Source of the DNA: Betaproteobacteria bacterium | GTDB lineage: Bacteria; Pseudomonadota; Gammaproteobacteria; Burkholderiales; Burkholderiaceae_C | DNA: 64,000 bases | Direction of reading: 5' to 3' | NCBI GenBank assembly: GCA_043739385.1 | Contig: JAYUED010000008.1 | Location: 893 to 64,892, forward strand | Shown here: piece by piece, positions 1-64,000 of the stretch | Numbering within the stretch: the stretch's first letter is position 1 | Layout of the letters: each line of letters starts with the position of its first letter | The notes under the pieces: model-generated | What the model was told of the DNA's origin: nothing | Seen by the model: the letters and a program-made list of their open reading frames with translations, nothing else | Database searches by the model: none | Program-made: the position numbers and the translations under genes

Positions 1-1761
<1,761 letters not shown>

Positions 1762-1766
1762 CTAAA

Positions 1767-1795
1767 CCCGCGATGAATCTCAGATTCGTCGCGGG
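1767..1795 (-). other. Hairpin in the dnaN-gyrB spacer
   Basis: Arms cccgcgatgaa / ttcgtcgcggg (11 bp, one G-U) with a 7-nt loop. No clear U-run follows, so this is at most an attenuator or processing structure. Confidence 0.3.
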
Positions 1796-1831
1796 CTGTA
1801 CCCGTATTTTTTAAATTTGATAGCTAACTCT

Positions 1832-2941
1832 TCAAATACGCATCGGCATCACGACGTATTTGAAGTGAACATCGTCAGGTATCGTGATGAGCGCGGAGCT
1901 GTTGGAGTCGGACAACTCGATGACTACCATGTCTTGAGGCATGTTCTGCAACACGTCGATCAGGTAGGTGACGTTGAATCCAATTTCAATACTGTCACCA
2001 GCGTAGTCGATGTCCAACTCGTCCACAGCTTCTTCTTGCTCGGCGTTGTTTGACGCGACGCGCAGGGTGCCAGGTTCAATGTTGAGCTTGACGCCCTTGA
2101 ACTTGTCACTGGTCAAAATAGCGGTGCGTTGCAGCGAAGCCAGCAGCGCGACGCGGCCCAGCGTGATGTGGTTTTTATGGTTGCGCGGAATCACACGGTT
2201 GTAGTCAGGGAACTTGCCCTCAACCAGCTTGGTGACGAACTCCATGCCTTCAAAGCTGAATTTGGCCTGGTTATTGGCGAACTGCATACTGATGACCCCA
2301 TCGGCACTGTCGCTCAGCAGGCGCTGCATTTCCACCACGGTCTTGCGCGGCAAGATGACCTCTTGTTTGGGCACTTCCACGTCTAGCGTGGCGCTGGAAA
2401 ATGCCAAACGGTGACCGTCGGTGGCCACCAAGCTGAGCTGCTTGCCTTCGGCGACGAACAAAATGCCATTCAGGTAGTAGCGGATGTCGTGCACAGCCAT
2501 GGCAAACGAGACTTGGGCCAGCAGCGCTTTCAGCGTCTTTTGCGGTACGCTGAAGACAGGGCCAAAGCTCGCGGATTCTTGCACCAGCGGGAAGTCCTCG
2601 GCCGGCAGGCTTTGCAGCGTAAAGCGGCTTTTACCGCCTTTCAAAATCAACTTGCCAGCGCTGGATTCCAGGCTGACAGTTTGGTCGGCAGGCATGGTGC
2701 GCAAAATGTCGATCACCTTGCGCGCACCCACCGTGGTGCTGAAATCGCCGCTGTCACCTTCCAGCTCTGCTGAGGTGCGGATCTGGATTTCCAGATCGCT
2801 GGTCGTCACCTCTATAGAGGGACCGGTTTTGCGGATCAGCACATTGGCCAGGATGGGCAGGGTATGCCTACGCTCCACGATGCCTGCAACAGATTGCAGA
2901 ACTGCGAGAACTTTGTCTTGGGTCGCCTTGAGAACGATCAT
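1832..2941 (-). CDS. dnaN: DNA polymerase III beta sliding clamp
   Basis: 369-aa ORF starting MIVLKATQDKVLAVLQSVAGIVERRHTLPILANVLI and ending MPMRI, sited between dnaA and gyrB. Confidence 0.97.
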   Translation of the reverse strand: MIVLKATQDKVLAVLQSVAGIVERRHTLPILANVLIRKTGPSIEVTTSDLEIQIRTSAELEGDSGDFSTTVGARKVIDILRTMPADQTVSLESSAGKLILKGGKSRFTLQSLPAEDFPLVQESASFGPVFSVPQKTLKALLAQVSFAMAVHDIRYYLNGILFVAEGKQLSLVATDGHRLAFSSATLDVEVPKQEVILPRKTVVEMQRLLSDSADGVISMQFANNQAKFSFEGMEFVTKLVEGKFPDYNRVIPRNHKNHITLGRVALLASLQRTAILTSDKFKGVKLNIEPGTLRVASNNAEQEEAVDELDIDYAGDSIEIGFNVTYLIDVLQNMPQDMVVIELSDSNSSALITIPDDVHFKYVVMPMRI

Positions 2942-3062
2942 GTCAACCTCTTCTTTAACAACTTTTTATCAACGTCTATTCAAAACGGGGTGAGGCAGGA
3001 AGCCAAGCTAAGATTTATTGTGCTGCTTTGAACAAGTCAAACACACTATTTTCCTCTTTTTG

Positions 3063-4526
3063 CTAGCCTTTAAGAGTTTGTTCCAGCACATGTAACTGCT
3101 GGTTCAATTCGGTCATCTGCTGGCGTTCCGCTGTCATTTTCCGTACCGCGTGCAGCACGGTGGTGTGGTCGCGCCCACCGAACAATTCTCCGATTTCTGG
3201 AAGGCTCTTTTGTGTCAATTCTTTGGCCAAATACATCGCAATTTGACGGGGCCGAGCAATGCTGGCGGGTCGTTTCTTGGAATACATGTCAGCGACCTTG
3301 ATTTTGTAGTAATCGGCCACTGTTTTTTGAATGTTTTCCACCGAAATTTGGCGGTTTTGAATTGACAGTAAGTCACGCAGGGCCTCGCGAGCCAGTTGAA
3401 TCGAGATTTCTTTGTGGTTAAAACGCGAGTACGCCAAAATTTTACGTAACGCGCCTTCCAGTTCACGCACATTGGAGCGAACGTTTTTCGCTACGAAGAA
3501 TGCGACTTCTTCGGGCATCTCTGAGCCTTCAGAACGGGATTTACTGATGAGAATGGCAACACGCATTTCCAGCTCTGGCGGCTCTATGGCAACTGTTAAG
3601 CCAGCGTCAAAGCGAGAGACCAAACGCTCGTGGATATCGGCCAACCCCTTGGGGTAAGTGTCACTGGTCATCACGATATGCGACTTTTTGGTCAGCAACG
3701 CTTCAAAGGCGTTGAAGAATTCTTCTTGCGTCCGGTCCTTGTTGGCAAAGAACTGCACGTCGTCAATCAGCAACAAATCCAGTGAGTGGTAGCGCTCTTT
3801 GAACTCATCAAAAGTCTTGCGTTGGTAGGCCTTAACCACATCCGATACAAACTGCTCTGCATGAATGTAGAGAACTTTTGCGGCTGGCTTGTCTTCAAGC
3901 AGTTTGGCGCCAATGGCATGCATCAAATGTGTCTTGCCCAAACCAACGCCGCCGTAGATGAACAGTGGGTTATACATGTGGCCAGGCATAGTCGCCACAT
4001 GCATGGCAGCAGCGCGGGCCATGCGGTTGGCAGTGCCTTCAACCAGTGTGTCAAACGTCAGGGCAGCGTTGAGTCGGTTCTTATGGAGTTGAACAACCAC
4101 CTCGTTAGTCGAAGCACCCAAAATCCCTGCAGCGACTGGCTCGGGGTTGTCAATTGCGTCGTTGAACTGTGGTGGACGACTTTGCCTGGCGGGCTGCTCA
4201 CGAGGTGCAAGCACTAACTCCAAAACAATGGGCGAACCATAAATTTTCTCAATCAACTGCGCTATGCGGGAGGCGTACTGCGCACGGATCCAGTCCAGCT
4301 TAAAGCGGTTGGCGACGAAAATAGTGAGCTTGGAGAAGTCGTCAGTGGCCTCGGCCATCAGCGGTTTGATCCAGGTGTTGAACTGCTGCTCAGGCAACTC
4401 TTGGGCCAGCACATCAACGCAGCTGAGCCATAAACTTTGTCCGGCGCTCAGGCCCAAATTGGGAGCTAGGCGCTGGCCATGAGCTCCATTTGCCATCTCA
4501 ATGGCGGGATACTTCCCCTCGATCAT
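3063..4526 (-). CDS. dnaA: Chromosomal replication initiator DnaA
   Basis: 487-aa ORF with Walker [20 protein letters not shown], the RELEGAL box and a C-terminal DNA-binding helix ([11 protein letters not shown]). An alternative start is possible at 4496 (MANGAHG). Confidence 0.97.
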
Positions 4527-4589
4527 TATGTTGCGTACTCTGTGGACAGTTGGGGATATTGCGGGATGAGATTGTAGCTTGTCAATAAC

Positions 4590-4598
4590 TTATCCACA
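4590..4598 (+). promoter_or_regulatory. Perfect consensus DnaA box TTATCCACA
   Basis: Exact 9-mer in the dnaA-rpmH spacer. A weaker box, TGTGGACAG, lies at 4541-4549. Confidence 0.6.
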
Positions 4599-4737
4599 TG
4601 GCCTTTGGTAGGGCCGGATGCAAGGAAAGCGGTGGCCGTGAGTCTACGGTTTTGCCGGCCTTTTTTGTATATTGAAGAGCCGTGGATTGTATTAAAAAGA
4701 AGTGAAATTTAAAAAAACGCTCGGGCAGTTGCCGCAA

Positions 4738-4765
4738 TTGACAAAGTTTGTGATAATGCTAGGTT
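4738..4765 (+). promoter_or_regulatory. Candidate sigma70 promoter for rpmH-rnpA
   Basis: TTGACA (4738-4743), a 16-nt spacer, then TAGGTT (4760-4765), about 50 nt upstream of the rpmH ATG. Confidence 0.35.
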
Positions 4766-4817
4766 TTCCCGGCTTGATGCAGTTGTGCAGCACGCCTTGT
4801 TTTCCTAGGATACGACA

Positions 4818-4952
4818 ATGAAACGCACTTACCAACCTTCCAAAATCCGCCGCGCCCGTACCCATGGGTTCTTGGTTCGCATGAAAACCCGTGGCGGCCG
4901 TGCTGTCATCAACGCTCGCCGTGCCAAAGGCCGCAAGCGTTTGGCAGTCTAA
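4818..4952 (+). CDS. rpmH: 50S ribosomal protein L34
   Basis: Below the ORF-track size cutoff. Manual translation gives [44 protein letters not shown]. Confidence 0.97.
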
Positions 4953-5001
4953 TTTCTTTGGCTACTTTTAGCTCGTAGACCGTCGCGCGGCTCTGTTCAA
5001 G

Positions 5002-5442
5002 GTGCAGCGCCTTCAGTCTCGAGCGCAATTTCAAGCCGTTTTGGCGGGTCGAACCCTTGCCAAAACAGCGCATTTTGCTTTGCATCATTTAGCTTTGCCT
5101 GTGTTGCCACTGGTATCAGTTAATGACTCTCCCCTCGATTTGTTTCTCGGCCATAGTCTATGGTTGGGCGCTATGGTGCCTAAGCGTTGGGCCAAACGGG
5201 CTGTGACGCGCAATGCTATCAAGCGTCAAATTTATACCGTCACGGCCCAGTTTGACGCGGGTACTTTCTCGGGTATCTCTCAATTCGCTTATGTGCTGCG
5301 TCTACGCGCTGCTTTTGATAAAAAGCAGTTTGTCAGTGCGACCTCTGAGCTTCTAAAGCAAGCCGTTCGAGCGGAGTTGCTGATGTTGATGGCTCGGGCA
5401 GGTGCAACCCATTCTGGGCAGGATGCAGCATGTCCATGCTAA
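5002..5442 (+). CDS. rnpA: Ribonuclease P protein component
   Basis: 146-aa basic ORF with a GTG start, directly after rpmH. Contains the KRAVTRNAIKRQIY motif in the conserved rpmH-rnpA-yidD-yidC order. Confidence 0.85.
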   Translation: MQRLQSRAQFQAVLAGRTLAKTAHFALHHLALPVLPLVSVNDSPLDLFLGHSLWLGAMVPKRWAKRAVTRNAIKRQIYTVTAQFDAGTFSGISQFAYVLRLRAAFDKKQFVSATSELLKQAVRAELLMLMARAGATHSGQDAACPC

Positions 5443-5687
5443 AAAATATGTTGGTGGGCCTAGTCAAAGGCTACCGCTTGCTGCTCAGTCCTGCACTGGG
5501 TAATACTTGTAGGTTCGAACCGACCTGCTCTGTTTATGCTTTGCAGGCGCTGGATCAGCATGGCGCTGCTTCGGGCAGCTATCTCACGCTGCGGCGCATT
5601 GCGCGCTGTAACCCTTGGTGCGAGGGCGGCCACGATGCCGTACCCACCACCCTTGCTCCTTTCTTCTCACACAAGTCATCCTCATGA
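5430..5687 (+). CDS. yidD: Membrane protein insertion efficiency factor YidD
   Basis: 85 aa with YRLLLSP...CRFEPTCSVYALQAL...G...RRIARCNPW..GGHD. Overlaps the rnpA stop and the yidC start. Confidence 0.9.
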   Translation: MSMLKNMLVGLVKGYRLLLSPALGNTCRFEPTCSVYALQALDQHGAASGSYLTLRRIARCNPWCEGGHDAVPTTLAPFFSHKSSS

Positions 5688-7438
5688 ACGATATTCGCCG
5701 CACCATTCTGTGGGTGATCTTTGGATTTTCCATGGTTCTGCTATGGGATCAATGGCAGGTTCACAACGGTCAAAAGCCAATGTTCGCCTTTTTGCCATCG
5801 CAGCAATCTGCGCAGTTAAACAAGACGCCCCCCGCTGCAAGCGGGGCTGTGGCTTCCCCTAGCGCAGATGTATCTAGTGTGCCTTCGACGCCGCAGGTTA
5901 ACGCTGCAAGCGTGGATTTGCCGCCGGGTGTCACTGCAGTAGCGCCTGTCGCCGCTCGCGAGAAAATCGTGGTTAGTACCGATAAGTTGAAGCTGACATT
6001 CGACACCGAAGGTGGGACGCTGGTGAAAGCCGAGCTGCTAGGCCAAATCGATATGGCTGATAAAAGCAAAAACTTTGTGCTGCTTGACGAGACCGCTAAC
6101 CGTGTCTACACCGCGCAAACCGGTTTGATTGGTGCGGCAGCGGGCACAACGCCTTTTCCTACCCACAAAACACTGATGACGGTGTTGCCCGGCGAGCGCA
6201 CACTCAAAGACGGTAGCAACGAACTGGTGGTTGCGTTTGAATCCCCTGACGAAGGCGGAATCAAGGTAGTGAAGACTTGGACCCTCAGACGCGGCGCGTA
6301 TGACATCGCTGTCAAGCACGAAATTACCAACAATGGCAGCACAACCCAATCGCCTCAGTTGTACATGCAACTGGTGCGTGACGGAAACAAGCCAGTGGGT
6401 GAATCGTCGTTTTACTCCACGTTCACTGGCCCAGCGGTGTACACCAGTGAGAAGAAGTACCAAAAAGTTGAGTTCAGCGACATTGAGAAGGGCAAGATCA
6501 ACATTGAAAAGCAAGGCACTGATGGTTATGTTGCAATGGTGCAGCATTACTTTGCCAGTGCTTGGGTGCTGAACGGCGCTGTGGACAAAGATGGAAAAAC
6601 CCAGCCTCTCAAGCGTGACCTGTTTATGCGCAAGGTGGACACTAACCTTTACGCTGTGGGCATGATTACTGGGTTGGACAATATTGCACCCGGAACCCAT
6701 AAATCTGTGGACGCTATCTTTTACGTCGGTCCTCAGGAAGAGAAAAAACTTGAAGCTCTGGCCCCTGGCTTGGACTTGGTGAAGGACTACGGCTGGTTGA
6801 CCATCATGGCCAAGCCGCTGTACTGGTTGCTTGACAAGTTACATAGCTATATTGGCAACTGGGGTTGGTCAATCATGGCGCTGGTGCTGCTCATCAAAAT
6901 CGCCTTCTACTGGTTGACCGCCAAAGGCTACGAGAGCATGGGCAAGATGAAAGCCATCAATCCCAAAATCACTGAAATGCGCGAGCGCTTAAAAGACAAG
7001 CCACAAGAAATGCAGCAGGAGATGATGCGCATTTACCGCGAAGAAAAAGTTAATCCCATGGGTGGCTGCCTGCCGATGGTGGTGCAGATTCCAGTGTTCA
7101 TTGCGCTTTACTGGGTGCTGCTTTCTACTGTGGAAATGCGCAACGCACCTTGGGCGTTGTGGATTCACGATTTGGCCGCACCCGATCCGTTCTACATTTT
7201 GCCGTTGGTGATGACGGCGACAACACTGGTACAAACCGCGCTTAACCCCGCACCACCAGATCCAATGCAAGCCAAGATGATGTGGATCATGCCGCTGGCG
7301 TTCTCCGTGATGTTCTTCTTTTTCCCTTCCGGCTTGGTGTTGTACTGGATTACCAATAACGTGTTGTCGATTGCTCAGCAGTGGATCATCAATACTCGAA
7401 TGGGTGTGCCGCCACAGTTCAACTTGCCCAAGTTCTAA
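5684..7438 (+). CDS. yidC: Membrane protein insertase YidC
   Basis: MNDIRRTILWVIFGFSMVLLWDQW N-terminus, with the C-terminal 60-kDa insertase core (GGCLPMVVQIPVFIALYWVL...PSGLVLYWITNNVLSIAQQ). The track ORF starts earlier (5615), but that part overlaps yidD. Confidence 0.95.
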   Translation: MNDIRRTILWVIFGFSMVLLWDQWQVHNGQKPMFAFLPSQQSAQLNKTPPAASGAVASPSADVSSVPSTPQVNAASVDLPPGVTAVAPVAAREKIVVSTDKLKLTFDTEGGTLVKAELLGQIDMADKSKNFVLLDETANRVYTAQTGLIGAAAGTTPFPTHKTLMTVLPGERTLKDGSNELVVAFESPDEGGIKVVKTWTLRRGAYDIAVKHEITNNGSTTQSPQLYMQLVRDGNKPVGESSFYSTFTGPAVYTSEKKYQKVEFSDIEKGKINIEKQGTDGYVAMVQHYFASAWVLNGAVDKDGKTQPLKRDLFMRKVDTNLYAVGMITGLDNIAPGTHKSVDAIFYVGPQEEKKLEALAPGLDLVKDYGWLTIMAKPLYWLLDKLHSYIGNWGWSIMALVLLIKIAFYWLTAKGYESMGKMKAINPKITEMRERLKDKPQEMQQEMMRIYREEKVNPMGGCLPMVVQIPVFIALYWVLLSTVEMRNAPWALWIHDLAAPDPFYILPLVMTATTLVQTALNPAPPDPMQAKMMWIMPLAFSVMFFFFPSGLVLYWITNNVLSIAQQWIINTRMGVPPQFNLPKF

Positions 7439-7458
7439 ACTTTCGCAATCTAAAATCT

Positions 7459-7483
7459 TAAAGCCGCTTTTTAGCGGCTTTGT
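7459..7483. terminator. Bidirectional rho-independent terminator
   Basis: aaagccgc-ttttta-gcggcttt hairpin flanked by A/T runs, between convergent yidC and the outer-membrane protein gene. Confidence 0.7.
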
Positions 7484-7492
7484 TCATTGTTG

Positions 7493-8119
7493 TCAGAAAG
7501 CATAGTTGGCTCTGAAAAACACCATGCCTACTGTGCCATTGCCACCATAGCGCATCGATGCGGTTCGGGAGTCTCCCAAAAAACGTCCGATACTGGCACC
7601 CATGGAATAAGACCAGCGCTCATACAAAGGGCCAGTCAACGTCAAGCCTCCGCGTACATCCCGCAGGCCACTGGCAGGCACCGCCAAAGCATACGCATTT
7701 CCTCCTCCTGCATAGCCGTCCATGGGGCCACCTTGCCCAGTCACCTGACCTGTGATTTGCCTCATCAGTTCTTGGCCTGCGCTGCTATTTAGCCAGTTGG
7801 TGGAGGCAGTTAAGCCCAAGTGAGTTTGTTCAGCTACGATAAATTGAGAACGCAGCTGCACGACTATTCCCACTCCCCGAGCATCCCAGCCTGAGCCCAG
7901 ACGTACGCTACTGTGCAGACCTAAACGCTGCGGTATCAAGCTGTAGCTGATGAAGACCCTTGGCGCGACAGTATTGACCGTACTGCTGGTGTTGCGTTGT
8001 GTTGCGTTGACGCCATAACTCCATACGCTGTCAGGTGTCGCGTGGATGGATTGCCCCTGAGCTAGGCTGCTCATCGCCACAGCGGTGACCCATAAAGACA
8101 AGGTTGGTGCAGTTTTCAT
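7493..8119 (-). CDS. Putative outer-membrane beta-barrel protein
   Basis: Signal peptide MKTAPTLSLWVTAVAMSSLAQG, alternating Gly/aromatic-rich strands, and a C-terminal ...FFRANYAF. Start set at the ATG at 8119 rather than the track start at 8188. Confidence 0.6.
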   Translation of the reverse strand: MKTAPTLSLWVTAVAMSSLAQGQSIHATPDSVWSYGVNATQRNTSSTVNTVAPRVFISYSLIPQRLGLHSSVRLGSGWDARGVGIVVQLRSQFIVAEQTHLGLTASTNWLNSSAGQELMRQITGQVTGQGGPMDGYAGGGNAYALAVPASGLRDVRGGLTLTGPLYERWSYSMGASIGRFLGDSRTASMRYGGNGTVGMVFFRANYAF

Positions 8120-8281
8120 GAGAACTCCCGGCTGTTTGACTCCAGCATAAGCTCGAAAATCGGTGCAGGCAATGTGAAAAATAGTCAAATTACCCTTATG
8201 TAGGGTCTTTACGGGGCGTGCATAAATTTATTGGGGTGGACAACCGCTCTTGGCCTAGGCAAAGCCCATGACAATCTACCC

Positions 8282-9661
8282 ATGTTGCGCACCGCCCTTG
8301 ACCCTATCGTCGCCATCGCTACCGCCTCCGGGCGAGGGGCGGTTGGCATTATTCGCTTGTCTGGCCCATCGCTTGGCGATCTTGTCCCCGTGTTGTGTGG
8401 TCGCCTACTGCGTCCCCGCGAGGCGACCTACCTTAAGTTGAACGCTGCCGATGGCGGTGTGATTGACCAAGGTTTAGCACTTCATTTCCCTGCCCCGCAC
8501 TCGTACACAGGGGAAGAGGTATTGGAGCTGCAAGTCCACGGCGGCCCAGTTGTTTTGCAGCTGCTACTTGCACGTTGCCTAGAGGCTGGCACTGCGCAAG
8601 GCCTGCGCTTGGCCCGACCAGGCGAGTTCACTGAGCGTGCTTTTTTGAACGACAAAATTGACCTGGCCCAAGCCGAAGCTATCGCTGATTTGATCGACGC
8701 TAGCACCGAAGCGGCTGCCCGCAGCGCCAGTCGGTCATTGGCAGGTGAGTTTTCCACCCAAGTTCATATATTGCGCGACGGGTTAATTCACCTGCGCATG
8801 CTGGTGGAGGCAACGCTGGACTTTCCGGAGGAAGAAATCGACTTCTTGCGTAAAGCAGATGCGCATGGGCAGCTATCAAACTTAAAGCAATCATTAGCCA
8901 ACTTGTTTCGCCGTGCTCGTCAAGGTGCGCTGCTGCGCGAAGGTATCAAAGTAGTGATCGCCGGACAGCCTAACGCAGGTAAAAGCTCATTGCTTAACGC
9001 GCTGGCCGGGGCCGAGTTAGCTATCGTCACTCCCGTGGCGGGTACGACCCGCGATGTGGTGACCCAGACCATCCAGATCGAAGGAGTCCCTTTGCACGTG
9101 GTGGACACCGCCGGGCTACGTGACAGCAGCGATGAGGTCGAAAAAATCGGCATCGCTCGCGCCTGGGCACAAATTGAGAGTGCTGATGCCGTACTTTTCT
9201 TGCACGATTTGACCCGCAAAAATGCTACTGAATACATAGCCGCTGATGCCGATATAAAAAACTCACTGCTGCAAAAACTTTCTAAATCAGTGCCAGTGAT
9301 AGATGTATGGAACAAACTGGACAGCGTGGACAGCGTGGATGACCTGTCTACCGGTGTGTACCTGTCTGCAAAAACCGGGGCAGGCCTGCAAACTCTGCGA
9401 CAGCGCTTGTTGGAGGTGGGTGGCTGGCAATCCCACCCTGAAGGCGTATTCATTGCCCGTGAGCGCCACCTACATGCTTTGCGGCATGCCCAAACACACG
9501 TGGATGAGGCCGTTGCGCAACTGGACAATATCTTGCCTGCGTTGGATTTACTGGCCGAGGAATTGCGTTTGGCGCAAAACGCGTTGAATGACATCACCGG
9601 GGCATTCAGTGCTGATGATTTGCTCGGGGTAATTTTTTCTAAGTTTTGTATTGGTAAATAA
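8282..9661 (+). CDS. mnmE: tRNA modification GTPase MnmE (TrmE)
   Basis: [23 protein letters not shown]-terminus, G domain [14 protein letters not shown]...DTAG, and a C-terminal FCIGK. Start chosen at 8282 (MLRTAL). Confidence 0.95.
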
Positions 9662-9875
9662 GCCCAAAATACTGCTTATTAATGCACCTTATTGTTGGAT
9701 TTGTTGGTAATTAATCACAATTAAAATCTGATAAGGTTAGCCATAATGTCATGGCTTCCCGGGTGCTTTAATAGCTAATTCTCAGGTTCCAACCCGGCCT
9801 CCTTGATGCAAATCTGTCTCCACTTTGCTTTGCGCTCCAACAAATGCTGAGCCTGTGCACTACTTTGAACGATTT

Positions 9876-10352
9876 ATGTCTTGGTTAGACCGCATTTTTA
9901 GCCGATCCAGCAGCTTGGAGCTTGAAGAGGTGACGCGCATACAAATGCTAGAGCGCCGCCGAAAACCCACACCCCATGCCAGCAAGGCCACTCCAGAAAA
10001 ACAAAGTGATCCCTTGCACGTTCGCCGCCGAAGCGACCGTGCTGCTCGTCGAGAACTGTTGCAGGCCGTAGTGCGCGAAGCTTTAGCCGATCTTGGGGTG
10101 TTATCGCTTCACTACAAGTTCAAGATAATGTCGGTTGACCAAGAGGGCACGCAGTTCGTGGTGTTGGTGGACCTGTCGATGGATTTCAACGCCGATACGG
10201 CTACGTTAGCGCAAATGGAAGCTGCCATCGTTCATCGAGTCCTCAGCCAGCGTAAGTTGGTGGTTAACGGTGTCTTCTGGCGCAGAATGGAGGCAATTGT
10301 TCGCAGACCTGCCAGTGTGGCAGGCCATAGCCAGTATGGGGATTTGAGCTAG
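9876..10352 (+). CDS. Hypothetical protein
   Basis: ORF starting MSWLDRIFSRSS with a basic N-terminal half. No family recognised. ATG at 9876 preferred over the TTG at 9825. Confidence 0.45.
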   Translation: MSWLDRIFSRSSSLELEEVTRIQMLERRRKPTPHASKATPEKQSDPLHVRRRSDRAARRELLQAVVREALADLGVLSLHYKFKIMSVDQEGTQFVVLVDLSMDFNADTATLAQMEAAIVHRVLSQRKLVVNGVFWRRMEAIVRRPASVAGHSQYGDLS

Positions 10353-12334
10353 CCTCTGAGCAGCTTTTGCTCAGCCAGCGCCAGGGCTTCGGGCTTGCCG
10401 GACAACACCAGCGTATCGCCATCACGCAAAATAGTGTGTTCGTCCGGTGCCAGGGTATTGCCACCTTGGCGACGCAGGCTGACTGTGCGAACGCCCAACG
10501 ACGGCAGCGCTACAGTCCCCAACGAATGTCCCAGTGATTTTGCACCTGCGGGCAGCGTGACGGAATTCAGCCTCTCGTGCTCGAATTCGCTGGCCGTGTC
10601 GTCGTCGCGGCCGTGGAAGTAGCCTCTTAACAGGTTATAGCGTGCATCGCGCTGGTCTTGCACCACACGGATCACGCGCCGCATCGGCACACCCACTAAC
10701 GCTAGCGCATGGCTGGCCAGCATCAGGGAGCCTTCAATGGCTTCGGGTACCACCTCGGTCGCGCCAGCGGCTTGCAGTTGCTCTAGGTTCAGGTCGTCTT
10801 GCGTGCGCACAATTACCGGCACCAAAGGTGCATGTGAGCGGATATTTGCCAGCACTTTTAATGCACCCGGAACACCGAGGTGGGTAACTACTACCGCACT
10901 AGCCCTTGACAGGCCAGCAGCCATAATGGCTTGCAATCGGGATGCATCGCCATACACGACGGAATCGCCTGCAGCAGCGGCTTGCTGGACGCGGTCAGGA
11001 TCCAAGTCCAGCGCTATATAGGGTATGTTCTCGCGCTCAAGGATTCGCGCCAGGTTTTGTCCACAGCGGCCATAGCCGCAAATAATCACATGGTGGTTGG
11101 TGTTGATGGATTTGCGCGCAATGTTAGTCATTTGCAGCGACTGTTGCAGCCACTCGCTGGCCACCAGCTTCATCACAATACGGTTGCTGTACATGACGAT
11201 GAAGGGCGTAGCCAGCATCGACAAGACCATGCTGGCCAAAATGGGGTTGAGTAAATGAGGCGGCACCAATGACGAGCTTTGTGCCAACGTTAGCAGCACA
11301 AAACCAAATTCACCTGCTTGCGCCAAATACAGGCCGGTACGCAGCGAGACCCCAGTGGGGGCTCCAAAGCTGCGCGCCAGTGCCGTCACCATGCCCAGTT
11401 TGAACAGCACGGGCAGCGTTAGCAGCAGCAGTATCAGCGACCAGTGCTCCAGCACTATGCGCCAGTCCAATAGCATCCCTATGGTGATGAAAAACAAGCC
11501 TAAAAGCACGTCGTGGAATGGGCGGATGTCGGTTTCCACTTGATGTTTGAATTCAGTTTCTGAAATCAGCATCCCCGCGATGAACGCGCCCAACGCTAAG
11601 CTCAGGCCTGCCAACTCGGTCAGCCATGCAAGGCCGAGAGTGACCAGCAACAGGTTCAGCACGAACAGCTCTTCGCTTTTGCGCCTCACCACAATGGTGA
11701 GCCACCAGCGCATTACTTTTTGCCCACCTACAAGCAATACCGTAATCAGCACGGCGGCCTTTAGCGTGGCCAAGGCGAGCGACATCAGTAAATTTTCTGC
11801 CGACGCCCCCAGTGCTGGGATCAGTACCAGCAGTGGTACCACTGCCAAATCCTGGAAAAGCAGCACGCCCATCACGCGTTTGCCATGTTCGCTTTCCATC
11901 TCCAGGCGCTCTGCCATCAGTTTGACGATGATGGCCGTGCTGCTCATCGCAAGTGCTCCCGATAAAGCCACCACCGTTTGCCAACGCATTTGCCATGAGT
12001 GGGACAGCCAGGGAGACACCAGGAGTACCGCTGCCGTAGCCAGTCCCATCGTGAGCACCACCTGCAACAATCCCAGTCCAAATACATGCTTGCGCATCGC
12101 TCGCAACTTGGGTAGGTTGAACTCCAAACCGATTACGAACATCAGGAACACTACGCCAAACTCACCTAAATGCCGTATCCCCTCAGAGTTTTGTCCCAGT
12201 GCCAGCGCGTTTGGCCCAATCATCCCCCCCACAGCCAAATAGCCCAGCATCGGAGGTAGCAACAATTTGCGACACGCCACCACGCCCAGCACAGCGGCCA
12301 GCAGGTACATGAGCGTAAGTTCTAGGGAGGACAT
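10349..12334 (-). CDS. CPA2-family monovalent cation:proton antiporter (KefB/YbaL-like) with C-terminal TrkA-N/TrkA-C domains
   Basis: 661 aa. About 12 TM segments are followed by a Rossmann motif (HHVIICGYGRCGQNLA) and a RCK_C-like tail. Confidence 0.9.
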   Translation of the reverse strand: MSSLELTLMYLLAAVLGVVACRKLLLPPMLGYLAVGGMIGPNALALGQNSEGIRHLGEFGVVFLMFVIGLEFNLPKLRAMRKHVFGLGLLQVVLTMGLATAAVLLVSPWLSHSWQMRWQTVVALSGALAMSSTAIIVKLMAERLEMESEHGKRVMGVLLFQDLAVVPLLVLIPALGASAENLLMSLALATLKAAVLITVLLVGGQKVMRWWLTIVVRRKSEELFVLNLLLVTLGLAWLTELAGLSLALGAFIAGMLISETEFKHQVETDIRPFHDVLLGLFFITIGMLLDWRIVLEHWSLILLLLTLPVLFKLGMVTALARSFGAPTGVSLRTGLYLAQAGEFGFVLLTLAQSSSLVPPHLLNPILASMVLSMLATPFIVMYSNRIVMKLVASEWLQQSLQMTNIARKSINTNHHVIICGYGRCGQNLARILERENIPYIALDLDPDRVQQAAAAGDSVVYGDASRLQAIMAAGLSRASAVVVTHLGVPGALKVLANIRSHAPLVPVIVRTQDDLNLEQLQAAGATEVVPEAIEGSLMLASHALALVGVPMRRVIRVVQDQRDARYNLLRGYFHGRDDDTASEFEHERLNSVTLPAGAKSLGHSLGTVALPSLGVRTVSLRRQGGNTLAPDEHTILRDGDTLVLSGKPEALALAEQKLLRG

Positions 12335-12457
12335 AGGGTGTTAGGTTGACCCATTGATACTAGCAAGTTACAGGCGAGGTTTGCCTCGTTCAGGTCGCGC
12401 AATTCCTACCAACATACCCTTTACAGGGAGTTTCAAGAGCACCGATAAAATCTTGCT

Positions 12458-13471
12458 ATGACTGCACCTATTGCCTTGCCTGCCACGCTGGACGTGGCCC
12501 GCGCTGTTCGCCTAGCCCACGACACTTTTGACATCGAAGCCGCCGCCGTGTTGGGCCTGAAAGCCCGCGTGGCGAAAGACGGGGCGCAGTGCTTTGCACA
12601 AGCCCTGACGCTCATGTTGAACGTGCGCGGCCGTGTTGTTGTGATGGGTATGGGTAAAAGTGGTCATGTCAGCCGCAAGATTGCCGCCACGCTGGCCTCA
12701 ACAGGTACACCTGCAATGTTCGTCCATCCGGCGGAGGCTAGCCATGGCGATTTAGGCATGATTAAAAGTATCGACGTGGTATTGGCGGTGTCGAACAGCG
12801 GTGAAGTGGATGAGCTCACAGCCATCTTGCCCACGCTCAAGCGCCTGGGTGCGCCCATCATTGCCATGACAGGCCGTCTGCAGTCCACGCTGGCCCGCCA
12901 TGCTGATGTGGTGCTCGACAGCGGCGTTGAAAAAGAAGCCTGTCCGCTTAACCTCGCCCCTACAGCCAGCACTACTGCGCAAATCGCCCTGGGTGATGCG
13001 TTAGCTGTTGCCTTGCTCGATGCCCGGGGCTTCAAAGCCGAAGACTTTGCTCGCTCACACCCCGGTGGCCTGCTAGGCCGCAAACTGTTGACTCATGTGG
13101 CTGACGTGATGCGCACCGGCGATGCAATTCCCCGCGTGCTGCCGGACAGTGGCTTTAGTGAGTTGATGCGTGAGATGAGTAGCAAAGGCTTTGGCGCGTC
13201 AGCCGTAGTGGATGAACAAGGCCGGGTGCTGGGCATCTTCACCGATGGTGATTTACGCCGCTTAGTTGAAAAAGGCCTTGATCTGCGCCATACCATTGCC
13301 CGCGAAGTGATGCACGCCAGCCCGCGGACTCTGCGCTCTGATGCGCTGGCTGTGGACGCTGCGGACATGATGGAATTGCACCGTATAACCAGCGTATTGG
13401 TGGTGGATGCGGACGGCAGCCTATGCGGTGCCGTTAACACCAATGATTTGATGCGGGCTAAAGTCATATGA
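12458..13471 (+). CDS. kdsD: Arabinose-5-phosphate isomerase (KpsF/GutQ family: SIS + 2x CBS)
   Basis: GRVVVMGMGKSGHVSRKIAATLASTGTPAMFVHPAEASHGDLG, followed by kdsC and lptC. Confidence 0.93.
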   Translation: MTAPIALPATLDVARAVRLAHDTFDIEAAAVLGLKARVAKDGAQCFAQALTLMLNVRGRVVVMGMGKSGHVSRKIAATLASTGTPAMFVHPAEASHGDLGMIKSIDVVLAVSNSGEVDELTAILPTLKRLGAPIIAMTGRLQSTLARHADVVLDSGVEKEACPLNLAPTASTTAQIALGDALAVALLDARGFKAEDFARSHPGGLLGRKLLTHVADVMRTGDAIPRVLPDSGFSELMREMSSKGFGASAVVDEQGRVLGIFTDGDLRRLVEKGLDLRHTIAREVMHASPRTLRSDALAVDAADMMELHRITSVLVVDADGSLCGAVNTNDLMRAKVI

Positions 13472-14022
13472 GCGCCTTGAGTTTTCCTCCCGAATTGCTC
13501 CAGCGTGCCCAACCCGTCAAAGTTGTGTTTTTTGACGTTGACGGTGTGCTGACCGATGGGGCACTGTATTTTTCTGAAGTAGGCGAAAGCCTCAAACGCT
13601 TCAATAGCCTGGACGGCCACGGTCTCAAACTCTTGCAGCGGGCGGGCATTACCCCCGCTGTTATTACCGGGCGTGACTCTAAACCGCTGCGTTTGCGTCT
13701 GCAGGCGCTGGGTATCAACCACGTTCATTACGGAATCGAAGATAAGCGTCCCGCTGCCGAAGCTACTTTGAATGCATTAGGCCTGGACTGGTCACAGGCT
13801 GCCGCCATGGGCGACGATTGGCCAGATATGCCTGTTTTACTGCGTTGCGCTTTCGCTTGCGCTCCAGCGAACGCCCATGCTGAAGTCAAAGCCATTGCGC
13901 ATCACACCACCAGCCTGCGTGGTGGGGAAGGTGCAGCCCGCGAACTGTGTGATCTGCTGCTAATAGCCTCAGGTCATTACGGTGACTTCGTAGCCGAGTT
14001 GCTGGGCGATCTGCCCCGCTAA
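13468..14022 (+). CDS. kdsC: 3-deoxy-D-manno-octulosonate 8-phosphate phosphatase
   Basis: HAD motif FFDVDGVLTDG ... GDDWPD, with a 4-nt overlap onto kdsD. Confidence 0.9.
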   Translation: MSALSFPPELLQRAQPVKVVFFDVDGVLTDGALYFSEVGESLKRFNSLDGHGLKLLQRAGITPAVITGRDSKPLRLRLQALGINHVHYGIEDKRPAAEATLNALGLDWSQAAAMGDDWPDMPVLLRCAFACAPANAHAEVKAIAHHTTSLRGGEGAARELCDLLLIASGHYGDFVAELLGDLPR

Positions 14023-14037
14023 CCGCGATACGCTCCT

Positions 14038-14658
14038 ATGGCTGCAGCCCAACGTTTCTCCCGTACCTTTGACCGTTTGACGATTTACCTGCCCATCATC
14101 TTGATGGCGCTTTTGGCGTTAGGTACCTATTGGCTGCTGCACACCACGCCGAAGCCTGGTGAGCCCGAGCACGAAAAACCCGCTACACATAATGCAGATT
14201 ACTTTATGCGGCGGTTTTCGCTCAAAACATTTGACGCTCTAGGACAGCTTAAAACCGAATTGCAGGGCCAGGAAATTCGCCATTTTCCCGACACCGATAC
14301 GCTAGAGATTGAACAGGTCTACCTGCGCTCTTACGATGAGGATGGCCACCTCACCACTGCCACCAGTGAGCGTGGACTGTCCAACGGTGACGGCTCAGAG
14401 GTGCAATTGATGGGCAACGCCGTGGTGGTGCGCGCAGGTTGGGTTAACAGCATGGGCAAACTCCAGGCACCGCTGGAAATTCGCAGCGATTTTCTGCACG
14501 CCATTACTGAAACCGAGCGCGTGAAAACCCATTTACCTGTGGTCATTACACGTGGGCTTGATAAGTTCACTGCTGACAGCATGGACTATGACAATCTCAA
14601 TCGTCTAATGGATCTGAAGGGCCGCGTACATGGTGTTCTTACGCCCGTCAAGCCTTGA
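14038..14658 (+). CDS. lptC: LPS export system protein LptC
   Basis: Single N-terminal TM (IYLPIILMALLALGTYWLL), about 200 aa, in the position after kdsC. Confidence 0.75.
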   Translation: MAAAQRFSRTFDRLTIYLPIILMALLALGTYWLLHTTPKPGEPEHEKPATHNADYFMRRFSLKTFDALGQLKTELQGQEIRHFPDTDTLEIEQVYLRSYDEDGHLTTATSERGLSNGDGSEVQLMGNAVVVRAGWVNSMGKLQAPLEIRSDFLHAITETERVKTHLPVVITRGLDKFTADSMDYDNLNRLMDLKGRVHGVLTPVKP

Positions 14659-14717
14659 TGCAGATCTAATTCGCCTCTGTTACATCACATACCCGATACC
14701 GATATACCCATATATTC

Positions 14718-15506
14718 ATGTCCAAACTTGTTGTCATCACCGGTGCCTCGAGCGGATTGGGCCAAGCGTTGGCGCTGCGATTTTTCCAAGCAGGCTACCG
14801 GCTGGCGTTGGTTGCACGTCGGGTTTCAGAAATAGAAAGCTGGGCCATTGCAAACCAAATCGACGCTGCAAGCTATCAAATCTACAGTGCTGATGTATCC
14901 GACTCGAACGCCATGGTGGCTGTAGGCAACGACTGCCTCCAATCCCAAGGCGTACCCGATGTAGTGATTGCCAATGCGGGCATCAGTGTGGGCATTGACA
15001 CCAGCTGTCGCGCTGACATTGACGTGATGGCCCGTGTGTTTGCCACCAACAATATCGGCATGATGGCGACCTTTCACCCCTTTGTGGAGGCTATGGTCGC
15101 ACGCGCGGCAACAGGCACTGAGAGTACTTTGGTGGGTATTGGCAGCGTGGCTGGTATACGTGGATTGCCTGGCCATGGTGCTTACAGCGCGAGCAAGGCA
15201 GCTGCCATCACGTATTTGGAAAGTTTGCGCGGTGAAATGAGACCACTGGGTTTGCGGGTAGTGACGGTGTGCCCTGGCTATATCGATACGCCTCTGACAC
15301 AAAAAAACAGCTACACGATGCCATTTTTGATGCGATCAGACGACTTTGCTGAAAAAGCGTTCCAAGCCATTGTTAAGGGGGTCAGCTACTGCGTTATTCC
15401 GTGGCAAATGGGCGTAGTTGCTAAGCTGCTGCGTTTGCTGCCAAATGTGCTGTATGACAAGATACTTGCAGGCAGGCCTCGCAAGCACCGAGATGGGGGG
15501 CACTAA
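14718..15506 (+). CDS. Short-chain dehydrogenase/reductase (SDR)
   Basis: VVITGASSGLGQALA Rossmann motif and YSASKAA catalytic motif. Confidence 0.9.
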   Translation: MSKLVVITGASSGLGQALALRFFQAGYRLALVARRVSEIESWAIANQIDAASYQIYSADVSDSNAMVAVGNDCLQSQGVPDVVIANAGISVGIDTSCRADIDVMARVFATNNIGMMATFHPFVEAMVARAATGTESTLVGIGSVAGIRGLPGHGAYSASKAAAITYLESLRGEMRPLGLRVVTVCPGYIDTPLTQKNSYTMPFLMRSDDFAEKAFQAIVKGVSYCVIPWQMGVVAKLLRLLPNVLYDKILAGRPRKHRDGGH

Positions 15507-15577
15507 ACTAGGTAAACGCAGATGTGAGACTAGACTTTACCCGCCAACCTTGCGAAAGGCCGATGATTTACCAATGC

Positions 15578-15603
15578 AAAAAGGCTCCCGAGGGAGCCTT
15601 TTT
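15578..15603. terminator. Bidirectional rho-independent terminator
   Basis: aaaaaggctcc-cgag-ggagccttttt, between the convergent SDR and RRM protein genes. Confidence 0.75.
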
Positions 15604-15675
15604 GTGACCACACTGTAAGTATGATTACTTTTATCATTGGACTTTACAGCCCAAATGACGATCAGTAGCTAACGA

Positions 15676-16152
15676 TTAATAACCGCCGCCGCCGGAACGA
15701 CCACCGCCGCCACCGCCGTAACCACCACCGCCGCCGGAACGACCACCACCGCCGCCGCCGCCGCCAGCACCGCCGCCGCCGTACGGGCTACGGAAACCAC
15801 CACCGCCGCCGCCGCCTTCACGGCCACCGCCGCCAGCACCGCCGCCGAAACCACCACCGCCACCGCCACCGCCGCCGAAGCCGCCGGTACGTGGAGGACG
15901 TGCCTCCATCGGACGTGCTTCGTTAACGACAACGCTACGGCCACCCAAAGAAGCACCGTTCATGCCGCCAATGGCAGCTTGTGCTTCTGGATCGCTAGCC
16001 ATTTCGACAAAGCCGAAGCCCTTCGAACGACCGGTATCACGTTCCATCATTACTTTTGCGCTGGTGACTGCGCCAAATTGGCCAAAGGCCTGTTCCAAAT
16101 CGCTATCGCGAACCGAGTACGGCAAATTGCCGACGTACAGTTTGTTGCCCAT
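15676..16152 (-). CDS. RRM-type RNA-binding protein with a Gly-rich C-terminal tail
   Basis: RNP2 LYVGNL and RNP1 KGFGFVEM, then about 75 residues of GGGG/R/Y low complexity encoded by a (GGN)n tract at 15676-15900. Confidence 0.92.
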   Translation of the reverse strand: MGNKLYVGNLPYSVRDSDLEQAFGQFGAVTSAKVMMERDTGRSKGFGFVEMASDPEAQAAIGGMNGASLGGRSVVVNEARPMEARPPRTGGFGGGGGGGGGFGGGAGGGGREGGGGGGGFRSPYGGGGAGGGGGGGGRSGGGGGYGGGGGGRSGGGGY

Positions 16153-16347
16153 GAAGGGACTCCTATAAACACATGAGAAAAGCGATGGAGTCCCGAAAAC
16201 GCATTCAACTAACCTGAGAGACGCGAAACTGACCTTAACACCGCAAACTTTACCTGAGCGTTGAAACCCAGATTGACAGATTATGCTTCATTTTTTATAT
16301 GTTGGTGTAAAAATTCATAAGGAAGACGCAAAAACGTAAGCTAAGCC

Positions 16348-16539
16348 TTAATCTTCACGGTAGTTTCGCCATTCGCGCATGGCGTGTCGCATCGTCAAAA
16401 CCTGACGTTCGAAAAGCGGACAGGCTTTGCAGGCAAGCATATGGAATCGCAGTGCAAAGCGGTTGGATACGTTCAAGGCGGTGTCTTCCCTGGCAATCAG
16501 CAGAGCAGCGACTTCTTTGCAAGTTCGGCGAAATATCAT
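16348..16539 (-). CDS. Small soluble zinc-binding (ZAS, RsrA-like) anti-sigma factor
   Basis: 63 aa from the ATG at 16539, with an ATGA overlap onto the sigma factor stop. Contains C7-x25-H33-x3-C37-x2-C40 (HMLACKAC) and no TM segment. The track ORF starts earlier, at 16578. Confidence 0.75.
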   Translation of the reverse strand: MIFRRTCKEVAALLIAREDTALNVSNRFALRFHMLACKACPLFERQVLTMRHAMREWRNYRED

Positions 16540-17120
16540 GGCGCTATCCGGTTCCCAAACCAGTTGAGCTCCAGGCATTCACGTAAACGCAAACGAGCCC
16601 GGTGCAGTTGAACATACAGGTTTGTCGCGCTGAGGTTCATTTCCTTACAGATCTCTTCGGTTGACAGTTCCAGCCACTCGCGCATCAAAAACACCCTCCC
16701 CAAGCTAGCGGGCAGCGCGTCAGCGCAGGCTTCGAGTATTTTGAGAAACTGTTGCGAGCGTAAATCCTGCTCAGGGTTGCCCCAGTCCGACGGCTTATTG
16801 ATGAAATGTCCATCACTCTTGAACATCAATGCATCCAGTTCTTCTGAGCCATCGTCGCCGTCACTGGTGTCCATAGACACCTCACGCGAGCGAGAGCGTA
16901 GTTGGTCTATCACCTTGTGTTTAAGGATGCCGACAAGCCATGTTTTGAGTTGCGATTTGCTCTGAAACGCCTGCGGCTTACTTAGTGCCGCAAGTGTAGT
17001 TTCTGAAACGGCATCTTCAGCCCAGGAATCGTTTCGCAACTGCATGCGGGCAAAGCGCAGCAAGTAACCGCGATGGCTAGCGAGTTGCATTTCAAAGTCT
17101 GAAGCGGATGCGTTTGGCAT
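16536..17120 (-). CDS. ECF-family RNA polymerase sigma factor
   Basis: 194 aa with region 2 (ETTLAAL...TWLVGILKHKVIDQLR) and region 4 (VFLMREWLELSTEEICKEMNLSATNLYVQLHRARLRLRECL). Confidence 0.92.
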   Translation of the reverse strand: MPNASASDFEMQLASHRGYLLRFARMQLRNDSWAEDAVSETTLAALSKPQAFQSKSQLKTWLVGILKHKVIDQLRSRSREVSMDTSDGDDGSEELDALMFKSDGHFINKPSDWGNPEQDLRSQQFLKILEACADALPASLGRVFLMREWLELSTEEICKEMNLSATNLYVQLHRARLRLRECLELNWFGNRIAP

Positions 17121-17217
17121 GCGTCGGTGCGTCGTAGTTTTTAACCATCATCGCACAGCCAGATGTCAGGATAAACAGACGTAAAAACCTTTGAATTTCA
17201 AAACTTTTGCACACACG

Positions 17218-17257
17218 TGTAAGAAGTTGCTCGGTACACTGACCAATGCTCAACCAG
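17218..17257 (+). promoter_or_regulatory. Candidate ECF-type promoter upstream of the locus-1 precursor
   Basis: TGTAAGAAGTT is identical to 21851-21861. Both copies are followed 23 nt later by AACCAG, and both lie about 95-100 nt upstream of the precursor start codon. Confidence 0.45.
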
Positions 17258-17311
17258 TACCCTTGCTGGTGATGCTTATCTCTCAACCCATTCACCCTCT
17301 AGGAGTTTTTC

Positions 17312-17590
17312 ATGAACCAACGTGCCCTTATTGCTGCTGCTGCCGCTACTGTGTTGTCTTCCATGCTGGTTGCCTTACCCGCTGCAGCACAAGAGAAAGA
17401 AAAATGCTTCGGTATTGTCAAGTCGGGTCAAAACGACTGCGCTAATCTCTCTGGCTCCCATTCTTGCGCTGGCCAGTCCAAGATGGACATGGGTGTTGAT
17501 GAGTGGAAATATGTCGCTAAAGGTACTTGTGTCGGCATGAAAGGCATGACCGCTGACCAAGTCAAGATGAAGATGGACAAGAAAAGCTGA
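17312..17590 (+). CDS. bufA: DUF2282-type (BufA1-like) bufferin precursor peptide
   Basis: 92 aa with Sec signal [27 protein letters not shown], then [29 protein letters not shown]...KGTCVGMKG (4 Cys). An RBS (aggag) lies 7 nt upstream. Confidence 0.85.
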
Positions 17591-17653
17591 TCACAGTTTT
17601 ACTGCAAACTCAATGGTTGCTGAGCTCTTTTTCTCCAGCGTTAGCTTAGCCCC

Positions 17654-18589
17654 ATGAGTGCTTTTCCTGGCGCCACTCTTGTTCCTACCATCTCTTCTGT
17701 TGGTGCAGGTGTAGGTTGGCGCCATCCCCATTACGCGGCCTTGATGGACACACGTCCCGCGCTGGGTTTCATCGAAGTGCATTCTGAAAATTTCTTTGGC
17801 GCAGGCGGTGCTGCTTTGGCAGTACTACAAGAAGCCCGTGCCCATTACCCACTTAGCTTGCACGGTGTAGGTTTGGGTTTGGGCTCTGCCATCGGCATTG
17901 ACGACTGGCATCTTGGCCAGCTCGCTAAGCTGGTTGAACGCACTGAACCCTGGCTGGTAAGCGACCACGCCTGCTTCGCTAGAGGCCACTTGGCGCAAGG
18001 GCAGTCGACTCAGCCGATTCATGCTGCTGATTTACTCCCCATCCCTTTCACCAGCGAGGCGCTGGAAATACTTTGCACCAACGTGCAGCGGGTGCAAGAC
18101 CGCTTACAACGGCCCATTGCCGTCGAAAACCTCTCTGCGTACATCCGTTGGCAGGGTGATGAAATGTCTGAGCCGCAATTCCTTGCCGCGTTAGCCCAGC
18201 GTACCGGGTGCAAGCTGCTGATCGACGTGAATAATATTTACGTCAACGCGTTAAATGATGCACCCCCCGAAAACCAAGATTTAAAAATCAAAACAGCTAC
18301 AGCATTGCAGCATTGCAAACACTGGCTAAATGCAATACCACCCCAAGCCGTGGCCGAGCTGCATCTCGCCGGGCACACCGACTGTGGCGATATCGTCATT
18401 GACGACCATAGCCGCCGTGTGTGCGCCGAGGTCTGGTCGTTGTACAGCCACGCTGTCCAGTGCTTTGGCGCTGTTGCCACGTTAATCGAATGGGATACCG
18501 ACATCCCACCATTGCAAGTCTTACTGGATGAAGCTGCCCGTGCCAACCAATTTTCCAACATTGCTATAGCCATGTCGAGGCAGCTATGA
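17654..18589 (+). CDS. bufB: MNIO (DUF692) family enzyme, BufB-like
   Basis: 311 aa with [61 protein letters not shown] and [11 protein letters not shown]. Confidence 0.88.
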
Positions 18590-19440
18590 CCCTGCGCCAT
18601 AGTGCCACCCCTACGCTCGCATCTAGCCAGCAAGCCTTGCTGAGCACCCTATTTGCCGCAGGCCGTGGCGCTACCACTGTTGATGCTGAATTTATAGCTA
18701 ACTATGCTTATGGGGATTGCACAAGAGGGCTAAACGCTTATAAAAGCAACGCCCATAGCCTCGCCGAGCGCAGTTTGGCGTCTGTGTATCCCGTGCTTGT
18801 CCAATTGTTGGGCGATGAGAGTTTTGCCGCTTTTGCCCGGGCTTTTTGGCATGCTTATCCGCCTCAGCGTGGCGATTTGGCCCACTGGGGAGGCGCGCTT
18901 GCTGACTTTACCGACGCCAGCTCGCAACTTGTCGATGTGCCCTACCTCGCCGATGTCGCCCGCGTGGAGTGGGCCTTGCACCAGGCCGCTACCGCCCCGG
19001 ACGCCGATGCCGACTTGGCAACTTTGCACCACTTGATGGAGCAAGACCCGGCGGTTCTGCATCTGCGCTTGGCTCCCGGCCTAAAAGTGGTAGCTAGCGG
19101 CTGGCCTGTAGTCAGCCTTGTGAACGCCCACATCGACTCAGCCGGCCAAACGCCCAACCTGACTCGGGCCAGTGAGCGTTTGCAAAACGGTACTGCTGAA
19201 ACGGCGCTGATCTGGCGACAAGGCTTCAAACCCCAAGTTCGGGAAGCCTTGACTGGTGAAGCCAGTTTTGTGATCGCACTACAAACTGGTCACCCGTTGG
19301 GCGAGGCCTTGAGCGTCGTTTGCTCCACCACTGACCCCGACACTTTCGACTTTGCCCTGTGGCTACCCCAAGCCGTGTCCACAGGCTTGCTACTGGCTGT
19401 GGACTGCTTGATTCCTGGCAGTTTCGGCTCCACCCTTTGA
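18586..19440 (+). CDS. bufC: DUF2063-family MNIO partner protein, BufC-like
   Basis: 284 aa, with a 4-nt ATGA overlap onto the DUF692 gene. Its C-terminal half aligns by eye to the C-terminal half of the 22256-24025 protein. Confidence 0.75.
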
Positions 19441-19461
19441 TTTTTTCGGAGAACCTCCTTT

Positions 19462-19950
19462 ATGTACCGTATTTCACCTCCTAACGCCTTACAAAAAAAC
19501 CTGCAACGCGGCATCTCTCTCTGGAATCTGCTCAGCCGCGGCTTGGGCAGCCTGCAAGCACCCCTCAGCTTGGCAGCCCGGCTCTATGTTGCCCACGCAT
19601 TTTGGCTCTCAGGCCTTACAAAACTCCAGGACTGGGGTACCACGCTGGCGTTGTTTGCTAACGAGTACCACGTGCCTTTGCTGCCCACGCCCGTAGCCGC
19701 AGTGATGGGAACTACAGGCGAGTTGGTGTTGCCCGTGTTGCTGGTTTTGGGCTTTGGTGGTCGCTTTGCCGCCTTGGGCTTGTCCGTGGTGAACGTAATC
19801 GCCGTCATAAGCTTGATGGATATCGCGCCTGCTGCTCTGCAACAGCATGTGCTCTGGGGCACCTTGCTGGTTGCACTGGCCGTGTTCGGTCCCGGTGCAT
19901 GGTCGACAGAGCGCTGGGTTTGGCCTTGGGTGCAAGCCAAACTGCGCTAA
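19462..19950 (+). CDS. bufD: DoxX-family membrane protein, BufD-like
   Basis: 162 aa, 4 TM segments, with ARLYVAHAFWLSGLTKL. It is the last gene of the operon. Confidence 0.8.
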   Translation: MYRISPPNALQKNLQRGISLWNLLSRGLGSLQAPLSLAARLYVAHAFWLSGLTKLQDWGTTLALFANEYHVPLLPTPVAAVMGTTGELVLPVLLVLGFGGRFAALGLSVVNVIAVISLMDIAPAALQQHVLWGTLLVALAVFGPGAWSTERWVWPWVQAKLR

Positions 19951-19971
19951 AAATAAGGGACACTATGGCGC

Positions 19972-20400
19972 ATGAGCCTGTCCCCAGAAATCGCCTCCCC
20001 AGAGATTGCTTTGCTGGCCGCGCGCTTCACCGAAATCCGCCACCACACCCTTGCTCTGGTCGAGGGCTTGAGCGCTGAGGACCGCATGGTGCAGCTCATG
20101 CCCGACGCCAGCCCCGTCAAATGGCATCTTGCCCACACCACCTGGTTCTTTGAGACTTTTGTGCTCGAACCCGCTGAATCGGCTCAGGCGACCGGCTTTA
20201 CGCCTTTTGATGTGGCCTTTCGCATGCTGTCGCGCCCCAGTTTCCCGCAGGTGTTGGCCTATCGCCATGATGTAGAGGTGCGCATTCACCGCCCGCTCGG
20301 TGGCCACTCCTGCGGAGCACATTCGCAGCAGTTACCGCAATTTTTTCCCGCCCTCTGCACGCTGGCAATTCGCCGGTTTGCGGCTGGCACATAACCTGTA
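19972..20400 (+). pseudogene. egtB: Relic of egtB (hercynine/sulfoxide synthase): N-terminal DinB_2 part fused out of frame to the extreme C-terminus
   Basis: Frame 1 reads ...DASPVKWHLAHTTWFFETFVLEP...[12 protein letters not shown]. Another frame at 20291-20400 reads [32 protein letters not shown]. The whole relic is about 430 nt, whereas a full-length EgtB needs about 1.3 kb. Confidence 0.7.
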
Positions 20401-20426
20401 ACTTTGTAACTCAAGGCGAATTCACC

Positions 20427-21440
20427 ATGTCTTCTTTGCGCCATAACTTAGCTTTGGTGACGGCTTCCACGAGCCCGGACACGCCTGTGCCCCCACCCCA
20501 CTTAACCACGCCGCAAGGTGATTTTGCCCACGATCTGATCGCCGCACTGTCTCACGCACCACACAGAATTTCGCCCAAATACTTTTACGACGCCCCTGGT
20601 TCCCAGCTGTTTGACCGCATTTGCACTCTGCCCGAGTACTACCCCACAATCACTGAGTTGGGAATCCTCCAGCGCCACGCTGCCGAGATGACAGCGCTAA
20701 TGGGCCCTTCCGCTGAATTGGTGGAGTTCGGCGCAGGTTCTCTTCAGAAGGTGCGCCTGTTGCTCGACGCCATGGATTCCCCTGCCCGTTACGTGCCCAT
20801 CGACATTTCCGGCGACCACTTGGCTGATGCTGCCCGCACGCTGGCACTCGACTACCCGCTGTTGCAAGTACAGCCGCTGGTGGCTGATTACACCGCTGCA
20901 TTGACCTTGCCTGCCAAGCTGCACAGCGCTGGGCAGCGCATCGGTTTCTTCCCCGGCTCCACCATTGGTAACTTTACGCCCGATGAGGCATTGCGCTTCC
21001 TTCGCATGGCCGCTGACGTGCTGGAGGGTGGGGCACTGCTACTGGGTGCTGACCTCATCAAAGACCCCGCCACACTGCATGCTGCCTACAACGACGCGCA
21101 GGGCGTTACCGCGGCTTTCAACCTGAATTTATTGGCCCGTGCCAACCGTGAGTTGGGCGCTGACTTTGATCTCACTCAGTTTGCTCACAGTGCTTTTTAT
21201 AACCCACCCCACCAGCGTATCGAGATGCACCTGATGGCGCGACAGCACCAAATTGTGCGTGTCTGTGGGCGCAGCTTTTCGCTGGCTGAAGGCTTCAGCC
21301 TGCATACCGAAAACTCGCATAAATTTACGCTAGATGGATTGCAGGCACTGGCCGTTGAAGCCGGTTTCACCCCTGGGCCGGTTTGGACAGACCCCGCCCG
21401 CCTCTTCAGCGTTCATTGGTTGCAAGCACCCACGCGGTAA
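20427..21440 (+). CDS. egtD: L-histidine N-alpha-methyltransferase (EgtD family)
   Basis: ISPKYFYDAPGSQLFDRICTLPEYYPT, FGAGS, FFPGSTIGNF, AYNDAQGVTAAFNLNLL and HQRIEMHL, colinear with EgtD. Confidence 0.88.
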   Translation: MSSLRHNLALVTASTSPDTPVPPPHLTTPQGDFAHDLIAALSHAPHRISPKYFYDAPGSQLFDRICTLPEYYPTITELGILQRHAAEMTALMGPSAELVEFGAGSLQKVRLLLDAMDSPARYVPIDISGDHLADAARTLALDYPLLQVQPLVADYTAALTLPAKLHSAGQRIGFFPGSTIGNFTPDEALRFLRMAADVLEGGALLLGADLIKDPATLHAAYNDAQGVTAAFNLNLLARANRELGADFDLTQFAHSAFYNPPHQRIEMHLMARQHQIVRVCGRSFSLAEGFSLHTENSHKFTLDGLQALAVEAGFTPGPVWTDPARLFSVHWLQAPTR

Positions 21441-21493
21441 AGACTTCCTAAAGACTTGAATACTTGTTTACCCACGCCTTAAAGGACTGTTTT

Positions 21494-21775
21494 ATGAAAG
21501 CTATTTGGAAAAATACCGTGATTGCGCAAAGCGATGACACCGTTCTGGTCGAAGGCAATCACTACTTCCCCATGGCTTCGCTCAACCGCGACGTCATTGT
21601 CCACAGCAACCACCGCAGTACCTGTGCTTGGAAAGGCGAGGCCAGCTACTATTCGCTGTTGGTCGATGGTGAGCTGAACCAGGACGCTGTTTGGTTTTAT
21701 GCCACCCCCAAGCCCGATGCCGAAATGGTGCGAGACCGCATTGCGTTTTGGAAGGGCGTACAAGTAGTTGCTTGA
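21494..21775 (+). CDS. DUF427 domain protein
   Basis: MKAIWKNTVIAQSDDTVLVEGNHYFP...TCAWKGEASYYSL...AVWFY, about 93 aa. Confidence 0.75.
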   Translation: MKAIWKNTVIAQSDDTVLVEGNHYFPMASLNRDVIVHSNHRSTCAWKGEASYYSLLVDGELNQDAVWFYATPKPDAEMVRDRIAFWKGVQVVA

Positions 21776-21850
21776 CTGGCGTTTGTCCTAGTGGAATAAA
21801 TGCACAAAAGCAGGCTTTCAAAAATAGTTTTCGGTTATTTTCATAATCGA

Positions 21851-21890
21851 TGTAAGAAGTTCACTCCCTAGCATGACAAACTGAAACCAG
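21851..21890 (+). promoter_or_regulatory. Candidate ECF-type promoter upstream of the locus-2 precursor
   Basis: TGTAAGAAGTT-N23-AACCAG has the same architecture as 17218-17257. It lies 100 nt upstream of the ATG at 21951. Confidence 0.45.
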
Positions 21891-21950
21891 TGCAGCACAA
21901 ACAATTGTGTTGCATTGGCCTTCAACCCCTTCATTTCTAGGACGATTTCC

Positions 21951-22238
21951 ATGAACACCACTTCCGTTAAAGCAGTAGCTTCTTTTGGCCTCACCGCCGC
22001 CATGCTCGCACTGTCCGCTGCCGCCTTCGCCGCTGACGCTCCCATGGGTGCGATGGGCAAGTCCATTGGCGCTAACGACCAAGTTCACTGCTACAAAGTT
22101 AACGACTGCAAAGGCACCGCTGATTGCAAAACAGCTGACCATAGCTGCAAAGGCATGAACACTTGCAAGGGTCAGGGCTTCAAGGCTTTGTCCGCTGGGC
22201 AGTGCCTGACCAAAGGTGGCACCATCTCCGACCTGTGA
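21951..22238 (+). CDS. bufA: 6-Cys secreted precursor peptide (BufA2-like)
   Basis: Signal MNTTSVKAVASFGLTAAMLALSAAAFA|ADAP. The core HCYKVNDCKGTADCKTADHSCKGMNTCKGQGFKALSAGQC has three C-K-G triads. The gene sits immediately upstream of an MNIO gene. Confidence 0.75.
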   Translation: MNTTSVKAVASFGLTAAMLALSAAAFAADAPMGAMGKSIGANDQVHCYKVNDCKGTADCKTADHSCKGMNTCKGQGFKALSAGQCLTKGGTISDL

Positions 22239-22255
22239 CCTGACCCGTTACTTCA

Positions 22256-24025
22256 GTGAACGCCAGCGTCTCGCTGACTGCACCCAGTCCAGGTTTTGGG
22301 CTGGGATTGCGTACTCCACATTACCCTGATTTTTTAGCCCAAACCCAGCGTTTCACCGGACTGGACTGGCTGGAAATCATCACCGACAACTTCTTGGTCG
22401 ACGGCGGTAAACCGCTGGTGATGTTGGAACGCATTCGCCGCGATTACCCCATGGCGATGCACGGCGTGGCGATGTCGCTGGGCGCACCTGGCGGCGCTGA
22501 TGTTGCCTACTTGAAACGCGTCAAAGCGTTGGCTGACCGTGTGCAGCCGCTCTGGGTGTCTGACCACTTGTGTTGGATCGGCCCTGGCCCCGAGCAGCTT
22601 TACGATTTGTATCCCTTGCCCTATACCGACGAGGCTGCCCGCCACGTCATCCAAAGTATCAGACAAGCGCAAGACATCTTGCAACGCCGTTTGGTATTAG
22701 AAAACGTGTCCAGCTACATCGCCTTCAATACATCGGCGTGCAGCGAATGGCAATTTTTAAGCCATATTGCGCAAGAGGCGGACTGCCTTTTACTGGTGGA
22801 CGTAAACAACATTTTTGTAAGCAGCGTGAACCACGGTTTTAACGCCTTGGACTATCTCGACGGTCTGCCCGCCAACCGTGTGCAGCAAATCCACCTCGCA
22901 GGTCATACCGACCGAGGTGACCATATCATCGACACACACGACCACCCGGTGGCCGCACCTGTCTGGCAGCTGTATCGCGAAGCGTGCCAGCGGTTCGGTG
23001 CTGTTGCCACCATGATCGAGCGCGACGACCATATTCCACCGTTGAATACCTTACTGGACGAATTGGCCGTGGCCCGTCGCACAGCCAACGAGGTGCTTTA
23101 CGCCACTGCGCTGGTCAGCCCTAGTTCGTATGCATCAAGCCATGGAAAAGACCAAAACCAAAATCATAAGATTGGCTTGCAGTGCTCTACAGATGAGCAC
23201 AGTGGGCTGTCAAAACTACAGCGAAACCTGTCCACCTACATTTTGAACCCTGCTGCCCTGCATGAAGCCACCCTGGCCCGTGCGTTGCTGCCTGAAAGCA
23301 AAGTGGATGCGGGCAGCGATTCGAATACTCCCGATACCAACGATACCAACCCGACAGGACAAGCCGCCCAGCGCCTAGGCATCTATCACCACGCCTACCG
23401 CGCCCGGATGGCGGAGGTACTGGCCGACAGCTTTGCCAAAATCAACCTCTACATGGGCAGCGACGCCTTCGAAGCCGAAGCCACCGCATTTGCAGTTGCC
23501 CATCCCCCCCTTACCCGTCGCCTAGGCCGATACGGCGCAGACCTGCCGAACTTTTTGGCAGAGCGCTACCCGCACAATCCCGAGTTGTTTGAATTAGCCC
23601 AGTTGGATTGGGATTTGCGCGAATGCTTTGACGGCCCCGATATCCCCGCGCTTGACGCCGCCAGTGCGGCCAGCGATGTGGCCCAAAGTTGGTTGACACG
23701 CAGTGCCCCGTTGCACCCTAGCGTGCGTCTCCGCAACCTCAGCACCAACGCTGTGCAACTCTGGAAAGCCATCGACGACGACCACGAGGTTCCCGCACCC
23801 GTCACGCTGGAGGTGCCACGCACCCTCTTGGTCTGGCGCAAAGGCTTGCAACCGCATTTCCAGACGCTGGACGCCGCCCCGGCACAGTTCATTGCCTGTT
23901 TATCCGAAGGCCAGTCCATCTGGCAAACCTGCGAAGCTTTGCCCGAACTTGCCGCGCCTGAAGCGCTGGGCAGCTGGCTCCAGGCTTGGTGGGCAGAAGG
24001 TTGGCTGCGCGCCGCAGAGTCTTAG
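22256..24025 (+). CDS. Fused MNIO (DUF692) - DUF2063 protein
   Basis: 589 aa with a GTG start. The N-terminal ~285 aa carry AMHGVAMSLGA, WVSDHLCW, LENVSSY, LLVDVNNIFVSS, IHLAGHT, IIDTHDHP and FGAVATMIERD. A Ser/Asn/Asp/Thr/Pro-rich linker follows. The C-terminal ~270 aa are DUF2063-like (RLGIYHHAYRARM...ELAQLDWDL). Confidence 0.85.
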   Translation: MNASVSLTAPSPGFGLGLRTPHYPDFLAQTQRFTGLDWLEIITDNFLVDGGKPLVMLERIRRDYPMAMHGVAMSLGAPGGADVAYLKRVKALADRVQPLWVSDHLCWIGPGPEQLYDLYPLPYTDEAARHVIQSIRQAQDILQRRLVLENVSSYIAFNTSACSEWQFLSHIAQEADCLLLVDVNNIFVSSVNHGFNALDYLDGLPANRVQQIHLAGHTDRGDHIIDTHDHPVAAPVWQLYREACQRFGAVATMIERDDHIPPLNTLLDELAVARRTANEVLYATALVSPSSYASSHGKDQNQNHKIGLQCSTDEHSGLSKLQRNLSTYILNPAALHEATLARALLPESKVDAGSDSNTPDTNDTNPTGQAAQRLGIYHHAYRARMAEVLADSFAKINLYMGSDAFEAEATAFAVAHPPLTRRLGRYGADLPNFLAERYPHNPELFELAQLDWDLRECFDGPDIPALDAASAASDVAQSWLTRSAPLHPSVRLRNLSTNAVQLWKAIDDDHEVPAPVTLEVPRTLLVWRKGLQPHFQTLDAAPAQFIACLSEGQSIWQTCEALPELAAPEALGSWLQAWWAEGWLRAAES

Positions 24026-24035
24026 AATTTTTGTT

Positions 24036-25988
24036 TTAATACTGCCCACCATAGTCAGCCACTTTGTCCCGCCATACGCTACGGTAATACACATTGCCTG
24101 TGAGCGCGCCAAGTGCGTCATCTGACTTCACGATGAACTCAATCCAGACTCGCGGACCATCAATGCGAAGGTACGAGTTGCCTGCGTTGCCGGGCAGTGC
24201 GCTGGAGTTCGGGAAGACCCCGAAGTCGGCCGCGCCGCCGATGCCAGGCGCGTAAGCGACGTAGGTGCTGGCCAGCGCGGTATCTGTCAGATAAACCCCG
24301 AGCAGGGCCTGAGCCACGTCGGCGGCCTGAGTGGCCACCCAAGCCTGAACAACGGCTTTCACGGCCGTCTGCTGCGCAGCAGTCAGCGTGCTGACCAAGA
24401 CACCGCGCCCGGTAGTGCCCGTGGGGTAGGCAACGGTTTTGTACCGGGTGTCGCCCGAAATGGTGGGGCCCATCATCAAATCAGTCATTGTGGTTGCAAG
24501 CATGGCGGGACTGGTCGTGACCGTAGCCGTAGTGGTGCTACTTTGCAGGCTGGTCGCCAGCGCCGAGACTGCAAGCCGATGGCTTTCCATGGCTGCATGC
24601 GGGGTGCCGCTGGTGTTGGCTGTGCTTGCGGTGTTGTTCACGGTGTAGACACCGCCGCTACTGAATGTCCAGTTTGGGGGCTGCGCACCAATGAACATTG
24701 GCGTGGCGCTGGGCAGGCTGGTGTTGTAGGTGATGTTGTAGGTCAGCTGGTGGCCGGTCAGCTGTAGTGTCCAAGGTAGCGTGGCCGAGGGTTGGCCAAT
24801 GAATGCGACGGAATACAGCGCTGCGCCTGCACCGGACAGCGGGTTGAGGCTGGCAACCGCATTGTCGGACAGGCGTATTTCGGACATCAACGTGGTTCCC
24901 GTGGTGCTCAGCGCTGCGGAAATCAGCGCGTCTGCTGCGCTTTGTTGCAGCACGGAGAGTGTTGCCGTGTTCAGCCGCAAGCCATGGCGTGCGCCGACAC
25001 TATCGCTCCAGGCGCTGGCATTGCCCAAGTTGTTGGCAAACAGCACCGTGGCGCTGGACAACGACGAGCCGGCAACGATGGCCTGGCTTGTGTTCAGCGT
25101 GTTGATGAAGGCATTAGCCGCAGCTACCACTACGGCGGTATTGCTGTTGCTGCCGACAGGTGTAACCACCAAAGTGGCCACACTGCTGGCGACTGAGCCT
25201 ATGCTGTTCGTCACTATCACGTAGTAATTGCCCGCATTCAGCGCCGCCACGGTAGTGACTGCATAGCTGGCATTGGTGGCTGACGGAATGGCGACGGCGT
25301 CTTTGAACCACTGGTAGGTGAGGTCAGTACCCGTCGCCTGAACTGCAAAGCTGGCCGCTGTACCAGCGGTCACGGTCAGCGATACCGGTGCTGCGGGGAT
25401 GGCCGGTGCAATGGCTGTGGCGCTGATGGTTAACGTCACTGTGCTGCTGGTCACTGCCTTGGCCCCGTTGCGGCTACTGGATACCACCACGTAAAAACTG
25501 TCCACTGCTGTGGCTGCCGTGGTGCTGCTGGCAGTGTACGAAGAGCCGGTCGCGCCGACGATCACCGTGCTGTTGCGAAACCATTGGTAGGTCAAACCGA
25601 CGCCTGTTGCCACCACCGACAAATTTGTACTTTTACCCGCTGTTACCGTGACCGACTGGGGTTGCACTGTGATAACCGGGTCAACGGTGATGGTCAGTGT
25701 GGCGGCGCTGCTGGTTACGCTGCCCAGCGAATTCGTCACGGTGACGGTGTAGCTACCAGCCGTTTGGGTTGCGTAAGTGCTGGCCGTGGCACCGGCTACC
25801 GCCGTTCCGTCCTTGAACCACTGGTAAGCCAACCCGCCCCCTGACGCTACCACGGTGAACACCGTGGGCTGGTCGCCAGTTGACGTAACGGCTATGGGCT
25901 GCGAGGTGATAGTCGGTAGAGTTGTTGCAGTTTTGGAGACTTCGCCGGGGCCGCATGCGCTCATAAGCAGGGTCGCACTCAGCGCCAA
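24036..25988 (-). CDS. Lipoprotein with 3 Ig-like repeats and a C-terminal DUF3500-like domain
   Basis: LLMSAC lipobox, then three ~85-aa repeats each containing (L/T)YQWF(K/R)(D/N). The C-terminal ~370 aa contain YSVAFIGQPS..PWTLQLTGHQL and YLRIDGPRVWIEF...YYRSVWRDKVADYG. See the feature at 25994-26029 for the start. Confidence 0.75.
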   Translation of the reverse strand: MALSATLLMSACGPGEVSKTATTLPTITSQPIAVTSTGDQPTVFTVVASGGGLAYQWFKDGTAVAGATASTYATQTAGSYTVTVTNSLGSVTSSAATLTITVDPVITVQPQSVTVTAGKSTNLSVVATGVGLTYQWFRNSTVIVGATGSSYTASSTTAATAVDSFYVVVSSSRNGAKAVTSSTVTLTISATAIAPAIPAAPVSLTVTAGTAASFAVQATGTDLTYQWFKDAVAIPSATNASYAVTTVAALNAGNYYVIVTNSIGSVASSVATLVVTPVGSNSNTAVVVAAANAFINTLNTSQAIVAGSSLSSATVLFANNLGNASAWSDSVGARHGLRLNTATLSVLQQSAADALISAALSTTGTTLMSEIRLSDNAVASLNPLSGAGAALYSVAFIGQPSATLPWTLQLTGHQLTYNITYNTSLPSATPMFIGAQPPNWTFSSGGVYTVNNTASTANTSGTPHAAMESHRLAVSALATSLQSSTTTATVTTSPAMLATTMTDLMMGPTISGDTRYKTVAYPTGTTGRGVLVSTLTAAQQTAVKAVVQAWVATQAADVAQALLGVYLTDTALASTYVAYAPGIGGAADFGVFPNSSALPGNAGNSYLRIDGPRVWIEFIVKSDDALGALTGNVYYRSVWRDKVADYGGQY

Positions 25989-25993
25989 TAAGG

Positions 25994-26029
25994 CAAAAAA
26001 CGCAGGAACAGGCGAGGCAGCATCAGCAT
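25994..26029 (-). other. Upstream ATG mini-ORF plus T6 slippery tract at the 5' end of the Ig/DUF3500 lipoprotein gene
   Basis: The minus strand reads ATG CTG ATG CTG CCT CGC CTG TTC CTG CG(U UUU UUG). A -1 slip or a one-T insertion joins MLMLPRLFLRFF to ALLALSATLLMSACG, which gives a canonical lipoprotein signal peptide. Confidence 0.4.
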
Positions 26030-26231
26030 GGCAATCTACTTTCTATCGAATACAAAGGGCGCATTGCCCAGCTGCAGAGTATAGAAGTCGTACTTAAAGT
26101 CAGCCTCGACAAGGTTGCCAGAAAAGGCAAATTAAGGCCTTGTAAACGCTATACTGAATTGGCGCCGATTTGCCTCAGCTTGCGGGCGCTTGATAAATTC
26201 TGCTAAAAACCAGACTGACTCCCCTTGCGAG

Positions 26232-26267
26232 AACCTGGCTTCGTTTTTAGCGATGCCAGGTTTTTTT
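26232..26267 (+). promoter_or_regulatory. Hairpin plus T7 run abutting the metX start codon
   Basis: aacctggc / gccaggtt 8-bp stem with a 15-nt loop. The T7 run ends at the ATG at 26268. Confidence 0.3.
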
Positions 26268-28049
26268 ATGCACGCTTCTGCACACGCTCCTATGCTCGCC
26301 GTTATGTACGCCGTCCCACAGTTCATGTCCTTCGCTGCGCCGCTTGCCTTGCAAAGCGGTGCTTCTATTCGCGCCTATACGCTGGCCTATGAGACCTACG
26401 GCACACTGAATGCCGATAAGTCCAATGCCGTACTGGTCTGCCACGCGCTCAATGCCTCGCACCATGTAGCGGGCGTCTATGAAGGCCAGTCAAAGAGTGA
26501 GGGCTGGTGGGACAACATGATTGGCCCGGGCAAGCCATTGGACACGGATAAATTTTTCGTGATTGGCATCAACAACCTAGGTTCGTGCTTTGGCTCCACC
26601 GGCCCCATGCATGCCCACCCGGATACAGGCCGCATTTACGGTGCCGACTTTCCTGTGATGACGGTGGAAGACTGGGTTAACGCCCAAGCCCGGTTGCTCG
26701 ATGAATTGGGCATTACCACGCTGGCCGCTGTGATGGGCGGTAGCTTGGGTGGTATGCAGGCCTTGAGCTGGACGTTGCAGTTTCCCGAGCGCGTGCGCCA
26801 TGCCGTGGTCATCGCCAGCGCCCCCAACCTCACCGCCGAGAACATCGCCTTCAACGAGGTCGCCCGCCGTGCCATCGTCACCGACCCGGATTTCCACGGG
26901 GGTCATTTTTACGACCACAGCGTGATTCCCAAACGCGGCCTGCGCATCGCCCGCATGATTGGCCACATCACGTACCTGAGCGATGACGTGATGAACGAGA
27001 AGTTCGGTCGGCAGTTGCGGGATGGCGACGTGTACAAATACTCTACGCAAGATGTAGAGTTCCAGATCGAAAGTTACCTGCGCCACCAGGGCGACAAGTT
27101 CAGCGAAACCTTCGATGCCAACACGTACCTGCTCATCACCCGGGCGCTGGACTACTTCGACCCAGCACGCCGGCACAACGCCAGTCTGAGCGCTGCGTTG
27201 GCCACCGCGAAGGCCAAGTTCTTGCTCGTCAGCTTCACTACCGACTGGCGCTTTTCGCCCAAACGCAGCCGTGAAATCGTCAAAGCTCTGCTCGATAACC
27301 GCCGTGACGTGAGTTATGCCGAAATCGATGCGCCGCACGGTCACGATGCCTTTTTGCTCGATGACACCCGCTACATGGCCTTAGTTCGCTCTTATTTTGA
27401 GCGCATTGATACGGAGCTTAGCCAGACGATCAACCCCTCAACCATCGTGGCACCAGCGCCCAAGACCAGCCCCGCCCCGACGCACCACTCCATTGCCAAC
27501 CTCGTGCCGCAAAAATCCCGCGTGCTCGATTTAGGCTGTGGCGATGGTCATCTACTGGCCCACTTGCAATCCCTCCGCGCCTGCGCCGGCTACGGCATCG
27601 AGATCAGCGACGCCCATGTGCTGGCCTGCGTGCAAGCGGGCGTAAACGTCATCCAGCTCAACCTAGAAGAAGGCCTCTCGTTGTTTGAAGACGCCTCGTT
27701 CGATGTGGTGCTGCAAGTAGATACCCTGCCCCATCTGCGCAACGCCGAAACCATGCTGCAAGAAACAGCCCGCGTCGGGCGCACCGGCATCGTCGCCTTC
27801 CCTAATTTCGCCCACTGGCCGAACCGCCTGAGCGTGTTGAAGGGCCGTATGCCCGTCACCAAGCGCCTGCCCTACCAGTGGTACGACACGCCGAATATCC
27901 GCGTGGGCACATTCAAGGATTTTGAAGCGCTGGCACAAAAGAACGGATTAAAGCTGCTGGACGCATTTGGGCTGCAAGACGGCACAGAGGTACGCTGGTT
28001 GCCGAATGCACGGGCGGGTACGGCGGTGTTTCGATTTACGCGGGTTTGA
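26268..28049 (+). CDS. metX: Homoserine O-acyltransferase MetX fused in frame to MetW
   Basis: MetX core ([28 protein letters not shown]), then the linker [19 protein letters not shown], then MetW ([14 protein letters not shown]...[11 protein letters not shown]...[20 protein letters not shown]). The start is uncertain (26268, 26292 or 26190). Confidence 0.85.
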
Positions 28050-28080
28050 GTTTCGTTTGAGGTTCCTAAGGGAGTTTGTA

Positions 28081-29469
28081 ATGTCACCCACCCCCCCCAA
28101 AAAACCCCCCACCACGCCCCTCGCCACACCGCTTACCTTTACTGAAGCGCTTAAATTCTGGTTCAAGCTCGGCCTCATCAGCTTTGGTGGCCCTGCTGGG
28201 CAAATCGCCATCATGCACCGCGTGCTGGTTGAGCAAAAGCGCTGGATCAGTGAAAAGCGCTTCCTGCACGCGCTCAACTACTGCATGTTGCTGCCCGGCC
28301 CCGAGGCGCAGCAGCTCGCTACCTACATCGGCTGGCTGCTGCACCGAACTTGGGGTGGCGTGGCGGCGGGGGTTTTGTTTGTACTGCCATCGCTGTTTAT
28401 TTTGATCGCCTTGAGCTGGATTTACGTCGTCTTTGGCAGCGTGCCCTGGGTGGCAGGACTGCTTTACGGCATCAAACCTGCGGTGGCGGCACTGGTGGTG
28501 CAGGCGGTACACCGTATTGGCAGTAAAACTCTAAAGAAACCAACTAAGGCGCCAATCCTTTGGGCTATAGCGGCCATCAGTTTCGTGGCAATTTACGTGT
28601 TTTCCGTCCCCTTTCCAGCCATCGTTCTGGGCGCGGCACTCGCTGGTTGGTTGGGGTCTAAATGGGTTCCGAGGCAGTTCGCGGGTGGTGGCGCGCATGG
28701 CGCGGTGAAAGAAAGCTACGGCCCCGCGTTGATCGATGACGACACCCCCACGCCTGAACACGCCCGCTTCAAGCCTGCCCGGCTGGTGGCCGTGGTGGTG
28801 GTGGGCGCCGCGCTCTGGCTTGCCCCGATGGGCGCGTTGGTCGCATCGCATGGCTGGGACGCTACGCTGGCCCAAATGGGTTGGTTTTTCACCAAAGCCG
28901 CGTTGCTGACATTTGGCGGCGCGTATGCCGTGCTGCCTTATGTCTACCAAGGTGCGGTGGAGCAGTTTGGCTGGCTTACTGGCACGCAAATGATTGATGG
29001 CCTCGCCTTGGGCGAAACCACGCCTGGCCCGCTCATTATGGTGGTGGCTTTCGTGGGGTTTCTGGGAGGCTGGAGCAAGGAGGTACTGGGGCCAGACGCT
29101 TTGTTCTTGGGCGCAGCGCTAGCAGCCACGGTGGTGACGTGGTTCACGTTCTTGCCGTCGTTCGTATTCATTCTGGCTGGCGGGCCACTGGTCGAGGCTA
29201 CCCACGGCAAGCTGCAATTCACCGCACCCCTTACCGCCATTACGGCAGCGGTGGTCGGTGTGATTGCCAGTCTCGCTTTGTTTTTCATAGCTAACATAGC
29301 ATTACTGCCGGGCACTACTGCGGTATTCCCCCTGAATATCGATTGGGCAGCTTTAGCGCTGACTGTAGCGGCAGGTGTGGCGCTTATACGTTTCAAACGC
29401 GGCGTGATTTCTGTAATTGCCGCTTGTGCGCTCGCCGGGTTGGTGCTGCGGCTGGTTGGTTGGGCCTGA
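28081..29469 (+). CDS. chrA: Chromate transporter ChrA (duplicated CHR domains)
   Basis: FWFKLGLISFGGPAGQIAIMH...LLPGPEAQQLA, and a second half with LLTFGGAYAVLPY...ETTPGPLIMV. ATG at 28081. Confidence 0.9.
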   Translation: MSPTPPKKPPTTPLATPLTFTEALKFWFKLGLISFGGPAGQIAIMHRVLVEQKRWISEKRFLHALNYCMLLPGPEAQQLATYIGWLLHRTWGGVAAGVLFVLPSLFILIALSWIYVVFGSVPWVAGLLYGIKPAVAALVVQAVHRIGSKTLKKPTKAPILWAIAAISFVAIYVFSVPFPAIVLGAALAGWLGSKWVPRQFAGGGAHGAVKESYGPALIDDDTPTPEHARFKPARLVAVVVVGAALWLAPMGALVASHGWDATLAQMGWFFTKAALLTFGGAYAVLPYVYQGAVEQFGWLTGTQMIDGLALGETTPGPLIMVVAFVGFLGGWSKEVLGPDALFLGAALAATVVTWFTFLPSFVFILAGGPLVEATHGKLQFTAPLTAITAAVVGVIASLALFFIANIALLPGTTAVFPLNIDWAALALTVAAGVALIRFKRGVISVIAACALAGLVLRLVGWA

Positions 29470-29552
29470 GGCCGAACCCGTCCGCCCTCTTTCGAAGCGG
29501 GTGTTATCCAGACGCTAAAGGCGTTTCATCGGAAAAACCCGAGTTGCAGCAG

Positions 29553-29590
29553 CCGTTTAAATTTGTATGATGACTTTACAAATTTAACGG
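29553..29590. promoter_or_regulatory. Inverted repeat (candidate operator) upstream of ltnD
   Basis: ccgttTAAATTTGTA-tgatgactt-TACAAATTTAacgg. The 10-bp core arms are perfect, the spacer is 9 bp, and the repeat ends 21 nt before the ATG at 29611. Confidence 0.4.
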
Positions 29591-29610
29591 CTGTAGCAGC
29601 GATTTTCACC

Positions 29611-30567
29611 ATGCCCCAACCCGAACATCCCAGCATTTCTAATCTTGGCAACACCTTTGCCGACGCAAAGGTCGGGGTTGTTGGTCTGGGCGCGATGGGC
29701 AGTGGCATGGCCGCATCGCTACGCCGCCACGGCTGTAACGTCCACGTGTTCGACGTGCGCACCGAGGTGGCTCAAGCCTTTGCGAAGGAGGGCGGCGTGG
29801 TGTGTGCATCTCTGGCAGAGCTCGGTGCGTTGTGCCAAGTCATCGTTAGCGTTGTTGTTAACGCGGCACAAACAGAGAGCGTGCTGTTTGGCCCGAATGA
29901 TGACGGCACCGGTTGTGCTGCCACCATGCCATCCGGCAGTGTGTTCGTGATGTGCTCTACCGTAGACCCGAACTGGTCGGTCGCGCTCGAAGCCCGTCTG
30001 GCCCAACTTGGCATTCTCTACATCGATGCCCCCATCTCTGGTGGGGCGGCTAAAGCAGCCAGTGGGCAGATGACGATGATGACGGCTGCCTCGCCTGCCG
30101 CCTACACCGCTGTGGGGCCGCTGCTCGACGCCATGGCGGCCAAGGTTTACCGCTTGGGGGATTCCGCTGGTTCGGGCAGCAAGGTCAAAATCATCAACCA
30201 GCTGCTGGCAGGTGTGCACATTGCCGCTGCTGCCGAGGCGATGGCGCTGGGTCTGCGCGAGGGCGTGGACGCGGCTGCGCTTTACGAGGTCATCACCCAC
30301 AGTGCGGGCAACAGTTGGATGTTCGAGAACCGCATGGCGCATGTGCTGGCGGCAGATTACACGCCGCTGTCAGCAGTGGACATTTTCGTCAAAGATTTGG
30401 GGCTGGTACTCGACATGGCCCGCGCTAGCAAGTTCCCATTGCCGCTGTCCAGCACGGCACATCAGATGTTCATGCAAGCGTCTACAGCAGGCTTTGCAAG
30501 GGAAGATGACAGCGCCGTTATCAAGATTTTTCCTGGCATTGAGTTACCCAAAAAGCCCGTGCTGTAG
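29611..30567 (+). CDS. ltnD: Beta-hydroxyacid dehydrogenase family; L-threonate dehydrogenase-like (YgbJ/LtnD)
   Basis: VGVVGLGAMGSGMA Rossmann motif and a 3-hydroxyisobutyrate-DH-type C-terminal domain, in context with otnK/otnC/otnI. Confidence 0.75.
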   Translation: MPQPEHPSISNLGNTFADAKVGVVGLGAMGSGMAASLRRHGCNVHVFDVRTEVAQAFAKEGGVVCASLAELGALCQVIVSVVVNAAQTESVLFGPNDDGTGCAATMPSGSVFVMCSTVDPNWSVALEARLAQLGILYIDAPISGGAAKAASGQMTMMTAASPAAYTAVGPLLDAMAAKVYRLGDSAGSGSKVKIINQLLAGVHIAAAAEAMALGLREGVDAAALYEVITHSAGNSWMFENRMAHVLAADYTPLSAVDIFVKDLGLVLDMARASKFPLPLSSTAHQMFMQASTAGFAREDDSAVIKIFPGIELPKKPVL

Positions 30568-30694
30568 CTCCGCGTATCCCGCAATGGGGGCTCCTTGTAA
30601 ACCCTATAAAACGCGTTTCAGCATATGCTTCGCGGCTCCAAAATTTATATCTGGCCACCCCTTCCGACCCCTAACCACCTTTTAGGAGACTGCT

Positions 30695-31672
30695 TTGAAA
30701 CTGAAAACTCTCGCTTTGTTGATGGCTACCGCAGGTCTGTCTGCCCTGTCCGTTTCGGCCCAGGCGCAAACTATTATCAAAATCGGTTACGCCGTGTCGG
30801 CGACCTCGCACTATGGCGTGGGCAGCACAGCGTTTTGTGACGAAGTGGAGAAGGGCACCCAAGGGCGCTACAAATGCCAGCAGTTTCCTAACAGTTCTTT
30901 GGGTGGGGAGCGCGAGATGATCGAGTCAGTACAGCTGGGTACGCTGGACGTGGTGAACACCTCCACCGGTCCGGTGGGTAACTTTGTGCCTGAAGTCAAG
31001 ATCGTGGACATCCCCTTCTTGTTCCGTGACTACGACCACGCCCGAAAGGTGATGGACGGCCCTATTGGTCAGGATATCTTGACGAAATTTCCGGCCAAAG
31101 GTTTGGTCGCGCTCTCCTGGGTTGAGAACGGCTTTCGCCACATGACGAACAGCAAGCACCCCATCATCAAACCCTCTGATGCGGCCGGTTTGAAAATGCG
31201 CACCATGGAAAATAAAGTTCATATGGACGGCTACCGTGCCTTTGGTATCCTGCCTACGCCTATGGCCTTTCCCGAGGTGTTTGGCGCGTTGCAGCAGGGT
31301 ACTGTGGACGGCCAGGAGAACCCCATACCGGTGATTTTGGCGTCCAAGTTTTCACAGGTCCAAAAATACTTGTCACTGACGGGGCATGTCTACTCACCAG
31401 CTCTGCTCATCACCTCGCCACGGGTGATGAACAAGCTCAGCGATGCCGATAAAAAGGTGTTCTATGAAGCGGCTAAAAAGGCCACAGTAGCCCAGCGTAA
31501 AAAAGTGAATGATGACGAGGCGACGGGTATTGCGCAGCTGGAAAAAGACGGTATGAGTGTTGTCACCAAGGTAGACGGCCAAGCTTTTCGCGATGCTTTG
31601 AAGCCGGTGTACGTGAGCTACTCCAAAGATTTTGGTGCTGAAAATATCAAAAAAATTCAAGATGTGAAATAA
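30695..31672 (+). CDS. dctP: TRAP transporter substrate-binding protein (DctP family)
   Basis: 325 aa with a signal peptide, TTG start and aggag RBS. Followed by the small and large TRAP membrane subunits. Confidence 0.9.
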   Translation: MKLKTLALLMATAGLSALSVSAQAQTIIKIGYAVSATSHYGVGSTAFCDEVEKGTQGRYKCQQFPNSSLGGEREMIESVQLGTLDVVNTSTGPVGNFVPEVKIVDIPFLFRDYDHARKVMDGPIGQDILTKFPAKGLVALSWVENGFRHMTNSKHPIIKPSDAAGLKMRTMENKVHMDGYRAFGILPTPMAFPEVFGALQQGTVDGQENPIPVILASKFSQVQKYLSLTGHVYSPALLITSPRVMNKLSDADKKVFYEAAKKATVAQRKKVNDDEATGIAQLEKDGMSVVTKVDGQAFRDALKPVYVSYSKDFGAENIKKIQDVK

Positions 31673-31724
31673 GCCAGCACGATATCCCCAGCAGCCTGCG
31701 CCCACCCTGTTAAAAGAAACTGTT

Positions 31725-32237
31725 ATGCATGTCTTTGAGCATTACTTTATGGCCTTCAACCGATGGCTTCTGATTGGGATTTTGGCGGTCATGTCCGTCA
31801 TCATCTTTGCCAACGTAGGTTTGCGTTATCTCACGAATGAATCCATCGTCTGGGCTGAAGAGGTGGCCCGGCATTTGATGATCTGGCTGACCTTTCTCGG
31901 CTGCGGCCCGGTGCTGCGTTACGGTGGGCACATTGCGGTTGAAAACCTGCAAGATGCCTTGCCCAAGGTGGCGGCGCAGGCAGTAAGGGCTGTGATTGCG
32001 CTGCTGCTGCTGGGCTTCTTTGGCTTCTTTGTGTGGTTTGGAATCGAGTACATGGACCGCACGCAGTATCAGCAAACACCCACCACGCAAATTTCCATGG
32101 CCTACATTTACGCCTCACTGCCGGTGGGCGCAGTCATGGCCATCGTGCATTTGATGCTGGTGATGCGCGGTTATGTGCTGCACCGCACTTTTGCGTCGGA
32201 TGCCCACTTTGATGCCACAGCGAGTGCCTCCCTATGA
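31725..32237 (+). CDS. dctQ: TRAP transporter small permease (DctQ family)
   Basis: 170 aa, 4 TM segments, with WAEEVARHLMIWLTFLG. Confidence 0.88.
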   Translation: MHVFEHYFMAFNRWLLIGILAVMSVIIFANVGLRYLTNESIVWAEEVARHLMIWLTFLGCGPVLRYGGHIAVENLQDALPKVAAQAVRAVIALLLLGFFGFFVWFGIEYMDRTQYQQTPTTQISMAYIYASLPVGAVMAIVHLMLVMRGYVLHRTFASDAHFDATASASL

Positions 32238-33526
32238 GTGCGAGTGCGATGCTCTTGATTTCGGCCTGTATTTATCTGGCCATTGGCGTTCCGGTAGCGT
32301 TTGCGCTGGGCTTGTCCACCATCACAGCGTTGCTGGTATCTGGCAATTTTCCGATGTTGGTGTTGCTGAAAGAGACCTTCACTGGTATCGACAGCTTTCC
32401 ACTCATGGCGGTGCCCTTTTTCATCTTGGCGGCAGAGCTGATGAGTGGTGGCTCGTTGACCGAGGTGTTGCTCAAGTTTGCAGGCCAGTTCGTCGGCCAC
32501 AAGCGTGGCGGTCTGGGTTATACCAACGTGGTGGCGCTGACGTTCTTTTCCGGTATCTCTGGTTCCGCCTTGGCAGACGCCGCAGGCCCCGGTGCGATGA
32601 TGATTCGCATGATGGACAAGGCTGGTTACGGCAGGCCTTATGCGGCGGCGCTCACCGCGTCTACCGCTATCGTCGGGCCCATCATTCCGCCCTCCATCAT
32701 CATGATTATTTATGCGCTTGCTGACGACAACGTCTCGGTGGGGGCGCTGTTCGTGGCTGGGCTGATTCCGGGCTTGCTGATCGCGGTAGCGATGTGTTGT
32801 GTGAACTGGTATGTGTCTAAACAGCGCAACTACAAGGGCGATGGCCAACTGCCCACATGGCCCGAGATTGTGCGTACCACTTGGCGCGCGCTGCCGGCGG
32901 TGCTGCTGCCAGTGCTGATTTTGGGTGGGATGCGTGCTGGTTGGTTCACGCCCACCGAGGCTTCGGTAGTCGCGGTGTTCTACGCGCTGTTCTGCGGCAA
33001 ATACATCTACCGCACGCTGGAATGGAAGGCCGTGCCTGACATCCTTTCGCGCTCAGCATTATTGACAGCCTCGGTTCTCATCATCATTGGCCTGTCCGCT
33101 TCATTCGCGTGGGTGCTGACGATTGAAAACGTGCCGCAAAACGTGGCGAACTGGATCGTTTCCATGCACCTTAATGCCTGGACGTTCCTGATCGTCGTCA
33201 ACGTGTTTTTATTGCTGTTTGGCATTTTCATCGAGCCACTGCCTGGTGTGATGGTGCTGGTGCCGATCCTCGCCCCTGTGGCTGCCAAGTTGGGTGTGGA
33301 CCCAATTCATTTTGCGATGGTGGTCATCTACAACCTTACGCTGGGGATGATCACGCCACCAGTGGGCGGGCTGCTGTTTGTTACGTCCAACGTGTCCAAG
33401 GTGCCGCTTTCCGAGTTGACGCGTGAACTCGTCCCTTTTCTGTGGGCGCATGGCGCGGTGCTGATGCTGTTGACCTTCATGCCCGCTTTGAGCAACTGGC
33501 TGCCCCATGTGATGGGCTTCAAGTAA
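32234..33526 (+). CDS. dctM: TRAP transporter large permease (DctM family)
   Basis: 430 aa, polytopic, with a 4-nt overlap onto dctQ. Confidence 0.92.
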   Translation: MSASAMLLISACIYLAIGVPVAFALGLSTITALLVSGNFPMLVLLKETFTGIDSFPLMAVPFFILAAELMSGGSLTEVLLKFAGQFVGHKRGGLGYTNVVALTFFSGISGSALADAAGPGAMMIRMMDKAGYGRPYAAALTASTAIVGPIIPPSIIMIIYALADDNVSVGALFVAGLIPGLLIAVAMCCVNWYVSKQRNYKGDGQLPTWPEIVRTTWRALPAVLLPVLILGGMRAGWFTPTEASVVAVFYALFCGKYIYRTLEWKAVPDILSRSALLTASVLIIIGLSASFAWVLTIENVPQNVANWIVSMHLNAWTFLIVVNVFLLLFGIFIEPLPGVMVLVPILAPVAAKLGVDPIHFAMVVIYNLTLGMITPPVGGLLFVTSNVSKVPLSELTRELVPFLWAHGAVLMLLTFMPALSNWLPHVMGFK

Positions 33527-33554
33527 CTTAAAACTCACTTAAAACGAGGTACAC

Positions 33555-34850
33555 ATGCTCAAACTGGGTTGCATTGCCGACGACTTTACTGGGGCCACCG
33601 ACCTCGCTAACAATTTGGTGCGCGCGGGGATGCGGGTGGTACAGACCATTGGAGTGCCTGCTGCCCCATGGGGTGAGCCGTTTAGTGGGAACGTGGATGC
33701 GGTGGTGGTGGCGCTCAAGTCCCGCACCATCGCTCCTGCTGATGCTGTGCGCCAGTCGCTGGAGGCTTTGGCGTGGCTTAAAGCCGCAGGGGCTGCACAG
33801 ATTTACTTCAAATACTGCTCCACCTTTGACAGCACCGCGCAAGGCAATATCGGCCCTGTAATGGAGGCGCTGATGGACGCTTTGGATACTGATTTCACCA
33901 TCGCGACCCCAGCTTTCCCCGACAACAACCGTACCGTATTCAAGGGCTACCTGTTTGCTGGCGATGGCTTGCTGAACGAGAGCGGCATGCAAAACCACCC
34001 GCTCACGCCCATGGTCGACGCCAACCTGGTGCGGGTACTGCAAGCGCAATGCGGGCGTGAGGTCGGTCTGATCGACTACCGCACCGTCGCTCTGGGCACC
34101 GAGGCTATTACTGAACGCATCGCGCAGCTGAAGACGCGAGGTGTGGGTATTGCCATCGTAGACGCCATTTCTAACGACGACCTGATACGCCTCGGCCCTG
34201 CGCTCAAATCCCTACCGTTGGTGACCGCAGGTTCCGGTGTGGCCATCGGTTTGCCGCAAAACTTCGGTATCGCACCGACGTCGCAGTCAAGCCAATTGCC
34301 TGCAGCACGCGGCTGGCAGGCTGTGGTTTCAGGCAGTTGCTCGCTGGCTACCAACCGACAGGTTCAGGCCTTTATCGCAGCCAAGCGGCCCGCGTGGGCA
34401 CTCGATCCACTGAACATCGCCCGCCAAGAAGCTGCAGGCGTGAATGTGGTGGCCGAGGTTTTAGCTTGGGCGGCGCCACTGTTACCCCAAGGGCCGGTGC
34501 TGGTGTACGCCACAGCGGACGCCCAGTCGGTGAAAGCCGTTCAAGTCCAGTTGGGTGTAGACGAGGCTGGCGCATTGGTTGAGCGCACGTTGGCTGCTAT
34601 TGCGGGTGCGTTGGTGGCTTCTGGCGTGGGGCAATTGATCGTTGCAGGTGGAGAGACTTCGGGTGCATGCGTGCAAGCGCTGGGTATCACCCAGTTGCAG
34701 ATTGGCCCGCAGATTGACCCCGGTGTACCGTGGTGCCATGCGCACAGCGCAGCGGCGGGGCAAGGGATTCAGGGTGTTCACCTTGCGCTCAAATCTGGCA
34801 ATTTTGGGGGTGATGACTTCTTTACTAAAGCCTTTACTCAGCTGGGCTGA
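33555..34850 (+). CDS. otnK: Four-carbon acid-sugar kinase (DUF1537); 3-oxo-tetronate kinase-like (YgbK/OtnK)
   Basis: CIADDFTGATDLAN, KYCSTFDSTAQGNIGPV, VAGGETSG and LALKSGNFG, colinear with E. coli YgbK as I recall it. Confidence 0.85.
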   Translation: MLKLGCIADDFTGATDLANNLVRAGMRVVQTIGVPAAPWGEPFSGNVDAVVVALKSRTIAPADAVRQSLEALAWLKAAGAAQIYFKYCSTFDSTAQGNIGPVMEALMDALDTDFTIATPAFPDNNRTVFKGYLFAGDGLLNESGMQNHPLTPMVDANLVRVLQAQCGREVGLIDYRTVALGTEAITERIAQLKTRGVGIAIVDAISNDDLIRLGPALKSLPLVTAGSGVAIGLPQNFGIAPTSQSSQLPAARGWQAVVSGSCSLATNRQVQAFIAAKRPAWALDPLNIARQEAAGVNVVAEVLAWAAPLLPQGPVLVYATADAQSVKAVQVQLGVDEAGALVERTLAAIAGALVASGVGQLIVAGGETSGACVQALGITQLQIGPQIDPGVPWCHAHSAAAGQGIQGVHLALKSGNFGGDDFFTKAFTQLG

Positions 34851-34865
34851 CCTAGGGCAAGGGAC

Positions 34866-35561
34866 ATGACCGACATGACAGAATCTCAAGCCCGTGACGA
34901 AATTTGCCGTATCGGCCATAGCCTGTTTGCGCGAGGCTATGTCCACGCCACTGCAGGCAACATCAGCATTCGCTTGGACGAGGAATACGGCGGGGGCTAC
35001 CTCATCACACCAACCGATGCCTGCCTGGGTTTTCTCGACCCCGCACGGTTGGCCCGGCTAGACGCGCAGCTGAACCTCCTCAGTGGCGATGAAGCCAGTA
35101 AAACTATAGCACTCCATCAAGGTATATACAGGACATCAAGGCTATTTGACTCAAAAACTTGCTGCGTCATTCATACCCACAGCACTCACTGCGTGCAATT
35201 GAGCCTGCACCCCAACGCCACCGAGCTGCTGCCCGCCCTCACCCCCTACTTCGTCATGAAAGTAGGCCACGTCCCACTTATCCCCTACTACCGTCCTGGT
35301 GCGCCCCAAGCCGCCGAGGTCGTCGCTCAGACCATCACCCACTACGGTGAGCGCGGCACGCCCTTGCGCGCCGTGATGCTGACACGCCTAGGTCCCAACG
35401 TCTGGCACGACAGCCCCGCTGCGGCGATGGCAACGCTGGAAGAGCTGGAGGAAACGGCTCGTTTGGCCTGCCAAATCCGTGCATCAGGCACCACGTTTCC
35501 CGAACCATTAGCCCCACACCATATTCAGGAACTGCGCGATACTTTTGGCGCACGCTGGTGA
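34866..35561 (+). CDS. otnC: Class II aldolase/adducin family; 3-oxo-tetronate 4-phosphate decarboxylase-like (YgbL/OtnC)
   Basis: GYVHATAGNISIRL ... IHTHS, directly after otnK. Confidence 0.8.
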   Translation: MTDMTESQARDEICRIGHSLFARGYVHATAGNISIRLDEEYGGGYLITPTDACLGFLDPARLARLDAQLNLLSGDEASKTIALHQGIYRTSRLFDSKTCCVIHTHSTHCVQLSLHPNATELLPALTPYFVMKVGHVPLIPYYRPGAPQAAEVVAQTITHYGERGTPLRAVMLTRLGPNVWHDSPAAAMATLEELEETARLACQIRASGTTFPEPLAPHHIQELRDTFGARW

Positions 35562-35638
35562 TGCGCCCAACACCACAATGCGCCACTGCAAGCCATGCGG
35601 TTGCCCTTCTTTTGAACTGATACCGACACGACACCACC

Positions 35639-36472
35639 ATGCCTAAATTTGCCGCCAACCTGTCGATGATGTACACCGACATGCCTTTCCTTGATCGCTT
35701 TGACGCCGCTGCCAAAGATGGCTTCAAAGCCGTGGAATATCTCTTCCCCTACGCATTTGCAAAAGAAGAACTGGCCGCCCGCCTTCAGGCTAACGGTCTG
35801 CAACAGGTGCTGTTCAACGCCCCCCCTGGCGGCACGGATGCGGCGTCCATCACCCACGCCTGGGACACCACAGGCAGGCGTGGTACCGCCTGCCTGCCCG
35901 GTCTGGAAGCTGAATTCCGTGCCGGTGTGGTGCTGGCGCTCGACTATGCCCAAGCCCTGAACTGCCCCCGTATCCACCTGATGGCGGGTCTCATCCCTCA
36001 AGGTTCAGAACGCGAAGCCGTGCAGCCCACCTATCTCGCTAACCTGCGCTGGGCCGCCGCTGAGGCTGCCAAACAGGGATTAGATGTACTCATTGAGCCT
36101 ATCAACACCCGCGACATCCCACGTTTTTTCCTGAACCGCCAAGACCATGCGCACGAAATAATCGATATGGTGGGAGCGCCTAATTTGAAAGTGCAGATGG
36201 ATCTGTACCACTGCCAAATCGTCGAGGGCGATGTGGCCATGAAAATCCGCCAGTACCTGCCCACTGGGCGTGTCGGTCATTTCCAGATTGCCGGTGTGCC
36301 CGAGCGGCATGAACCCGATGTGGGTGAGGTGAACTACCCGTATTTGCTTCAGGTCATCGACGAAGTAGCCAAAGCAACCGGTTGGGAGGGCTGGGTAGGG
36401 TGCGAATACCGGCCACGGCTAGGCGCTCAGGCGGGCGGAACAACGGCCGGGTTGGGATGGATGAGCGCTTAA
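35639..36472 (+). CDS. otnI: Hydroxypyruvate-isomerase family; 2-oxo-tetronate isomerase-like (YgbM/OtnI)
   Basis: [21 protein letters not shown]...IEPIN...HFQIAG. Confidence 0.8.
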
Positions 36473-36607
36473 CTACGGCGTTTGTTACCGTTATTTACGC
36501 GACTCACGTTACTTACGTTACTCATGCCTCCCCATGCAACAACCCCATAAACCGCTCCGTCACTGCATTCACTGGCCTGTCGCAGTGAAGCAGACTGCCC
36601 CACGCCG

Positions 36608-37120
36608 TTAGGGACGGTCTGAACAACTCAAGTACAAGCGTACTTGCAGGTTGCTATATTTTGCATCGTGAATTAAAGCGGCAGAGTCATTGAGTTCACT
36701 GACCCTTTGCCGCGTGCAGGAGCCGTATTCTTCTTCAATTCCCGGTAGTGCACCTTGGTGATCCCTTGGTAACCGGTGTCCCCGAAGGCGTCGACTTCCT
36801 GGCCGTGCCGCAGGCTGTTGCCCTCGGTGACGTCGCCCACATGACCCGATGTGCACCAGACCCGAATCCGCATCCACCCCAATGTGGGCTTTCATACCGA
36901 AGGGCCATTGGCGGCCCTTCTTGCTGGAATGCATCACCGGGTCGCGTGCTCTGTCTTTGTTCTTCGTGGAGCTGGGCGTGGGGATCCGCGTGGCGTCCAC
37001 GGCCGTGCCTGCCTTGAGCAGCAAGCCGCGCTCGCTGAGCAGCGCATTGACCACTACCAGGACTGCTCGGCCAGCTCGTGGCGCTCCAGACGGTAACGTC
37101 CCCTTTGGTTCACCGACCCA
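36608..37120 (-). mobile_element. Decayed IS5-family transposase relic (several frameshifts, truncated at both ends)
   Basis: Three minus-strand frames carry [14 protein letters not shown], then [67 protein letters not shown], then [30 protein letters not shown]. No intact DDE ORF and no inverted repeats were recognised. Confidence 0.7.
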
Positions 37121-37149
37121 CCTTATGGTTTTTGAGTGACCGGGAAGGC

Positions 37150-37341
37150 CATCAAACCGCCAATCATGTGTTTTTCTACAGCCTGCTTACTGGTAAATTG
37201 ACCGCTTCCGCTGCCTGGGTGAACGAGCCCAATCGCCTGGCGTTTGCGCCAAAGGAAACCTTGCTCTACGTGTCGGATACCTCGTCTGCTCTGCTGCAGA
37301 TCGACGACGTGTGTGTGTCCGCAGTCGCTGCGCTTGGCTGA
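37150..37341 (+). pseudogene. Possible fragment of an SMP-30/gluconolactonase/LRE-family gene
   Basis: The short frame ...NEPNRLAFAPKETLLYVSDTSS resembles the NGLAFSPD.KTLYV.DT motif. No full-length ORF is present, and it abuts the IS relic. Confidence 0.35.
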
Positions 37342-37567
37342 TGGCCCCGGAGCCTTGCAAATGAAGGTGAGCTTCGTTGAATATATGGCAGCGAAGTGGT
37401 GCTTATGGGGCAACTCGCGGGCAGTGCAGAGGCGCCTCCATCATGTGGTGCCCGGCCACCGCACCGCTTCGCTCCACCAGACTGTAGTGCTGGATATTGA
37501 TCTTGCTGCCCTACACCTGTTTGACAAAGCGACGGACCTGCATGTGTGAAATTGTGTAAAAACGTGT

Positions 37568-37585
37568 GTTAATGTTAATGTTAAT
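37568..37585. repeat. (GTTAAT)x3 perfect tandem hexamer
   Basis: Read directly, 33 nt upstream of the solute-binding protein ATG. Confidence 0.9.
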
Positions 37586-37617
37586 GTGCGTTTTTTGACA
37601 GTTTGAAGGAGACAGCC

Positions 37618-38958
37618 ATGAAGAGAAGAACATTGATCCAATCCGCCGGGGGCAGTGCCATTGGGCTTATCAGTGTTGGCCTGCCCTTGGTGGGTATGGC
37701 ACAAGACCGCTTCGCCAAGTACAAAGGCCAAACCGTGGTGATGAGCATCCCAGCTTATGCGCACTACGACGCGATGCTTAAGCTGTTGCCAGAGTTCACC
37801 ATGCAAACCGGAATCAAAGTCGAATTTGACAAGCTGTCCATTCCGCATATGAAGGTCAAGCAGCTGCTGGAGATGGCCAAGCCCCAGGGCGAATACGACT
37901 TAGCGTGTTACGTGGTGACGTGGAAGAGCGAATACGTCAAAAAGAATCTGATCCGCGAGTTGGAGCCGTTCTTTAAAAACCCGGCACTGGTCGACCCGGA
38001 TTACGACTTCAAAGACGTGGTGCCCCGCTACGTCGAAAACATTGGCTTGGTGGGTGGGCCCAAAGGCTACCTTGCAGGCCCCGGTGCTAGGCTTTACGGG
38101 ATGCCCTACGGCGCAGAAACCTCTGTTCTGGCTTACCGCCGCGATGTATTTTCCAAGCTCAACTTGAAAGCGCCGGAGCTGTACACCGATCTGGAAAAAC
38201 TTTTGCCTGTGCTGAAAGAAAAATCTGGCATTGGCGCTATGACCTCGCGTGGCCAAGCCGGTCACCAGTGCGTTCACGCGTGGTTACTGCACTTGAACCC
38301 ATTGGGCGGCAAGGTATTTGACGACAAGTGGAAGCCTGTTTTCAACAACGACATCGGCGTAAAAGCGCTCAAAATCTTGAAGCTTATTTCGGACACTGGC
38401 CCAGCCGGTATATCCGGCTTCACCCAGGGCGACATGATGAACTCGTTCCTTCAAGGTCAATCAGCTATGTACCTGGATTCGACCTTGGTTTTTGGGCAGG
38501 TCAACGACCCGGTCAAATCGAAAATTGCTGGTCTGGTCAGCTATGTGATTCATCCCAAAGGCAGCCGCTACGCATCGCAATCGGGCGGGCTCGGTTTGGC
38601 GATTCCCAAGAATGCCAAGAACCCCGATGCAGCGTTTTTGCTGATGCAATGGCTGACCAGCAAAACGCAGGACAAAGCCGTCTGCCGTGCCGGTGGCGTG
38701 CCCACCCGAAACTCCACAATAAAGGACGCCGATATGGTTCGCCTCTACCCTGAGTTCATAACTCTGCGCCAGCAGCTGGAATACGCTAACCCCGATTGGC
38801 GTCCGATCATTGCCGAGTGGGACGAAATCAACATTAATGTCCTGGGTGTGGCGGTGTCGGAAGCCTTGACCGGCAAAAAGACCCCTGAGGAAGCGCTGAA
38901 CGGCATAGTGCCCAAGGTGACGGAAATCATGCAGCGAGGCGGCTACTACAAGACCTGA
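37618..38958 (+). CDS. ABC-transporter extracellular solute-binding protein (family 1, sugar-type), orphan
   Basis: MKRRTLIQSAGGSAIGLISVG Tat-like signal, with RBS gaaggag 6 nt upstream. No permease or ATPase genes are adjacent. Confidence 0.85.
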   Translation: MKRRTLIQSAGGSAIGLISVGLPLVGMAQDRFAKYKGQTVVMSIPAYAHYDAMLKLLPEFTMQTGIKVEFDKLSIPHMKVKQLLEMAKPQGEYDLACYVVTWKSEYVKKNLIRELEPFFKNPALVDPDYDFKDVVPRYVENIGLVGGPKGYLAGPGARLYGMPYGAETSVLAYRRDVFSKLNLKAPELYTDLEKLLPVLKEKSGIGAMTSRGQAGHQCVHAWLLHLNPLGGKVFDDKWKPVFNNDIGVKALKILKLISDTGPAGISGFTQGDMMNSFLQGQSAMYLDSTLVFGQVNDPVKSKIAGLVSYVIHPKGSRYASQSGGLGLAIPKNAKNPDAAFLLMQWLTSKTQDKAVCRAGGVPTRNSTIKDADMVRLYPEFITLRQQLEYANPDWRPIIAEWDEININVLGVAVSEALTGKKTPEEALNGIVPKVTEIMQRGGYYKT

Positions 38959-39015
38959 AGCCACCATAGCGTTGTTTAATCCAGCGCGGTAATGTTTACG
39001 GCATTATTTCATTCA

Positions 39016-39080
39016 CTATAAAAATAGTAGCTTCATACGAAGCATAGATATGGGAATGACGCTCATTTTATCGAATTTTT
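39016..39080 (+). repeat. Dispersed AT-rich intergenic repeat, copy A
   Basis: ctataaaaatagtagcttcatacgaagcatagatatgggaatgacgctcattttatcgaattttt. Aligns by eye with copies B-F. Confidence 0.45.
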
Positions 39081-39219
39081 CATTCGAACGCCCTCTTGAG
39101 TTCCTCTGGTCTACTTGGATCCTGCTGCTGTAGGCCTTGCAACTTGGCTTTTACGGCGGGAGCATGGGCATGCCCTGGAGTGACGTCAAATGGGTGGGGT
39201 AGCGATGAGGCCGCGCTAC

Positions 39220-39828
39220 TCAACGGCTGTCTAGCCCTTCAAGCGCAAACACCGGCAGATCGGCCCGCCGACTCAGCCAGATACCACCGCCCAGTTCGGT
39301 GAAGCCGTTGGACAAACCCTTTCGGTACAACTGCGCGGGGTGCTGGAACAGCCTGGGGTCGGTCAGTGTTTCGTCTACCAGATCTTTCTCCCAGTCCTCG
39401 CGTGCGATGGCTTCGACGTACAAAGCACCGGTGCACAGGCGTGCGAGATTGCGCATGGCTAACTTGGCGTCCTCGGCGCTCAGGTAGGGTAATACCCCCT
39501 GACAAATGACCAAGTCAAACGGTGCCTTCGTGGGGTAGTTGACCACCGAACCGCGCTCCCAGCCGAAGCGCTCGCACAGGTATTCGCTGTACTCCACGCC
39601 GTGAAAGCTCGCTTGCGGGTAGTGCCGGGCGATCAGGTCGCGCCACAGGCCTATGCCGCATCCCACGTCCAGCACACGCCGCACCGGCACGCGCAGGTAC
39701 TTCAGGTAGCTGCACACAAAGGTACCCAGCCGATCGACGTGCCCTGGATCGGCAACACTGGTTTTTTTGTCGAAATAGAAGCGCTGGTAATACGCCTCGT
39801 CGAACACATCCTTACTTGCAGATGTCAT
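39220..39828 (-). CDS. Class I SAM-dependent methyltransferase
   Basis: VLDVGCGIGLW motif I and DLVICQGVLPYL. Confidence 0.8.
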   Translation of the reverse strand: MTSASKDVFDEAYYQRFYFDKKTSVADPGHVDRLGTFVCSYLKYLRVPVRRVLDVGCGIGLWRDLIARHYPQASFHGVEYSEYLCERFGWERGSVVNYPTKAPFDLVICQGVLPYLSAEDAKLAMRNLARLCTGALYVEAIAREDWEKDLVDETLTDPRLFQHPAQLYRKGLSNGFTELGGGIWLSRRADLPVFALEGLDSR

Positions 39829-39879
39829 TTAACGTGTCTGAGCTTGTAACGGGCGATGCACACACAACCATAGCTCACC

Positions 39880-40260
39880 CTAGGGGGCAGGCCGGTGCAG
39901 CGCGCAAATCTTGTTACCGTCAGGGTCACGCAGATACGCCAAGTAGAGCTTGCCTGTTGGGCCTTCGCGAAACCCCGGTGGATCTTCGCAAGTAGTGCCA
40001 CCGTTGGCAGCACCTGCTGCATGGAATGCGTCACCTTGCGCTGGGGATGTCACGGTAAACCCGAGGGTGCTGCCATTGCCGTGCGAAGCGGGTTCGCCAT
40101 TGATGGGGGTGGAGATTCCGAAAGTCCCCGTCGGGCTGCGGTAGAAATACCGGTTCTTGTTGGCTAGCCCTGGAGCGATACCCAGCGTGCCGAGCAACGC
40201 ATCGTAAAACCTCCTGGAAACCTCAAGATCGCTGACACCGAGTATGACGTGACTGAACAT
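39880..40260 (-). CDS. VOC/glyoxalase-family protein
   Basis: MFSHVILGVSDLEVSRRFYDALLGTLG..., 126 aa. Confidence 0.8.
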   Translation of the reverse strand: MFSHVILGVSDLEVSRRFYDALLGTLGIAPGLANKNRYFYRSPTGTFGISTPINGEPASHGNGSTLGFTVTSPAQGDAFHAAGAANGGTTCEDPPGFREGPTGKLYLAYLRDPDGNKICALHRPAP

Positions 40261-40512
40261 AGTTTTCTCCGTTGATGCCCGTTGATGGGCGATTTATGGG
40301 TGAGCCAATTTGGGGCCAGTTAGTTGCCGAAATAGGAACGCTAGAATGGTACGCGAAGCCCTTGCGGCATCTCGAAAAAAGGGTTTCCGCCCGGGAAATA
40401 CGGCTCAAAAAATGATGTGTATTTTTTGAAATACATATCCAACCTGGGCTGTAGCCCAAGTGAAATAAGCACAAATAGCTATTAAATTGCAAGCAAGCTT
40501 TTCCAGCATGGC

Positions 40513-41097
40513 TCAACTTGGCTTCGGCACAAAGCCAATTACCAGCCCATCGCTGGTCACCGTAATGCTGCCTAGCTGCAACCCCAAGCCATCGGGCAGC
40601 ACGAGGTCTTGCGCTTGCATGCGGTGCACCACCACCTCCAGCAGCGTACGCTCGGCCAGGACGGGGCCATAGGCATTAAGCAACGCCATGGCGCCAGGCG
40701 GTAGGGTGGGGAACTGCAGGCGTTTAAAGCGCACCTGGTGCGCACGCACTGTTCGGTCCGTGGCCTCGTATCGCAGCGCAAACTCTACGTCCAGCGTGCC
40801 CTGGTGGCTGTGATGCAGCGCGGGGCCTGCGGCGTCTACCACCGCCTCGGCGCCGAGGCGGTTTTGCGCGGGCAGCAGGCGCAACTGCGGCACCTGCACA
40901 TCCAGATTCAGTAGCCCTGGCACCGGGTAGCGCAGCGGAAAGCGCTGCGCTACGGCCCGCTGCAACTGAGCAGCCGATACCTTGTAATGTGGCTGCGCTT
41001 GGGGCTGGTCTTCAGGCTCTGGTGCGGAAGATTGTGCCCAGGCCAGACGCGCCATAGGCAGGCACAGGGTGATGGGGAAGAAGAGGCGGCGGCGCAT
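40513..41097 (-). CDS. Secreted protein, DUF1439 (YceB-like) candidate
   Basis: Signal MRRRLFFPITLCLPMARLAWA. The size and the pattern ...SAAQLQRAVAQRFPLRY...LRYEATDRTV... are suggestive. ATG at 41097, with an RBS upstream. Confidence 0.45.
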   Translation of the reverse strand: MRRRLFFPITLCLPMARLAWAQSSAPEPEDQPQAQPHYKVSAAQLQRAVAQRFPLRYPVPGLLNLDVQVPQLRLLPAQNRLGAEAVVDAAGPALHHSHQGTLDVEFALRYEATDRTVRAHQVRFKRLQFPTLPPGAMALLNAYGPVLAERTLLEVVVHRMQAQDLVLPDGLGLQLGSITVTSDGLVIGFVPKPS

Positions 41098-41131
41098 GAG
41101 GGAGGTCCTTGGATGGCGGTATTTTCCCCGT

Positions 41132-41740
41132 TCATGCGCCCAGTTCAATGATCGCCGCCAGCGTCACATCCTCAGGTGCTTCGTAGTCTGCGACTACCCA
41201 GGCACGTTTTTGGTGCTGCGATCCCTCTCTAAGCAGTGCCAGTACAAACCTGATTGACGGTTTGTCCAGCGCCGAAAACGGTTCGTCCAGCAGGGTCACG
41301 GTGGCCCCTGACGCAAATGCTGCCGCCAGCCAGACTTTGCGCTTAGAGCCGGTGGAGAGCATGTACAACGGCTTTTCCAAATGGGGCGTCAGCCCCAGGC
41401 CTTCCGCCAGTTCGGTGGCACGCTGTGCGTCAAACTGGGGATAACGGCGGGGCAGGGACTGAAAGTAGTCTGCGGATGAGGTCTGTTCCCATGCCTGAGA
41501 GCGCGGGTCAGCCCAAAAAACCTGCTGTTGGTAGGTGCTCAATGAGGTTTTCAAGGGTACGCCGTTGAGTTGAAAATCGCCCGACTGCGCGGGCAATTCG
41601 CCTGCAAATAAGCGCAGCAGTGTGGTTTTGCCACAGGCCTCGTCGCCGCTCACCAGCGTGATGCCGGGTGGTATGCGCAGGGAGAGGTGTGAGAACAGTT
41701 CTCGCTGAGGGGTGCTGAAGCACAGGTGCTCGACTTGCAA
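41132..41740 (-). CDS. Stand-alone ABC-type ATPase domain protein
   Basis: Walker A GDEACGKTTL, signature LSTGSKRKV and Walker B TLLDEP. No membrane partner is adjacent. Confidence 0.75.
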   Translation of the reverse strand: MQVEHLCFSTPQRELFSHLSLRIPPGITLVSGDEACGKTTLLRLFAGELPAQSGDFQLNGVPLKTSLSTYQQQVFWADPRSQAWEQTSSADYFQSLPRRYPQFDAQRATELAEGLGLTPHLEKPLYMLSTGSKRKVWLAAAFASGATVTLLDEPFSALDKPSIRFVLALLREGSQHQKRAWVVADYEAPEDVTLAAIIELGA

Positions 41741-41795
41741 GAGGGTAGGTGAGAGCGCTTCGATGGTGTGATCCTTTGTGGATTGCTCAAGGCGG

Positions 41796-41822
41796 AGTCA
41801 GTTCAAATTTTTTGAACTGACT
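41796..41822. promoter_or_regulatory. Perfect 12-bp inverted repeat (candidate operator) in a divergent promoter region
   Basis: agtcagttcaaa-ttt-tttgaactgact, between the ABC ATPase (minus strand) and cytochrome b561 (plus strand). Confidence 0.45.
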
Positions 41823-41870
41823 GGACAAATAAAGTGAACTTCTCTGGCAATCGTTTCACTAAACTGCCAA

Positions 41871-41894
41871 TTGAAATAACTGTTGAAATAACTG
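41871..41894. repeat. Perfect 12-nt tandem direct repeat (ttgaaataactg x2)
   Basis: Read directly, 34 nt upstream of the cytochrome b561 ATG at 41928. Confidence 0.9.
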
Positions 41895-41927
41895 TTTTTC
41901 ATGCACTGTCGCACAAGCCCAAACTCT

Positions 41928-42500
41928 ATGTCATCACCTACAACTTCATTCAATAGCCCAGCTCGATATTCCAGTGTGGCCATCGTCTTGCATTGGGTGT
42001 TGGCGTTAGGTCTGATCGGTATGTTGGTGGTGGGTACCTACATGGCGGATTTGCCGTTTTCACCTGCCAGGCTCAAACTGTACAACTGGCACAAATGGGC
42101 TGGCATAACGATTTTGACGCTGTCTGTGCTGCGTTTGCTGTGGCGCGTCACGCACAAGCCGCCACCGTTACCTGTTGCCATCACAAATGCTGTGCCTGTG
42201 TGGCAGCATTGGGCACATCATGGCACCCACATTGCTTTATATGCTCTGTTTTTTACAGTTCCCTTGATTGGCTGGGCGTACAGCTCCGCGGCAGGTTTTC
42301 CAATTGTGGTTTTTGGCGTGTTGCCTTTGCCGGACTTGCTGGCTGTAGACAAAGATTTGGCTGTCCTCATCAAACCGTTTCACCGTGTTGCGGCTTGGGC
42401 GCTGGCGGGATTGATCGTCTTGCATGTGGCGGCCGCCCTGAAACACCAGCTTATAGACCGCGATGGCTTGGTTAACCGTATGCTGTTTCGCAAACCTTGA
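41928..42500 (+). CDS. cybB: Cytochrome b561 family protein
   Basis: YSSVAIVLHWVLA...YNWHKWAGITIL...HIALYALFFTVPLIGW...HVAAALKH (4 TM segments, His ligands). Confidence 0.88.
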   Translation: MSSPTTSFNSPARYSSVAIVLHWVLALGLIGMLVVGTYMADLPFSPARLKLYNWHKWAGITILTLSVLRLLWRVTHKPPPLPVAITNAVPVWQHWAHHGTHIALYALFFTVPLIGWAYSSAAGFPIVVFGVLPLPDLLAVDKDLAVLIKPFHRVAAWALAGLIVLHVAAALKHQLIDRDGLVNRMLFRKP

Positions 42501-42517
42501 TTTAACGAAAGAAATTG

Positions 42518-43084
42518 ATGAAATTGTTGATGAAACTGTCTGCTATGGCCCTACTTTCTGTGGGTACGATCAGCGCCTATGCCCAACAAAAACTGGTGCC
42601 CGCTCAAAGCGAAATTATCTTTGTCAGCAAACAAATGGGCGTACCGGTGGAAGGGCGTTTCAAGAAATTTGATGCACAAATCAGCTTTGACGGCGCCAAG
42701 CTGGATGCCAGCAAAGTCAACTTCACAGTAGATATCGCCAGCGCCACTTTGGGTGTGCCCGAGTCCGATGCCGAGCTTCCCAAGGCGACTTGGTTCAACA
42801 CCGCTAAATTCCCACAAGCGACCTTCGTGTCCAGCAGTTTCAAAGCGCTCGGCGGCGGCAAGTACGACGTGGCTGGCAAACTCAGCATCAAAGGCCAAGT
42901 GCGTGACGTGGTGGTGCCCGTGGCCATGGTGCAAGCTGGTGCTGTAACGACCGCCACTGGCGTGCTGTCGATGAAGCGCCTGGCGTTCAAAATTGGCGAA
43001 GGTGAATGGGCTGATACGTCGATGGTGGCTGACGACGTGCAAGTCAAATTCAAATTCGCCTTGAGTGGCGTTGGCAAGCTGTAA
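42518..43084 (+). CDS. yceI: YceI-family periplasmic protein
   Basis: Signal peptide, then SEIIFVSKQMGVPVEGRFKKF...ATFVSS...GKLSIKG. Confidence 0.88.
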   Translation: MKLLMKLSAMALLSVGTISAYAQQKLVPAQSEIIFVSKQMGVPVEGRFKKFDAQISFDGAKLDASKVNFTVDIASATLGVPESDAELPKATWFNTAKFPQATFVSSSFKALGGGKYDVAGKLSIKGQVRDVVVPVAMVQAGAVTTATGVLSMKRLAFKIGEGEWADTSMVADDVQVKFKFALSGVGKL

Positions 43085-43180
43085 GCCTACTTGCTTCCCA
43101 TTCTCGGCTCCCAACTCGCTATTTCCTGTTATTTCGTTTTCCCCTGTCCTGCAACTACCAAAAAACTCCTGAAAGAAATC

Positions 43181-43759
43181 ATGCGCAAAACCTTGCTCGC
43201 TCTCGCTGCTGTAGCCACCCTGTCCGCAGGCGTCGCTCAAGCCCAATCCGCAACCTATGCGATCGACCCGACCCACACTTTTGTCACGTTCGAGATCGAT
43301 CACATGGGCGCTTCCACTAACCGGGGCCGTTTTGACAAGAAAGAAGGCACGGTTCAGCTGGACAAAGCGGGCAAGTCCGGTAAGGTTGAATTGACTATTG
43401 ACGCGACATCGCTGTCCACTGGCACGGCTGCGTTTGACAAGCACCTGCAAAGTGCCGATTTCTTCAATGTGGCCCAATTCCCCACGCTGAAGTTTGTGGG
43501 CGATAAGTTCAGCTTTAACGGTGACAAAGTGTCTGAAGTGGCCGGTACGCTGACGCTCTTAGGCAAAACCATGCCCGTCACGCTCAAGGCTAACAAGTTC
43601 AATTGCTACGAAAACGCCCGTATCAAGCGCGAAGTTTGCGGTGGTGACTTCGAGACCACCATCCAGCGCAGCCAATGGGGCATGACCTGGGGTGCTAACT
43701 ATGGCTTCTCGGATTCCGTGAAACTCGTTGTTCAAGTCGAAGCCATCAAACAACAGTAA
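43181..43759 (+). CDS. yceI: YceI-family periplasmic protein (second copy)
   Basis: MRKTLLALAAVATLSAGVAQA signal, then YAIDPTHTFVTFEIDHMGASTNRGRF...GTLTLLGKT. Confidence 0.88.
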   Translation: MRKTLLALAAVATLSAGVAQAQSATYAIDPTHTFVTFEIDHMGASTNRGRFDKKEGTVQLDKAGKSGKVELTIDATSLSTGTAAFDKHLQSADFFNVAQFPTLKFVGDKFSFNGDKVSEVAGTLTLLGKTMPVTLKANKFNCYENARIKREVCGGDFETTIQRSQWGMTWGANYGFSDSVKLVVQVEAIKQQ

Positions 43760-43770
43760 TTCCGATTACT

Positions 43771-43794
43771 GCGATTACTGCGGTAATCGCTTTG
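43771..43794 (+). terminator. Hairpin terminator after the yceI pair
   Basis: gcgattac-tgcg-gtaatcgc followed by ttt. A second 8-bp hairpin (agccctga...tcagggct) overlaps the creA stop. Confidence 0.5.
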
Positions 43795-43821
43795 CTCTCA
43801 GCCCTGAAGCTGCTCTGGCAC

Positions 43822-44310
43822 TCAGGGCTTGACCGGGATCACCGTGCCCGCAGGCATCGCGACGGCGGTGACGCTGTTTTGCGGTGAGCCTTCAATCACC
43901 CGGTCAGAGTAGGTCAGGTAGACCAGCGTATTGCGCTTACTGTCCACCATGCGCACCACCCGCAGTCTTTTGAAGACCAAAGAGATGCGTTCGCTGAACA
44001 TCTCTTCTTGTTTGTCCAGCGGCTTCTCACCAAAGTGGATGGGCCCGGTCTGACGGCAGGCAATCGACGCTTCTGCCTTGTCTTCTGCCAAACCCAAAGC
44101 CCCCTTCAGTCCGCCCGTCTTGGCGCGCGACACATAGCACGTCACCCCGCCCACCTTGGGGTCGTCATAGGCTTCCACCACGATTTTGTGGTCAGGGCCG
44201 ATGAGTTTGAATGCCGTATCGACAGCACCAATTTCTTCGCTGCTGGCCAAGCCGCAGGCGCACACCATTAACGTGGGGATAAAGGCGAGGAGCAGAGTAA
44301 GTTTTTTCAT
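43822..44310 (-). CDS. creA: CreA-family protein
   Basis: Lipoprotein-like signal, then [29 protein letters not shown]...LVYLTYSDR. Confidence 0.85.
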
Positions 44311-44358
44311 GGGGTACCTGAAGGGTCAGTTGACGACGTTAAATAATGACATTAAATG

Positions 44359-44423
44359 CTATGAAAAAAATAGCTTATGACGCTTATTTATATTGAGCTT
44401 CAAGACGATTTGATTCAATTTTT
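44359..44423 (+). repeat. Dispersed AT-rich intergenic repeat, copy B
   Basis: ctatgaaaaaaatagcttatgacgcttatttatattgagcttcaagacgatttgattcaattttt. Shares GCTAT, ATAGC, ATTGAG and TTTGATTCAA with copy D. Confidence 0.5.
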
Positions 44424-45201
44424 AAAACCGCGTACCTACCGAGAAGCGCCACATGTTTTGCGGTGTGAAGTTGACTTTGGGATCGTAGGCTAGCCGCGCA
44501 AAATAACGGGGCCAATCGTAGGTGACAGCAAGGCCGGTTCGGGCGATGGGCGTACCTGCTACCAGGCCTTTTTTGTACAACCCGTCCAACGTCAGTCGCT
44601 GGCCCTCGGACAACGGCGTGCGGTAGACCAGATGTACATGCTGCTCGTCCGGGTTTTGCCGGTTGTCGCGCACCACTTGCAAGGCCAAAGAGCGTGCACT
44701 GTTCCAGCGGTAGCCGCCAGAGAGCATCCAGGCGTCGTTGGGGTCGAAATTCAGGTTCACATAATTGCGCAAATTGGTGCGTCCCAAGCCCACACCGGCA
44801 AACCAGGTGTCGCCTGTTTCTAGGCCAAGGCTGCCGCCCCAAAATCCGCCCGATGCCGCTTGCAGCGAGGGACTGATGCGCACCCCGCCTAAAACGTCCA
44901 GGGTATAGGTGCTGTCCCAGCCGCCACGGGTTTGCGATAGCGCCAAGTCGGGTGAGCGGAATACGCCCAGCCACAGGTCGCCGATGGCGCCGGTGTAACG
45001 CAAATTCACGTCCAAACCTTTGGCCACTGGAGCGCCGCCGCCTGACAGCTGGTAAAGACCTGTAGTGAGTTTGAAGGGCGTTGGCTTAGGAGCGTCTACG
45101 GCATGCGCTTCGTCCGATTGCCCGCATGCGGCGCTTGCAAAGCAAGTAATAGCACTGGCGATAGCCCAGTTACAACGACGTTGGAAAGCGGTTATTTTCA
45201 T
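44422..45201 (-). CDS. Putative outer-membrane beta-barrel protein
   Basis: Signal peptide with AACG, alternating beta-strand pattern, and a C-terminal ...WRFSVGTRF. Confidence 0.6.
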   Translation of the reverse strand: MKITAFQRRCNWAIASAITCFASAACGQSDEAHAVDAPKPTPFKLTTGLYQLSGGGAPVAKGLDVNLRYTGAIGDLWLGVFRSPDLALSQTRGGWDSTYTLDVLGGVRISPSLQAASGGFWGGSLGLETGDTWFAGVGLGRTNLRNYVNLNFDPNDAWMLSGGYRWNSARSLALQVVRDNRQNPDEQHVHLVYRTPLSEGQRLTLDGLYKKGLVAGTPIARTGLAVTYDWPRYFARLAYDPKVNFTPQNMWRFSVGTRF

Positions 45202-45368
45202 GCAAATGACTATAAGCGAACGAACGGCTACCTCGCCCTAACCTCGGTGTGTGCGCCGTCAAACAACAGACGGGATAATGTGCTTTAGTTCGTGAACGCT
45301 AGTCCCTACATGTTGATGCGCCTTATCTTCACTGTCCCCATCTTTCTTGTGCCAATTAGAGCTCTGCC

Positions 45369-46721
45369 ATGCTGATCCTTGGCTGCATTGCTGACGACTA
45401 TGCTGGCGGTCTTGAGCTGGCCAACAACCTGGTTGCGGCTGGCATGCGGGTGACGCAAATTTTGGGTGTGCCTCGCACGCCCTTGGATGAATCGGTTGAT
45501 GCTGTGGTGATCTCGCTCAAGTCGCGTTATGCGCCTCCAGGGGATGCCGTTGTGAGCGTTTTGGACGCTATGTTGTGGCTTAAAACGCAGGGCACCAGCC
45601 AAATTTACTTTTGCTTTAGCCCCACGTTCGACAGCGTGTTTACAGGCGATGAGCCGCACACACGTGGCAACATTGGCCCCGTGATCGACGCGCTGATTGA
45701 AGCTCTGGGGATTGATTTCACCGCTGTGGTGCCCGCTTTTCCCGATAAAGACTGTACGCTGATCAAAGGCCATTTGTTTGTCGGCCAGACCCTGCTCAGT
45801 GAGAGCACTATGCACCAGCATCCGCAAACGCCAATGACGGACTCTAACGCTCTGCGTGTATTGAAAGCGCAGTCCCGGTACAACGTGGGTTTAATTGATC
45901 TGGCGCAGGTGAGCGATAGCAGTATCGCCATCCAGGAGCGCATGGTTGAGCTGCGCTTGAAGCACGTCGAGATGGCGCTCATTGATGCCACCAACACCGA
46001 GGATTTAATGCGTATCGCTGTGGCGGTTAGCACCATGCCATTGCTGTCAGGTAGCCCGGGTTTAGGCCTGTGCTTACCGCAAAATTTTGATTTTGAGCCA
46101 AACCCTTTGGCAAGTCTGTTACCCGCTGCCAGTGGCCGAAGGGCTGTGTTGTGCGGCAGTTGCTCAGATACAAGCAAGCGCCAAATCCAGTATTTTCATG
46201 CCGCTGGCCACCCGGTGATGGCTTTGGATCCGCTGAAGATTAGCAAATTCGGCCCTGCCAAAGTGGCGGTTGCCGCCATGGCCTGGGCCAAGCCTCTGTT
46301 GCAAAGTAGTCCTGTGCTGTTTTACTCGACGGCCGATGAAGCGGCAATTGCTGTGGTGCAAAACCTGCTGGGGGTGGCCGATACAGGCGCACTCGTTGAG
46401 CAGTGCATGGCTGAGATTGCGCGGGGTCTGGTCGCCTTAGGTGTTCGCCAATTGCTGATGGCGGGCAGTGAGACTGGTATCGCTTGTCTGAGTGGACTAG
46501 ACATCCGGCAACTTCGCGTAGGCCCGTTGATCGAACCAGGTATACCGTGGTGCTACAGCACTTTTGCCAGTCTTGTCGGTTCTGTGGACATTGGCCGCAG
46601 GCCTGATGGCACTGCCAATACCCTCGCGGATACCGCCACAGAGGGCTTACATTTCGTGGTGAAGCCCGGCCTGCTGGGCAGTGATGATTTTTTTACCCGC
46701 GCCTTCGATTGGATGCGCTAA
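45369..46721 (+). CDS. DUF1537 (four-carbon acid-sugar kinase) family paralog with degenerate signature motifs
   Basis: Colinear with 33555-34850, but with ADDYAGGLE (vs ADDFTGATD), CFSPTFDS (vs KYCSTFDS), AGSETGI (vs AGGETSG) and KPGLLG (vs KSGNFG). Confidence 0.8.
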   Translation: MLILGCIADDYAGGLELANNLVAAGMRVTQILGVPRTPLDESVDAVVISLKSRYAPPGDAVVSVLDAMLWLKTQGTSQIYFCFSPTFDSVFTGDEPHTRGNIGPVIDALIEALGIDFTAVVPAFPDKDCTLIKGHLFVGQTLLSESTMHQHPQTPMTDSNALRVLKAQSRYNVGLIDLAQVSDSSIAIQERMVELRLKHVEMALIDATNTEDLMRIAVAVSTMPLLSGSPGLGLCLPQNFDFEPNPLASLLPAASGRRAVLCGSCSDTSKRQIQYFHAAGHPVMALDPLKISKFGPAKVAVAAMAWAKPLLQSSPVLFYSTADEAAIAVVQNLLGVADTGALVEQCMAEIARGLVALGVRQLLMAGSETGIACLSGLDIRQLRVGPLIEPGIPWCYSTFASLVGSVDIGRRPDGTANTLADTATEGLHFVVKPGLLGSDDFFTRAFDWMR

Positions 46722-46736
46722 TTTTTGGAGATCGCG

Positions 46737-48239
46737 ATGAACGCACGTGTTGACGCCTCAGTTCTGAATGCCTCGCAAGCCTTGGCGCAAATCACCCAGG
46801 CCTGGGACGACGATATCGTGCCCCGCTTGACGGACTACATCGCCATTCCCGCTAAATCCCCCTCATTTGACAAAGATTGGGCAGCTAACGGCTACCTGGA
46901 CACCGTGGTACGCCAGGCCGCCGCGTGGGTCGAGGCGCAAAAAGTTGACGGCTTGACTTTGGAAGTGCTGCGCTTGCCTGGTCGCACACCGGTTATCTTT
47001 TTTGAAATTGCGGCTTCATCGGGTGCTGGGACCGACAGCAGCAGTCCCGCACCCCGCAGCACCCAAACTGTGCTGATGTATGGCCACCTGGACAAGCAGC
47101 CCGAGTTCACTGGCTGGCGCAATGACCTTGGTCCCTGGACGCCTAAATACATCGATGGCAAGCTCTATGGCCGGGGCGGTGCAGACGACGGCTACGCTAT
47201 TTACGCGAGCATTGCTGCTGTGCAAGCGCTGAAAAGCCAAAACCTGCCGCACCCCCGCATCGTCGGCCTGATCGAAACCTGCGAAGAATCGGGTTCCTAT
47301 GACCTGCTTCCCTACGTGGACGCCCTGCGTAGCTCCGCAAATAATCGTTTGGGCGACGTGGCGCTGGTGATTTGTCTGGACAGTGGTGCGGGCAACTATG
47401 ACCAGCTGTGGCTCACCACCAGCCTGCGCGGCATGGCCGCAGGCGTACTGAAGGTTGAAATCCTTACCGAGGGCATCCATTCTGGCGATGCCTCGGGGCT
47501 GGTTCCTTCTAGTTTTCGCATCATGCGCCAAGTTCTTGACCGCTTGGAAGACAGTGCGACAGGCCGTCTGTTGCCGGCCAGCTTTCATTGCGAGGTGCCA
47601 CCTGAGCGCCTGGTGCAAGCAAAAGCCACCGCAGCTATCCTGGGCGACGAGCTGTACAAGCGGTTTCCTTGGGCGCACTACGACTGCGGTGGTGCCACGA
47701 TGTTCGCACTGCCGACCACCACCAATCCCGTACAAGCGTTGCTTAAGCGCACCTGGGAGCCTACCCTCAGCGTCACAGGTGCAGATGGCTTCCCCGAGAT
47801 GAAGAACGCTGGCAACGTGCTGCGCCCTTATACCGCCTTCAAACTTAGCCTGCGCCTACCACCGTTGGTGGACGCGGGGCAAGCCGTGCAAGAGCTCAAA
47901 GCCTTGCTTGAAGACAATGCCCCCTATCAAGCCCGTGTTACGTTCCAGGGCGAGGGTGGTGCTACAGGCTGGAACGCACCTGACACCGCTCCGTGGTTCG
48001 AGCAGGCTTTGAATGCGGCCAGCCAAGCTCACTTTGGCGCATCTTGTGGCTATATTGGCCAGGGCGGCACCATTCCGCTGATGAATATGCTGAGCCAGGG
48101 CTTTCCCAAGGCCCAAATGATGGTCTGTGGCGTGTTGGGCCCCAAGAGTAACGCTCACGGCCCGAACGAGTTTTTGCATGTGCCTTACGCTAAAAAACTC
48201 ACGGCAGCCGTGGCCCAAGTCATCGCGCAAATGCCATGA
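46737..48239 (+). CDS. M20-family metallopeptidase (dipeptidase-like)
   Basis: LMYGHLDKQP...GRGGADDGY...ETCEESGS. Starts 16 nt after the DUF1537 stop. Confidence 0.88.
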   Translation: MNARVDASVLNASQALAQITQAWDDDIVPRLTDYIAIPAKSPSFDKDWAANGYLDTVVRQAAAWVEAQKVDGLTLEVLRLPGRTPVIFFEIAASSGAGTDSSSPAPRSTQTVLMYGHLDKQPEFTGWRNDLGPWTPKYIDGKLYGRGGADDGYAIYASIAAVQALKSQNLPHPRIVGLIETCEESGSYDLLPYVDALRSSANNRLGDVALVICLDSGAGNYDQLWLTTSLRGMAAGVLKVEILTEGIHSGDASGLVPSSFRIMRQVLDRLEDSATGRLLPASFHCEVPPERLVQAKATAAILGDELYKRFPWAHYDCGGATMFALPTTTNPVQALLKRTWEPTLSVTGADGFPEMKNAGNVLRPYTAFKLSLRLPPLVDAGQAVQELKALLEDNAPYQARVTFQGEGGATGWNAPDTAPWFEQALNAASQAHFGASCGYIGQGGTIPLMNMLSQGFPKAQMMVCGVLGPKSNAHGPNEFLHVPYAKKLTAAVAQVIAQMP

Positions 48240-49147
48240 GGACAGACGATCTGGGTGCGGGCGGTTTTATCCCACCTCATCACCGGCATCCCGCCCCAGC
48301 ATTGCGTTCCACGCTGAATGGCTTGTCTCTGTGTGATTGGCCGCTGCCAGAAGCTGTCCACTCACGTGGCATGGTGCTGATCGTCCATGGCCTGGGCGAG
48401 CACATTGGTCGCTACGACGCTGTTGCCCGTGAGCTCAACGCATGGGGTTTTGCCGTGCGCGGCTACGACCAGTACGGACACGGACTCTCCGAAGGTGCGC
48501 GCGGTAGCCTGCCTAGCGCGACCAAGTTGCTGGACGATTTGACCGCTGTAGTGGCGCATACCCAAGTTAGCCAAGTCGATCGACTTGGGGGGAGTAAGCG
48601 CTTGATCGTGCTCGGGCACAGTTTGGGAGGTTTGGTCGCCAGCCGTTGGGTGTCTCTGCAAACGCAACCGGAGACGTGCATCAGTGGTTTGGTGCTGTCG
48701 TCCCCCGCCTTTGACGCAGGTTTGAATTGGGTGCAAAAAATACTGGTGGCGGTATTGCCCCACTTGCTGCCAAATTTACGTGTGGGTAATGGGCTGGATG
48801 CGGCTTACCTCTCGCATGACTTGGCCCAAGTCGCCGCCTACAAAGCTGACCCGCTGGTACATGACCGCATTGCTGCGCGTCTGGCGCGCTTCATTAGCGA
48901 CGCTGGCCCCACTGTGTTGTTGACCAAAGCCAAAGGCTGGACGGTGAAAACGCTGTTGCTGTACGCGGGAGACGACAAGCTTGCCAGCCCCGAGGGTAGT
49001 CGTGTCTTTGAGGCGTTGGCCCCAGCTGACTTGGTAGACAGCCATTGTTTTGAGCCGCTCTACCATGAACTGTTCAACGAAGCGGAGCCAGGCCGCGCGC
49101 AAGTACTGGCAGCGCTCAAAGGCTGGCTAGACGTGCACTTTCGGTAG
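48236..49147 (+). CDS. Alpha/beta hydrolase (lysophospholipase/monoglyceride-lipase-like)
   Basis: VHGLGEH..RY and nucleophile elbow GHSLGG, with a 4-nt overlap onto the M20 gene. Confidence 0.85.
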   Translation: MRTDDLGAGGFIPPHHRHPAPALRSTLNGLSLCDWPLPEAVHSRGMVLIVHGLGEHIGRYDAVARELNAWGFAVRGYDQYGHGLSEGARGSLPSATKLLDDLTAVVAHTQVSQVDRLGGSKRLIVLGHSLGGLVASRWVSLQTQPETCISGLVLSSPAFDAGLNWVQKILVAVLPHLLPNLRVGNGLDAAYLSHDLAQVAAYKADPLVHDRIAARLARFISDAGPTVLLTKAKGWTVKTLLLYAGDDKLASPEGSRVFEALAPADLVDSHCFEPLYHELFNEAEPGRAQVLAALKGWLDVHFR

Positions 49148-49156
49148 TTTTGCCAG

Positions 49157-49200
49157 TTAAAGATTAGCTGCCCATGAAAGTGGGCATTACAGGCTAACCT
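49157..49200 (+). repeat. Dispersed intergenic repeat, copy E (short)
   Basis: gttaaagatTAGCTGCCCATGaaagtgggcattacaggctaacc. The 12-mer TAGCTGCCCATG is identical to 51939-51950. Confidence 0.4.
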
Positions 49201-49215
49201 TTGGTTTTTTTGGCG

Positions 49216-49761
49216 TTATTTCAACAAACCACCCAGCATCCCCATCAAGTCCCCGCTGTTACCAAAGCCACCCGCAGGCGCTTGACCGTTGGGGGTGAGG
49301 TGATTAATCAAGCCAGGCAAAATTTGCGCCAAAGCCCCAGCTGTATCGCCATGGCCCAGGCCCAATTTGCTGGCCATGTCGCTAATCGTGTCTTGGCCCA
49401 GTGCTTGTGTCACTTGGTCGCCGGTAACGGCTTGGTTTTCGCCATTACCTACCCATGAGCTCATCGCGCCACCTAAACCCGCTTGGTTGAACTTGTCCGT
49501 CAAACCACTCAAACCGCCATGCGAGCCGTTGTTGGACAGCATGCTAATGACTATCGGTGCGAGTACCGGAATCAGCGCGGTGAGGTTCATGCCGCCAGCA
49601 CCATTGCTGTTGCCATTGCCGGTATTGCCACCGCCAAACATTCCTGCCAGCGCACCCAAACCGCCCAAACTACCTAACCCACCCAGGCCACTTTGGCCCT
49701 GTTGGTTGTTCTGCTGTTGGCCGTTCATCACAGCGCCGAGTACGGAATCGAGTAAACCCAT
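49216..49761 (-). CDS. YidB/DUF937-family protein
   Basis: MGLLDSVLGAV..., a Gly/Asn-rich centre, then ...SWVGNGENQAVTGDQVTQALGQDTISDMASKLGL...ILPGLINHLTPNG. RBS aaggag upstream. Confidence 0.8.
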   Translation of the reverse strand: MGLLDSVLGAVMNGQQQNNQQGQSGLGGLGSLGGLGALAGMFGGGNTGNGNSNGAGGMNLTALIPVLAPIVISMLSNNGSHGGLSGLTDKFNQAGLGGAMSSWVGNGENQAVTGDQVTQALGQDTISDMASKLGLGHGDTAGALAQILPGLINHLTPNGQAPAGGFGNSGDLMGMLGGLLK

Positions 49762-49913
49762 GAGAAGCTCCTTGGTAAAAAGTGCTGCAATATAGCCCGC
49801 GCTTATGACGTATGGCGTGTTCGCGGTACACCTCACGGTGGACGCAACACCAATTATTCACGCTTCGCCTGCAATTCACGCTGGCCAAGTGGGTTTGGTT
49901 GCGTTGCCTAGCG

Positions 49914-51086
49914 TTACGTAACGTGATTGGACGCGCGCTGGTGTTGCATCAACCACAGCAGCGCTGCAGCTGTCAGTGCCAGAGGGGCGAGTGAGCCGTA
50001 GTTTAAAAGTGTCCAACCTCGGGTTGTTACCAGCAGACCTGAAGCAAACGAGCTGAGTGCAAGTGTCGCGAACACGCAAAAATTCAACGCACCCTGCGCC
50101 CGGTCTTTTTCCTCAGGGGCATAGGTTTGCAGCGACAGCGTAGTGCTGCCTGTGAACAAGAAATTCCAGCCGATACCTAGCAAAAACAGCCCGGTCACAA
50201 ACTGGTGCAACTCTACCCCCGACAGCGCCACCACGACGCACAGCAGGTTGAGCAAAACGCCTACCGCCATCACGGGCAGAGGGCCAAAGCGTTTGATGAG
50301 GTGGCCGGTGAAAAAGCTAGGTGCAAACATGCCGATCACATGCCATTCCAGTACCAGTGCCGTAGCTGAGAACGGCAAACCGCATTGCTGCATGGCAATC
50401 GGCGTGGCTGCCATGAGCAAGTTCATCACGCCGTAGCTCAACGCGCTGCACGTTGCGGCGATGATGAAAATGGGCTGTCGCATGATGACGGACAAGGGCC
50501 GGCCTCCTGCCAGTGCTTGCCGGGCAGGCGGTGGCGGAAAGTTGATCGCACTCAGAATCGCCATAGAGAGCAACGCCACGCCCGCCAGCGCGAGGTATGC
50601 CCCGGCAAAGGGTGTTGCAATCAGGTTTCTTGTAAATGCCGCCAAATTAGGCCCCGCGACTGCACCGAGCAGCCCGCCAGCCATGACCAGAGACACCGCC
50701 TTTGCCTGACCAGTTCCGCCCGCAAGTTCGGCAGCGGCGAAGCGGTAAAGCTGTGCATTGGCGTTGTAGTAGCCTGCCACCACAGTAGCCAGACAAAGCA
50801 GGCCAAAGTTGCGGTCAAAAGCAGCCCAGGCGCACAACAGCGCCGAGAGCATGGCGACCCCCAGTCCCATTTGAAACGACACTTTGCGCCCAAACCGCCT
50901 CTGCGTATAGGCGACGGGTTGCGTGGAGAGCGCCCCGCCCAGCACATAGCCCATTACTGGCAACGTCGCCATCCATCCCACCGGTGCCAGCGCCAGACCC
51001 ACCAGACCATTGATCGCAATGAAGGTGACGTTATTGGTCAGATACAGACCTTGCGCAACGGCGAGGAGCCAGAGATTTTTATTCAC
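49914..51086 (-). CDS. MFS transporter
   Basis: 390 aa, 12 TM segments. Confidence 0.85.
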   Translation of the reverse strand: MNKNLWLLAVAQGLYLTNNVTFIAINGLVGLALAPVGWMATLPVMGYVLGGALSTQPVAYTQRRFGRKVSFQMGLGVAMLSALLCAWAAFDRNFGLLCLATVVAGYYNANAQLYRFAAAELAGGTGQAKAVSLVMAGGLLGAVAGPNLAAFTRNLIATPFAGAYLALAGVALLSMAILSAINFPPPPARQALAGGRPLSVIMRQPIFIIAATCSALSYGVMNLLMAATPIAMQQCGLPFSATALVLEWHVIGMFAPSFFTGHLIKRFGPLPVMAVGVLLNLLCVVVALSGVELHQFVTGLFLLGIGWNFLFTGSTTLSLQTYAPEEKDRAQGALNFCVFATLALSSFASGLLVTTRGWTLLNYGSLAPLALTAAALLWLMQHQRASNHVT

Positions 51087-51096
51087 AGTTTTGTCC

Positions 51097-51924
51097 CTAT
51101 GTGTGTCCGATGGCGGCGTGCTCTCCCGAGGCGATGACCACCAGCGCTGCCAGCGCGGCTGTCTCCGCCCGAAGCGTGCGTGCGCCCAGCGTTACTGGCA
51201 GGAAGCCCGCAGCCCGCGCTGTGGCTTCTTCCTGAGGACTCAAGCCGCCTTCGGGGCCTGACAGCACCATGACGTCATGATTAGCACCATGATTAGAGCC
51301 AAGTGAAGTGCCATGACTGTGCCCAGCCCATTCAGCCTTTAACATCCCTTGTAGCACCTGCGTATCGGGTTGCAGCGACAAAATAAGTCGTTGTATGGCT
51401 TGCTGTGGATGGCCGTTTGCGACAGGTGCAGCGTTCACCTTCAGCCACGCGCTCAGACTCATGATGGGGTGCACCACGGGCACCTGGTTACGCCCGCACT
51501 GCTCGCAGGCGGCTATCGCGATGCTTTGCCAGTGGAGTTGTTTTTTTTCTGCCCGCTCACCTGTGAGGCGCAGCACGCTGCGCTCGGTCATCAGGGGTTG
51601 GATGCTGGCGACGCCCAACTCGGTGGCTTTTTCCACCAGCCAGTCCATGCGTTCGTTCGCAGGCATGCCCAGCACCACATGGACAGGGATCGCCGCTTCA
51701 CGTTCGACCGGGTCGTGCGCACCTACGATGACCTCCACATCGCTGCGACCCATGCGGGTGATGGTGGCGTTGAATTCACCACCTGCAGAGGCAGTGTCGC
51801 CATTGAACAGTGTCAGCGTATCGCCCGGTTGAAGGCGTAGCACCTGCACGTGGCGCGCTGCCGCTGGGGGTAGGGACAGCGGTGCACCGGTCAACAGGGA
51901 GGTCGGGCAGTAGATTCTGGGCAT
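51097..51924 (-). CDS. rsmE: 16S rRNA (uracil1498-N3)-methyltransferase
   Basis: MPRIYCP...HVQVLRLQPGD...SGPEGGLSP.E...LG.R.LRAETAA. Confidence 0.88.
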   Translation of the reverse strand: MPRIYCPTSLLTGAPLSLPPAAARHVQVLRLQPGDTLTLFNGDTASAGGEFNATITRMGRSDVEVIVGAHDPVEREAAIPVHVVLGMPANERMDWLVEKATELGVASIQPLMTERSVLRLTGERAEKKQLHWQSIAIAACEQCGRNQVPVVHPIMSLSAWLKVNAAPVANGHPQQAIQRLILSLQPDTQVLQGMLKAEWAGHSHGTSLGSNHGANHDVMVLSGPEGGLSPQEEATARAAGFLPVTLGARTLRAETAALAALVVIASGEHAAIGHT

Positions 51925-51926
51925 TG

Positions 51927-51988
51927 CTATGAATAATGTAGCTGCCCATGCTCATGTGGACTGCACACCCAGCCCATTTTTATCAAAG
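51927..51988 (+). repeat. Dispersed intergenic repeat, copy F
   Basis: ctatgaataatgTAGCTGCCCATGctcatgtggactgcacacccagcccatttttatcaaag. Confidence 0.45.
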
Positions 51989-52083
51989 CCGGGTTTGGGG
52001 AGCGCAAGTCCAGCGCTCAGGGCCGGGCAGTCAAGGGTTATTAGCCAGTTTCGCACACCAGCATCTTGCTACCGCTTTAACTC

Positions 52084-52144
52084 CTATTTAAATAGCTACC
52101 AGCGAAGGTTGGACCTACGCTCTAGGCTTATTTCATACTCAATG
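52084..52144 (+). repeat. Dispersed intergenic repeat, copy C
   Basis: ctatttaaatagctaccagcgaaggttggacctacgctctaggcttatttcatactcaatga. Confidence 0.45.
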
Positions 52145-53458
52145 ATCGTCATGCAGGTAGGTCGCTTGACGCGGCAGTAGCAGGCTGACCGCAAAGGCCA
52201 GCGCCACCATACCGGAGACGTACCAGTAAAAGTACGACTCCAGGCCAATGGATTTCAAGCCTAAGGCCACGTACTCGGCGCTGCCGCCGAAAATCGCGTT
52301 ACCTACGGCGTAAGACAGGCCCACACCGAGTGCGCGCACTTCGGAGGGAAACATCTCGGCTTTCACAATGCCGCTCACCGAGGTGTAAAAACTGATTACA
52401 GCCAAGGCGATGGTGATCAGCACACCTGCCAGCACGGGGCTGGTTACGCTTTGCAGTGTGGTCAGGATGGGTACAACCATCAATGTGCCTAGGGCACCAA
52501 ATAAAAGCATGTTGTTGCGCCGCCCAATGCGGTCGGACAGGGCCCCAAACACTGGCTGCATGCACATGTAGAGAAACAGGCAGGCGGTCATCACATTGCT
52601 GGCGGTTTTGATCGACATGCCGGCGGAGTTCACCAGGTATTTCTGCATGTAGGTGGTGAAGGTGTAGAAGATCAGCGAGCCACCAGCGGTGTAACCCAGA
52701 ACCACGAGCAGCGCACGCTTGTGGTTTTTCAGCAGCTCGACCATGCTGCCCGCACCTTTGGCGCTGCGGGTTTGCGCCGTGGTGGTTTCATGCAGCGTGC
52801 GGCGCAGCATGAGTGCGACCACTGCGGTGCAGGCCCCCAGCACGAACGGAATGCGCCAGCCCCAGCTCTTCAGCTCGGCATCATCCAGAAACTGCTGCAA
52901 CACCACCACCACGAGAACCGCCAGCAGCTGCCCGCCGATCAAGGTGACGTACTGGAAAGACGAGAAAAACCCGCGCTGGCCGCGCATCGCCACCTCGCTC
53001 ATGTAGGTGGCGGTGGTGCCGTATTCGCCCCCTACCGACAGGCCTTGCAGCAGCCGCGCCGTTAACAGCAGCACCGGTGCCGCAGCCCCGATGCTGTCGT
53101 AGGTGGGAAGGCAGGCAATCATCAGGGAGCCAGCACACATCATCACCACCGACACCACCATCGAGGTCTTGCGGCCCTTGCGGTCTGCCAAGCGGCCAAA
53201 CAGCCAGCCGCCGATGGGGCGCATCAAAAAGCCTGCGGCAAACACGCCAGCGGTGTTCAGTAATTGGGCTGTTGGGTCGGATTTTGGGAAGAACGCGGGC
53301 GCAAAGTAGATAGCGCAAAACGCGTAGACGTAGAAATCAAACCATTCCACCAGGTTGCCGGACGAGGCGGCGATGATGGCGAAGATGCGCTTGCGCTTTT
53401 CTTCAAAGCTGTAGGGTATGGAGGCTGCGCTAGGAATGGAAGTCGGGATGGCGGTCAT
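52139..53458 (-). CDS. MFS metabolite:H+ symporter (KgtP/ProP-like)
   Basis: [14 protein letters not shown]...[10 protein letters not shown] motifs, 439 aa. Confidence 0.88.
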
Positions 53459-53601
53459 GGAAAAAAGCGTCCTTGTCTCTGGCTACGGCCCGTCGCACGG
53501 GGCCGTTTGAACCTGTACTGCGCAGTGTGCGTCGTCTCTGCAACGCTGTCATCCGTAGCATTGCGTCTGCCCGCTGCGTAGCACTACGCAAGGGTAATTA
53601 C

Positions 53602-54237
53602 TTAGAGCGCATTTTCCCGCAGGAAGCGCTCCAGTTCATGGCTGTTCGACAGGTCCAGCTTGGCAAAGACGTGGGCGCGGTGCGTCTCCACAGTGCGCAG
53701 CTCCAGCGGAGCTAAGTCCAGGGCGATGCGCTTGTTGGGCTTGCCTTCAGCCACCAGCCGGGCCACCTGCATTTCACGCGGCGTCAGTTTGGCCCATTGC
53801 GCTTGTGCGGCCTGCTGGGCATGGCGTTGGGTGGCGATAGCGCTGGACTTCTCCAATGCCTGTGCGATGGTGGAGAGCAGACGTGCGTCGTTGCAGGGCT
53901 TTTCCAGCCAACCGAATGCGCCGTTCTGCACCGCTTCTACCGCCATGGGTATGTCACCGTTGCCGGACAAGAACAGCACTACCAGCGGGCTTCCCTTCGT
54001 CCGCAGTGCCTCAAACACCTTCAGCCCGCTCATGCCGCCTAGGCGCAGGTCCAAAATGGCGCAGCCTGCGCGCTGCACATCGGCCCCGGCCAAAAAGGCC
54101 TCGCCCGAAGCAAAAGCTTGCACCGCGTGGCCGCGCGACAGCAGCAGCAGGCCCAGAGAGCGTCGCACCGCTTCGTCGTCGTCCACAACGTACAGGTTGT
54201 GGGGCAGCAGGTTCACAGCGGAGGACATAGCGGACAT
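53602..54237 (-). CDS. LuxR/FixJ-family response regulator (DctR-like)
   Basis: Receiver domain (VVDDDEAV...ILDLRL) plus a C-terminal HTH (LTPREMQVARLVAEGKPNKRIA). Confidence 0.9.
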   Translation of the reverse strand: MSAMSSAVNLLPHNLYVVDDDEAVRRSLGLLLLSRGHAVQAFASGEAFLAGADVQRAGCAILDLRLGGMSGLKVFEALRTKGSPLVVLFLSGNGDIPMAVEAVQNGAFGWLEKPCNDARLLSTIAQALEKSSAIATQRHAQQAAQAQWAKLTPREMQVARLVAEGKPNKRIALDLAPLELRTVETHRAHVFAKLDLSNSHELERFLRENAL

Positions 54238-56381
54238 TCCAGCTCCAGGGTAAAAACCGTGCCTCCTTCGGCCCGGTGGTTCAGATACAGGCGGCCACGG
54301 TGGCCTTCCATGATGGTGCGGCAGATGTTCAGGCCCAGCCCCAGACCGTCGGGCTTAGTGGTGAAGAACGGCGCAAATACCTGCTCGGCCAGGGTTTTAT
54401 CAATGCCCGTTCCCTGATCAGCTACGTGGACGTACAGGCAGCCCGCTTTAAGCTCCGCGTCGATTTCTACTACCCGGCGCTCCGCTGGGGTGGCCTGCAT
54501 GGCCTGCAGGCTGTTGAGCACCAGGTTCAGCAGCACCTGTTCTAGCAACACGCGGTCACCGCGCACGGTGGGCAAGTCTGCGGGAATGCGCACTATGGCC
54601 CGGGCTTGCTGCTGGCGCATTTCGCCCTGTAGCAGGGCCAGCACATTGGCGACTAGGGCGGCTACCGTGCAGTCTTCCAGTCCTGCGGTGCGCTGGCGCA
54701 CGAAGCCACGGATGCGGCGCACGATCTCGGCGGCGCGCTGGGCCTGGGCGGCGGTTTCATCCAGACTACTGACCAGCAAGTCTTGCTTGCCCTGTTCCGC
54801 AAAGGCCTTCGCAGCGCTGGCGAAATTGCTCAGCGCGGCCAGCGGCTGGTTCAGCTCGTGGGCCAGTGTGGACGCCATCTCGCCCAGGCTGGCGAGGCGC
54901 TGGGCGTGTTGCAGTTGTTCGTCGTGCTGGCGCTGGCGCAGTGCGGTGCGTTTTTGCTCGGTGATGTCCACCACCGAACTCATCCAGCCGCTGTGCTGGC
55001 CGTGGGCATCGATCAGCCGGGCGGTGTAGACCATGGTCAGTACATCGTGCCCGTCACGGTGCCGCACGCGGGACTCAAAGCCGGAGAGCGCGGCCTGACC
55101 GCTCATGGTGGCCTCAAAGTTTTGCCAGTGCTGCTCTACGTCGTCCGGGTGCCAATAGGGGTATGGTGGCAAGCGACCCAGCAGCTCGTCGGCGCGGTAG
55201 CCTGTCATGGCACACAGGGCGGGGTTGACGTAGATGATGTGGCCGTTCAAGTCGCGGGCTCGCATGCCCACCACCAGTGAATCTTCCATGGCTTTGCGAA
55301 AGGCGTGGGCTTCGTCCAGCTCTGCCGTGCGCTCGCGGACCCGCACTTCCAGCTCGCGGCGGGCATCGCGCTGCTCGGCAAAGCGGCGCTCGCGCAGTTG
55401 CCAGTACAGCCCTCCCAGCAGCAGCAGGCCCGCGCACAGCAGGCCTAGCATCCAGGTGCGTTCGCGGGCATGGGTGACGGCGGCGTAGTCGGCCATCACC
55501 GTTAAAGTCCAGCCTAGGTCCGGCAGGGCTTCGTCCACCGCAAGAAACTGGCGCGGGCGACCGTCAATACGGGTCTGGACCACGTAGCCGGGGGCATCCG
55601 CCGCACGGTTCAGCGTCCAGGGCAGCAGCGCAAAGCTGTGGTGCGCACCGTACTGCTGATGGCTCAGCACCCAGTCCAGGTTGTCACCCTCCACGGCGCG
55701 GGTTGCCTGGTACAGCCAAGGCAGCACCGAGCCCAGAAACACAATCCCGTGCGCATCGGTTAGCAAGATGGGATCGCGTGCAAAGCCCCAAGCATCCTGG
55801 ATCTGCCGCAGGCTGACCTTGACGGTGACCACGCCGAGCACCGAGTCCCCCCGGCGCACCGGTGTGGACAAGAATAGCCCCGGCTCGCCCGTGGTCTGAC
55901 CTACGCCATAAAACTGGCCGTTGCGGCCCGCTAGAGCATCGCTGAAATACGGACGGTTGGCATACGACTGGCCGACAAAGCTCTGCGCTGTATTCCAGTT
56001 ACTGGCCGCTAGGGTGCGGCCCTGCAGGTCGATCAGGTACAACACATCCGAGCCAGCTCGGAGGTTTATCTCTTCGATGTAATGGTTGGCTCGCTGCTGC
56101 ACGGCAGGGTCGCTCGGATGGGCCAGCGCCGCCAGCACACCCGGGTGCTGGGCTACCGTGAATGGCAGGTAGCTGTACTTGGCCGCCGTGCCGCGCAGGG
56201 CCAAAGCATGGACCTCGATGGCACGGAGGATACTGTCGGCCTGAAAGTTGGCCTCGCGTCGCGCTGACCACTGCCCAGCTGCTGCGATCAGCAGGAAGGC
56301 CAGCAGTGCCACCACGGCAGCCCACAGCCAGCGCATACGGCGGTGAGTCAACAGGGGCAGGGCAAAAGTTTTTGACAACAC
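54213..56381 (-). CDS. Sensor histidine kinase with a periplasmic Cache-like domain, PAS, HisKA and HATPase (DctS/DctB-like)
   Basis: 722 aa with 2 TM segments flanking a ~270-aa periplasmic domain, H-box MASTLAHELNQPL and G-box DQGTGI. Confidence 0.9.
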   Translation of the reverse strand: MLSKTFALPLLTHRRMRWLWAAVVALLAFLLIAAAGQWSARREANFQADSILRAIEVHALALRGTAAKYSYLPFTVAQHPGVLAALAHPSDPAVQQRANHYIEEINLRAGSDVLYLIDLQGRTLAASNWNTAQSFVGQSYANRPYFSDALAGRNGQFYGVGQTTGEPGLFLSTPVRRGDSVLGVVTVKVSLRQIQDAWGFARDPILLTDAHGIVFLGSVLPWLYQATRAVEGDNLDWVLSHQQYGAHHSFALLPWTLNRAADAPGYVVQTRIDGRPRQFLAVDEALPDLGWTLTVMADYAAVTHARERTWMLGLLCAGLLLLGGLYWQLRERRFAEQRDARRELEVRVRERTAELDEAHAFRKAMEDSLVVGMRARDLNGHIIYVNPALCAMTGYRADELLGRLPPYPYWHPDDVEQHWQNFEATMSGQAALSGFESRVRHRDGHDVLTMVYTARLIDAHGQHSGWMSSVVDITEQKRTALRQRQHDEQLQHAQRLASLGEMASTLAHELNQPLAALSNFASAAKAFAEQGKQDLLVSSLDETAAQAQRAAEIVRRIRGFVRQRTAGLEDCTVAALVANVLALLQGEMRQQQARAIVRIPADLPTVRGDRVLLEQVLLNLVLNSLQAMQATPAERRVVEIDAELKAGCLYVHVADQGTGIDKTLAEQVFAPFFTTKPDGLGLGLNICRTIMEGHRGRLYLNHRAEGGTVFTLELECPLCPPL

Positions 56382-56490
56382 AGAACGGACAGACGGGGGA
56401 AATGTGCAAAAGTGGCGGTCAAAAGATTGTGCATGAACCTTGTATGACTACTGCATGGTCCCTGCATGCACCGGCAGTGCAGGAAAAATA

Positions 56491-56991
56491 CTACTCTTGC
56501 ACCGATGCATCCGTATAAACCGCCGCCAAATCAAACCGCTGACCCCGCAGATGGTCTTCCATGCACTTCACAAGCAGAGGGCTGCGGTGGCGATCCGAAC
56601 TAGCGCGAATTTCGTCGGGCGTCATCCACAACGTGCGAACGATGCCTGTGTCCAGCGTGGCTCCTGGTACCTGCTCGCCTAGTTCGCCACAGAACGCAAA
56701 GCGCAGGTACGTTACATCCTCCTCAGGACGCTGAAAGCGTGACAGGTACACGCCGACCAGCGCGGTGGGCGTGAAGCGAAAGGTGGTTTCCTCCAGCGCT
56801 TCGCGGGCGCAGCCGTCAGCGGGGGATTCACCGGGATCGAGGTGGCCCGCTGGGTTGTTCAGCTTCAGACCTTCGGGTGTGTGCTCTTCTACCAGCAAGT
56901 AGCGGCCGTCACGCTCAATGATGGCTGCTACGGTCGCGCTGGGCTTCCAGCGGGGAGTGGTCGAGGCGATGGCGGCGTGGGGTAGTTTCAT
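56491..56991 (-). CDS. NUDIX hydrolase
   Basis: Nudix box GHLDPGESPADGCAREALEETTF. Confidence 0.88.
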   Translation of the reverse strand: MKLPHAAIASTTPRWKPSATVAAIIERDGRYLLVEEHTPEGLKLNNPAGHLDPGESPADGCAREALEETTFRFTPTALVGVYLSRFQRPEEDVTYLRFAFCGELGEQVPGATLDTGIVRTLWMTPDEIRASSDRHRSPLLVKCMEDHLRGQRFDLAAVYTDASVQE

Positions 56992-57174
56992 GGTGCCGTG
57001 ATGATGACATCAAGACGAGATTATCCAAAACGCTTCAAAAGACGCTAACGCGCTGTTAACCGGAGCGCTGCTCGAGGGCGTTTGGCTGTCTCACAAGGGT
57101 CTTCTCTTAAAAATACGTGAAAAAGTCATGTAAGCTTCGCTCAAATTTCCGCAACCGATACGAGGAGACCCTCT

Positions 57175-58290
57175 ATGCTGATAGGCGTACCCACTGAAAC
57201 TACGGTGGGCGAAACCCGCGTCGCCGTCTCGCCTGAGACGGCGAAGAAACTCATAGCCCAAGGCCACACCGTGCGCATCCAGTCGGGCGCAGGCATCGCT
57301 GCCAGTGCGCCCGACGATGCATACACAGCCTTTGGCGCTGAAATTACAGATGCCGCTGGCGCGTTTGGTGCTGATTTGGTTCTTAAAGTGCGCAACCTGA
57401 GCGACGTTGAAATCGCCTTGGTTAAACCCGGTACCACCGTGGTTGGCATGCTTAACCCGTTCGACGCGGCAGGCCTCAAGCGCTTGGCTGACGCCAACAT
57501 CACGGGCTTTGGCCTGGAAGCAGCACCCCGGACTTCCCGTGCCCAAAGCATGGACGTGCTGTCATCTCAAGCCAACATCGCCGGTTACAAAGCGGTGATG
57601 ATGGCGGCGGACAAGTACCAGCGTTTCTTTCCCATGCTGATGACTGCTGCGGGTACCGTCAAGGCTGCGCGCGTGGTGATCTTGGGCGTGGGCGTGGCGG
57701 GCCTGCAAGCCATTGCCACTGCTAAACGACTGGGTGCTGTGATTGAAGCGTCTGATGTGCGGCCTAGCGTGAAGGAGCAAGTTGAGTCACTCGGTGGCAA
57801 GTTCATCGATGTGTCCTACGACACCCCGGAAGAAAAAGAAGCCGCTATAGGTGTGGGCGGCTATGCCAAACCCATGCCGCAAAGCTGGCTGGACCGCCAA
57901 AAGGTGGAAGTCGCCAAACGTGTAGCACTGGCTGATGTGGTCATCACCACGGCCTTGATTCCAGGTCGTGCAGCACCAATTCTCGTGACGGAAGACATGG
58001 TCAAGGCCATGAAGCCCGGCTCCGTGATTGTCGATTTGGCTGCTGCCCAAGGCGGCAATTGCCCATTGACGGAAGCTGATAAAACCGTGGTCAAACATGG
58101 GGTTACGCTGATTGGCGAGACCAACCTGCCGGCCCTGGTGGCGGCGGATTCGTCATCGCTGTATGCCCGCAACATCTTGGACTTCCTGAAGCTCATCATC
58201 ACCAAAGAGGGCGCGCTCAATATCGACATGAGCGACGACATCGTGGCTGCGTGCCTGATGACCCAGGGCGGCGTCGTTTTACGCAAATAA
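57175..58290 (+). CDS. pntAA: NAD(P) transhydrogenase alpha subunit, part 1
   Basis: MLIGVPTETTVGETRVA...VILGVGVAGLQAIATAKRLGA. Confidence 0.95.
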   Translation: MLIGVPTETTVGETRVAVSPETAKKLIAQGHTVRIQSGAGIAASAPDDAYTAFGAEITDAAGAFGADLVLKVRNLSDVEIALVKPGTTVVGMLNPFDAAGLKRLADANITGFGLEAAPRTSRAQSMDVLSSQANIAGYKAVMMAADKYQRFFPMLMTAAGTVKAARVVILGVGVAGLQAIATAKRLGAVIEASDVRPSVKEQVESLGGKFIDVSYDTPEEKEAAIGVGGYAKPMPQSWLDRQKVEVAKRVALADVVITTALIPGRAAPILVTEDMVKAMKPGSVIVDLAAAQGGNCPLTEADKTVVKHGVTLIGETNLPALVAADSSSLYARNILDFLKLIITKEGALNIDMSDDIVAACLMTQGGVVLRK

Positions 58291-58304
58291 AAAGAGGAAC
58301 ACCC

Positions 58305-58640
58305 ATGGAACTCGTCTCTCACACCGTCACCAACCTCATCATCTTCGTGCTGGCCATTTACGTGGGCTACCACGTGGTGTGGACTGTTACTCCCGCGTTG
58401 CACACGCCACTGATGGCCGTGACCAATGCTATTTCTGCCATCGTCATCGTCGGGGCCATGCTGGCTGCGGCACAAACTGAAACCCCGCTGGGGAAAACCA
58501 TGGGTGTGCTGGCCGTGGCGTTGGCAGCTGTCAACGTTTTTGGTGGCTTTTTAGTCACCCGGCGAATGCTTGAGATGTTCCGTAAGAAGGACAAAAAACT
58601 TCCAGCCCCCGCCGCCGCTGGTGCCAAGGAGTCCAAATAA
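58305..58640 (+). CDS. pntAB: NAD(P) transhydrogenase alpha subunit, part 2 (membrane)
   Basis: About 111 aa with TPALHTPLMAVTNAISAIVIVGA. Confidence 0.9.
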   Translation: MELVSHTVTNLIIFVLAIYVGYHVVWTVTPALHTPLMAVTNAISAIVIVGAMLAAAQTETPLGKTMGVLAVALAAVNVFGGFLVTRRMLEMFRKKDKKLPAPAAAGAKESK

Positions 58641-60067
58641 TGAGCATGAGCCTCGTCACGCTGCTGTATTTGGTAGCTTCCATCTGTTTTATCCAGGCGC
58701 TCAAAGGCCTGTCTCACCCCACCACTTCGCTGCGCGGCAACTTGTTCGGCATGATCGGCATGGGTATCGCGATCGTCACCACGGCGGCGTTGATCGTGCA
58801 AATTTCTGGCTCAGCCACCAACCTGGGTTGGGTGCTGGTGGGCTTGTTGGTCGGTGGCTCAGCGGGGGCTTATGCCGCCAACAAAGTCGAGATGACCAAA
58901 ATGCCGGAGCTGGTGGCCTTCATGCACAGCATGATTGGTTTGGCGGCGGTGTTCATCGCTGTGGCGGCAGTGGTTGAACCTTGGGCGTTCAGTATCGTGG
59001 CCAAGGGCATGGCGATCCCTGCTGGCAACCGATTGGAGTTGGCGCTAGGCTCTGCCATTGGTGCGATTACCTTCAGCGGTTCGGTGATTGCATTTGGCAA
59101 GCTCAGTGGCAAATACAAATTTCGTTTGTTCCAGGGTGCACCTGTGCAGTTTGCCGGACAACATCAACTCAACTTGGTGTTGGGTTTGATTATGTTGATC
59201 AATATCGGACTCTTCACTTACAGCGGAGAACATACCTATTTTGTGATCGCAACTGCCTTGGCATTCGTTATGGGCGTGCTGCTAATCATCCCCATTGGTG
59301 GCGCTGACATGCCTGTGGTGGTGTCGATGTTGAACAGCTACTCTGGCTGGGCAGCTGCCGGTATCGGCTTCTCGCTGAACAATGCCATGCTGATCGTGGC
59401 TGGCTCCTTGGTCGGTTCAAGCGGTGCCATCCTATCGTACATCATGTGCAAGGCGATGAATCGCTCGTTCTTTAACGTCATTGGCGGCGGCTTTGGTGGT
59501 GAAGCCACTGCCGCGGCTGGCGGTGCTTCTGACCAACCCAAGCGCAATGTCAAAAGCGGCAGCGCCGACGATGCCGCTTTTGTGCTGAGCAACGCCGAAA
59601 CCGTGGTCATCGTGCCTGGCTATGGCTTAGCCGTCGCCCGTGCTCAGCATGCGGTGAAAGAGCTGGCCGCCAAGTTGACCGAAAAGGGCATCACCGTTAA
59701 ATACGCGATTCACCCGGTTGCGGGCCGTATGCCCGGTCACATGAACGTGCTGCTGGCCGAGGCCGAAGTGCCTTACGACCAGGTACATGAGATGGAAGAC
59801 ATCAACGGCGAATTCGGCCAAGTGGATGTAGCCATCATTCTGGGCGCAAACGACGTGGTAAACCCCGCCGCGCACGTGAAGGGCAGTGCCATCTACGGTA
59901 TGCCGATTCTCGAAGCCTATAAAGCTAAGACCATCATCGTGAACAAGCGCTCTATGGCTGCAGGCTATGCCGGGCTGGACAACGAACTCTTCTACATGGA
60001 CAAAACCATGATGGTGTTTGGCGACGCCAAGAAGGTGATTGAAGACATGGGCAAGGCGATTGAGTAA
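58640..60067 (+). CDS. pntB: NAD(P) transhydrogenase beta subunit
   Basis: 475 aa with VPGYGLAVARAQH...HPVAGRMPGHMNVLLAEA. Its ATG overlaps the pntAB stop by 1 nt. Confidence 0.95.
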   Translation: MSMSLVTLLYLVASICFIQALKGLSHPTTSLRGNLFGMIGMGIAIVTTAALIVQISGSATNLGWVLVGLLVGGSAGAYAANKVEMTKMPELVAFMHSMIGLAAVFIAVAAVVEPWAFSIVAKGMAIPAGNRLELALGSAIGAITFSGSVIAFGKLSGKYKFRLFQGAPVQFAGQHQLNLVLGLIMLINIGLFTYSGEHTYFVIATALAFVMGVLLIIPIGGADMPVVVSMLNSYSGWAAAGIGFSLNNAMLIVAGSLVGSSGAILSYIMCKAMNRSFFNVIGGGFGGEATAAAGGASDQPKRNVKSGSADDAAFVLSNAETVVIVPGYGLAVARAQHAVKELAAKLTEKGITVKYAIHPVAGRMPGHMNVLLAEAEVPYDQVHEMEDINGEFGQVDVAIILGANDVVNPAAHVKGSAIYGMPILEAYKAKTIIVNKRSMAAGYAGLDNELFYMDKTMMVFGDAKKVIEDMGKAIE

Positions 60068-60156
60068 CCCCGAGCGTCTTCAGACCTGATCCATCGCGTC
60101 TTCTCTTGGGTTTCCTAGGGAAAACACATCTTCCCGCTGGGTGGGCTCAAGACAGA

Positions 60157-60189
60157 ATGCCCCGCTGCCCCCCAGGCGCGGGGCATTTT
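60157..60189 (+). terminator. Rho-independent terminator after pntB
   Basis: atgccccgc-(12-nt loop)-gcggggcat followed by tttt. Confidence 0.7.
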
Positions 60190-60214
60190 GCATATTCTTT
60201 TGGAGAACTCAGAC

Positions 60215-61891
60215 ATGACCACACGTCCCTGGCTTAACGCCTATCCTGCAGGCGTACCCGCCGATATCGACGTTAATCAATACACGTCATTGGTCGAGCT
60301 GATTGACAGCGCTTTCGTTAAAAATGCTAGCAAGCTGGCTTACAGCTTCATGGGCAAAGCCATCAGCTACAGCGAGACCGACAGCTTGTCCAAAGCCTTC
60401 GGTGCTTACCTGCAAAGCCTGGGGTTGGCGCAGGGCGACCGCGTCGCGATCATGATGCCCAACGTGCCCCAATACCCCGTGGCAGTAGCGGGCATCTTGC
60501 GCGCAGGCTTTGTGGTAGTGAATGTGAATCCTCTCTACACGCCGCGTGAGCTGGAGCACCAGCTCAAAGACAGCGGTGCAAAAGCGATTTTGATTCTTGA
60601 AAACTTCGCAACCACCCTAGAGCAGTGCCTTGCCAAAACGGCTATCAAGCACATTGTGTTGGCGACAATGGGTGACCAGCTGGGGTTCATCAAGGGCGCT
60701 ATCGTGAACTACGTGGTGCGCAACAAGAAAAAGCTGGTGCCTGCCTTCAGTCTGCCCGGTGCGGTGCGCTTCAACGGCGCGATCGCCAAGGGCAGCCGTG
60801 GCACGCTGAAAAAGCCCAGCGTTAAAGCCGACGATGTGGCGGTGTTGCAGTACACCGGCGGCACCACGGGTGTCAGCAAAGGGGCTGTGCTGCTGCACAA
60901 GAATTTGGTCGCCAATATTTTGCAAGCAGAGGCTTGGTACCAGCCTGCACTGAAACTGATCCCCGCTGGCGAGCAAGTCGTGACAGTGTGTGCCTTGCCG
61001 CTCTACCATATTTTTGGTTTTAACTCGAACATGATGCTTGCACTGCACATGGGTGGTGCTAATATTTTGATAGCTAACCCCCGCGATTTGACTGCCACAC
61101 TCAAGGAATTAAGCCAGCATAAATTCCACAGCTTCCCTGCCGTCAACACGCTGTTCAACGGTCTGGGTAACCACCCCGATATGGGCAAAGTTGACTGGAG
61201 CCACCTGAAGATTTCGGTCGGTGGCGGCATGGCGGTGCAAAGCGCCGTCGCCAAACTGTGGAAAGAGAAAACCGGCTGCGCCATCATCGAAGGCTACGGC
61301 CTTTCCGAGACCAGCCCCTCTGCCAGCTGCAATGTTGCTGACAGTACCGTCTACAGCGGCAATATCGGGTTGCCCTTGCCCAATACAGAGTTCAAGCTTC
61401 TTGACGATGATGGCAATGAGGTACCCATCGGCGAGCCTGGCGAAATCGCCATTCGCGGCCCCCAGGTGATGGCCGGTTACTGGCAGCGCCCCGACGAAAC
61501 GGCCAAGGTAATGACGGCGGACAACTTCTTCCGCACCGGCGACATCGGCACCATGGACGAGTATGGATTCTTCAAAATCGTAGACCGCAAGAAGGACATG
61601 GTGCTGGTCAGCGGCTTCAATGTCTACCCCAACGAGGTTGAAGACGTGGTGTCCTCAATGCCAGGCGTGCTGGAATGCGCCGTGGTGGGCGTGGCCGATG
61701 CCAAGACGGGTGAAGCGGTCAAGTTGGTCATCGTGAAGAAAGACGCTTCCCTTACTGAAGCCCAGGTACGCGAATATTGCAAAACCAATCTGACGGGCTA
61801 CAAACAGCCCAAAGTGGTGGAATTCCGGCTTGATTTGCCCAAGACAGCCGTAGGCAAAATTTTGCGGCGTGCGCTGCGAGACAAATCGTAG
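60215..61891 (+). CDS. fadD: Long-chain-fatty-acid--CoA ligase
   Basis: MTTRPWLNAYPAGVP..., AMP-binding motif LQYTGGTTGVSKGAVL, and GYGLSETSP. Confidence 0.9.
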   Translation: MTTRPWLNAYPAGVPADIDVNQYTSLVELIDSAFVKNASKLAYSFMGKAISYSETDSLSKAFGAYLQSLGLAQGDRVAIMMPNVPQYPVAVAGILRAGFVVVNVNPLYTPRELEHQLKDSGAKAILILENFATTLEQCLAKTAIKHIVLATMGDQLGFIKGAIVNYVVRNKKKLVPAFSLPGAVRFNGAIAKGSRGTLKKPSVKADDVAVLQYTGGTTGVSKGAVLLHKNLVANILQAEAWYQPALKLIPAGEQVVTVCALPLYHIFGFNSNMMLALHMGGANILIANPRDLTATLKELSQHKFHSFPAVNTLFNGLGNHPDMGKVDWSHLKISVGGGMAVQSAVAKLWKEKTGCAIIEGYGLSETSPSASCNVADSTVYSGNIGLPLPNTEFKLLDDDGNEVPIGEPGEIAIRGPQVMAGYWQRPDETAKVMTADNFFRTGDIGTMDEYGFFKIVDRKKDMVLVSGFNVYPNEVEDVVSSMPGVLECAVVGVADAKTGEAVKLVIVKKDASLTEAQVREYCKTNLTGYKQPKVVEFRLDLPKTAVGKILRRALRDKS

Positions 61892-61944
61892 GGTGAACGG
61901 CAGATAAACGCCAGAAAACTATCAATCTCCATCTGCTCTCCATC

Positions 61945-62742
61945 GTGCCTGCCATCAAGTCTCCCCGCCCCATTGCCATCATGAGCGCTATGCGCGAGGA
62001 GCTGGCTGCGGTGCTGGCTTGTCTACCCGACGCCCGTGCTACGGTCGTGGCTGGGCGTGAATTCTGGCAAGCGCAGTGGCAGGGGCATAGCGTGGTGGCG
62101 GTGCAGGCGCGCATTGGTAAAGTGGCTGCAGCGACCACGGCCACGGTGCTGATTGAGCGATTTGACGTCCACAGTATCTTGTTTACGGGCGTCGCTGGGG
62201 GGTTGGGGCAGGGCGTTAAGGTGGGCGATTTGGTGGTGGGTAGCCATTTTGTACAGCATGACATGGACGCCTCGCCGCTGTTCCCCCGCTTTGAGTTGCC
62301 ACTGTATGGGTGTAGCGAGTTGCTGGCCAATGCAGCTTTGGTCACCGCCCTGTGCAATGCCGCCACCGCCGTGTTGGCAGATCCAGTGTGCCACGTGGGG
62401 GTGCAGGCGGTGACTCAGTTCCGACTTCAGCACGCACGTGTTCACCAAGGCTTGATTCTTAGCGGCGATCGCTTTGTCAGCACCACGGCAGAAAGTTTGG
62501 CATTGCAGACGGCTTTACCTATGGCGTTGGCGGTGGAAATGGAAGGCGCAGCCGTAGCCCAGGTTTGCCACGATTACGGCCTGCCTTTCGCTGCGGTGCG
62601 CAGCATCTCTGATCGCGCAGACGACGCTGCGCATGGCGACTTTGCGAAGTTTGTGCAAGCAGTGGCCAGCCGTTATTCAGCGGCGGTAGTCAGTGAGGCT
62701 TTAAAAATGCTATTCAATACAAAGCCGAAAGTGCTTTTGTAA
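61945..62742 (+). CDS. mtnN: 5'-methylthioadenosine/S-adenosylhomocysteine nucleosidase
   Basis: IAIMSAMREE...GIGKVAAA...FTGVAGGL...VEMEGAAVAQVC, with a GTG start. Confidence 0.85.
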   Translation: MPAIKSPRPIAIMSAMREELAAVLACLPDARATVVAGREFWQAQWQGHSVVAVQARIGKVAAATTATVLIERFDVHSILFTGVAGGLGQGVKVGDLVVGSHFVQHDMDASPLFPRFELPLYGCSELLANAALVTALCNAATAVLADPVCHVGVQAVTQFRLQHARVHQGLILSGDRFVSTTAESLALQTALPMALAVEMEGAAVAQVCHDYGLPFAAVRSISDRADDAAHGDFAKFVQAVASRYSAAVVSEALKMLFNTKPKVLL

Positions 62743-62843
62743 CAGGTCACTGACAACGTATCGACGCCTTTTCACCTGAGATGTCGTGGCAATCGCTATT
62801 TATCGACCAATGTGCACGAGGTTTTGGGAAGGTGTCACAGCTG

Positions 62844-62917
62844 CTATTAATTTCATAGCCATAAACGAGGGTAAACACTGGGGATTGAGTGAATTCCAAC
62901 AGTAAACTTTGATTCAA
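62844..62917 (+). repeat. Dispersed intergenic repeat, copy D
   Basis: ctattaatttcatagccataaacgagggtaaacactggggattgagtgaattccaacagtaaactttgattcaa. Confidence 0.45.
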
Positions 62918-63016
62918 ACACTTGCGACTGACAGGTTAACTGCGGTTGCCGCTTCACAAGCGTAAAAGGTTTTAGGCGTGTGCCCAACCCGATAACTATG
63001 CTCACAGGAGACAACC

Positions 63017-64000
63017 GTGCATTCACTCGAAAAAAGAACTCTGTCGAAAATCAGCTGGCGATTGCTGCCCTTGCTGATGATCAGCTACTTTATTGCCTAC
63101 CTTGACCGCGTGAATCTGGGTTTCGCCGGTGCGTCCATGTCGAAAGATATGGGCTTTAGCGCTGCTGTTTTCGGTAGCGCTGCGGGCATCTTTTTCATCG
63201 CTTATTTTCTGTTTGAGGTGCCCAGTAATATGGCTCTGGAGCGCTTTGGTGCGCGCCGCTGGATCGCCCGCATCATGTTCACTTGGGGCATCATGTCCGC
63301 TGCCCAAGCTTGGGTAGGTGGTGTTACCAGTTTCAATGTTGTGAGATTTTTACTGGGTATCGCCGAGGCCGGTTTTTTCCCTGGCATCATTTTTTACATC
63401 ACTCTCTGGTTTCCAGCGGCTTACCGGGCTCGCATCGTCGGCTGGTTCATGTTTGCTATTCCGATCTCGACCGTGATTGGATCCCCTATTTCAGGCTTTA
63501 TCCTCAATATGGATGGCATGGGCGGTATGCATGGTTGGCAATGGCTGTTCATTTTGGAGGCTATCCCGTCTTTCATATTGGCCTTTTTCGTCCTGTTTTA
63601 TCTGCCTGATGGTCCGAAGGATGCCAAGTGGTTGGCTGCTGATGAACTTGAATGGCTGACAAAAACGCTAGCTGCTGAGCGTAAAAACCGCGAATCAATC
63701 AACCAAATTACATGGCAGCAATCGCTGCTTAACCCCCGCGTCATTGCGCTGGGTTTCGTCTATATGGGCATTGCGGTGCCACTCTATGGCCTTAGCTTTT
63801 TCCTGCCGCAAATCATCAAGGGCTTCGGGGGGCTGAATAACGTTGAGGTCGGCTTTATCAACGCCTTTCCTTACCTGATTGGGGCGATTGCGATGGTGTT
63901 CTGGACGCGTTGGTCTGACGCACGCCGCGAACGCAAGTGGTTTTTACTGGTTCCGCTGGCTTGTATCTTTATCGGCCTCATGGCCGCAGCCGAAATCAGT
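63017..64000 (+). CDS. MFS transporter, ACS (anion:cation symporter; tartrate/phthalate-permease-like) family, 5' partial
   Basis: Absent from the ORF track because it is open at the window edge. GTG at 63017 with an aggag RBS. Translation reads VHSLEKRTLSKISWRLLPLLMISYFIAYLDRVNLGFAG...LLGIAEAGFFPGIIFYITLWFP. Confidence 0.85.
   Translation, partial: MHSLEKRTLSKISWRLLPLLMISYFIAYLDRVNLGFAGASMSKDMGFSAAVFGSAAGIFFIAYFLFEVPSNMALERFGARRWIARIMFTWGIMSAAQAWVGGVTSFNVVRFLLGIAEAGFFPGIIFYITLWFPAAYRARIVGWFMFAIPISTVIGSPISGFILNMDGMGGMHGWQWLFILEAIPSFILAFFVLFYLPDGPKDAKWLAADELEWLTKTLAAERKNRESINQITWQQSLLNPRVIALGFVYMGIAVPLYGLSFFLPQIIKGFGGLNNVEVGFINAFPYLIGAIAMVFWTRWSDARRERKWFLLVPLACIFIGLMAAAEIS

Follow-up and report, generated by a model that had tools for sequence, protein, structure and literature searches.

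Bufferin clusters encode an MNIO enzyme and a DUF2063 protein that, in published work, turn the cysteines of a precursor into thiooxazoles, and the exported peptide chelates periplasmic copper. Two of them, bufA1BCD of C. vibrioides and gigPABT of C. metallidurans, share with the locus described here the order and families of their four genes, a Sec-exported DUF2282 precursor with four cysteines, and a divergent ECF sigma/anti-sigma gene pair. In these Buf1/gig clusters the anti-sigma factor, NrsF/RsqA, has six transmembrane segments and periplasmic cysteines (PMC3511200), whereas the protein encoded here is a cytoplasmic zinc-finger protein of 63 aa. Caulobacter SigF controls both buf1 and buf2 (PMC11626156).

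Small cytoplasmic ZAS anti-sigma factors, MseR in Neisseria and the 67-aa HrsE in Haemophilus, control MNIO/DUF2063/DoxX clusters (PMC2893595, PMC7907618). In both the Neisseria sigmaE/MseR (NMB2144/NMB2145) and the H. influenzae RpoE2/HrsE pairs, the ECF sigma gene is followed by that of the small anti-sigma factor, as here, and the Cys-x25-His-x3-Cys-x2-Cys spacing is identical to that of our anti-sigma factor. Their clusters (DoxX/periplasmic peptide/DUF692/DUF2063) also have a GTAAG-like -35 element and a spacing as in our locus. Two segments of our protein, C(K/R)(E/D)(V/I)A at the N-terminus and H-x-L-x-C-x-x-C, are similar to parts of NMB2145 as reconstructed from the primers used for its mutagenesis (PMC2893595, Table 1). 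The H. influenzae periplasmic peptide, however, is annotated as COG3767 rather than DUF2282 (PMC7907618). In Neisseria the sigma and anti-sigma genes stand last in the MNIO operon and share its autoregulation, whereas the pair described here is divergent, with sigma control predicted for the anti-sigma gene only. The MNIO clusters of Neisseria and H. influenzae are of the Hvf/oxazolin type and are not known to be of the DUF2282 or Buf2 type. Their regulons centre on msrAB, and neither msrAB nor further matches to the promoter motif described below were found in the window, the 64-kb stretch of DNA that we analysed.

Soluble ZAS anti-sigma factors with the same ligand spacing also occur in Streptomyces (SigR/RsrA) and C. 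glutamicum (SigH/RshA). RsrA is about 105 aa long, and both proteins are longer than the three-helix protein encoded here; promoter consensus, regulon (the thioredoxin system) and phylum all differ as well. In C. glutamicum, housekeeping promoters serve the sigma gene and a SigH-dependent promoter transcribes rshA alone (PMC3489674), which agrees with the wiring that we propose for the window.

All six ORFs named in the initial annotation, which had described a Buf1/gig-type operon divergent from a sigma/anti-sigma pair, are present (Table 1), and the four operon proteins matched the DUF2282, DUF692, DUF2063 and DoxX profiles. Judged by these families, bufA1BCD is an ordinary Buf1/gig bufferin cluster of known type. 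BufA1 has a Sec signal peptide, with a hydrophobic N-terminus running up to AAA/QE, a Met-rich C-terminal tail, and the four cysteines that had been counted (C32, C43, C52 and C73). BufB1 scored 316 bits against the NCBIfam equivalog NF050167 MNIO_BufB (cut-off 310) and aligned to the DUF692 structure PDB 3BWW (E = 2.3e-28), and the ATGA overlap that couples BufC1 translationally to BufB1 lies, as reported, at 18586-18589. By likeness to published bufferins, the putative peptide would carry 5-thiooxazoles derived from its cysteines and bind copper.

Table 1. Positions of genes and predicted promoter elements in the 64-kb window.
Feature	Position	Strand	Evidence
Cytoplasmic ZAS (zf-HC2) anti-sigma factor, 63 aa, MseR/HrsE-like	16348..16539	-	NCBIfam NF052368
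ECF sigma factor	16536..17120	-	Pfam Sigma70_r2 + r4_2
Predicted ECF-type promoter inside sigma gene, for anti-sigma alone	16621..16651	-	TGTAAGGAA-N13-CGACAAA; PWM 14.7
Candidate extended -10 (housekeeping-type) promoter for sigma, tentative	17147..17157	-	TGTGCGATGAT, by eye
bufA1 promoter (predicted)	17216..17255	+	-35 GTAAGAA (17219-17225), 14-nt spacer, -10 TGACCAA (17240-17246); PWM 27.0
BufA1 precursor (DUF2282)	17312..17590	+	PF10048 E = 1.9e-22, residues 29-78
BufB1, MNIO (DUF692) maturase	17654..18589	+	PF05114 E = 4.7e-95
BufC1, DUF2063 partner	18586..19440	+	PF09836 E = 3.7e-15 (N-terminal domain)
BufD1, DoxX membrane protein closing operon	19462..19950	+	PF07681 E = 3.9e-15
bufA2 promoter (predicted)	21849..21880	+	GTAAGAA (21852-21858), N15, TGACAAA (21874-21880); PWM 19.9
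BufA2 precursor, 6-Cys Buf2 type, signal peptide	21951..22238	+	NCBIfam NF050166 Cu_RiPP_BufA2 96.6 bits (cut-off 60)
Fused BufB2-BufC2, MNIO + DUF2063, 589 aa	22256..24025	+	PF05114, PF09836, MNIO_BufB

A second bufferin locus with the same promoter motif lies 2 kb downstream (21951-24025), outside the interval of the initial annotation. The bufA2 gene is annotated in public assemblies as a 95-aa gene. Unlike in Buf1/gig clusters, BufB2 and BufC2 are fused: the protein matched PF05114 at residues 14-276 (E = 5.8e-102), PF09836 at residues 321-434 (E = 7.4e-15) and MNIO_BufB with 350 bits. As in Caulobacter, this Buf2 cluster appears to share its regulator with the Buf1 operon.

The bipartite motif GTAAGAA-N14-WGACCAA occurs at three sites in the window: ahead of each of the two precursor genes, bufA1 and bufA2, and within the sigma gene. 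We scanned for it in 81 related Comamonadaceae loci (up to 82 in codon counts) using a PWM trained solely on bufA1 promoters, for which shuffled sequences gave 0.1 matches per 64 kb at scores of at least 16. In 40 of the 41 related loci that have bufA1, the motif is located 220 nt or less ahead of the gene; these matches are circular because the matrix was trained on these sites, and only those at bufA2, the redoxin genes and the internal site are independent. In the one other locus with bufA2 within reach (L051) the motif scored 27.0, and 14 of 27 genes for a periplasmic redoxin of thioredoxin fold carry it. In roughly 0.74 Mb of sequence from related loci, 121 matches scored at least 16; every one of them belongs to bufA1, bufA2, a redoxin gene, the internal site or a relic promoter next to sigma, and none was found elsewhere in that sequence. 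The two blocks of the bufA1 promoter are invariant among related loci while its spacer and flanks diverge, and a conserved CAACC after the -10 element (17251-17255) probably marks the start region. A sigma-70 scan of the regions upstream of bufA1 and bufA2 returned no sigma-70-like promoter. The motif differs from the sigmaF promoter (GTAACC-N16-CGAA) and resembles the Neisseria sigmaE promoter (-35 GTMAGBWTT, 12-13 nt spacer, -10 CGTCTAAH) in its -35 core and spacing (PMC2893595). We infer that a single ECF-type promoter, GTAAGAA-N14-WGACCAA, transcribes both precursor genes and, in relatives, the redoxin gene.

The sigma factor scored 293 bits against NCBIfam PRK12520 (cut-off 255) and 232 bits against TIGR02943. 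It has 567 relatives in GTDB species genomes, and the best 80 of these 567 are all from Comamonadaceae/Burkholderiaceae, each with a short anti-sigma gene directly downstream; the anti-sigma gene is likewise directly 3' of sigma in 81 of the 81 related loci. In none of the loci did the motif scan detect an ECF-type motif in front of sigma on the sigma strand. Sigma is probably made constitutively. The element TGTGCGATGAT, a tentative promoter candidate, was absent from the list given by a simple sigma-70 scan; inspection by eye showed elements of this type in about 18 of the 82 loci (the group of the window, L007 and Ramlibacter), mostly no more than about 35 nt from the sigma start.

The anti-sigma start codon at 16539 and the sigma stop codon share an ATGA (16536-16539). 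The longest mechanical ORF here would encode 76 aa (16348-16578), and public assemblies call a product identical to the 63-aa protein. The protein covered positions 2-48 of the 48 in NF052368 'antisigmaE' at 51.5 bits, a narrow margin over the cut-off of 50; a Pfam search of it gave no match, and most of its homologues match PF13490 zf-HC2. The C7...H33-x3-C37-x2-C40 pattern read by the initial annotation holds, its four residues being invariant across 37 homologues of 59-104 aa. Also as claimed, there is no transmembrane segment: the AF2 model (pLDDT 84) consists of three short helices (7-16, 24-36 and 41-58), with the ligands at the N-terminus of helix 1, the C-terminus of helix 2 and the N-terminus of helix 3. 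Searches of the PDB were empty by sequence and, with Foldseek, gave no match at E < 1 for the model, anti-sigma-domain structures included. Class I ZAS factors combine H-x3-C-x2-C with a Cys or His ligand about 23-26 residues upstream; with both, C7 being the upstream ligand, and a gene directly downstream of and coupled to that of an ECF sigma factor, the protein fits this class. The membrane type SigF/NrsF (RpoQ/RsqA, ECF16) was rejected, given the length of 63 aa, the lack of a Pfam match to NrsF (PF06532) in the gene after sigma, the missing transmembrane segments and the zf-HC2 homologues. The regulator pair had been singled out as the noteworthy part of the locus; it does differ from the SigF/NrsF of bufferin clusters (PMC11626156, PMC12452194), but small ZAS precedents exist in Neisseria and Haemophilus.

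Taken as a whole, the locus is best explained, with a probability of roughly 0.6, as a bufferin regulon of an uncultured Comamonadaceae bacterium that is controlled by an ECF sigma/ZAS anti-sigma pair with self-limiting feedback and a thiol-reactive trigger. The divergently encoded sigma factor would read GTAAGAA-N14-WGACCAA at both precursor genes, and the C-H-C-C zinc-finger protein, of the MseR/HrsE kind rather than a membrane NrsF, would hold it inactive. The ECF promoter copy in the 3' coding region of sigma would transcribe the anti-sigma gene alone, and activation would therefore be self-limiting. In the least certain step, a thiol-reactive agent in the cytoplasm may attack the Zn-thiolate site and release sigma; candidates are hypochlorite- or chlorite-type oxidants and thiophilic metals such as Cu(I)/Au. 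Three bacteria depend on DUF692/DUF2063 operons to resist chlorite (bioRxiv 10.1101/072470).

It is in the trigger that one competing explanation, which we consider unlikely, departs from this proposal: regulation would be the same, but the zinc site would be structural and sigma would be freed by regulated proteolysis, an anti-anti-sigma partner or titration, possibly on an envelope or periplasmic signal such as periplasmic copper. The initial annotation had matched the Cys/His spacing of the anti-sigma factor to that of the thiol-redox switch RsrA and suggested that the locus may respond to cytoplasmic thiol or metal stress rather than to an envelope signal. The spacing part of this reading stands, since C7, H33, C37 and C40 correspond to RsrA C11, H37, C41 and C44 (positions per PMC2893595). 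The redox sensitivity of RsrA, however, depends on E39, E40, L45 and E46 in the segment K33FEHHFEECSPCLEK47 (PMC3177212), and our protein has L35, A36, P41 and L42 at these positions (H-M-L-A-C-K-A-C-P-L), so that none of these determinants is conserved and an RsrA-like switch is unproven. Sensitivity of the RsrA type is reported for just a subset of ZAS proteins (PMC3177212), MseR was unresponsive to H2O2, diamide and singlet oxygen (PMC2893595), and characterised bufferin operons sense periplasmic copper via NrsF-type sensors (PMC11626156, PMC3511200, PMC10304878), all of which would suit a structural zinc site. Against it, the anti-sigma factor lacks both a membrane segment and any further domain that could pick up a signal from outside, MseR function requires Cys4, Cys34 and Cys37 (PMC2893595), and Haemophilus RpoE2/HrsE is responsive to HOCl and H2O2 (PMC7907618). 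DUF2063 was once proposed as an anti-anti-sigma factor by Price et al. (bioRxiv 10.1101/072470), but it has since been recognised as the partner of MNIO in precursor modification (PMC11626156).

The proposed feedback depends on the internal site, which lies in the sigma 3' coding region, some 75 nt ahead of the anti-sigma start. Of the 81 related loci, 74 keep this site, between +442 and +475 relative to the sigma start. This GTAAGGA-N13-CGACAAA element might instead reflect coding or mRNA constraint on region 4.2, with the anti-sigma factor made by co-translation only. It does encode the conserved C-K-E...T-N segment of that region, the window copy scores just 14.7, a level reached 0.8 times per 64 kb in shuffles, and the ATGA overlap already provides translational coupling. 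Synonymous positions make this improbable, though. The Cys158 codon is TGT in 80 of 82 sigma genes, a non-preferred choice found at 24% of their other Cys codons; Lys159 is AAG in 79 of 79; and codon 165 ends in G in 82 of 82 despite encoding a variable amino acid. In the codons around them, third positions are saturated (median entropy 1.19 bits), invariance of this degree is reached by only 4 of the 175 codon columns, and the blocks are spaced as in the intergenic promoters. Synonymous sites frozen under the motif tie it to the sigma/anti-sigma unit, and the data suggest a constitutive sigma factor that, as in C. glutamicum SigH/RshA, is under feedback from a sigma-dependent anti-sigma gene.

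A divergent buf1 operon stands beside sigma in 41 of the 81 related loci, immediately in 14 of them and with a redoxin gene in between in 27. In the remaining 40 the pair occurs without a neighbouring buf operon, which makes it a fixed chromosomal module rather than a dedicated cluster regulator. That the bufferin operon was merely inserted beside a conserved stress module, the motif shared by the bufferin operons being the site of another regulator such as a CueR-type protein, a two-component system that senses copper or a different ECF sigma factor, would fit these 40 loci, the synteny of the flanking RRM-protein and kdsD-lptC genes in Polaromonas, and the failure to show that the adjacent RpoQ drives gig in C. 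metallidurans (PMC10304878, PMC13492112), but is the least probable of the alternatives given the protected ECF-geometry motif inside sigma, hard to explain unless sigma reads it, the relic promoters that persist beside sigma after operon loss (L024, L037) and the sigma-70 scan of bufA1 and bufA2.

What is new for the regulon proposed here is the occurrence of GTAAGAA-N14-WGACCAA at bufA1, bufA2 and the internal sigma site, and a predicted wiring unlike published membrane-sensor regulation of bufferins. The locus and its relatives also differ from Buf1/gig clusters in gene content, as a redoxin gene rides on the operon in relatives and egtB-egtD in the sub-lineage of the window.

Two bufferin loci lie about 2 kb apart in the window. 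The initial annotation had described the first as a DUF2282 precursor, a DUF692/MNIO enzyme, a DUF2063 partner and a DoxX protein, divergent from an ECF sigma factor. All the genes it named are present in the ORF list of the window, profile searches placed each of these proteins in the family proposed (Table), and the ATGA overlap of the MNIO and DUF2063 genes was borne out. The MNIO protein also exceeds the NCBI equivalog cut-off for BufB, the maturase of bufferins (316 bits vs 310). In BufA1, the two central cysteines are converted to thiooxazoles via the MNIO and DUF2063 proteins and the outer two form a disulfide; peptides of this type are exported by Sec and chelate copper, and DoxX is dispensable for the modification (PMC11626156, PMC12452194). 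The biosynthetic part of the locus is ordinary, a further member of a known, very large family. A PDB search with the DUF2063 protein returned no match. Rfam searches over 15500-24500 gave no family above noise, the bufA1 and bufA2 leaders included, and at z = -1.94 the reading of a hairpin between bufA1 and bufB1 as an attenuator is unconvincing.

Features of the bufferin region, in window coordinates
Feature	Position	Strand	Remarks
RRM_1 RNA-binding protein gene	15676-16152	-	~80-residue Gly-rich tail
Anti-sigma gene	16348-16539	-	63 aa, zf-HC2 type
Internal site in sigma gene	16651-16621	-	matrix score 14.7; ~75 nt upstream of anti-sigma ATG
ECF sigma gene	16536-17120	-	Sigma70_r2 and r4_2; NCBIfam PRK12520, 293 bits
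TGTGCGATGAT	17147-17157	-	27 nt upstream of sigma start
Match upstream of bufA1	17216-17246	+	matrix score 27.0; site within training set
(C)AACCAG block, bufA1	17251-17257	+	4 nt past -10
bufA1 (DUF2282)	17312-17590	+	PF10048, E = 1.9e-22
MNIO gene (DUF692)	17654-18589	+	PF05114, E = 4.7e-95
DUF2063 gene	18586-19440	+	E = 3.7e-15
doxX	19462-19950	+	E = 3.9e-15
egtB, truncated	19972-20394	+	140 aa; DinB-like N-domain only
egtD	20427-21440		intact
Second bufferin locus	21849-24025	+	no DoxX gene
Match upstream of bufA2	21849-21880	+	matrix score 19.9; independent of training
(C)AACCAG block, bufA2	21885-21890	+	4 nt past -10
bufA2	21951-22238	+	six-Cys precursor; NCBIfam BufA2 96.6 bits, cut-off 60
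Fused MNIO (BufB)-DUF2063 (BufC) gene	22256-24025	+	single 589-aa ORF following bufA2
Ig-like/DUF3500 protein gene	24036-25988	-	650 aa

The second locus, downstream of bufA1BCD, was overlooked in the initial annotation. Its maturation enzyme is one fused protein, whereas BufB and BufC are separate proteins in C. vibrioides. Convergent with it is a gene for a protein that combines several Ig-like domains with a C-terminal DUF3500. The two bufferin loci are separated by a truncated egtB, which also carries a short internal deletion, an intact egtD and a DUF427 gene. In the nearest relative, locus L007, a full 418-aa EgtB is encoded (948-2204, -) and egtD appears frameshifted. The ergothioneine pathway seems to be decaying in both. 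The doxX stop and the egtB ATG of L007 share a 4-nt overlap, so that in this sub-lineage ergothioneine synthesis is on the same transcript as the buf1 operon.

The window comes from a metagenome, as a scaffold, and we compared it with other loci by scanning one genome per GTDB species for relatives of the sigma factor. This yielded 567 relatives, from which the best 80 loci were fetched and, with one Polaromonas locus added, gave 81 related loci. The best 80 are all from Comamonadaceae (e.g., Ramlibacter, Hydrogenophaga, Rhodoferax, Polaromonas and Curvibacter). A short anti-sigma gene follows the sigma gene directly in 81 of 81 loci. The bufA1BCD operon is directly upstream and divergent, as in the window, in 14 loci; in 27 others (e.g., locus L005, 4626-5210, -) a signal-peptide-bearing AhpC/TSA-Redoxin (thioredoxin-fold) gene comes first, which the window lacks between sigma and bufA1, and 40 loci have no adjacent bufferin operon. 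Comparison with Polaromonas showed that the pair adjoins an RRM-protein gene and a kdsD-kdsC-lptC block. Given that the pair is present with or without the operon, it is a fixed chromosomal module of which the bufferin operon is a frequent neighbour.

Alignment of the sequences upstream of bufA1 revealed an invariant GTAAGAA, an unconserved spacer of 14 nt and (A/T/C)GAC(C/T)AA, followed after 4 nt by CAACC. This bipartite element is located ~85-125 nt ahead of the start codon. GTAAG and GAC stand 17 nt apart, a distance typical of ECF promoters. A position matrix built from 27 bufA1 sites found three matches in the window, upstream of bufA1, upstream of bufA2 and inside the sigma gene; shuffled windows gave 0.1 matches at a score >=16. 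Across the ~0.74 Mb of the 81 related loci, 121 matches scored >=16, and all belong to five classes: upstream of bufA1 (36), internal to sigma (69), upstream of the redoxin gene (12), upstream of bufA2 (1) and relics (3), with no match of this strength elsewhere in these loci. Nearly every bufA1 gene (40 of 41) has a match within 220 nt, and 14 of the 27 redoxin genes have their own GTAAGGA-N14-CGACCAA copy, typically ~10-40 nt from the sigma start and on the opposite strand. The relics are sites beside sigma where the operon was lost. For example, in loci L024 (4950-4980, -) and L037 (4948-4978, -) the redoxin-buf1 operon is gone and the ECF-type promoter remains. In L024 the next gene, ~200 nt from the relic promoter, encodes a CDP-alcohol phosphatidyltransferase.

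Past the -10 of both bufferin promoters is a (C)AACCAG block, kept in most relatives, that may mark where transcription starts or may be another regulatory site. The motif shares its -35 core and spacing with the Neisseria sigmaE promoter (-35 GTMAGBWTT, 12-13 nt, -10 CGTCTAAH; PMC2893595), and the Caulobacter sigmaF motif GTAACC-N16-CGAA likewise opens with GTAA. Another candidate for a Neisseria-like promoter, GTCAGGATA...CGTAAAA at 17166-17190, was ruled out by its spacer of only 6 nt. We infer, with a probability of about 0.75, that the adjacent sigma factor reads the GTAAGAA-N14-WGACCAA promoters of bufA1, bufA2, the anti-sigma gene and, in relatives, the redoxin gene.

The site inside the sigma gene codes for I-C-K-E...x-T-N of region 4.2. 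When 82 sigma genes were aligned by codon, its Cys codon was TGT in 80 of 82, compared with 24% TGT among the other Cys codons of these genes (mean GC3 0.78), and AAG encoded its Lys in 79 of 79. Codon 165 ends in G in every one of the 82 genes although the amino acid varies (P/A/S/T). Third-position entropy is <=0.2 bits in only 4 of 175 degenerate codon columns (median 1.19 bits), and three of the four lowest fall within the internal element. This pattern argues for selection at the nucleotide level, and we read the site as a predicted sigma-dependent promoter that transcribes the anti-sigma gene alone.

A search for an autoregulatory ECF-type motif ahead of the sigma gene, on the sigma strand, came up empty in all 81 loci. 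In ~18 of 82 loci (the group of the window, L007 and Ramlibacter), TGTGCGATGAT was seen by eye upstream of sigma and may, tentatively, be an extended -10 housekeeping promoter for it; a simple scan for sigma-70 promoters and terminators found nothing in either intergenic region and did not pick up this sequence. Where a redoxin gene is present, it shares bases with the spacer and -10 of that gene's divergent promoter. The predicted wiring would be a constitutive sigma factor with an inducible anti-sigma factor. Such wiring has been demonstrated by experiment for SigH/RshA of C. glutamicum, where it is thought to end the response fast (PMC3489674).

The anti-sigma ORF spans 76 aa when translation is taken from its first ATG. 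The 63-aa form proposed initially starts at 16539, overlapping the sigma stop codon as ATGA, and it is exactly this product that public assemblies contain. The protein passes NCBIfam NF052368 'antisigmaE' by a narrow margin (51.5 bits vs 50), and most of its homologues carry Pfam zf-HC2. C7, H33, C37 and C40 do not vary across 37 homologues (59-104 aa), with a spacing (26/4/3) that is also that of Cys4/His30/Cys34/Cys37 in Neisseria NMB2145, itself said to equal Cys11/His37/Cys41/Cys44 of RsrA (PMC2893595). The match to the Cys/His spacing of RsrA noted initially holds. The redox determinants of RsrA are not conserved: E39, E40, L45 and E46 (PMC3177212) correspond to L35, A36, P41 and L42. An AF2 model (pLDDT 84) has three helices, and the ligands sit where helix 1 begins, helix 2 ends and helix 3 begins. 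A Foldseek search of the PDB brought up chance-level three-helix matches only, none significant, and a PDB sequence search was empty even at E = 10. The anti-sigma alignment, used as a profile, matched 3369 short zf-HC2 proteins; the 120 matches listed are all close Comamonadaceae relatives, with no named Neisseria or Haemophilus protein among them. NMB2145 fragments rebuilt from published mutagenesis primers (MKKCRDIA... and ...ISIYTHLLFCPYCREYKR) align with ...TCKEVA... and ...FALRFHMLACKACPLFER of the window protein, a comparison of primer-derived fragments.

The anti-sigma factor is not of the NrsF/RsqA membrane kind. Characterised buf1/gig operons are divergent from the ECF16 sigma factor SigF/RpoQ with the six-TM NrsF/RsqA, which has periplasmic cysteines (PMC3511200, PMC11626156, PMC13492112), and a genome survey of MNIO clusters listed sigma factors and NrsF as the only bufferin-associated regulators (PMC12452194). 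In contrast to SigF/NrsF, the sole pair described for DUF2282 and six-Cys bufferin clusters, the clusters in the window adjoin a ZAS pair. A small cytoplasmic anti-sigma factor at an MNIO cluster is not unprecedented. In N. meningitidis, NMB2140-2143 share a transcript with the genes for sigmaE (NMB2144) and the small cytoplasmic ZAS protein NMB2145/MseR (PMC2893595), and in H. influenzae a cluster of DoxX, periplasmic-peptide, DUF692 and DUF2063 genes answers to RpoE2 and the 67-aa HrsE (PMC7907618). The window anti-sigma factor is of this type; the pair differs in its divergent arrangement and in the predicted sigma control of the anti-sigma gene only. The ECF18 literature, with its RskA-like anti-sigma factors (PMC7826278), does not fit the pair.

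Bufferins, which bind copper, form a very large peptide family that was recognised only recently; the trigger of their production is known in few model strains only, all with a membrane anti-sigma factor (NrsF/RsqA) or other regulators. The window and at least 41 related Comamonadaceae loci point to a second, widespread control logic, based on a cytoplasmic zinc-finger anti-sigma factor and a sharply defined promoter common to Buf1, Buf2 and the periplasmic redoxin. The locus supplies a precise 28-bp motif, three predicted start sites and four ligand residues in a clade with cultured representatives, and the motif can be used for regulon mapping in complete genomes. The predicted starts fall some 6-8 nt past the -10 blocks, near 17252 (+), 21887 (+) and 16614 (-), and the sigma gene itself would start near 17140 (-). 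Cultured relatives that share the arrangement include Curvibacter gracilis ATCC BAA-807 (L055), Ramlibacter sp. WS9 (L019) and Polaromonas sp. YR568 (L005).

These observations raise the question of whether bufferins answer thiol or oxidant stress in the cytoplasm in addition to periplasmic copper. [quoted passage not shown] In its favour, the small size and solubility of the protein leave it unable to receive a signal from outside, the cysteines of MseR are functionally essential (PMC2893595), RpoE2/HrsE answers HOCl and H2O2 (PMC7907618), and chlorite resistance needs DUF692/DUF2063 operons in three bacteria (bioRxiv 10.1101/072470). A periplasmic redoxin within the predicted regulon and the ergothioneine gene coupled to doxX in L007 point the same way. 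Against it, the redox determinants of RsrA are replaced, MseR is unresponsive to H2O2, diamide and singlet oxygen (PMC2893595), and known bufferin operons answer periplasmic copper. A more specific version seems unlikely: that a minimal three-helix Zn(Cys3His) anti-sigma factor directly senses thiophilic metals (Cu(I)/Au(I)) or chlorine oxidants in the cytoplasm and, via a constitutive sigma factor and anti-sigma-only feedback, switches on two periplasmic bufferin pathways, the periplasmic redoxin and, ancestrally, ergothioneine synthesis. If true, the command for bufferin production would come from within the cell and not from periplasmic copper, and the copper phenotypes of MNIO operons would be linked with their chlorite/HOCl phenotypes.

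Just beyond the anti-sigma gene, the window encodes the Gly-rich-tailed RRM_1 protein; most related loci keep this neighbouring gene, often in duplicate.

Follow-up and report, generated by a model that had tools for sequence, protein, structure and literature searches.

The window, i.e., the whole stretch of 64,000 nucleotides that was analyzed, corresponds to C8:893-64892 of an assembly of 4.30 Mb (207 contigs, 55% G+C). It harbors two bufferin operons, referred to as buf1 and buf2, and a gene pair for an ECF sigma factor and an anti-sigma factor (16348-17120), which is divergent from buf1. The sigma gene and the buf2 operon are separated by 4.7 kb within the same co-oriented cluster. The genes are as follows:

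16348-16539, minus strand: gene for a cytoplasmic ZAS anti-sigma factor of 63 aa, whose ATG at 16539 overlaps the sigma stop codon (ATGA)
16536-17120, minus strand: gene for an ECF sigma factor of 194 aa (Pfam Sigma70_r2 and r4_2)
17312-19950, plus strand: buf1 operon (Pfam/NCBIfam)
17312-17590, plus strand: buf1 DUF2282 precursor
17654-18589, plus strand: buf1 MNIO protein BufB
18586-19440, plus strand: buf1 DUF2063 protein
19462-19950, plus strand: buf1 DoxX protein
21951-24025, plus strand: buf2 operon (NF050166, NF050167)
21951-22238, plus strand: BufA2 precursor
22256-24025, plus strand: fused MNIO-DUF2063 protein

The sigma factor comprises regions 2 and 4 only and scored above the cutoffs of the NCBIfam models NF009173 (293.1 bits, cutoff 255) and TIGR02943 (231.6 bits, cutoff 162.2). 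Directly 3' of its gene follows the gene for the small soluble anti-sigma factor, whose translation contains C7-x26-H34-x3-C38-x2-C41, in line with the ZAS pattern C/H-x23-26-H-x3-C-x2-C, and which reached 52.2 bits against NF052368 ‘antisigmaE’ (cutoff 50). Both bufferin operons start with a precursor gene (DUF2282 or BufA2), followed by genes for MNIO BufB and its DUF2063 partner (PF10048, PF05114, and PF09836); for buf2, NF050166 and NF050167 scored 97 bits (cutoff 60) and 350 bits (cutoff 310), respectively. A scan of 16300-17400 for sigma-70 consensus elements found neither a promoter nor a terminator.

The sequence-only reading had pointed to an identical 11-mer upstream of both precursor genes, and its positions and distances were all reproduced. 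TGTAAGAAGTT is found on the plus strand at 17218-17228 and 21851-21861, starting 94 nt (ATG 17312) and 100 nt (ATG 21951) before the respective precursor; AACCAG starts 23 nt past each copy (17252 and 21885), and positions 16–18 after GAAGTT read CAA at buf1 and buf2 alike. The regions 5' of the two precursor genes, 191 and 175 nt long, have no longer word in common than this 11-mer. Since any shared 11-mer was obtained in only 143 of 20,000 mononucleotide shuffles (0.7%), the earlier estimate of a chance match below 0.01 is sound. With five copies in 4.3 Mb, including the two at buf1 and buf2, TGTAAGAAGTT is not a common genomic word. The remaining three copies (C63, C138, and C187), which lie at the end of an IS256-type transposase, in an intergenic region, and antisense to a gene, were rejected as regulon sites as they lack both a −10 element and AACCAG. 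The first of these (C63:4829) is located approximately 70 nt 5' of an IS256-family transposase ORF; it is probably part of the IS terminal region and was judged unrelated to the regulon.

For comparison, we used sigma factor orthologues from 60 relatives, an additional 80 loci of Comamonadaceae such as Rhodoferax, Polaromonas, Hydrogenophaga, Ramlibacter, and Limnohabitans, and bufA2 orthologues. A motif of fixed geometry was found 5' of the bufA1 orthologues in 15 genomes, and the same two-block motif precedes the bufA2 orthologues in at least 12 genomes, counts that overstate independence because the orthologues are related by descent. Several of the motif-bearing bufA2 loci are unlinked to the sigma gene, i.e., located on other contigs or megabases away. 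Approximately 100 related Comamonadaceae loci yielded the two-block consensus TGTAAG(G/A)A-N14/15-(C/T)GACnnA, and the geometry of 8-mer and GAC is kept across genera with 50–72% G+C. The orthologues keep just the first eight bases of the 11-mer (TGTAAGAA), and positions 9–11 (GTT) carry 0.02–0.18 bits in a profile of 57 non-coding sites. The corresponding loci of the sister genome read TGTAAGAAGTT and TGTAAGAAAAC. The full identity over 11 bases is therefore partly luck. The elements assigned at both loci are listed below:

17200-17208, plus strand: A/T-rich tract AAAACTTTT, UP-element-like, 5' of the buf1 −35 element (A/T columns)
17218-17225, plus strand: buf1 −35 element, TGTAAGAA (orthologue comparison)
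17240-17247, plus strand: buf1 −10 element, TGACCAAT, spacer of 14 nt (site profile)
17252-17270, plus strand: predicted buf1 start (A17252 or A17253) and leader hairpin (site profile, folding)
21834-21847, plus strand: A/T-rich tract 5' of the buf2 −35 element (site profile)
21851-21858, plus strand: buf2 −35 element, TGTAAGAA (orthologue comparison, PWM)
21874-21881, plus strand: buf2 −10 element, TGACAAAC, spacer of 15 nt (PWM)
21885-21918, plus strand: predicted buf2 start (around 21885/6) and leader hairpin (site profile, folding)

This assignment differs from the initial one, in which GAAGTT-N15/16-CAA was compared to sigmaE-type promoters. We rejected GAAGTT-N15/16-CAA as the core: the orthologues keep TGTAAG(G/A)A and GAC, and bases 9–11 of the 11-mer contribute close to 0 bits. 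The −35 element was thus misplaced, whereas the −10 element had been located roughly, CAA being its tail; the block (C/T)GACnnA spans 17240-17246 at buf1 and 21874-21880 at buf2. The consensus was built from 28 and later from 57 sites; as the sites picked for training of the position weight matrix (PWM) were required to contain the TGTAA core and G(A/T)C at −10, these bases are invariant in the PWM in part by construction. The 57-site profile further revealed an A/T tract at −17 to −11 from TGTAAG (columns with 54–77% A/T, at loci of 50–72% G+C), a conserved A in position 7 of the −10 block, and a moderately conserved A(A)CC 12–15 nt past the first −10 base. Based on these comparisons, the 11-mer is the front part (−35) of a predicted stress-sigma-factor promoter, and we regard the shared motif as real and functional.

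AACCAG coincides with the predicted start region and also forms the 5' arm of a leader hairpin. At buf1, 17253-17259 pairs with 17264-17270, and at buf2, 21887-21900 pairs with 21905-21918 in a stem of 14 bp (−23.5 kcal/mol, z = −4.67). At 50 of 58 external sites, pairing begins at a distance of 0–3 nt from the predicted start. Stems of 6 bp whose 5' arm lies 2–8 nt past the −10 element were found at 34 of 57 sites, compared to 16.9 ± 3.1 (maximum 25) for shuffled tails. The arms themselves vary among genomes (AACCAG/CTGGTT, AACCGG/CCGGTT, and TATCAG/CTGATA). Stem-loops at the 5' terminus are known to stabilize mRNAs, and the leader hairpin may have this role here as well.

To define the regulon, the PWM derived from 28 orthologous sites, with sigma-internal sites left out of its construction, was run over the 4.3-Mb assembly. 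Seven sites exceeded the best score from shuffled genomes (20.2), all of them functionally coherent:

16649-16620, minus strand: inside the sigma gene (25.4)
contig C103: inside a second sigma gene (25.4)
buf2 (23.1)
contig C165: 5' of a gene pair for a thioredoxin and a DsbD_TM/CcdA protein (23.1)
contig C1: 5' of msrP-msrQ (21.8)
buf1 (21.6)
contig C103: bufA1 (20.4)

Sites with scores below approximately 20, which fall into the shuffled range, are not claimed; among these are sites on C7, C180, C34, C202 (5' of a DUF1223-like gene), and C150 (5' of a gene for a DedA-fused oxidoreductase). The region between the two bufferin operons (19972-21775) contains a DinB_2 fragment, a gene for an EgtD-like histidine methyltransferase, and a DUF427 gene; the genome scan gave no PWM match of ≥ 16 in this region, and transcription from the buf1 promoter may extend into these genes. 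Regarding msrP, a site 50–135 nt upstream was identified in 15 of 17 genomes with a sigma orthologue, in contrast to around three to five of 12 genomes without one, and a Limnohabitans locus carries a site 5' of periplasmic msrB-msrA (L111). As a further observation, many Comamonadaceae loci (L064, L085, L096, and others) harbor a gene for a TlpA/Redoxin-type periplasmic thioredoxin (C-A-V-C) between the sigma gene and bufA1. At these loci, the thioredoxin gene and bufA1 have separate sites, with the first −35 element 10–25 nt from the sigma start codon. In summary, sites precede the DoxX/MNIO/DUF2063 operon and methionine sulfoxide reductase genes, and their positions therefore predict a regulon of bufferins plus periplasmic methionine sulfoxide and thiol repair functions, with membership resting on the sites themselves.

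The site within the sigma gene, which tied for the top score genome-wide (25.4; shuffled maximum 20.2), deserves closer attention. Its position is as follows:

16649-16620, minus strand: promoter-like site TGTAAGGAAATGAACCTCAGCGCGACAAAC in the sigma region 4.2 codons C158-K-E...T166-N (PWM, synonymous conservation)

The site is located approximately 110 nt 5' of the anti-sigma ATG, and the start predicted from it, near 16615, is approximately 76 nt 5' of this codon. A predicted promoter of the sigma factor's own consensus lies within its own coding sequence and 5' of the anti-sigma gene, which is the arrangement of rseA P3. Codon usage among the orthologues follows the site: Cys158 is encoded by TGT in 20/22 and 76/78 orthologues (96/100), despite a GC3 of up to 0.97, whereas the control residue Cys182 of the same genes is encoded by TGC in 19/22 and 67/78 (86/100). 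Lys159 is AAG in 22/22 sequences of the codon alignment. In the same set, the variable residue before Thr166 has a G-ending codon (CG, or AG in two), and a few loci of the 78-locus set have T or C in this codon position. In the two exceptions, the Polaromonas MAGs L097 and L120, all three synonymous positions are changed (TGC AAA ... CCC ACC); both carry CGTAAGA-N14-CGAC together with an A/T tract in the spacer immediately 5' of an anti-sigma gene (L097, 2054-2617; L120, 1495-1890). In L097, the sigma gene is followed by two tandem ZAS anti-sigma genes, and the intergenic CGTAAGA-N14-CGAC belongs to the second. On the sigma strand, no site was found within 350 nt 5' of the sigma gene at 59 loci, even with a relaxed pattern. 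From this codon alignment, we conclude that the predicted site is kept by synonymous codon choice. It is probably a sigma-dependent promoter of the anti-sigma gene and would thereby establish negative feedback. For the Comamonadaceae in general, we lean towards a purely negative feedback, in which the sigma gene lacks a promoter of its own type and the site in region 4.2 would drive only the anti-sigma gene, being kept by purifying synonymous selection and replaced in the spacer on decay.

Taken together, it is very probable that the −35 element of an ECF promoter is part of the 11-mer, and that an MseR-type regulon comprises buf1, buf2, msrPQ, and the thioredoxin/CcdA pair, along with the internal anti-sigma promoter. 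In the proposed circuit, the ECF sigma factor would be held by the zinc-binding ZAS anti-sigma factor until thiol-reactive, oxidative, or copper stress leads to its release, as suggested by analogy with MseR, HrsE, and RsrA. Free sigma factor would then transcribe buf1, buf2, msrPQ, and the genes for the periplasmic thioredoxin/CcdA pair, with transcripts of the bufferin loci presumably starting at A(A)CC, which would double as the 5' arm of the leader hairpin. The promoter copy inside the sigma gene would most likely add sigma-dependent transcription of the anti-sigma gene and close a negative feedback loop, while the sigma gene itself appears to lack a canonical site upstream. The proposal of a single ECF regulon made by the sequence-only reading is thus retained as far as a shared ECF-type promoter is concerned, for which conservation among orthologues and the mapped promoters of Neisseria and Caulobacter argue, and has been corrected in its parsing of the promoter. 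On sequence grounds, one ECF-type promoter would be common to both bufferin loci and belong to the regulon of the adjacent type of ECF sigma factor; that the sigma factor encoded at 16536-17120 itself drives both loci is suggested by analogy.

This last point leads to the strongest of the alternatives, albeit an unlikely one: the promoter is a true ECF promoter, but transcription of one locus or of both depends on another sigma factor, either the paralogue on contig C103 or an ECF factor of similar specificity. The factor encoded at 16536-17120 would then not be the sole or true regulator of buf2. C103, a contig of 1551 bp outside the window, encodes a second ECF sigma factor (63% identical) with a ZAS anti-sigma factor and a divergent DUF2282 precursor (bufA1); the latter is preceded by the promoter TGTAAGAAAAGCAGGTGTCACCAGACCAAT, which contains the motif, and the sigma gene likewise carries the internal site. 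Its best nucleotide match is to another Burkholderiales MAG (88%), its G+C content is near that of the genome, and there is no overlap with other contigs. C103 may therefore represent either a third bufferin locus and paralogue or a contaminant of the bin; if it is real, the two sigma factors probably cross-talk. The possibility that this short contig is foreign to the organism weakens it as a competitor. A second argument for another sigma factor comes from a genome of the same genus (G003; loci L042 and L138), which has strong sites 5' of bufA2 (22.3) and msrP (25.0), although a search of this genome with E ≤ 1e−20 found no sigma orthologue; either the assembly lacks this gene, or a more distant ECF factor of the same specificity has taken its place. 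However, a further genome of the genus (G001) has a single sigma match and carries the motif at both loci, and in the window, buf2 is only 4.7 kb away from the sigma gene within its co-oriented cluster. The adjacent sigma factor is the more probable driver; given the second set on C103, either of the two sigma factors may act at a given promoter.

Much less credible is a role of the shared sequence as the operator of a classical metal- or redox-responsive repressor or activator. In principle, a word conserved upstream of co-regulated genes could represent an operator, but the motif consists of two blocks that are asymmetric and keep a spacing of 14–15 nt, shows no dyad symmetry, and always faces the gene. 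Moreover, it is preceded by an A/T tract and followed by a start-like A(A)CC, it matches ECF promoters of homologous systems that were mapped by 5'RACE, and its presence tracks the sigma gene. Equally improbable is that the 11-mer is a functionless remnant of a recent upstream duplication or a chance match, since, although paralogy of two bufferin operons is conceivable and bases 9–11 do seem to match by chance, the spacers differ in length, spacers and flanks are unrelated, a shared 11-mer arises in only 0.7% of shuffles, and the 8-mer and GAC are held in place across genera of widely differing G+C content (50–72%).

With the ECF promoter as the preferred reading, the significance of the locus can be outlined. 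The basic circuit, in which a sigma factor controls bufferin operons and repair genes, is already known from Neisseria and Caulobacter. Bufferins, which were described only recently, form a very widespread class of copper-binding RiPPs. Their regulation is poorly defined outside Caulobacter, and the window locus together with approximately 100 relatives supplies a testable promoter consensus for the ZAS-controlled branch. This consensus can be used for regulon annotation in Comamonadaceae genomes, and the predicted regulon links both bufferin types with the periplasmic repair genes msrPQ and thioredoxin/CcdA. A promoter located within the codons of the sigma gene itself would be a modestly novel feature. 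If it holds true, synonymous changes in the sigma gene should abolish the anti-sigma feedback while leaving both proteins unaltered.

The closest known systems are sigmaE (Ecf)/MseR of Neisseria meningitidis/gonorrhoeae (NMB2144/NMB2145) and RpoE2/HrsE of H. influenzae, which is of the same type (PMC7907618); like the pair in the window, they have a cytoplasmic HxxxCxxC anti-sigma factor of 63–67 aa encoded directly 3' of the sigma gene. For Neisseria sigmaE, Hopman et al. described a −35 element GTMAGBWTT, a −10 element CGTCTAAH, an A/T-rich UP element farther upstream, and a conserved A approximately 6 nt past the −10 element as the start. This sigma factor, whose anti-sigma factor is the 67-aa ZAS protein MseR, controls an operon reaching from DoxX to rpoE-mseR as well as msrAB (PMC2893595). 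The window motif matches the mapped Neisseria promoter GTAAGGTT...CGTCTAA, with a GTAAG-type −35 element, CG(T/A)CnAA at −10, and a UP tract in common (compared to PMC2893595); likewise, an A a few nucleotides downstream is the start, which is a prediction in our case. Both regulons comprise a DoxX/DUF692(MNIO)/DUF2063 operon and methionine sulfoxide repair genes, again predicted from the sites for the window. The two systems differ in that a single autoregulated operon comprises the MNIO genes together with rpoE and mseR in Neisseria, whereas here sigma and anti-sigma genes are divergent from buf1, the sigma gene has no canonical site upstream, and the anti-sigma gene seems to own a promoter inside the sigma gene. 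For the Neisseria ecf gene, the main text of PMC4176332 reports no internal TSS. In addition, the −10 element contains GAC instead of GTC, msrPQ takes the place of msrAB, and the predicted regulon is extended by a BufA2-type operon.

This extension resembles sigmaF-NrsF of Caulobacter crescentus/vibrioides, where one ECF sigma factor encoded beside buf1 serves buf1, an unlinked or separate buf2, and YedY/MsrP with the same promoter architecture. In Caulobacter, GTAACC-N16-CGAA was determined by 5'RACE upstream of bufA1 (CC3254), buf2 (CC2907), and the yedY homologue (PMC3511200), and both bufferin operons were reported to be controlled by SigF (PMC11626156). In contrast to the window, sigF carries the motif upstream (positive autoregulation), the −35 element reads GTAACC rather than GTAAGG, and the anti-sigma factor is the six-helix membrane protein NrsF (DUF1109, ECF16) instead of a soluble ZAS peptide. 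The 63-aa peptide of the window has no Pfam match, i.e., none to DUF1109/PF06532, and no room for transmembrane segments, let alone six, and the system, although it would work like sigmaF, is therefore not a member of sigmaF/ECF16. In Cupriavidus metallidurans, it was not possible to show that the gig operon depends on RpoQ (PMC13492112), which we counted against the window circuit. The consensus given there for ECF16 (RpoQ), −35 AATTCG and −10 GGTTAC (PMC13492112, Table 4), resembles the sigmaF promoter of Caulobacter, GTAACC-N16-CGAA(TT), in reverse complement, and such a reversal might explain why no RpoQ-type promoter was detected before gig or rpoQ.

A parallel to the internal site is rseA P3 of E. 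coli, which according to Rhodius 2006, as cited in PMC8595263, is sigmaE-dependent and located inside rpoE, 228 nt 5' of rseA. As far as this account goes, both cases place a promoter of the sigma factor in its own coding region, where it serves the downstream anti-sigma gene in negative feedback, which is a prediction for the window. Going by the same account, the E. coli system differs in belonging to the ECF02 family, in its membrane anti-sigma factor RseA, and in a coexisting sigmaE-dependent rpoE promoter; in the window, the site overlaps the codons of the region 4.2 helix-turn-helix and appears to be the sole sigma-type site of the sigma/anti-sigma unit. Overall, the predicted window system would share the anti-sigma type and the promoter with the Neisseria branch, and the logic of one sigma factor for two bufferin operons with Caulobacter.
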